Assembly: GCA_964507075.1 (NCBI GenBank) | Contig: CAZDOL010000023.1 | Coordinates: 1-5,161, forward strand | Direction: 5' to 3' | Source of the DNA: an uncultured Gammaproteobacteria bacterium | GTDB taxonomy: Bacteria > Patescibacteriota > Patescibacteriia > UBA2591 > UBA6264 | Length of the DNA: 5,161 nt | In this document: positions 1 through 5,161 of the stretch, piece after piece | Layout: each line of letters begins with the position of its first letter | How positions within the stretch are numbered: position 1 is the stretch's first letter | Position numbers and translations under genes: made by a program | The notes under the pieces: generated by a model | What the model was told of the DNA's origin: nothing | The model's database searches: none | Seen by the model: only the letters and a program-made list of their open reading frames with translations

Positions 1-925
1 TACGTTCCCAAAAATTAAAATCTTCAGTAATAATTTTTATATCTATTCCTTGTTTAGCTTTTTTAATAATTGCTTGGGAGATATTTTTGTCAGTAGCTTG
101 CCAGATAATTATTTCAATATTTTTTTGAGCGCTTTCTATTAAATCAATAATTTTTTGATTGATTGAGTTATTTTGAAATCCAGGGCTAAACCAAACATCT
201 AAGAAGCAATCATTATATGTAATATTTTTTAACCATGGCTTATAGTTTTTGTTCCGCAATTTTTTAGTTCCGTTAGTATTTTGTTTTAATAAATCAAATT
301 CAAAACCGTATGCCTGAATGATTTCAGAATCTGTGGTTACAAACAAAAAGCTGGGGTCAAAAGCTTCTTGTAGTGTGGTCCAATTTAATGAGCCAGTAAT
401 AAGTTTTTGTTGAGGCGTTCCTCTGTCTATAATAACAAATTTATGATGCATATTTGGATTTGATTTTGTAGCGCTTTTGCCTGGGTCAATTCTTTTAATA
501 TTTTCAGGCAAATCTGCAAAAACAATATTGTGTTGTTTGCTTTTATCAATATCTAAAACAAGGATTATTTGAACGCCTTTTTCATTTGCCTTATATAATT
601 TATCTCTTAATATTTCTAAGTTAAACGAATACATTGCTATTTCAATGCTTTTTTCAGCATTGTCTATGGCCTTACTAATAGTATTTATAAATTGATTAGT
701 TTGAAATTCATTATTAAAATAAACCGCGCCTTCCATATTTCTATCTACTTTAATTTTTTGAGAAGATATATAGTCAGGCAGATTTGATTCTAAAAGCCGT
801 AAAGATGTTAATTTATTAGACAAAAAAATAAGAACCATTGCAAAGCAAATAAAATAGGCGATTATCTTAATAATCTTTTTTTTATATCTTTTATATTTTC
901 TCAATTTTATCCTCAGAAATGACAT
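1..925 (-). CDS. Phospholipase D (HKD) superfamily protein with a basic N-terminus and a single membrane anchor; 3' end cut by the window edge
   Basis: Not in the supplied ORF track because it runs off the window. Hand translation of the minus strand from ATG 925..923 gives MSFLRIKLRKYKRYKKKIIKIIAYFICFAMVLIFLSNKLTSLRLLE..., open to position 1 (308 codons + 1 nt), with an in-frame TAA just upstream of the ATG. The HKD motif 'HHKFVIIDRGTPQQKLITGSLNW' is encoded at ~383..448. It is preceded by the PLD-type 'AIDNAEKSIEIAMYSFN...EKGVQIILVLD'. A second PLD-type repeat starts at ~198 and runs leftwards ('VWFSPG...IIDLIESAQKNIEIIIWQATD...GIDIKIITED'). Alternative starts are TTG 904 and ATG 838, but ATG 838 would cut the hydrophobic helix. 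Confidence 0.75.
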   Translation of the reverse strand, partial: MSFLRIKLRKYKRYKKKIIKIIAYFICFAMVLIFLSNKLTSLRLLESNLPDYISSQKIKVDRNMEGAVYFNNEFQTNQFINTISKAIDNAEKSIEIAMYSFNLEILRDKLYKANEKGVQIILVLDIDKSKQHNIVFADLPENIKRIDPGKSATKSNPNMHHKFVIIDRGTPQQKLITGSLNWTTLQEAFDPSFLFVTTDSEIIQAYGFEFDLLKQNTNGTKKLRNKNYKPWLKNITYNDCFLDVWFSPGFQNNSINQKIIDLIESAQKNIEIIIWQATDKNISQAIIKKAKQGIDIKIITEDFNFWER

Positions 926-2630
926 ATTTTTGATTATAAGTGATTAAAGAATTTTCCTTAGTGGCTAATAAAATTATTATAGAATCAGATAATTTTTCAG
1001 CCATAATTTTTAAAATTTCATTTATTCTTTTTTGGTTTAAATCAACCCACAGATTGTCAATCACAATTATAGCTGGTTTATTTACCAAGCAATAAGCTGC
1101 TTCTAATGCAAATAAATGAACTGGGTTTAATGTTATGGTTTGGCAATTCTCAGCAGTGAATTTTCTAAAAGAAAGAATGAAATGGAGCGGCGGGCATTGA
1201 GATATAACTTGAAAAACTTTTTCAATGTCTGATTGGTTGATGTTTTCTCTATTTTTGCCTGTTAATATTTCTCCAACATTTTTTTCAGAAGTTAGCTGGG
1301 GTTCTATAAAATAAGCATTACGGAATTTTGTTTGCCAATCATTATATAAATAACGTTTTTCGTTCGCTTTAACTATCCATGCCTGATTATTAAAACGTCC
1401 CATACAAGATAATAAATATCCTAAATGCGTTTTTCCAACGCAACTTTTTCCTGAAATTAAAACTCGGTCTTTAGAATTGAATTCTAAGTTGATGTTTTTG
1501 ATATATTTTCCCAACCAGAATAATTTTGTTTTTTTTGTTTTAAAAGTGATTGAAGATATTTTTTTAATTATATCTTGACGACTTTTGTCTTTTTGTGGCT
1601 CGGGCAAAGAAAGAATAAGCCCTAACCTCGCAGGCAGAATAAAGAGTCCTATTTTTAAACTGGTATAGAACAATCTTATTAAGTAAATAAAAACAATTCC
1701 AGAAATCAGCAGGTTGTCAACTTGGATTTTGAGAAAAAAGTCAGGAGTATATATTCGCATTATATAAGAAAGTCCGACTACTAAAATCAAGATACCAAAA
1801 ATAATTCTATTGCCAAAAAGAAGCCAAATTTTTCTTCTAATTCTAAAGTGCGTATCTAATTTAACTAATTCGTCTAAGGTTTGGAGATTTTCTTTTTCTA
1901 ATTTGTGTTTTTGGATAAAGGGGAGTTCATATAAAGAAGAGGTGATGTGCTTGATGATTTTGGAATAAAGTGTTGTTTCTTTTGTGACATAGTGTTTGGC
2001 AATATAGTAACCAATAAGGGCGAGTATGATATTAACGGGTATGGCTAGCAAAATAATTATTAGCAGAGTGCTGTTAATAAAAGCGCTAATAATCAGCAAA
2101 CCAAGAACATATAAAGCCCATTGCATTAAGCCAATAACGCTGTTGTCCAGCCCCATTTGCAACAAAGGAAGATGGTAGGATATTTTGGCTATTAAGCTGG
2201 CTTTATTCTCAGAAGTTACTTTGTGGAAGGGCTTATTGGTAAAAATTTTAATCCATTTCCTGCGCAAATCATTTATGAGATAGATAACTAAACTTTTCCC
2301 TATTTTAAGTTCCCAAAAGGCAATAATAATATAAATTATTACGCCTCCTATTAAAACGCAGAGGGCTATGGTCATTTGTTTCCATTGCAGAAGAACGCTT
2401 GTTTTGAATAAATGACTACGAGCAAATAAGGGCAAAATTACTTCCAGAAGAATTTGGCAAAAAAGAAGAGATAAGAAAATAATAATTTCTTTTTTGTGGC
2501 CACGAGCAAATGATTTCAAATATTTGAGATGAAATTTTTCCAATTTTAATGGTCTATTTGCTTGCCTAATCTCTGCTTTTTGTTGATACAAATAAATTTG
2601 CGATTTTTTTTCTTCCATGATGGACATCAA
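891..2630 (-). CDS. ABC type-1-exporter-like fused transmembrane domain + nucleotide-binding domain protein; the NBD is degenerate
   Basis: ORF track, 579 aa. About six hydrophobic helices lie in aa ~48-340 (e.g. IIIFLSLLFCQILLEVILPLF, MTIALCVLIGGVIIYIIIAF, VIGLMQWALYVLGLLIISAF, LLIIILLAIPVNIILALIGYYI, IIFGILILVVGLSYI, ISGIVFIYLIRLFY). There is a long cytoplasmic-loop pattern 'DLRRKWIKIFTNKPFHKV...SLIAKISYHLPLLQ', typical of ABC_membrane domains. In the C-terminal NBD, Walker A 'GKSCVGKT' (1428..1451) and a Q-loop-like 'EPQ' are present. The signature position reads 'LNPVH' rather than LSGGQ (1116..1130). Walker B reads 'IIVIDN', so the catalytic Glu is Asn (1053..1058). The H-loop position reads 'LLATKE', with no His. 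The track's first codon at 2630 is TTG; ATGs follow at 2627 and 2618, so the exact start is uncertain. Confidence 0.8.
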   Translation of the reverse strand: MMSIMEEKKSQIYLYQQKAEIRQANRPLKLEKFHLKYLKSFARGHKKEIIIFLSLLFCQILLEVILPLFARSHLFKTSVLLQWKQMTIALCVLIGGVIIYIIIAFWELKIGKSLVIYLINDLRRKWIKIFTNKPFHKVTSENKASLIAKISYHLPLLQMGLDNSVIGLMQWALYVLGLLIISAFINSTLLIIILLAIPVNIILALIGYYIAKHYVTKETTLYSKIIKHITSSLYELPFIQKHKLEKENLQTLDELVKLDTHFRIRRKIWLLFGNRIIFGILILVVGLSYIMRIYTPDFFLKIQVDNLLISGIVFIYLIRLFYTSLKIGLFILPARLGLILSLPEPQKDKSRQDIIKKISSITFKTKKTKLFWLGKYIKNINLEFNSKDRVLISGKSCVGKTHLGYLLSCMGRFNNQAWIVKANEKRYLYNDWQTKFRNAYFIEPQLTSEKNVGEILTGKNRENINQSDIEKVFQVISQCPPLHFILSFRKFTAENCQTITLNPVHLFALEAAYCLVNKPAIIVIDNLWVDLNQKRINEILKIMAEKLSDSIIILLATKENSLITYNQKYVISEDKIEKI

Positions 2631-3828
2631 GATAATATTTATATAAAGAAGGTATTTTTAAGTGTTTTAATTTTTCTTTGAGCAGGCGTTGATTGTGGGG
2701 GGAGTACTTGCCAAAAAAATATTTAGTAATAATGCGCATGAATTTTTCAGACAATTTTTTTATTTGCTGGTCATTGTTTACTAATATTTTTTGAGAAATG
2801 ATTTGGAGAAATTGGTTGTTTATATTGTCTTCTTTTTGAAAAAGTGTTTTGCGCAAGTACTTGATTTTTTGATAATTATTTCGTGGTTTATGTCCAAGCA
2901 AAGTAGTTCTCCAATAACTGATAGTTTTTTTAATGAAATTATCTTCTAAGCTGATTATTTTGTTATTAAAATTATATCCTAAAAAATTAAACTCCTGATT
3001 GGTTGCGATTAGCTTACTTTTTTCTTTTTTGATTTTTAATTTTAGTTTTTTTATCTCCTGGAGCGTGTAATGAAATAAGGCCTCTAATTTTTCTTTATTT
3101 TTATCCATTAATATTATATCATCACCAATCCTTCGGTAAAGAGACACTTTTTTTCCGAGATACTTATCTAAATCGTTGAGATATAAATTAGCGAATAAAG
3201 CTATTAAGGGAACGCCCTGCACAACGCCAATTTTGGGGCGATAAAGTTTTTCGTCTTTATATACAGCATTATAAATAAATAATTTTAAAAGTTCTATTAC
3301 TGTGTCTGGCAAGCCAATTTCTTGGAGCTTTTTAATTAATATTTTTTGGTCAATGTAGTTTGAGTAATTTGTTAAGTCCAATATTAGGGCATTGTCTTGG
3401 TCATAATAGCGTTGATATCTCCTAACAACACTGCGCCCAGCATAATAGCTGGGGTGAGAGGAGCGATACGAGAATAAAAAGGGGGAATAATTGGCTTCAA
3501 AAATTGGTTCAATGATTTGATAAATAGCTTGCGCTTTAATTCGGTCTTTGATGGTATAAATATATATATCGCGCAATGAACCGTCTTTTTTGGGAATATA
3601 GTGGCAGAGAGCAGGGCTAATTGCTTTTTTTTGCTTGAGTTCAATTTGGAGTTCTGAAATTATTTTGTCTGCTTTGTGAGCAATGTTGTCAATCTTAGAG
3701 CCATCTATGCCTGTATATCTGGAAATCCTGGCCCCTTCTTCAAATTGTTTTATCAGGGCTAAATAGGCCTTTTCTATGTTGGTGGTATTTAATATTTGAT
3801 TGTATAAGTCGTTTTTTTCAGCAGGCAT
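2566..3828 (-). CDS. Reverse transcriptase, free-standing, group-II-intron-like (RT plus thumb/X-like region only)
   Basis: ORF track, 420 aa. Motifs read from the translation: RT0-like 'YTGIDGSKI'; motif 1 'HYIPKKDGSLRDI'; motif 2 'IKDRIKAQAIYQIIEPIFE'; 2a 'FSYRSSHPSYYAGRS'; motif 3/A 'ALILDLTNYSNYID' (D151); motif 4/B 'GVVQGVPLIALFANLYLNDLD'; motif 5/C 'YRRIGDDIILM' (D236-D237 at 3118..3123); motif 6 'LKIKKEKSKL'; motif 7 'FNFLGYNF'. A ~130-aa Lys-rich C-terminal region follows, with no endonuclease or other recognisable domain. An in-frame TAA one codon upstream of ATG 3828 fixes the start. Confidence 0.9.
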   Translation of the reverse strand: MPAEKNDLYNQILNTTNIEKAYLALIKQFEEGARISRYTGIDGSKIDNIAHKADKIISELQIELKQKKAISPALCHYIPKKDGSLRDIYIYTIKDRIKAQAIYQIIEPIFEANYSPFLFSYRSSHPSYYAGRSVVRRYQRYYDQDNALILDLTNYSNYIDQKILIKKLQEIGLPDTVIELLKLFIYNAVYKDEKLYRPKIGVVQGVPLIALFANLYLNDLDKYLGKKVSLYRRIGDDIILMDKNKEKLEALFHYTLQEIKKLKLKIKKEKSKLIATNQEFNFLGYNFNNKIISLEDNFIKKTISYWRTTLLGHKPRNNYQKIKYLRKTLFQKEDNINNQFLQIISQKILVNNDQQIKKLSEKFMRIITKYFFGKYSPHNQRLLKEKLKHLKIPSLYKYYLDVHHGRKKIANLFVSTKSRD

Positions 3829-3865
3829 ATTTTAAAAAAATAAAAACCCTTTGTTTGAGGTTTTT
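3829..3865 (-). terminator. Weak terminator- or attenuator-like hairpin plus U-run immediately upstream of the RT start codon
   Basis: The minus-strand RNA reads 'aaaaacc-tcaaacaaag-ggttttt' (7 bp, only 2 G-C; plus 3842..3848 pairs with 3859..3865), followed by 'atttttttaaaat' and then ATG 3828. The layout is terminator-like, but the stem is very A-U rich. Confidence 0.25.
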
Positions 3866-3900
3866 GATATTAAAAAAAATAAAAATATTGTTTCCATAAC

Positions 3901-3926
3901 ATAGTATGTGCCAAACGGCATACTAT
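3901..3926 (-). other. Local stem-loop within the leader
   Basis: 'atagta-tg-tgcc aaac ggca tactat': tgcc/ggca (4 bp) plus atagta/tactat (6 bp), with a 2-nt bulge and a 4-nt loop. It abuts the 3' half of the long-range helix (3894..3901). This is the best-supported single structure in the spacer. Confidence 0.5.
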
Positions 3927-4049
3927 TAATTAAATCAATTTGAGACGCCCCTGGGTTGTCATTATTCTTTCGCTTATTTAAGCTGGTGTTAGACAGCAAG
4001 TTAACAAATAAGCCTCAGAATTTTTAACACCTCTATTTATGAGATAGAG

Positions 4050-4079
4050 TTGTTATGGTTTAGTAATATATGTTATAAT
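4050..4079 (+). promoter_or_regulatory. Candidate divergent promoter for the plus-strand gene
   Basis: On the plus strand: -35 'TTGTTA' (4050..4055), an 18-nt spacer, then an extended -10 'TGtTATAAT' (4071..4079). The two -10 hexamers on opposite strands overlap at 4078..4079, inside the near-palindrome TGTTATAATTATAGCA (4071..4086). Confidence 0.4.
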
Positions 4080-4107
4080 TATAGCACATATTATTGAGAA
4101 GTGTTAA
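4078..4107 (-). promoter_or_regulatory. Candidate sigma70-type promoter for the leader/RT operon
   Basis: On the minus strand: -35 'TTAACA' (4107..4102), an 18-nt spacer, then an extended -10 'TGcTATAAT' (4086..4078). Predicted TSS is ~4069..4071. Confidence 0.45.
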
Positions 4108-4127
4108 TTATTTATCCACAATTGTAT

Positions 4128-5161
4128 ATGTTTCTTAAGAAATTCAAAAAACAGGAACATAATTTTAGTCCAGCTTTTGTTATTTTGGTTATAATAGTAG
4201 CTGGATTTTTTATTTATGAAAAAACTAGCCATGAACCTGTGGTTTCTTTTCCCGTTGAGCCAGAAAGGGTTGAGCAGCAGGCGATTAGAGAGATTATTGA
4301 ACCAGAGCAGGAGATAACAAAAGAGCCAGAAAAAAATATTCCCCAACCAACTCAACGTAAATTAGATAATGGACTTTTTACAGCTACCTTTACAGATGGG
4401 TTTTCCAGTCAGGCATGGTTAGATGTTGGACAAACTGATTTGTATTTTGATTGGACTAGCACAAACTTGCTTTTTCCGATTTCTATGACCACGCAGGAAA
4501 TTGGGATACAAGATTTTCCGGGGTTAACTCAACATCCTGAGGAAGAAAAAAATGATGACATTTTGGCTTTACCGCAGATAGCTGAATTGGTGGCTGAGAA
4601 GAATCCCAAACAAGTAGCCGTTGTTAGAGCTCAGGGGCCAAATACATATATGATTGGATTAGCGCAAGAAAAAGCGTTTGAAATATGGGAATATAATTCA
4701 AAAAGCAAAGAGATTAAATTGTTGTTGGGAAAAACAGCGGAATATTCTGGACACCTTGCTTTATTGTCACGTGATAACAGTGTTTTTGTTTTATGGTCTA
4801 GTTATTTTACTTTAGCTTATGAAATAGATAATAATAGAGCGACAAAGGATTTAACCAATGATTTTGGCTGGAGGGTTTCTTCTGATAATGCCGTTAAACT
4901 TTATGAAATTAATGATTTTATTTATATTATCAATGAGGACGGTTTAATTATTCGTTATAATGATGAGATAAGCGTAAGGATTGACCAAGAATTTTGGTTT
5001 ACATATCAACCAGAATTTTTAAAAATAGCAGGCGATTATTTAATAGCAAAGGTGCCAAATGGGGGAGAGAAAATTTATCAATTTGAGGACAGGGGTTTTA
5101 ATTTACAAGGAACGAGGCAGGTTGTTTCTAAAAAAGTGAATTTTTCAGTTAAAAATGTTGG
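4128..5161 (+). CDS. Hypothetical membrane-anchored protein (N-terminal TM helix, acidic linker, uncharacterised domain); 3' end cut by the window edge
   Basis: Not in the ORF track because there is no stop in the window. Hand translation from ATG 4128 gives MFLKKFKKQEHNFSPAFVILVIIVAGFFIYEKTSHEPVVSFPVEPERVEQQAIREIIEPEQEITKEPEKNIPQPTQRKLDNGLFTATFTDGFSSQAWLDVGQTDLYFDW..., open through 5161 (344 codons + 2 nt). An in-frame TGA lies at 4095..4097. Alternative starts are GTG 4101 and TTG 4122. I recognise no catalytic motif. Confidence 0.7.
   Translation, partial: MFLKKFKKQEHNFSPAFVILVIIVAGFFIYEKTSHEPVVSFPVEPERVEQQAIREIIEPEQEITKEPEKNIPQPTQRKLDNGLFTATFTDGFSSQAWLDVGQTDLYFDWTSTNLLFPISMTTQEIGIQDFPGLTQHPEEEKNDDILALPQIAELVAEKNPKQVAVVRAQGPNTYMIGLAQEKAFEIWEYNSKSKEIKLLLGKTAEYSGHLALLSRDNSVFVLWSSYFTLAYEIDNNRATKDLTNDFGWRVSSDNAVKLYEINDFIYIINEDGLIIRYNDEISVRIDQEFWFTYQPEFLKIAGDYLIAKVPNGGEKIYQFEDRGFNLQGTRQVVSKKVNFSVKNV

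Follow-up and report, generated by a model that had tools for sequence, protein, structure and literature searches.

To our knowledge, every characterised free-standing reverse transcriptase (RT) operon with a conserved adjacent structured RNA, that is, retrons, DRT2, DRT9 and DRT10, uses this RNA as a partner. A further association of RT and RNA is found in mobile group II introns, whose RTs bind intron domain IVa. The free-standing G2L enzymes, for example G2L4, are domesticated group-II-type RTs without intron RNA; G2L4 has a YIDD active site and an RT3a plug, and acts alone in DNA repair. The gene neighbourhoods published for G2L enzymes consist of queuosine-gene clusters and defence islands, in which neither the protein pair nor the RNA described below was found (PMC8632793). 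DRT10 (UG17, formerly G2L3) consists of a structured ncRNA, an RT and a membrane effector of the SLATT type, for which activation by cDNA accumulation has been proposed. In retrons, the msr-msd RNA upstream of the RT is closed by the a1/a2 inverted repeats and the effectors include membrane proteins as well as ATPase and nuclease pairs, the latter being used by type I-A retrons (PMC11974896).

On the membrane side, TM287/288, TmrAB and BmrCD are heterodimeric exporters with one degenerate ATP site. FtsEX together with EnvC, PcsB or CwlO is an ABC system that passes a conformational change to extracytoplasmic hydrolases. Among the nucleases of the phospholipase D (PLD) superfamily, Nuc, NucT and Zucchini (MitoPLD) are single-HKD enzymes and PLD3/PLD4 are two-domain membrane-anchored exonucleases; PLD3/PLD4 and Zucchini are tethered by an N-terminal helix.

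The cassette described here joins a promoter of its own, a structured ncRNA of ~180-330 nt and the genes for an RT, an ABC-exporter-like and a PLD protein; it probably represents a novel device for conflict or defence that is built around an RT. The preliminary description of the locus had not recognised this combination from any described system. Indeed, PADLOC, NCBIfam, Pfam and Rfam models gave nothing past generic RT, ABC or PLD matches, and a limited literature search retrieved neither a published description of the four-part combination nor a degenerate-ABC or FtsEX-like system coupled to an RT.

Layout of the cassette

The window, meaning the whole stretch of 5,161 nucleotides that was analysed, carries on its minus strand, in this order, the promoter, the structured RNA and the RT, ABC-exporter-like and (incomplete) PLD genes.

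4078..4107, minus strand: cassette promoter, -35 TTAACA at 4107-4102, 18-nt spacer, extended -10 TG-c-TATAAT at 4086-4078
3894..4074, minus strand: structured non-coding RNA (covariance model, MFE fold, compensatory pairs)
4058-4052 (CCAUAAC) with 3900-3894 (GUUAUGG), minus strand: P1 closing helix of the RNA
4049-4031, minus strand: P2 hairpin of the RNA
4021-3964, minus strand: P3 long helix, with inner hairpin GCUG 3997-3994 / CAGC 3985-3982 and a CUAA-containing loop
about 3945-3936, minus strand: conserved single-stranded CUCAAAUUGA of the RNA
3926-3901, minus strand: P5 hairpin of the RNA, apex CCGUUUGG
3834..3865, minus strand: terminator-like hairpin AAAAACC...GGUUUUU followed by a U-run, between RNA and RT start codon, present in the MFE fold
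2566..3828, minus strand: reverse transcriptase, 420 aa (RVT_1 E 1.7e-20; PDB profile search; AF2/Foldseek)
891..2630, minus strand: ABC-exporter-like membrane protein, 575-579 aa (family profile against PDB; AF2/Foldseek)
1..925, minus strand: membrane-anchored PLD-superfamily protein, N-terminal 308 aa (ATG 925; cut by the window edge)
4128-5161, plus strand: divergent neighbour gene, outside the operon

The operon proposed in the preliminary description stands; the region 4128-5161 is a divergent plus-strand gene and lies outside it. The three same-strand ORFs of the operon without intergenic space are present on the minus strand, with overlaps of 53 nt between RT and ABC-like genes and of 35 nt between the ABC-like stop (891) and the PLD ORF. 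Since the ABC-like protein may start at 2630 (longest ORF) or at 2627 or 2618 (gene callers), the RT stop lies 53-65 nt inside this ORF, the range given before; the ATG at 2618, a family-invariant Met, is the likely start. The overlaps are conserved among the family loci (60 genome loci scanned) and, as judged from sequence, couple the genes translationally.

The one promoter candidate noted earlier turned out to be strong (4107-4078, minus strand), with a consensus score of 11/12, TG present and TATAAT at 4083-4078. It is overlapped by a palindrome (4064-4093) in which a candidate promoter of the divergent neighbour gene, on the plus strand, is also located. Across the family, 35/43 loci have a hexamer that agrees with TATAAT in at least five of its six positions no more than 40 nt upstream of the P1 5' arm, compared to 53/187 control windows. 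More than 90 independent loci share gene order, overlaps and leader, and the leader helices covary, so the features first observed in the window exceed chance.

A conserved structured RNA upstream of the reverse transcriptase

The leader (4074-3829) is non-coding and forms several helices, with an MFE of -48.5 kcal/mol (z = -3.0 against shuffles), and the ~240-nt multi-helix element anticipated for this region is a conserved, covarying RNA. In the window its length is ~180-240 nt, that is, 4074-3894 plus the terminator-like hairpin down to 3834. A covariance model built from 14 distant relatives (R1) matches 3914-4074 on the minus strand with E 4.5e-5, and the MFE fold recovers the RNA helices. 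Compensatory pairs make up 17/37 in the alignment of the window clade (A8) and 41/56 in that of the family (A2), where 94.7% of the cells are paired against 32-48% in slid controls and none of 500 shuffles reached the observed values. Searching Rfam with the upstream RNA matched no family.

Nearly every family RT is preceded by an ORF-free gap of 250-330 nt, and in the window as well as in two independent sets of loci R1 matches nowhere but directly before the RT, on the same strand as this gene. The element measures 131-334 nt (median 245) and contains conserved single-stranded motifs, with an A-rich AAAAC directly after the 5' arm of the closing helix. This helix spans 16-36 bp (median 25) in ~45 loci with sequences unrelated between loci; even three paralogous cassettes of one MAG (L041, L049, L052) differ in P1. 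Among helix mismatches G.U outnumbers A.C by 73 to 20 (p = 3e-8), which identifies the RT strand as the one from which the RNA is read. In 30/43 loci, 0-8 nt separate the 3' arm of P1 from the RT ATG, and tandem duplication of the element is observed. A simple terminator scan made no call for the window hairpin at 3834..3865, which is too weak for the scan criteria; stronger hairpins of other sequence, each followed by a T-run, sit at the same position in L007, L067, L068, L008, L130 and L131 and likewise in L017, L018, L021, L023 and L026.

The three proteins and their relatives

The RT comprises fingers/palm, thumb and D domain and is devoid of an endonuclease domain. Its closest matches in a PDB profile search are the group II intron RTs 7uim (E. 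rectale IIC, E 7e-36) and 6ar1 (GsI-IIC RT, E 1e-34), and its AF2 model (pLDDT 90) aligns in Foldseek to full-length GsI-IIC RT with a TM of 0.73-0.77. Profile search and fold thus confirm the group-II-intron-like RT of the preliminary description, these mobile enzymes being the best full-length match in both sequence and fold across RT0-7, thumb and D domain. Besides the catalytic residues D151, D236 and D237, also R233 and G235 are 100% conserved in 178 family RTs. However, the active-site motif is RRIGDD (RR[VI]GDD in the family) instead of YADD, no intron ribozyme was detected in Rfam/covariance searches, and the RT is bound into an operon that also encodes two membrane proteins. The RNA beside its start codon nevertheless recalls the binding of domain IVa by group II RTs. 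Furthermore, where group II RTs have their sugar-contacting Phe (F143; PMC12337344), 93% of the family carry Ser, Thr or Ala; in the window the residue is Ser156.

By a loose definition the cassette RT is a G2L-type enzyme (PMC8632793), yet G2L4 matches it weakly (E 4e-9). DRT10 resembles the cassette in its parts, but the UG17 HMM scores 88.6 bits on this RT whereas generic and group II RT models reach 136-148 bits, the RNA is different, and the effectors are an ABC-exporter-like protein and an outward-facing PLD rather than SLATT. With retrons the cassette shares its geometry of promoter, RNA closed by a long terminal helix, RT and effectors. In contrast to them, its RT is not retron-type (Ec86 only E 1e-6), no branching-G context is evident in the RNA, its closing helix far exceeds theirs in length (median 25 bp), and the ATPase has a membrane exporter fold instead of being an SMC-like soluble protein.

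The ABC-exporter-like protein consists of an N-terminal cytoplasmic helix, a six-helix type-IV exporter transmembrane domain and a degenerate nucleotide-binding domain. While Pfam ABC_membrane remains under threshold (18 bits), the family profile finds P-gp, ABCB4, MsbA, TM287/288 and PCAT1 in the PDB (E 1e-18 to 1e-12), and the AF2 model (pLDDT 80) has full-length Foldseek matches to BmrCD, MsbA, McjD, PCAT1 and TmrAB. The protein retains Walker A (GKSCVGKT) and the Asp of Walker B but has Asn in place of the catalytic Glu and lacks the LSGGQ signature, Q-loop and H-loop, as is visible in the profile alignment to PDB exporters. Profile, fold and motif alignment hence agree with the earlier reading of a 6-TM exporter whose hydrolysis motifs are gone. 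Unlike the heterodimers TM287/288, TmrAB and BmrCD, whose fold it matches, the presumed homodimer would have both sites without catalytic Glu, signature and H-loop; with the Q-loop missing from both halves as well, ATP-driven transport is unlikely, though the protein might still transport something. FtsEX likewise combines a membrane ABC protein with an outward-facing hydrolase, but it has a MacB-type fold and an active ATPase. The family is small and discrete: 91 representatives (clusters at about 50% identity) with E <= 1e-30 emerge from 1.84 billion, followed by a sharp drop.

The PLD protein, 518-525 aa in full on longer contigs, starts with a poly-Lys/Arg tail followed by one transmembrane helix, a first PLDc_2 domain and the start of a second. 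All 56 of 56 family members have a single N-terminal transmembrane helix with a net charge of ~+5 before and ~+1 after it, from which the catalytic domains are predicted to face outward into the extracytoplasmic space. The anchoring and the two domains had been foreseen correctly, the second HKD had not: the first motif is H160-x-K162-(x)4-D167, and the second, beyond the window edge, is a conserved H356-x-H358-(x)4-D363. The predicted outward orientation and this non-canonical motif had no place in the earlier expectations. The family profile points to Zucchini/MitoPLD, NucT and Nuc, which are also the best PDB and NCBIfam (NucT) matches. In contrast to these single-HKD enzymes, the protein unites two domains in a single chain, its family-invariant second motif is HxH(x)4D in place of HxK(x)4D, and its gene invariably accompanies those of the ABC-like protein and the RT; the N-terminal tether is shared with PLD3/PLD4 and Zucchini.

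Linkage and distribution

A scan starting from the RT yielded 60 genome loci, 56 of which hold RT, ABC-like and PLD genes, the remaining four ending at contig ends; three of the 56 complete loci show divergent gene orientation. RT homologues down to 29% identity retain the ABC-like gene, the PLD gene and the upstream spacer, in line with the synteny proposed beforehand. Starting from the PLD instead, 53 metagenome loci were found, and ABC-like and RT genes are present in 35/35 of those with enough upstream DNA. A widespread ABC/PLD pair without RT, raised in the preliminary description as a counter-case, was therefore not seen, and no such pair exists among the uncut loci of the 60 genome and 53 metagenome loci scanned.

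The cassette occurs almost exclusively in about a hundred ultra-small Patescibacteria and has spread into Longimicrobiales and Omnitrophota, in whose MAGs the RNA is GC-adapted. Some small genomes harbour two or three divergent copies, only ~40% identical within a genome, and the viral contigs of IMG/VR contain one locus. The cassette is accessory, as seen from empty sites: relatives in which the flanking 423-aa gene is 62-71% identical join a giant LamG gene straight to this gene, and one carries an IS200-like transposase between the two, the cassette being absent. In the window the cassette adjoins AbiEii/DUF6922, with MNT/HEPN and Fic genes close by. Of the 148 proteins encoded nearest to the cassettes, few correspond to defence models, the majority being housekeeping, cupredoxin-like, pilin or giant surface proteins, hence there is no general defence-island signal and the enrichment once expected was not borne out. 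In several lineages the cassette lies amid genes for type-IV pilin-like, giant surface and cupredoxin-like secreted proteins.

Proposed role and alternatives

We interpret the locus, with a probability of roughly one half, as an undescribed, tightly linked accessory cassette in which a retron/DRT-like RT-RNA unit controls a membrane effector pair against invaders. The group-II-intron-derived RT would bind the RNA encoded just upstream of its start codon and make a cytoplasmic nucleic-acid product, with the RNA as scaffold and/or template. The cytoplasmic domains of the ABC-like homodimer, binding ATP without hydrolysing it, would read the state of the RT-RNA(-product) complex, and the dimer would serve the adjacent outward-facing Nuc/Zucchini-type PLD hydrolase as trans-membrane switch, scaffold or conduit. 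Nucleic-acid or membrane damage at the envelope could then block or abort the invader, be it phage or incoming DNA. The binding of the RNA by the RT, the formation of a product, the path of the signal and a role in defence are inferred by analogy with retrons and DRT systems. Several points speak against this model: a general defence-island signal is missing, the ABC-like protein might still transport something, the predicted outward PLD would be an odd place for an effector on intracellular phage DNA, and the upstream RNA could be only a cis-regulatory leader.

One alternative is envelope nucleic-acid traffic rather than immunity, which would fit the episymbiotic lifestyle of Patescibacteria and which we consider rather unlikely. 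Either the outward PLD would process external DNA/RNA while the ABC-like protein and RT handle material inside (uptake or salvage), or an RT-made product would leave via the ABC-like dimer and be trimmed or attached by the PLD. The Nuc/NucT/Zucchini-like, predicted extracytoplasmic PLD, the full exporter fold, the pilin-like, giant surface and cupredoxin-like neighbours, the missing defence-island context and the divergent copies in small genomes are consistent with such traffic. However, motif loss in both homodimer halves disfavours ATP-driven transport, a rare and patchy cassette with empty sites argues against a core lifestyle function, and the pilin and surface neighbours, found in related lineages only, may stem from common ancestry. 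A purely cis-acting leader that serves the RT neither as substrate nor as template appears decidedly improbable. Such a leader could be bound by the RT for autoregulation, in the manner of domain IVa, or be a riboswitch/attenuator, leaving the RT to act on other nucleic acids, e.g. in repair as G2L4. The P1 3' arm would mask the ribosome-binding region, an intrinsic-terminator-like hairpin precedes the ATG in several clades including that of the window, and tandem duplication is known for riboswitches. Yet the element is large with conserved single-stranded motifs, has its own promoter at the helix base and diverges along with each paralogous RT, and the characterised RT operons with adjacent structured RNA use it as a partner.

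Compared to the proposed RT-RNA unit with its membrane effectors, a mobile retroelement, whether a decayed group II intron or a new cargo-bearing retrotransposon, is very unlikely. The RT is nearest to those of mobile group II introns, presence and absence alternate at a syntenic site with an IS200-like gene at that spot in one relative, and some genomes have several copies; these copies are only ~40% identical, however, and the RT is missing the endonuclease domain. Neither group II intron RNA domains (Rfam/covariance search) nor terminal repeats were found, the ABC gene overlapping the RT stop leaves no room for intron domains V and VI, and viral contigs contain almost none. Hardly credible is the idea, put forward in the preliminary description as a counter-case, of a housekeeping lipid-export and cardiolipin-synthase pair with the RT as an unrelated neighbour. 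It can draw on weak MsbA and CydD similarity and on a weak cardiolipin synthase match, but this (TIGR04265) reaches 17.6 bits against a cutoff of 290, and RT co-occurrence in both search directions already contradicts it. The family is moreover rare and accessory, its ABC hydrolysis motifs are lost, and the PLD falls among nucleases, alongside Nuc, NucT and Zucchini.

Layout and linkage of the cassette

The upstream structured RNA and the genes for the reverse transcriptase (RT), the ABC-like protein and the PLD protein are one unit. In the window they lie beside a divergent gene, as follows.

4128-5161, plus strand: divergent gene for a membrane-anchored protein (423 aa), without Pfam match
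4107-4078, minus strand: strong promoter candidate, TTAACA-18-TGcTATAAT, 11/12 matches
3829-4127: stretch without a long ORF
3828..2566, minus strand: RT ORF, 420 aa
2630..891, minus strand: ABC-like ORF, with a family-invariant Met at 2618
925 to beyond the window start, minus strand: third ORF, PLD

The overlaps and the single cassette promoter candidate described in the preliminary description are confirmed: the RT ORF ends 53-65 nt into the ABC-like ORF, which in turn ends 35 nt into the PLD ORF, and the minus-strand promoter match is strong. On longer contigs with an identical RT the PLD protein measures 518-525 aa. No tRNA, Rfam match or array-like repeat was found in the window.

The same linkage is observed across a wide range of relatives. 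A scan with the RT alignment over one genome per species yielded 60 loci with RT identities from 76% down to 29%, whose hosts are nearly all Patescibacteria MAGs and also include one Longimicrobiales, one Omnitrophota and one Flavobacteriaceae bin. ABC-like and PLD genes are retained in 56 of these loci, and the other four stop at a contig edge. Usually the two genes come after the RT on its own strand, with overlapping ORFs; in three loci the arrangement is divergent across the non-coding region. The converse scan, which searched metagenome contigs with the PLD alignment including its HxH motif, returned 53 loci. All 35 with sufficient upstream DNA carry the ABC-like and RT genes, the remaining 18 being cut at a contig end. 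The opposite picture, an ABC-like and PLD pair that is common without an RT, was thus not seen. An exhaustive profile search with the ABC-like protein gave 91 representative clusters at E <= 1e-30 among 1.84 billion, beyond which scores fall sharply to those of ordinary exporters, so that the family is small and discrete. Several single MAGs hold two or three cassettes that are ~40% identical.

A covarying RNA upstream of the reverse transcriptase

In nearly every locus the RT is preceded by an ORF-free gap of 250-330 nt, regardless of which gene lies upstream, and these gaps share DNA similarity even where the RTs are only ~45% identical. Each is enclosed by a long inverted repeat whose sequence varies from locus to locus. 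A simple helix finder recovered this closing helix in about 45 loci with a length of 16-36 bp (median 25); the enclosed element comprises 131-334 nt, and the 3' arm of the helix ends 0-8 nt from the RT ATG in 30/43 loci. The consensus obtained by aligning 14 elements has five parts.

Part 1: closing helix P1
Part 2: small hairpin P2
Part 3: long helix P3 with an inner CCGCUAAUGCCGG-type hairpin
Part 4: variable region, followed by conserved single-stranded GACUCAUUGUCA
Part 5: hairpin P5 with the apex CCGUUAAGG

In this alignment 94.7% of cells are paired, compared with 32-48% when partners are slid. Compensatory changes occur in 41/56 pairs, and 0/500 shuffles reach the observed values. When helices are sought by Watson-Crick pairs alone, their mismatches are more often G.U than A.C (73 vs 20, p = 3e-8), and the structure is therefore read as RNA from the RT strand. 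R1, a covariance model of this RNA built from 14 distant relatives, matches only directly upstream of RT genes and on the RT strand, be it in the genome set, an independent metagenome set or the window (3914-4074(-), E 4.5e-5). P1 is short in the window's clade (CCAUAAC/GUUAUGG, 7-8 bp in the window). An alignment of eight sequences from this clade recovers P1, P2, P3 and P5 with 17/37 pairs compensatory, and a single-sequence fold of the window RNA gives the same helices. What had been recognized as a leader with multiple helices thus both folds and covaries.

A TATAAT-like box is located at most 40 nt upstream of P1 in 35/43 loci vs 28% of control windows. Some clades, the window's included, have a terminator-type covarying hairpin between P1 and the RT ATG; the window's own version is weak, and a simple terminator scan did not call it. 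R1 misses the most divergent RNA types, for which the closing helix alone is seen (L041, L049, L052, L055-L057 and L025; L numbers denote related loci gathered by the scans, with coordinates running within each locus). Searches of Rfam gave no match at E <= 1 in the window or in L064 9300-10100, and none at the gathering score in seven whole loci.

The RNA is duplicated in tandem upstream of the RT in L016 (903-1521), L064 (9375-9996), L084 (2330-2937), L088 (1643-2243) and L009 (2585-3320). The copies in the first four are 81-89% identical and each scores >200 bits with R1; the duplication in L009 is a blastn match only. On a smaller scale, the variable region of the L013 ncRNA contains a 33-nt tandem duplication in perfect register that is 97% identical (9853-9918). 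L054 has, ~9 kb downstream of the cassette (18903-19003), 103 nt that match the 5' part of its own ncRNA at 83% identity; they may be an orphan or second ncRNA copy. An 18-nt palindrome in the window (4064-4093) overlaps the -10 box. On the plus strand, a candidate promoter for the 423-aa gene (TTGTTA 4050-4055, TATAAT 4074-4079, 10/12 matches, with TG) also overlaps the minus-strand -10 box and has its -35 box inside the P1/P2 region of the RNA. Because these candidate promoters overlap, the divergent transcription units may interfere.

A group II intron-type reverse transcriptase with an altered active site

The RT matches RVT_1 of Pfam, and an RT domain is the only domain found in the 420-aa protein. 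Against the group II RT/maturase model TIGR04416 it scores 148 bits, under the equivalog cutoff of 300. When the family profile was searched against the PDB, group II intron RTs came out best (7uim, E 7e-36; 6ar1, E 1e-34), with G2L4, DRT2 and retron Ec86 far weaker. An AlphaFold model (pLDDT 90) superimposes in Foldseek on the full-length GsI-IIC RT with a TM-score of 0.73-0.77 over 415-439 columns, and the RT therefore has thumb and D domains and is without an endonuclease domain. Profile and structure together place RT0-7, thumb (X) and D domains, the architecture of a group II RT/maturase, in this protein.

In 178 sequences of the family, of which PKM91132.1 is a member, D151, R233, G235, D236 and D237 are invariant. 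In 178/178 the catalytic motif (residues 232-237) reads RR[VI]GDD and not YADD. A second peculiarity concerns the position that contacts the sugar. In HIV RT, an aromatic residue that contacts the sugar excludes ribonucleotides. In the cassette RTs, the position aligned with the second Phe of DLEKFF (codon 156 in the window, 3363-3365) is Ser, Thr or Ala in 166/178 sequences. This Phe corresponds to F143 of GsI-IIC, F150 of G2L4 and a Tyr of HIV-1 RT, and is in contact with the incoming nucleotide's sugar (PMC12337344). Taken together, the substitution and the RR[VI]GDD motif suggest, at the level of sequence, an altered sugar or substrate selectivity. A few RT homologues carry a weak precomputed Pfam hit to RdRP_1.

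A membrane pair: exporter fold without hydrolysis motifs and a PLD predicted to face outward

The ABC-like protein scores below threshold against ABC_membrane of Pfam and does not match ABC_tran. Its family profile finds P-glycoprotein, ABCB4, MsbA, TM287/288, PCAT1 and BmrA. An AF2 model (pLDDT 80), for which the input was an alignment of database homologues, has full-length Foldseek matches to BmrCD, MsbA, McjD, PCAT1 and TmrAB. Six long TM helices and the C-terminal NBD fold of a type-IV (ABCB-like) exporter are present; the catalytically competent NBD of such an exporter is not. Walker A keeps its Gly and Lys in at least 90% of members, and Walker B its Asp in all. Asn stands in place of the catalytic Glu in at least 90%, and the LSGGQ signature, Q-loop Gln and H-loop His are absent from the family consensus. 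The term degenerate exporter was therefore well chosen: the exporter fold is kept and the hydrolysis motifs are lost.

The PLD protein contains two PLDc_2 domains, and its nearest solved relatives in the PDB are Zucchini/MitoPLD, NucT and Nuc. The Nuc/Zucchini reference has HxK(x)4D(x)6G(S/T)xN in each lobe. Motif 1 of the PLD has invariant H160, K162 and D167. In motif 2, which lies beyond the window edge (L002 5302-5325), His takes the place of Lys, giving H356-x-H358-(x)4-D363 without variation in the family. The earlier designation as a two-HKD PLD accordingly stands for motif 1 and needs correction for motif 2. In 56/56 family members a single N-terminal TM helix sits behind a Lys/Arg-rich tail, with a net charge of ~+5 before the helix and ~+1 after it; by the positive-inside rule, the catalytic domains are therefore predicted to be placed outside the membrane.

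A role as a cardiolipin synthase was rejected, as TIGR04265 gives 17.6 bits vs a cutoff of 290. This score, together with the synteny with the RT in both directions, also rejects the pair as housekeeping lipid genes.

PLD proteins of the window's lineage have a C-terminal extension of ~110 aa in which Ser, Thr and Val abound (L002 5500-5814, residues ~420-525). Most family members are 400-420 aa long and are without it.

Comparison with known reverse transcriptase systems

How does the cassette relate to the RT systems described so far? Given the ancestry of the RT, a mobile group II intron comes to mind, and it was rejected: no ribozyme domains I-VI were found with Rfam Intron_gpII and related models, and the next gene overlaps the RT stop. 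Group II intron RTs have YADD where the cassette RT has RR[VI]GDD. G2L4 differs as well, with YIDD and an RT3a plug insertion compared with [VI]GDD here, and its chains 9d4s and 9d5x align only at E 4e-9 over residues 145-305. A survey of G2L neighbourhoods found queuosine clusters and defence islands, and the cassette operon is not among them (PMC8632793). Retrons offer a likeness in their ncRNA, which lies upstream of the RT and is closed by terminal inverted repeats (a1/a2), as is the cassette RNA. A retron is further defined by its own type of RT and by 2'-5' branched msDNA primed from a conserved G. Unlike in the RNA, similarity in the RT is weak (Ec86, E 1e-6), and no retron RT model of PADLOC is among the best 25 of 26 hits.

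In PADLOC the RT scores best against a generic RT model (136.5 bits), then against UG26 (99.6 bits), RT-Cas1 and UG17 (88.6 bits). An assignment to the UG/Abi DRT systems (UG17/DRT10, UG26) was rejected, since the UG26 and UG17 scores lie below both the generic and the group II values. UG17 is partnered by SLATT, whereas the cassette has no SLATT gene and has ABC-like and PLD partners instead. As a concept, DRT10 comes closest, with its ncRNA and RT working together with a SLATT membrane protein. A diversity-generating retroelement (DGR) was discarded because there is no template/variable repeat pair, the leader sharing no repeat with the rest of the locus except for the leader duplications; at motif 4 the RT is of the QG type seen in group II RTs, unlike in a DGR. 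A CRISPR-linked RT was likewise discarded, with the RT domain standing alone and no array in the window; no cas family is among the 25 most frequent of the 55 PADLOC families matched by 148 neighbour proteins. A phage-borne element was rejected, the RT occurring on only one IMG/VR contig.

For known defence systems, PADLOC gives only a generic RT, weak UG26/UG17, a DrmC-like PLD and marginal mad8. None of the models in PADLOC, Pfam, NCBIfam or Rfam covers the combination, and a limited literature search, including a search by accession, found no description of it. This agrees with the initial proposal of a candidate undescribed RT-based system.

Genomic context and spread

The order of genes around the window is a ChlI-like ATPase, a giant DUF2341/LamG gene, the cassette (PLD, ABC-like, RT, RNA), the 423-aa gene, DUF6922/AbiEii, a 933-aa gene and Fic. 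Relatives exist in which a homologue of the 423-aa protein (62% or 71% identical) follows the LamG gene directly. The two genes are 72 nt apart in one of them, and in another an IS200-like transposase gene occupies the site. Because of these empty sites, the cassette (~5.3 kb) is considered accessory. The AbiE pair and MNT/HEPN pairs are also found near the cassette-free site. The variable region holds an AbiEii/DUF6922 pair, MNT/HEPN-like pairs and Fic, as well as NYN-domain genes and an IS200-like transposase in L124. The pairs are located as follows.

L121 11292-12195: AbiEii/DUF6922, adjoining the window's divergent gene
L126 367-1366 and L128 862-1861: NTP_transf_2 and HEPN
L126 9763-11064 and L127 9210-10511: DUF6922/AbiEii and HEPN

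In these Patescibacteria the surroundings of the cassette can be seen as a small island of genes of the toxin-antitoxin type.

A complete cassette also occurs outside the Patescibacteria, in a GC-rich genome on a Longimicrobiales contig of 2.96 Mb (L025 9770-14355). Its closing helix of 27 bp is GC-rich too, TGCTCTTCCAGAGTTGTGCTGACGGCA. Both features indicate a horizontal transfer followed by long residence.

Possible function

We favour a role in conflict or defence. Five observations speak for it: a patchy distribution, empty sites in related genomes, transfer between phyla, divergence of paralogues that each have an RNA of their own, and conservation of the catalytic residues of the polymerase. 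In addition, retrons and DRT systems are similarly composed, with an RT, a structured RNA encoded in cis, and effectors. The neighbourhood does not support this role. Among the 148 nearest neighbour proteins, matches to defence models are scarce, so that the suggested enrichment in defence islands is not borne out; most Pfam hits are housekeeping (RNase HII, Fpg, FolD, ClpP, sigma factors), and cupredoxin-like, pilin-like and giant surface proteins are also present. There are two main rivals: the cassette might serve nucleic-acid traffic across the envelope, tied to an episymbiotic lifestyle, or the upstream RNA might be purely cis-regulatory.

Under a conflict or defence role, the membrane pair of ABC-like protein and PLD would be controlled by the RT-RNA complex or its product. 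NBDs that are predicted to bind ATP and not to hydrolyse it would suit a switch, not a pump. With the PLD predicted to face outward, the ABC-like dimer might pass a signal or form a conduit across the membrane. A bolder version, which we regard as improbable, holds that the RT is no longer an ordinary DNA-maker and uses its partner RNA as a template for RNA or a mixed polymer, since GDD replaces ADD and Ser/Thr replaces the aromatic residue at the sugar contact. The product or the RT-RNA complex would then be passed to the non-hydrolysing exporter and the outward PLD, making a trans-envelope export or signalling machine, based on nucleic acid and specific to episymbiotic ultra-small bacteria, without counterpart among known RT systems.

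In recent years, operons of an RT, an ncRNA and effectors have revealed unexpected mechanisms, such as retron msDNA, gene synthesis by DRT2, poly-dA by DRT9 and repeats by DRT10. Among these operons with a domesticated RT, we rate the RNA family and the effector pair as new and the polymerase active site as unusual. The cassette would represent a further branch, distinct in all its parts: the RT comes from the group II intron lineage and its active site is altered, the RNA, of ~250 nt and strongly covarying, forms a new family, and the effector pair, unseen with any RT, consists of a non-hydrolysing ABC exporter fold and an outward-facing PLD. It raises the general question of how reverse transcription in the cytoplasm could be coupled to an activity outside the membrane. 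As few conflict systems have been characterized in Patescibacteria, it also provides a testable handle on their biology. If the sugar-gate substitution changes substrate choice, the RT may be of biotechnological interest.

A conserved protein next to the cassette

In one sub-clade, a conserved protein of ~197 aa is encoded 48-119 nt after the PLD gene on the same strand in 14/15 loci (for example L013 14189-14791); in the remaining locus, L032, its gene is found upstream of the cassette. The protein carries an N-terminal TM helix and repeated NDYxxW motifs and matches nothing in Pfam; next in order are cupredoxin-like proteins. The ~197-aa protein may be a fifth component of this lineage or reflect no more than conserved synteny.

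Follow-up and report, generated by a model that had tools for sequence, protein, structure and literature searches.

Introduction

In ABC proteins, a composite ATP site is formed by the Walker B/H-loop side of one nucleotide-binding domain (NBD) and the signature side of the other, and where a site is degenerate, the usual explanation is a partner that is catalytically competent. Exporters that are heterodimers with a single degenerate site are common. In these proteins, e.g., TM287/288, BmrCD, TmrAB, EfrCD and TAP1/2, residues at the position of the catalytic Glu, in the H-loop or in the signature are non-canonical; the subunit is degenerate on one side of the composite site only, its partner gene is adjacent, and one hydrolysing site is kept. 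CFTR and SUR1/2 use the ABC exporter scaffold for gating or regulation and have at least one non-hydrolytic site, and in SbmA/BacA (SLiPT) an exporter-like dimer of transmembrane domains (TMDs) functions without ATP hydrolysis, with membrane-embedded acidic residues being important.

Among systems based on a reverse transcriptase (RT), retrons with transmembrane or nuclease effectors, DRT2, DRT3, DRT9, DRT10/UG17 and UG27 have a free-standing and catalytically intact RT, a structured noncoding RNA (ncRNA) upstream and effector-like genes after it, and the intron-encoded protein of a group II intron binds DIVa. Nuc, NucT and Zucchini (MitoPLD) are single-HKD proteins of the PLD family, and Zucchini is anchored by an N-terminal transmembrane (TM) helix. 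ncRNAs have been described for UG2, UG3+UG8, UG27 and UG28 (PMC9226505) and for DRT10 (PMC12632851).

Here, we describe a stretch of 5,161 nt (the window) in which an RT, an ABC-exporter-like protein and a PLD-family nuclease are encoded by overlapping genes. A description of such a module was not found in the literature searched, the coverage of which was limited, and neither an ABC-exporter-like protein nor a PLD protein is mentioned there as a partner of the RT-ncRNA-effector systems.

Results

Organization and linkage of the module

Three genes lie on the same strand of the window:

2566..3828, minus strand: reverse transcriptase gene, 420 aa, group-II-intron-like (PF00078 at 1.7e-20)
891..2618, minus strand: ABC-exporter-like gene, 575 aa from the ATG at 2618, six TM helices and a degenerate NBD-like domain
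1..925, minus strand: 5' part (308 codons) of a PLD-family nuclease gene, which runs off the window

In the list of open reading frames, the ABC-like gene spans 891..2630 (minus strand) with a TTG start at 2630 and 579 aa; the ATG at 2618 is most likely the real start because homologues begin at MEEK, and residue numbers refer to the 575-aa version. The gene overlaps the RT gene by 53 nt and the PLD gene by 35 nt. The same order with overlapping frames was found in 45 of 45 species-representative loci as well as in all metagenomic loci, and persists down to 18% identity of the ABC-like protein. The coupling to an RT that the initial annotation of the window had proposed is borne out, in that an upstream RT gene overlaps the ABC-like gene in every locus in which this side is present. 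Downstream, the PLD gene overlaps the ABC-like gene in all complete loci examined but one; in this distant locus, the third gene codes for a DUF2975 membrane protein instead, suggesting that the RT and the ABC-like protein are the core pair. Flanking genes vary between loci, the ABC-like reading frame is intact in more than 60 loci, and in genomes with two copies, each copy belongs to a complete degenerate cassette that includes an RT and a PLD of its own.

The list of open reading frames confirms that the window holds no second ABC half-transporter gene, as initially noted. When the search for a partner was extended to the longer contigs of the window (about 6 kb upstream and about 10 kb downstream), no ABC-membrane gene was called, and a comparison of more than 45 loci revealed no conserved half-transporter in the vicinity of the module. 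In one locus (L013), a canonical exporter gene lies 2.8 kb from the module. Of the features of heterodimeric exporters, neither an adjacent or conserved partner nor a canonical signature was found.

Among the 133 nearest neighbours, there was no defence-island signature, only generic ATPase, helicase and MBL matches. Pfam domains of neighbouring genes include cupredoxin, ECF sigma, MacAB and pilus genes, and genes for pilin, PilB/PilT, MshQ-like LamG and ComM recur near the module in several sub-lineages. Relatives of the module were not found in the viral contigs of IMG/VR, and a phage-borne origin is without a match there.

An exporter fold over the whole length

Several lines of evidence agree with the ABC-exporter fold initially assigned to the protein. 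In HHalign, the family matched 15 canonical ABC exporters with a probability of 99.93% (E 3.8e-36) in an alignment of 533 columns that spans TMD and NBD, and the top match of the family profile among PDB sequences was the PCAT1 NBD (E 2.8e-8). An AlphaFold2 (AF2) model had a pLDDT of 80.2 (about 85-93 in the NBD region); its top Foldseek matches were BmrCD, MsbA, PCAT1 and TM287/288, with TM-scores up to 0.61, so that the structural comparison with MsbA proposed at the outset also favours this fold. With a six-helix TMD followed by an NBD, and homology over the whole length by HHalign and Foldseek, the window protein is, on profile and model evidence, a full-length homologue of type IV ABC exporters. 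The Pfam alignment that had been envisaged for motif registration did not provide it: the scores were below the gathering cut-offs (ABC_membrane, PF00664, 18.3 bits, cut-off 28; ABC_tran, PF00005, 12.7 bits, cut-off 25) and the alignment was limited to the Walker A stretch. Since Pfam was insufficient, the registration was taken from family profiles and HHalign, which did yield it. NCBIfam gave weak sub-threshold matches to PCAT-like, LolD, FtsE and CydD models. The sole PADLOC match of the ABC-like protein, mad8 (E 0.008), was set aside as generic P-loop similarity.

Degeneracy of the ATPase motifs

The following motif positions were assigned in the ABC-like protein:

1428..1451, minus strand: Walker A GKSCVGKT (G390-T397), retained, aligned to GESGSGKT of PCAT1
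1116..1130, minus strand: signature remnant LNPVH (L497-H501) replacing LSGGQ, from profile alignments and the AF2 model
1053..1070, minus strand: Walker B IIVID-N (I517-N522), Asn for the catalytic Glu, with W524 and D526 next
957..965, minus strand: H-loop position A552-T553-K554, Thr for the switch His, aligned to AHR of PCAT1

In three alignment and model checks, Walker A, the Asp-Asn of Walker B, the D-loop region (LWVDLN, directly after Walker B) and the H-loop Thr fall exactly where the initial annotation had them. For the signature, both profile methods place LSGGQ on I-T-L-N-P via a 2-residue indel. We favour the original assignment to LNPVH because the L497 to D521 spacing is then ungapped at 24 residues, equal to that of PCAT1, and because the AF2 helix begins at P499, with N/S498 as N-cap; GGQ is absent from both registers.

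Whether orthologues share the degenerate positions had been raised as a question, and the same degeneracy was found across 66 distinct family members, on which all motif counts are based. The Walker A Lys is present in 60/66, its Thr/Ser and second Gly in 63/66 each, and the Walker B Asp in 66/66. By contrast, the catalytic Glu is present in none; its position is Asn in 64 members and Ala in two. W524 and D526, which are specific to the family, are each found in 62/66. Residues at the H-loop position include 18 Thr, 15 Arg, 6 Ser, 6 Lys, 5 Asn, 4 Gly and 4 His, and those at the Q-loop position 36 Asp, 13 Glu and 5 Gln. In the signature, position 498 is Asn (44/66) or Ser (20/66) and is followed by a conserved Phe, the rest of the motif being unconserved. 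The A-loop aromatic position is Leu in the alignment to PCAT1. Two members (P0014 and P0015) lack GK[TS], and the Walker A Lys is replaced by Arg in five.

Altogether, the alignments show all catalytic ATPase elements to be degenerate except for the P-loop and the Walker B Asp, and we infer that the protein is incapable of a cycle of ATP sandwich formation, hydrolysis and reset. An Asn at the catalytic-base position means less hydrolysis, not necessarily none. As degeneracy affects the Walker B/H-loop side as well as the signature side, a heterodimer with a canonical partner would not provide a consensus ATP site.

Conservation and extent of the family

The NBD-like domain is conserved as well as the TMD (mean identity to the window protein 0.42 vs 0.45), and therefore the degenerate domain is not decaying but under strong purifying selection. 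Twenty residues are invariant in 66/66 members. Newly conserved positions include E59 (TM1), R119, K145, R259, R262, R315, K363 and E450 as well as the motif D521-N522-x-W524-x-D526. Within TM1, E59 is invariant and Q55 near-invariant; strand 1 of the NBD-like domain and the cytoplasmic extensions also carry many invariant Arg/Lys residues.

The family forms a distinct clade of about 90 representatives (50% identity) at E<=1e-30, with ordinary ABC proteins scoring only near 50 bits. Three distant relatives, P0239 (L063), P0231 (L066) and P0218 (L064), have lost both Walker A and the Walker B Asp; the RT linkage is kept in P0239 and P0231, while the upstream side of L064 is cut. Nucleotide binding is thus dispensable for the module as a whole. 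The Walker B region of P0242 is DNxW-like, but this protein was not counted as a family member, as it passes Pfam as an ordinary ABC protein and its locus has no PLD downstream and is cut upstream by the contig end.

The RT and the PLD nuclease

The best matches of the RT among PDB sequences, which include the N-terminal RT0 region, are to group II intron RTs and Cas6-RT-Cas1. At the level of its catalytic residues (D151, G235-D236-D237 and K270, invariant in 115 relatives), the RT is intact. PADLOC gave weak matches (RT_UG26, 99.6 bits; RT_UG17, 88.6 bits) below that to a generic RT model (136.5 bits). We rejected a group II intron, as no intron family was found in the window (Rfam, E<=1) and TIGR04416 scored 148 bits against a cut-off of 300. 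We also rejected a diversity-generating retroelement: there are only short AT-rich chance repeats and no TR/VR pair, and the RT is not DGR-like. While the RT is most similar to group II intron RT/maturases, there is no intron RNA here, and the locus is a fixed three-gene operon rather than an insertion. The module RT resembles group II intron and CRISPR-associated RTs more closely than those of the RT-ncRNA-effector systems.

In the part of the PLD protein encoded in the window, an N-terminus rich in K/R is followed by a single TM helix and the first HKD domain (HHKFVIID). PLDc_2 is found twice in full-length relatives (E 7.5e-37); among solved structures, Zucchini/MitoPLD, NucT and Nuc are nearest to both domains. 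The first motif, HxKx4D, and the second, HxHx4D, are each found in 50/50 relatives; with its invariant catalytic histidines, the protein is predicted to be of the nuclease type (Nuc/Zucchini). A single N-terminal TM segment is present in 51/51 relatives, and the N-terminus preceding it is more positive in most. By the positive-inside rule alone, the nuclease is predicted to be N-in/C-out and to face outward. Similarly to Zucchini, it would be anchored by its N-terminal TM helix; it differs from Nuc, NucT and Zucchini in having two domains in one chain, an HxHx4D second motif and a translational link to the ABC-like gene.

A structured RNA upstream of the RT gene

One further element precedes the RT gene:

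3948..4059, minus strand: conserved structured RNA core in the RT leader, with a P1 hairpin and a long P2-P3-P4 hairpin

Homologues were collected by iterative nhmmer and analysed by RNAalifold and by independent MFE folds of 20 sequences. The helices are 92.7% paired, whereas slid controls reach 28-44%; 16/18 pairs show compensatory changes. Over 6-7 nt, the apical loop of the P2-P3-P4 hairpin is complementary to the sequence that immediately precedes this hairpin on its 5' side, and this loop-flank helix is 99.6% paired in 39 sequences even though it lies outside the covariance model. RNAalifold on the raw MAFFT alignment recovered the loop-flank helix only; the others required single-sequence folds and alignment to the covariance model, with P3 being poorly aligned and 60% paired. 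All 40 matches of the covariance model lie upstream of an RT on the RT strand, with none elsewhere in 628 kb, and the RNA precedes the RT in 36/52 loci. The structure of the leader RNA is thus supported by covariation. In searches with Rfam (E<=1) and ARAGORN, nothing relevant to tmRNA or a known ncRNA family was found, and both were rejected. As described for UG/Abi defence RTs, the module RT is therefore accompanied by a structured ncRNA.

Discussion

We suggest, with a probability of about 0.55, that a non-hydrolytic descendant of an ABC exporter is the membrane core of a module consisting of an RNA, an RT, the ABC-like protein and a PLD nuclease. The NBD-derived domain would now serve to dock or sense the RT-RNA complex, or a nucleotide or cDNA produced by it, and a phosphate-bearing ligand may still be bound via the P-loop in the subfamily of the window protein. 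The dimeric exporter-fold TMD would link this cytoplasmic event to the outer face, the predicted site of the PLD nuclease, either as a gated conduit or as a conformational relay. Unlike the subunits of heterodimeric exporters, the ABC-like protein is degenerate on both sides of the composite site, lacks a partner gene and is tied to an RT and a nuclease. CFTR and SUR1/2 differ in having one competent site and canonical signatures and in being eukaryotic full transporters that are not coupled to a polymerase. SbmA lacks any NBD, whereas the ABC-like protein keeps a conserved NBD-like domain; the comparison with SbmA is at the level of the general fold.

The initial annotation saw the protein as a nucleotide-gated sensor or effector rather than a transporter, in which an NTP is bound but not hydrolysed and its occupancy gates an RT-triggered membrane-damaging or signalling state. 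Its mechanism was incomplete in that it missed two further partners, obligate or nearly so, which bear on any mechanism: the downstream membrane-anchored nuclease and the RNA upstream of the RT. The strict coupling to the RT fits this idea, as does the combination of a largely preserved Walker A and an invariant, Mg-coordinating Walker B Asp with the loss of the residues for hydrolysis. However, with the signature gone, a canonical ATP-induced NBD sandwich is unlikely, the A-loop Leu and the members with an altered Walker A argue against nucleotide as the gating ligand, and the distant RT-linked relatives do without these motifs entirely; we consider nucleotide gating rather unlikely. The words "rather than a transporter", moreover, do not follow from the loss of ATPase activity because an exporter-fold TMD can conduct without ATP, as the SbmA/BacA precedent illustrates. 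The TMD could still be a conduit, with the proton-motive force or polymerization by the RT as energy source. The substrate, which would move between the cytoplasm and the exofacial nuclease, could be cDNA, RNA, incoming DNA or something other than nucleic acid. E59 and Q55 inside TM1, the invariant cytoplasmic Arg/Lys residues, the Nuc/NucT/Zucchini-like and predicted outward-facing nuclease and the recurrence of pilus, LamG and ComM genes nearby would all suit a conduit. Nevertheless, RT-coupled translocation is without a precedent known to us. Because type IV pilus genes are widespread among Patescibacteria, their adjacency may reflect chance or lineage synteny. In one locus, moreover, an unrelated small membrane protein replaces the nuclease, and a pore wide enough for nucleic acid would be hypothetical. 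A conduit of this kind is accordingly a doubtful reading.

That the protein is still ATP-driven, either by heterodimerizing with a canonical half-transporter from another locus or by means of non-canonical catalytic residues, and is next to the RT by hitch-hiking, we judge very improbable. Heterodimers with one degenerate site are indeed frequent, the best structural matches include TM287/288, BmrCD and TmrAB, and L013 does have a canonical exporter gene nearby. Yet no half-transporter accompanies the module consistently, genomes with two copies simply hold two full degenerate cassettes, degeneracy on both sides leaves no consensus site to be shared with a canonical partner, and frame overlaps with RT and PLD genes that survive such sequence divergence argue against hitch-hiking. 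Finally, the sub-threshold Pfam scores might be taken as a sign of a decaying, relic NBD or of a pseudogene. This reading is refuted by the conservation data, i.e., the intact reading frames, the invariant residues, an NBD-like domain conserved like the TMD, and the high pLDDT of the modelled NBD.

With respect to function of the proposed module, a role in RT-based defence or abortive infection is a tentative possibility at slightly less than even odds. This idea draws mainly on analogy to other RT-RNA-effector systems, because there is no defence-island signature and no module in IMG/VR. The module differs from the RT-ncRNA-effector systems in lacking a defence-island context and in a nuclease predicted to face outward. 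A role in envelope-associated trafficking of nucleic acids, by uptake or export, is unlikely and, to our knowledge, unprecedented. We give still less weight, as a long shot, to an RT-coupled translocon in which the RT makes or captures nucleic acid, with the upstream RNA as template or primer, and an ATPase-dead, ABC-derived channel threads this nucleic acid outward to the cell surface or inward from it; the exofacial PLD would process it, and polymerization or the proton-motive force would replace ATP hydrolysis.

A whole clade with an exporter fold would thus have abandoned hydrolytic cycling at both halves of the composite site while being locked by gene overlap to an RT. This connects RT-RNA machines with ABC membrane scaffolds, a connection absent from the literature searched, in Patescibacteria, in which surface and nucleic-acid biology are poorly understood. 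As a defence system, the module would be new in its RT lineage, in its RNA and in an effector logic that uses an exofacial nuclease; nucleic-acid trafficking would amount to a new kind of translocon; and if the RT-coupled translocon held true, these ultra-small, nucleotide-auxotrophic bacteria would have a new route for nucleic-acid export or import. The natural series from retained to lost Walker A offers a view of what an NBD does once hydrolysis stops, and at about 4.7 kb the module is compact and could be reconstituted in a heterologous host.

The leader RNA could be only cis-regulatory. By analogy to DIVa binding, the RT could bind the hairpin near its own start codon. Upstream of the RNA lies one more candidate element:

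4078..4107, minus strand: promoter-like site TTAACA-18 nt-TG-TATAAT, a consensus match only (11/12 positions)

This site is the best in the region, and the start predicted from it is about 10 nt before the conserved RNA.

Layout of the locus

The window is AT-rich (5,161 nt, GC ~30%) and carries three overlapping genes, all on its minus strand, that encode a reverse transcriptase (RT), an ABC-like protein and a PLD-family protein. The ABC-like frame shares 53 nt with the RT frame and 35 nt with that of PLD. The ABC-like frame is open from a TTG at 2630; because homologues begin with MEEK, which corresponds to the ATG at 2618, we take this ATG as the most likely start. A spacer of 299 nt without ORFs separates the RT gene from an unrelated, divergent ORF.

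Features of the window (genes from ORF calls)
4128..>5159, plus: divergent ORF for a membrane-anchored protein
4107..4078, minus: predicted strong promoter-like site, just upstream of the RNA core
4059..3948, minus: structurally conserved RNA core of the RT leader, within leader 4107-3829
3828..2566, minus: reverse transcriptase gene
2618..891, minus: ABC-like gene, ATG to stop
925..1, minus: PLD-family gene from ATG 925, incomplete, leaving the window at its left end; one transmembrane (TM) helix and the first PLD motif lie in the window (full-length example, with both motifs, at 9280-10857 of locus L001)

The product of the divergent ORF (4128-5159) has an N-terminal membrane anchor, is 423 aa long in L001 and has no Pfam match on record; its conservation is limited to close relatives. 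The promoter-like sites of this ORF and of the RT leader overlap in a 20-nt palindrome (4064-4093).

An ABC exporter fold with a degenerate nucleotide site

Several lines of evidence establish that the ABC-like protein is homologous to ABC exporters. Its Pfam scores are below threshold (ABC_membrane, 18.3 bits; ABC_tran, 12.7 bits), and a family profile was therefore built from 22 homologues. Against PDB sequences, this profile matched the nucleotide-binding domain (NBD) of PCAT1 (E 2.8e-8) and the transmembrane domains (TMDs) of MsbA, TM288 and ABCB1, and profile-profile comparison with 15 canonical exporters aligned 533 columns at a probability of 99.93%. An NBD and six long TM helices are recognisable in the AlphaFold2 model (pLDDT 80.2, pTM 0.68), and with it Foldseek recovered BmrCD, MsbA, PCAT1, TM287/288, TmrAB and HlyB at TM-scores of up to 0.61.

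The profile alignment also upholds the motif registration proposed from the sequence, in which Walker A is intact and the catalytic residues are lost. GKSCVGKT lies over GESGSGKT of PCAT1, IIVID-N over ILILD-E, so that the Walker B Glu is missing, and A-T-K over A-H-R, so that the H-loop His is missing; in addition, the Q-loop Gln position is occupied by Glu. For the signature, profile methods give the register ITLNP at the cost of a 2-residue indel. The originally proposed register, LNPVH, is favoured by its ungapped spacing to Walker B and by a predicted helix that starts at P499 with N/S498 as N-cap. GGQ is absent from the signature region in every register.

The degeneracy extends across the family. 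Among 66 distinct members, the residue after the Walker B Asp is never Glu but either Asn (64) or Ala (2), His occupies the H-loop position in only 4 and Gln the Q-loop position in only 5. The Walker A Lys is kept in 60 of the 66 (Arg in 5, Ser in 1), the Walker A Thr/Ser in 63 and the Walker B Asp in all. Family-specific invariant residues lie inside TM1 (E59), in the cytoplasmic extensions (R119, K145, Y148, D255, R259, R262 and R315) and in the first NBD strand (K363); E450 and a D521-N522-x-W524-x-D526 motif belong to the same set. Conservation of the NBD-like domain matches that of the TMD (their mean identities to the protein of the window are 0.42 and 0.45, respectively), which rules out that the NBD-like domain is a relic; it is a domain remodelled under selection. 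The clade is small and distinct: an exhaustive profile search over 1.84 billion representatives returned ~90 clusters at E<=1e-30, after which there is a steep drop in score to ordinary ABC proteins at around 50 bits.

The peptide with the highest conservation in the family, Y[VI][TS][KRQ]E[TV]T[LFS]YS (residues 212-221; window about 1983-1954), lies in the cytoplasmic loop between TM4 and TM5 and is the only segment of the AlphaFold2 model with pLDDT <50. These traits would be in keeping with a contact surface for a partner protein.

Rescue by a partner and the place of nucleotide binding

Degenerate sites occur in heterodimeric exporters, and a partner with consensus motifs could in principle compensate for the losses described here. 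In such heterodimers, the degenerate subunit retains a canonical signature, which completes the consensus site of its partner. The signature of the ABC-like protein is degenerate too, and therefore neither composite site formed with a canonical partner would be consensus. The initial annotation had found no second half-transporter gene in the window, and this absence extends to the longer contigs that bear the locus, in which no ABC-membrane gene was called in a stretch that begins ~6 kb upstream of the RT and extends ~10 kb beyond it downstream. Elsewhere, a canonical exporter gene lies near one locus (L013), an ABC2 pair near another (L016) and MacAB-type sets near six; none of these ABC genes is conserved between loci. 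Thus, both the degenerate signature and the lack of a conserved partner gene argue against rescue by a canonical partner. Where a genome has two copies of the ABC-like gene, each copy is part of a complete cassette with an RT and a PLD gene of its own. Four assemblies each contain two such cassettes, divergent from one another (L033/L034, L038/L052, L022/L045 and L042/L054).

In 45 of 45 species-representative loci and in all metagenomic loci, the three genes follow one another as RT, ABC-like and PLD-like, in overlapping frames of a single strand. Carriers are mostly labelled Patescibacteria (Falkowbacteria, Magasanikbacteria, Parcubacteria), and some 'uncultured Gammaproteobacteria' or Omnitrophota. 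The flanking genes vary by locus and include those for ribonucleotide reductase, enolase/gyrB, glycosyltransferases and DNA ligase.

In distant ABC-like relatives (18-24% identity), neither Walker A nor the Walker B Asp is left. One of these, P0239 (locus L063), nevertheless belongs to a triad with RT and PLD genes; P0218 (L064) is followed by a PLD gene, its upstream side being cut; and P0231 (L066) has an RT upstream and a DUF2975 membrane protein where the PLD protein is expected. In this distant variant of the module (L066, GCA_020632335.1, 4794-8090), the DUF2975 protein has 150 aa. Because the distant relatives remain linked to an RT while PLD is replaced in L066, the RT and the ABC-like protein form the core pair, and the third gene can be exchanged. 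The same relatives indicate that the module as a whole can do without nucleotide binding. Accordingly, the earlier suggestion of a nucleotide-gated membrane protein fails as a general trait of the clade; gating may apply to the subfamily of the window, in which the P-loop sequence is conserved.

The reverse transcriptase and its leader RNA

The RT is nearest to the RTs of group II introns and to Cas6-RT-Cas1. Among 115 relatives, D151, G235-D236-D237 and K270 are invariant, and Tyr is kept at the steric-gate position (Y155) in 114. Group II intron RNA is absent from the window, as are DGR repeats from the vicinity of the RT. Motif C reads RR[VI]GDD rather than YxDD (window 3120-3137); its GDD resembles that of viral RdRps, and several RT relatives bear a precomputed Pfam RdRP_1 match.

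In every locus, an ORF-free gap (median ~300 nt) lies upstream of the RT. Iterative nhmmer searches and single-sequence folds revealed a common RNA fold in this leader, in which a short P1 hairpin is followed by a strand of 6-7 nt and, directly 3' of this strand, by a long P2-P3-P4 hairpin; the apical loop of this long hairpin is complementary to the strand. On a MAFFT alignment, 92.7% of cells are paired, compared to 28-44% in slid controls, and 16 of 18 pairs show compensatory changes. A covariance model built without the helix between loop and flanking strand found the RNA 40 times, in 36 of 52 sources; every copy lies on the RT strand upstream of the RT, and 628 kb of sequence held none elsewhere. 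On the alignment to this model, the omitted loop-flank helix is 99.6% paired with covariation in 6/6 pairs. The loop-flank helix and P4 seem to exclude one another, which may point to a switch, to contact between molecules or to the positioning of a primer. The RNA matches no Rfam family, and the whole leader in the window has a folding z of -3.25.

Four loci have a tandem RNA pair before a single RT.

Tandem RNA copies (covariance model)
L022: 936-1034 and 1242-1340
L025: 4333-4436 and 4636-4756
L030: 4150-4247 and 4454-4553
L049: 4443-4549 and 4631-4732

In L014, the RNA (5377-5484) lies ~1.3 kb upstream of the RT. The intervening minus-strand ORFs of 278 and 79 aa, which have no Pfam match on record, are possibly an insertion.

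The PLD protein and the role of the module

The PLD protein has two PLDc_2 domains, and its nearest solved structures are Zucchini/MitoPLD, NucT and Nuc. The first domain has a canonical HxKx4D motif; in the second, His takes the place of Lys in 50/50 relatives, giving HxHx4D. Both motifs are invariant. In 51/51 relatives, the N-terminus is K/R-rich and leads into a single TM helix, the sole TM segment of the protein. By the positive-inside rule, this topology predicts that the catalytic domain is exofacial.

Altogether, we favour, with a probability of roughly 0.55, a model in which the ABC-derived protein forms a membrane core that does not hydrolyse ATP and that couples an RT-RNA complex in the cytoplasm to a nuclease on the outer face of the membrane. 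The core would act either as a gated conduit or as a conformational relay. Both degenerate ABC sites and RT-RNA-effector modules belong to known kinds; what is new is their combination in a single obligate operon in which the ATP site is dead on both sides and the nuclease is predicted to face outward. If true, a conduit would be categorically new. No description of a module of RT, ABC-like and PLD proteins was found in the literature searched, nor were relatives found in IMG/VR.

As to the purpose of the module, we suggest defence only tentatively, at slightly less than even odds, and consider nucleic-acid trafficking less likely. A defence-island signature is absent among 133 flanking proteins. 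Recurrent neighbours are cupredoxin-like proteins, an ECF sigma factor, MacAB, pilins, PilB/PilT-type ATPases and metallo-beta-lactamase (MBL)-fold proteins, and the contigs of the window's own locus (L001 to L004 among them) add an MshQ-like LamG protein, ComM and an AbiEii pair.

Besides the generic matches to ATPases, helicases and MBL proteins in the neighbour scan, AbiEii genes are the only neighbours of a defence type that were seen. In L001 (3883-4786) and L004 (150-1026), the module has an AbiEii/DUF6922 toxin-antitoxin pair within a few kb, and an AbiEii gene lies near the module of L014 (17320-17728). Among contigs with a 100% identical RT, L003 differs from L001 and L002 by a small GIY-YIG gene (L003, 5941-6204), an insertion that separates the PLD gene from the large LamG/DUF2341 (MshQ-like) gene.

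Follow-up and report, generated by a model that had tools for sequence, protein, structure and literature searches.

A group II-like reverse transcriptase with a remodelled active site and its candidate module of structured RNA and two membrane proteins in Patescibacteria

The window, meaning the whole 5,161-nt stretch of patescibacterial DNA analysed here, carries a promoter-like site, a structured non-coding RNA (ncRNA), a reverse transcriptase (RT) gene, a gene for an ABC-exporter-like protein and a gene for a membrane-anchored PLD (Table 1). The RT ORF is intact, is present as a single copy in the 613-kb genome and matches Pfam RVT_1 over residues 78-287 (E 1.7e-20). Its 3′ end shares 65 nt with the following ORF, an overlap already pointed out in the initial annotation. 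That annotation had also described a spacer of ~300 nt upstream of the RT; the interval is indeed non-coding (272 nt, 3829-4100), but it is itself a functional element and holds the conserved ncRNA.

Table 1. Features of the window, with coordinates counted from its first nucleotide.
Feature	Position	Strand	Remarks
Membrane-anchored PLD / NucT-like protein	2-925	(-)	Truncated by contig end
ABC-exporter-like membrane protein (TMD + NBD)	891-2630	(-)	Lacks ATP-hydrolysis motifs; overlaps RT 3′ end
Reverse transcriptase, 420 aa	2566-3828	(-)	RT0-RT7, three-helix thumb, D-like C-terminus, no endonuclease domain
RT motif C 'YRRIGDD' (Y231-D237)	3118-3138	(-)	G235 codon at 3124-3126
RT motif A 'DLTNYS' (D151-S156)	3361-3378	(-)	Catalytic Asp; invariant Tyr155; Ser156 at steric-gate position (F143 in GsI-IIC)
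Weak A/U-rich hairpin + U-run, putatively terminator-/attenuator-like	3834-3865	(-)	Between ncRNA and RT start codon
Conserved structured pseudoknotted ncRNA	3889-4060	(-)	Covariance models, covariation
Promoter-like site: TTAACA, 18-nt spacer, TG-extended TATAAT	4078-4107	(-)	Consensus scan, 11/12 matches

By sequence profile and predicted fold the RT is nearest to group II intron RTs. In profile alignments its RT0-like 'GIDG' (residues 40-43) pairs with the 'GIDG' of the GsI-IIC intron RT, in accord with the RT0-like element noticed initially, and the region of motif A aligns with GsI-IIC without gaps. Against PDB sequences its profile gave 128 bits for GsI-IIC, 40 for the DGR RT bRT and 30 for retron Ec86, and it scored 148.4 bits with TIGR04416 (under the cut-off of 300), which bears out the earlier view that it is nearer to group II than to retron or DGR RTs. 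The AlphaFold model (pLDDT 90.5) superposes on full-length GsI-IIC RT with Z 31.5 and an rmsd of 2.7 Å over 377 aligned residues, and all of its fold matches are RTs, with DRT9 structures among the top ones. Because the superposition covers model residues 7-404 and chain residues 2-419, including the C-terminal part that forms the D domain of GsI-IIC, the RT appears, in its predicted structure, to retain a C-terminal region matching the DNA-binding (D) domain of the intron RT. The absence of an endonuclease extension noted at first was upheld, but not that of any DNA-binding extension. The RT has a common origin with group II intron RTs and keeps their fold all the way from RT0 to the D-like tail, thumb included.

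In a quick-search tree that contained no labelled retron, Abi or UG references, included 30 family rows and used the genome's two DGR RTs as outgroup (IGNLTSQ, YADD/YVDD, Avd adjacent), the family and a set of intermediate RTs form a clade outside the true intron and CRISPR RTs, a placement for which SH-aLRT support (98) is the sole basis. The other clade comprises TIGR04416-positive intron RTs (383-450 bits) and RT-Cas1 fusions. Along the clade that joins the family to 'UG26-like' RTs, motif C changes from YADD to YGDD and then to VGDD; the best PADLOC model for the nearest outgroup RTs (P0157, P0163, P0173 and P0174) is UG26, at 157-185 bits. The RT represents a distinct lineage that shares common ancestry with group II intron RTs and branches beside 'UG26-like' RTs, and a sister relationship of the family to UG26 would be possible on this sequence comparison.

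A regular expression for the maturase signature GWxxY[YF] matched most of the intron RT rows but none of the 30 rows of the family. No Rfam model, group II intron models included, matched in the window at E<=1, and none reached the gathering threshold in 11 related loci, which measured at most 13 kb and took in flanks of up to 6 kb on either side, in agreement with the initial annotation that there is no intron. A mobile group II intron RT or maturase was accordingly rejected as an identification, given the missing ribozyme, the overlap of the RT 3′ end with the next gene, the TIGR04416 score under 300, the missing maturase signature, the departure from F/YADD and the position outside the intron clade. 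The RT could also be imagined as the relic of such an element, with the ORF left behind and the ribozyme lost or unrecognisable, since its best sequence and structure matches are intron RTs and its length and domain order are those of a class IIC intron protein. Nevertheless, we hold this reading to be extremely improbable, because no ribozyme model matched in the window or the 11 related loci, the maturase signature is missing, the family lies outside the intron clade, the upstream RNA of ~170 nt has no Rfam match and the family comprises more than 150 members (38-88% identity) with invariant catalytic residues and conserved synteny. The descriptive label of a group II-like free-standing RT without intron RNA can be applied to it. 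The named classes G2L1-5 date from 2008, when each was based on 2-6 sequences, and G2L4 (PDB 9d4s), the sole G2L class compared, gave 40 bits with the family profile and is not a close relative. A DGR RT was excluded by motif B (QGVPLIA, not [LIV]GxxxSQ) and by the lack of a long near-identical repeat in the window. A CRISPR-associated RT was excluded as well; the window holds no cas genes or arrays, and RT-Cas1 fusions fall in the other clade. A Cas1_IIIb hit covers just the RT part of that model.

The active site of the family is unusual and conserved. The catalytic Asp triad is invariant across 156 family members; D151, D236, D237, K80, R86 and R122 are invariant or nearly so, and positions 156, 204, 234 and 235 are remodelled. 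The unusual R-I-G-D-D of motif C reported earlier was confirmed as Y231-R-R-I-G235-D-D237, and its glycine proved not to be peculiar to this protein, with Gly at position 235 in 155 of 156 members and Val (137) or Ile (11) at position 234, so that the family motif reads R-[V/I]-G-D-D and the motif C Tyr of group II RTs is replaced by Val or Ile. The group II/CRISPR-RT outgroup has Tyr (70) or Phe (14) and Ala (70) at the equivalent positions. In motif A the Asp is kept in 155/155 members and the Tyr155 position holds Tyr in 152 and Phe in 3, while the steric-gate position is occupied by Ser (76), Thr (50), Ala (13) or Phe (12), Ser/Thr/Ala making up 139/155 (90%) vs Phe in 85/87 of the outgroup. 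The motif B Gln is kept only partly across the family. Members with Phe at the gate, some with 'YFD', indicate that the gate change is not obligatory for the family, and the invariant Tyr155 beside it could take over the gate role.

Judged from these alignments, the RT retains every residue that catalysis needs, and the predicted pocket for the nucleotide and the primer end has been rebuilt across the family, with YADD changed to [VI]GDD, the gate Phe to Ser/Thr/Ala, and the motif B Gln relaxed. A sugar pocket that is putatively larger points to an enzyme less strict, or different, in the nucleotides it accepts. The altered substrate or primer handling proposed in the initial annotation is a reasonable inference, one that the steric-gate and motif B Gln changes strengthen. 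'All RTs' have been stated to have F/YxDD, the Ala of YxDD being replaced in some bacterial families by I, V, M, H, S or R, with Gly not among them, and an A/I swap at the x position shifts activity (10.1101/2022.03.14.484287). Our literature search for 'VGDD' together with reverse transcriptase returned nothing relevant.

The motif xGDD is a hallmark of viral RNA-dependent RNA polymerases (RdRPs), and the F155V substitution in MMLV RT and substitutions of Y115 in HIV-1 RT permit rNTP incorporation. An RT-fold polymerase that no longer discriminates against ribonucleotides, copies the ncRNA into RNA or a mixed polymer and amounts to a cellular RdRP derived from a group II-type RT would account for the xGDD of motif C, the precomputed Pfam RdRP_1 (PF00680) matches of several homologues, the loss of the gate aromatic to Ser/Thr/Ala in 90% of members and the Gly for Ala beside the catalytic Asp. 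However, the window RT has no RdRP_1 match at E<=0.01, its fold and other motifs are all of RT type, motif A lacks the second Asp and motif B the Asn that are typical of RdRPs, 12 of 155 members have a Phe gate, and the adjacent Tyr155 may be the gate, so that we consider this reading rather unlikely. The same holds for its extension to the whole locus, in which the rebuilt sugar pocket (Gly for Ala, Ser/Thr/Ala for the gate Phe, Val for Tyr) would admit ribonucleotides or non-standard nucleotides and the resulting RNA or mixed/modified polymer would act via the ABC-like/PLD pair; were this speculative proposal true, the series YADD, YGDD, VGDD would capture, in present-day sequences, the drift of an RT towards an RdRP-like 'GDD' site. 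A viral-type RdRP as such was rejected, since of the palm motifs A (DxxxxD), B (SGxxxT...N) and C (GDD) only the GDD of motif C matches, RdRP_1 is absent at E<=0.01 and the fold matches are all RTs.

The ncRNA upstream of the RT is bounded by a closing helix (4052-4058 with 3894-3900), followed by a 5′ hairpin and a long stem-loop whose apical loop pairs with an upstream strand in a pseudoknot (GUGUUA/UAACAC). Beyond these come a variable region and, on the 3′ side, a hairpin tipped by GCC-GUUU-GGC. A covariance model built from 3 sequences (R1) picked up the ncRNA in another 10 loci, in each of them immediately upstream of the RT, and a second model of its 5′ half (R2) matched in 46 of 64 sources, 51 of the 53 hits being just upstream of an RT on the same strand. 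In the alignment fitted by covariance model, 90.8% of cells are paired and both-side changes occur in 29/33 pairs, a result reached by 0/500 shuffles; in a plain MAFFT alignment, pairing in the pseudoknot helix reaches 98.5% and 6/6 of its pairs are compensatory. The fold z-score is -3.25, and no Rfam family matches the ncRNA. The promoter-like site, which is based on a consensus match only, lies ~18 nt upstream of it. The hairpin between ncRNA and RT is present in both MFE and centroid folds and is kept in locus L003 with a CCC/GGG stem; it is under the G-C threshold of the terminator scan.

A layout in which an ncRNA with a long-range closing helix precedes an RT and two accessory genes, the one nuclease-like, could resemble a divergent retron with msr-msd RNA, RT and effector genes. 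Nevertheless, the pseudoknotted architecture is unlike msr-msd, no retron RNA family of Rfam matches, and the RT scores only 30 bits with Ec86 and <=36 bits with the PADLOC retron RT models; a retron was therefore rejected, and even a divergent one seems very improbable.

The RT is followed by the ABC-like gene in 62/64 loci, the PLD gene is found in 60/64, and the order RT-ABC-PLD with overlapping ORFs is kept in 60/64. The ABC-like protein has weak ABC_membrane and NBD matches only. It retains the Walker A G/K/[TS] and the Walker B Asp, but the catalytic Glu is replaced by Asn in 46/58, and the LSGGQ and the H-loop His are lacking. The PLD protein matches PLDc_2 (4.8e-24), with a NucT-like match under the cut-off of that model; in full-length relatives lobe 1 carries HxKxxxxD and lobe 2 HxHxxxxD. 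Its basic N-terminus is followed by one hydrophobic helix, and the predicted orientation is an N-in anchor with the domains outside.

The module is scattered in Patescibacteria (CPR) and a few other lineages, with 63 loci in 185,579 species genomes and 2-3 copies in some of them. Of 300 further genomes sampled from the phylum, one had a match at E<=1e-20 (25% identity), and the plasmid and phage collections held no family member, only intron RTs and retron-labelled RTs of <=31% identity. Such a patchy, multi-copy distribution suggests an accessory system of defence type. Nevertheless, the genes in the flanks are of an ordinary kind or related to the envelope (pilin-like, cupredoxin, ECF sigma factor, ABC, NusB), with neither defence islands nor mobile-element genes among them, which speaks against defence. 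An RT of a sister lineage (RYGDD) abuts a canonical ABC exporter; a metagenome query with three sister-lineage RTs yielded four close relatives only, one with usable context.

The host cells are episymbiotic and nucleotide-auxotrophic, and the module could instead belong to the cell envelope or to nucleic-acid traffic, such as surface scavenging or export, the RT making or processing the cargo. The NucT-like PLD with its domains predicted outside, the exporter fold of its partner, the pilin-like and other envelope genes that often adjoin, and the canonical exporter beside the sister-lineage RT would all agree with this. However, a module found at E<=1e-20 in 1 of 300 sampled genomes of the phylum is not a core lifestyle trait, several divergent copies per genome fit defence better, and active transport is doubtful in a protein without catalytic Glu and signature motif, so that this reading keeps a modest chance. 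Another candidate, a stand-alone domesticated group II-like RT that serves DNA repair as G2L4 does, with unrelated neighbours, would be in line with the free-standing, group II-like fold and with a substitution at the YxDD 'x', as in G2L4 (YIDD). We judge it improbable because the RT is strictly linked to the ncRNA, ABC-like and PLD genes with overlapping ORFs, because the G2L4 score of 40 bits is below that of DRT9 or DRT2, and because so rare an occurrence would be odd for a repair enzyme.

Taken together, we suggest, with a probability of about 60%, that the RT is the polymerase of a four-part module consisting of the pseudoknotted ncRNA, the RT, the ABC-exporter-like protein and the membrane-anchored PLD. 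In this module the RT would bind the upstream ncRNA, part of which would serve as template and/or primer, as in retron and DRT2/3/9/10 enzymes; the RT product, or the ribonucleoprotein itself, could then control or feed the membrane pair, whose ABC-like member would be unable to hydrolyse ATP. The initial view of a 'domesticated group-II-like RT' stands with regard to group II affinity, the absence of intron RNA and the conserved Gly, and the refuting conditions set in the initial annotation turned out in its favour, with the family outside the intron RT/maturases in the tree and no ribozyme on larger contigs; but the RT is not a lone gene.

For bacterial RTs with an ncRNA of their own (retrons, DRT2, DRT3, DRT9, DRT10), the product has been unexpected and different in every case. 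The present lineage contributes an active site unlike the 'universal' F/YxDD, changed at both of the variable positions of this motif and also in the steric gate. It further brings a pseudo-ABC exporter together with a PLD predicted to be anchored outward, a putative effector pair for which we found no earlier description beside an RT, and its hosts are ultra-small CPR bacteria, whose accessory biology has hardly been explored. Literature searches combining RT with Patescibacteria and group II-like, or RT with phospholipase D, ABC transporter and CPR, gave nothing relevant; no published description of the ncRNA-RT-ABC-PLD combination was found in the libraries and papers that could be searched, and a 2026 RT-census preprint does not mention the family. 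In this family the part that the YxDD 'x' residue and the steric gate play in setting substrate choice in group II-type RTs can be tested directly, with a bearing on RT engineering and on ideas of how RdRP-like 'GDD' sites could arise from RTs.

Among known systems, the closest by profile are the class IIC group II intron RTs (GsI-IIC, PDB 6AR1/6AR3; E. rectale; R. intestinalis), with 127-128 bits. The RT shares with GsI-IIC, its best structural match, the RT0 'GIDG', the order RT1-7, the thumb, a length of ~420 aa and the lack of an En domain. It differs from them in having R[VI]GDD for RYADD, Ser/Thr/Ala for the F143 gate, and neither 'GWxxYY' nor a ribozyme, and the family has its own 170-nt ncRNA, ABC/PLD partners and a separate clade. 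The free-standing, group II-type G2L4 RT of P. aeruginosa (YIDD; DNA repair by MMEJ) likewise has a conserved 'x' substitution that tunes its activity and a similar fold (Z 28.4), but the sequences match at 40 bits only, G2L4 retains the Tyr and, to our knowledge, neither a dedicated ncRNA nor membrane partner genes have been described for it. UG26 (class 2 UG/Abi) is the best UG model in PADLOC for the RT at 99.6 bits, a score that is unspecific because the same model gives 90-92 bits to this genome's two DGR RTs; membership by profile was rejected since the group II model (148) and PADLOC 'RT' (136) score higher. The inclusion rule of Mestre et al. 2022 (PMC9226505) would exclude the RT, and that paper counts 35 UG26 members, in some cases accompanied by a YcjD/Vsr-like gene, and does not speak of an ABC or PLD partner. 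In overall plan the module resembles DRT10/UG17 (bioRxiv 10.64898/2026.04.29.721553), DRT2, DRT3 and DRT9, where an RT likewise comes with a membrane effector and with a structured ncRNA of its own that lies upstream. With the UG17 model the RT scores 88.6 bits. DRT10 consists of ncRNA, SLATT membrane effector and RT (10.64898/2026.04.29.721553), and in the DRT10, DRT2, DRT3 and DRT9 systems the RT copies a short ncRNA template. The RTs of these four systems have a canonical YxDD (for DRT10, YVDD deduced from a 'YVAA' mutant); compared with DRT10, the family described here, known from sequence alone, has a different ncRNA and, in place of SLATT, the ABC-like protein and the PLD as effectors.

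The window RT is an intact ORF of 420 aa, in which a Pfam RVT_1 match (1.7e-20) covers residues 78-287, and it is the single copy of its kind in the 613-kb, 92% complete genome of which the window forms contig 23. Both this genome size and the names under which homologue sources are filed point to Patescibacteria (CPR). The NCBIfam group II intron RT/maturase model reached 148 bits (cut-off, 300 bits), and the best PADLOC models were generic 'RT' (136 bits), RT_UG26 (99.6), the RT segment of the RT-Cas1 model (96), and RT_UG17 (88.6). The initial annotation had described a group II-like RT without an intron, and most details of that description held: residues 40-43 align with the RT0 'GIDG' of GsI-IIC RT, motif C reads the unusual YRRIGDD (residues 231-237), the upstream non-coding spacer is as short as 272 nt, 65 nt at the 3′ end are shared with the following ORF, and no Rfam model, including those of group II introns, matched the window at E<=1. 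A ribozyme on larger contigs was likewise not found: in 11 related loci, taken with as much as 6 kb on either side, nothing in Rfam reached the gathering score. The window itself contained neither a tRNA nor a CRISPR array or TR/VR-like repeat. Two further RT genes of the same genome are both of DGR type, with motif B IGNLTSQ and motif C YADD or YVDD; an Avd-like gene of 116-117 aa adjoins each, and a C-type-lectin/FGE-like target ORF lies near one of them only.

The AlphaFold2 model of the window RT, built from a 34-sequence alignment (pLDDT 90.5, pTM 0.83), has GsI-IIC RT as its closest structural neighbor (Foldseek E 1.7e-20; VIA-align Z 31.5, rmsd 2.7 Å, 377 residues aligned), followed by G2L4 (Z 28.4), the E. 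rectale intron RT, DGR bRT, DRT9, LINE-1/R2, DRT2, and retron RTs. Model residues 7-404 superpose on residues 2-419 of the GsI-IIC chain. Because this superposition reaches the chain end, which is the DNA-binding D domain at the C-terminus of GsI-IIC RT, the predicted fold does not support the earlier claim that a DNA-binding extension is lacking; the claim that an endonuclease domain is lacking was correct.

Relatives of the window RT were numerous, with more than 120 full-length proteins of 400-430 aa at 38-88% identity in a word-indexed search and 379 proteins at E<=1e-30 when 1.84 billion cluster representatives were searched exhaustively with a profile. In the latter search, family scores ranged between 608 and about 240 bits, with the bulk of intron-type RTs lying near 140-160 bits. 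A tree of 87 sequences and 401 columns (IQ-TREE quick search, LG+C20), rooted on the two DGR RTs of the window's genome, also included 30 members of the family, 23 rows for 19 proteins of intermediate score, and 32 outgroup RTs taken from the profile hits; it had no retron, Abi, or UG sequences labelled as references. It consisted of two large clades, one (SH-aLRT 88) with NCBIfam group II intron RT/maturase proteins (383-450 bits) and RT-Cas1 fusions, the other (SH-aLRT 98) with the entire family and 17 of the 23 intermediate rows. Since the family occupies a separate clade from the intron RT/maturases, it falls outside the mobile intron ORFs in this quick-search tree. The two checks that the initial annotation had set against its own reading thus both favored that reading. 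The window RT combines a predicted group II-type fold with a distinct lineage.

RT_UG26 was the top PADLOC model for most scanned intermediate proteins of the family's clade (157-185 bits per RT unit). Along this clade, motif C changes stepwise: tandem RT-RT fusions have RYADD or RYCDD, then P0163, P0168, P0207, and P0173 have RYGDD, and finally P0157 and the family have R[VI]GDD (P-handles denote RT proteins from the profile search). This YADD, YGDD, VGDD series is an addition from the present analysis. The tandem fusions P0158, P0159, P0167, and P0172, metagenome proteins of 740-858 aa with two complete RT units each, are basal in the clade and mostly carry YADD or YCDD; UG26 was the best or second-best PADLOC model for the three scanned (P0158, P0159, P0167). 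With the UG26 profile, the window RT scored 99 bits, the two DGR RTs of the same genome scored 90-92 bits, and nothing exceeded 125 bits across 400 Patescibacteria genomes, so that the match of the window RT is unspecific. Mestre et al. (PMC9226505), who kept proteins only if the UG/Abi E-value beat other RT profiles, described 35 UG26 members with a YcjD/Vsr-like gene sometimes adjacent and did not mention ABC or PLD partners. Membership in UG26 is thus not shown, and the family may be sister to UG26-like RTs. Beyond generic RT matches, no description of it was found in Pfam, NCBIfam, PADLOC, or Rfam, nor in the searchable literature.

A residue census compared 156 proteins with a family HMM score of at least 260 bits with 89 outgroup RTs. 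The glycine before the catalytic DD (G235), singled out in the initial annotation, proved conserved (G155, C1; outgroup A70, G8, S6, C3), and the preceding position 234, the Tyr of YxDD, is also replaced (V137, I11, C3, M3; outgroup Y70, F14). At position 156, which aligns without gaps to GsI-IIC F143, the family has S76, T50, A13, and F12 (outgroup F in 85/87), next to Y152 and F3 at position 155 (outgroup F43, Y39, C5), while the motif B Gln at position 204 reads Q95, T39, A7, and S5 (outgroup Q in 81/88). F143 is reportedly the steric-gate Phe (Stamos et al. 2017). D151, D236, D237, K80, R86, and R122 are invariant or nearly so in the family and kept in the outgroup; with catalytic residues kept and pocket positions changed, the RT looks catalytically competent, with a pocket around the incoming-nucleotide sugar and primer end that is rebuilt across the family. 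The G2L4 paper (10.1101/2022.03.14.484287) gives F/YxDD for 'all RTs' and lists Ala changed to I, V, M, H, S, or R in some bacterial families, Gly not being among them, so that [VI]GDD is unusual among RTs; its A/I swap, which moves activity between primer extension and end-joining, backs the earlier statement that variation at the residue before DD alters activity in group II-like RTs.

Judging from the residues, the sugar pocket should be larger, since the side chains at positions 156 and 235 are smaller. By analogy with known steric-gate mutants among retroviral RTs, such an enlarged pocket could relax discrimination against rNTPs. This simple reading is nevertheless at odds with the Phe kept at the gate in 12/155 members and with the essentially invariant Tyr155 beside it.

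Nearly all loci have 250-350 nt of non-coding sequence upstream of the RT, which is unusual for such compact genomes, and in the window this 'spacer' is predicted to be an RNA gene. Its alignment contains helices with compensatory changes, and a covariance model from three sequences recovered the element immediately 5′ of the RT in ten further loci; in the covariance-model alignment, 90.8% of cells pair and 29/33 pairs changed on both sides, which 0/500 shuffles reached. When the 5′ half was aligned with MAFFT alone, fitted to no structure, a pseudoknot helix GUGUUA/UAACAC, whose UAACAC strand lies within a hairpin loop, showed 98.5% pairing and 6/6 compensatory pairs. The 5′-half model matches 46/64 sources, and 51/53 matches share the strand of the RT and lie immediately before it. 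In five loci, the 5′ domain occurs as a tandem pair, and it is in these five that the upstream gap measures 620-925 nt.

Coordinates of features in the window and in related or comparison loci (L-handles)
Sequence	Position	Strand	Feature	Remarks
Window	2566-3828	-	RT ORF	
Window	3829-4100		Non-coding spacer	
Window	3834-3865		Weak U-tailed hairpin	Between ncRNA and RT start codon
Window	about 3889-4060	-	Predicted ncRNA	Covariation and covariance model
Window	4064-4093		19-nt near-palindrome	Across -10 regions of two divergent promoter-like sites
Window	4078-4107		Strong promoter-like site	Upstream of ncRNA; 11/12 consensus matches, TG extension
Window	4101-5159	+	Divergently transcribed ORF	353 aa in window; one N-terminal hydrophobic helix
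L003	8907-10400	+	Full-length PLD relative	Example
L004	8868-10337	+	Full-length PLD relative	Example
L005	2566-3074		Tandem ncRNA 5′ domains	
L011	935-1331		Tandem ncRNA 5′ domains	
L025	5576-5898		Tandem ncRNA 5′ domains	
L027	5533-5932		Tandem ncRNA 5′ domains	
L062	5404-5799		Tandem ncRNA 5′ domains	
L066	1498-2535	-	DGR RT	Window's genome (G000), contig 19
L068	1345-2568	+	DGR RT	Window's genome (G000), contig 25
L068	2989-3438	-	C-type-lectin/FGE-like ORF	
L082	1795-3222	+	Sister-lineage RT, RYGDD type	High-GC soil metagenome contig
L082	3223-5076	-	Canonical ABC exporter	Convergent with and abutting the RT

ORF clustering recovered the order RT, ABC-like protein (~570 aa), and PLD protein (~400-490 aa) with overlapping ORFs in 60/64 loci, and in the four divergent loci the ABC/PLD pair adjoins the RT on the opposite strand. 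Flanking genes outside this trio differ between loci and have ordinary or envelope functions (pilin-like, cupredoxin, ECF sigma factor, HlyD, NusB). The divergently transcribed window ORF, which has no Pfam, NCBIfam, or PADLOC match, is common only to the closest relative L003 (cluster 23) and therefore probably lies outside the module. The ABC-like partner retains the Walker A motif and the Asp of Walker B, has Asn for the catalytic Glu in 46/58, and lacks both the LSGGQ signature and the H-loop His, residues from which it is predicted to be hydrolysis-deficient. The PLD partner, whose N-terminus is basic and which has a single hydrophobic helix, is predicted to be membrane-anchored and carries HxKxxxxD in lobe 1 and HxHxxxxD in lobe 2. 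This Lys-to-His change was seen in 6/6 relatives inspected, lobe 1 being canonical, and 56/57 full-length relatives have a single canonical HKD motif. On the soil contig L082, the ABC exporter beside the sister-lineage RT has intact ABC_membrane and ABC_tran domains and is followed by no PLD gene, a single case. The 63 loci from a scan of one genome per species were mostly Patescibacteria, with a few Omnitrophota, Gemmatimonadota, and Bacteroidota bins, and some genomes had 2-3 copies. Some small genomes hold two or three divergent whole RT-ABC-PLD cassettes (L032, L042, and L046 of one assembly, CAYOAT01; L024/L041, L008/L018, L010/L028, and L011/L014).

The RT is strictly linked to a pseudoknotted ncRNA, an ABC-like protein predicted to be hydrolysis-deficient, and a putatively membrane-anchored PLD protein, and its distribution is patchy, sometimes with several copies per genome. 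Our results raise the possibility that the RT product or RNP could act on the membrane ABC-like/PLD pair, and that the module may be an accessory system, probably of defense type. In retrons, DRT2, DRT3, DRT9, and DRT10, the RT copies part of an ncRNA, and by analogy the window RT would bind its ncRNA and copy part of it.
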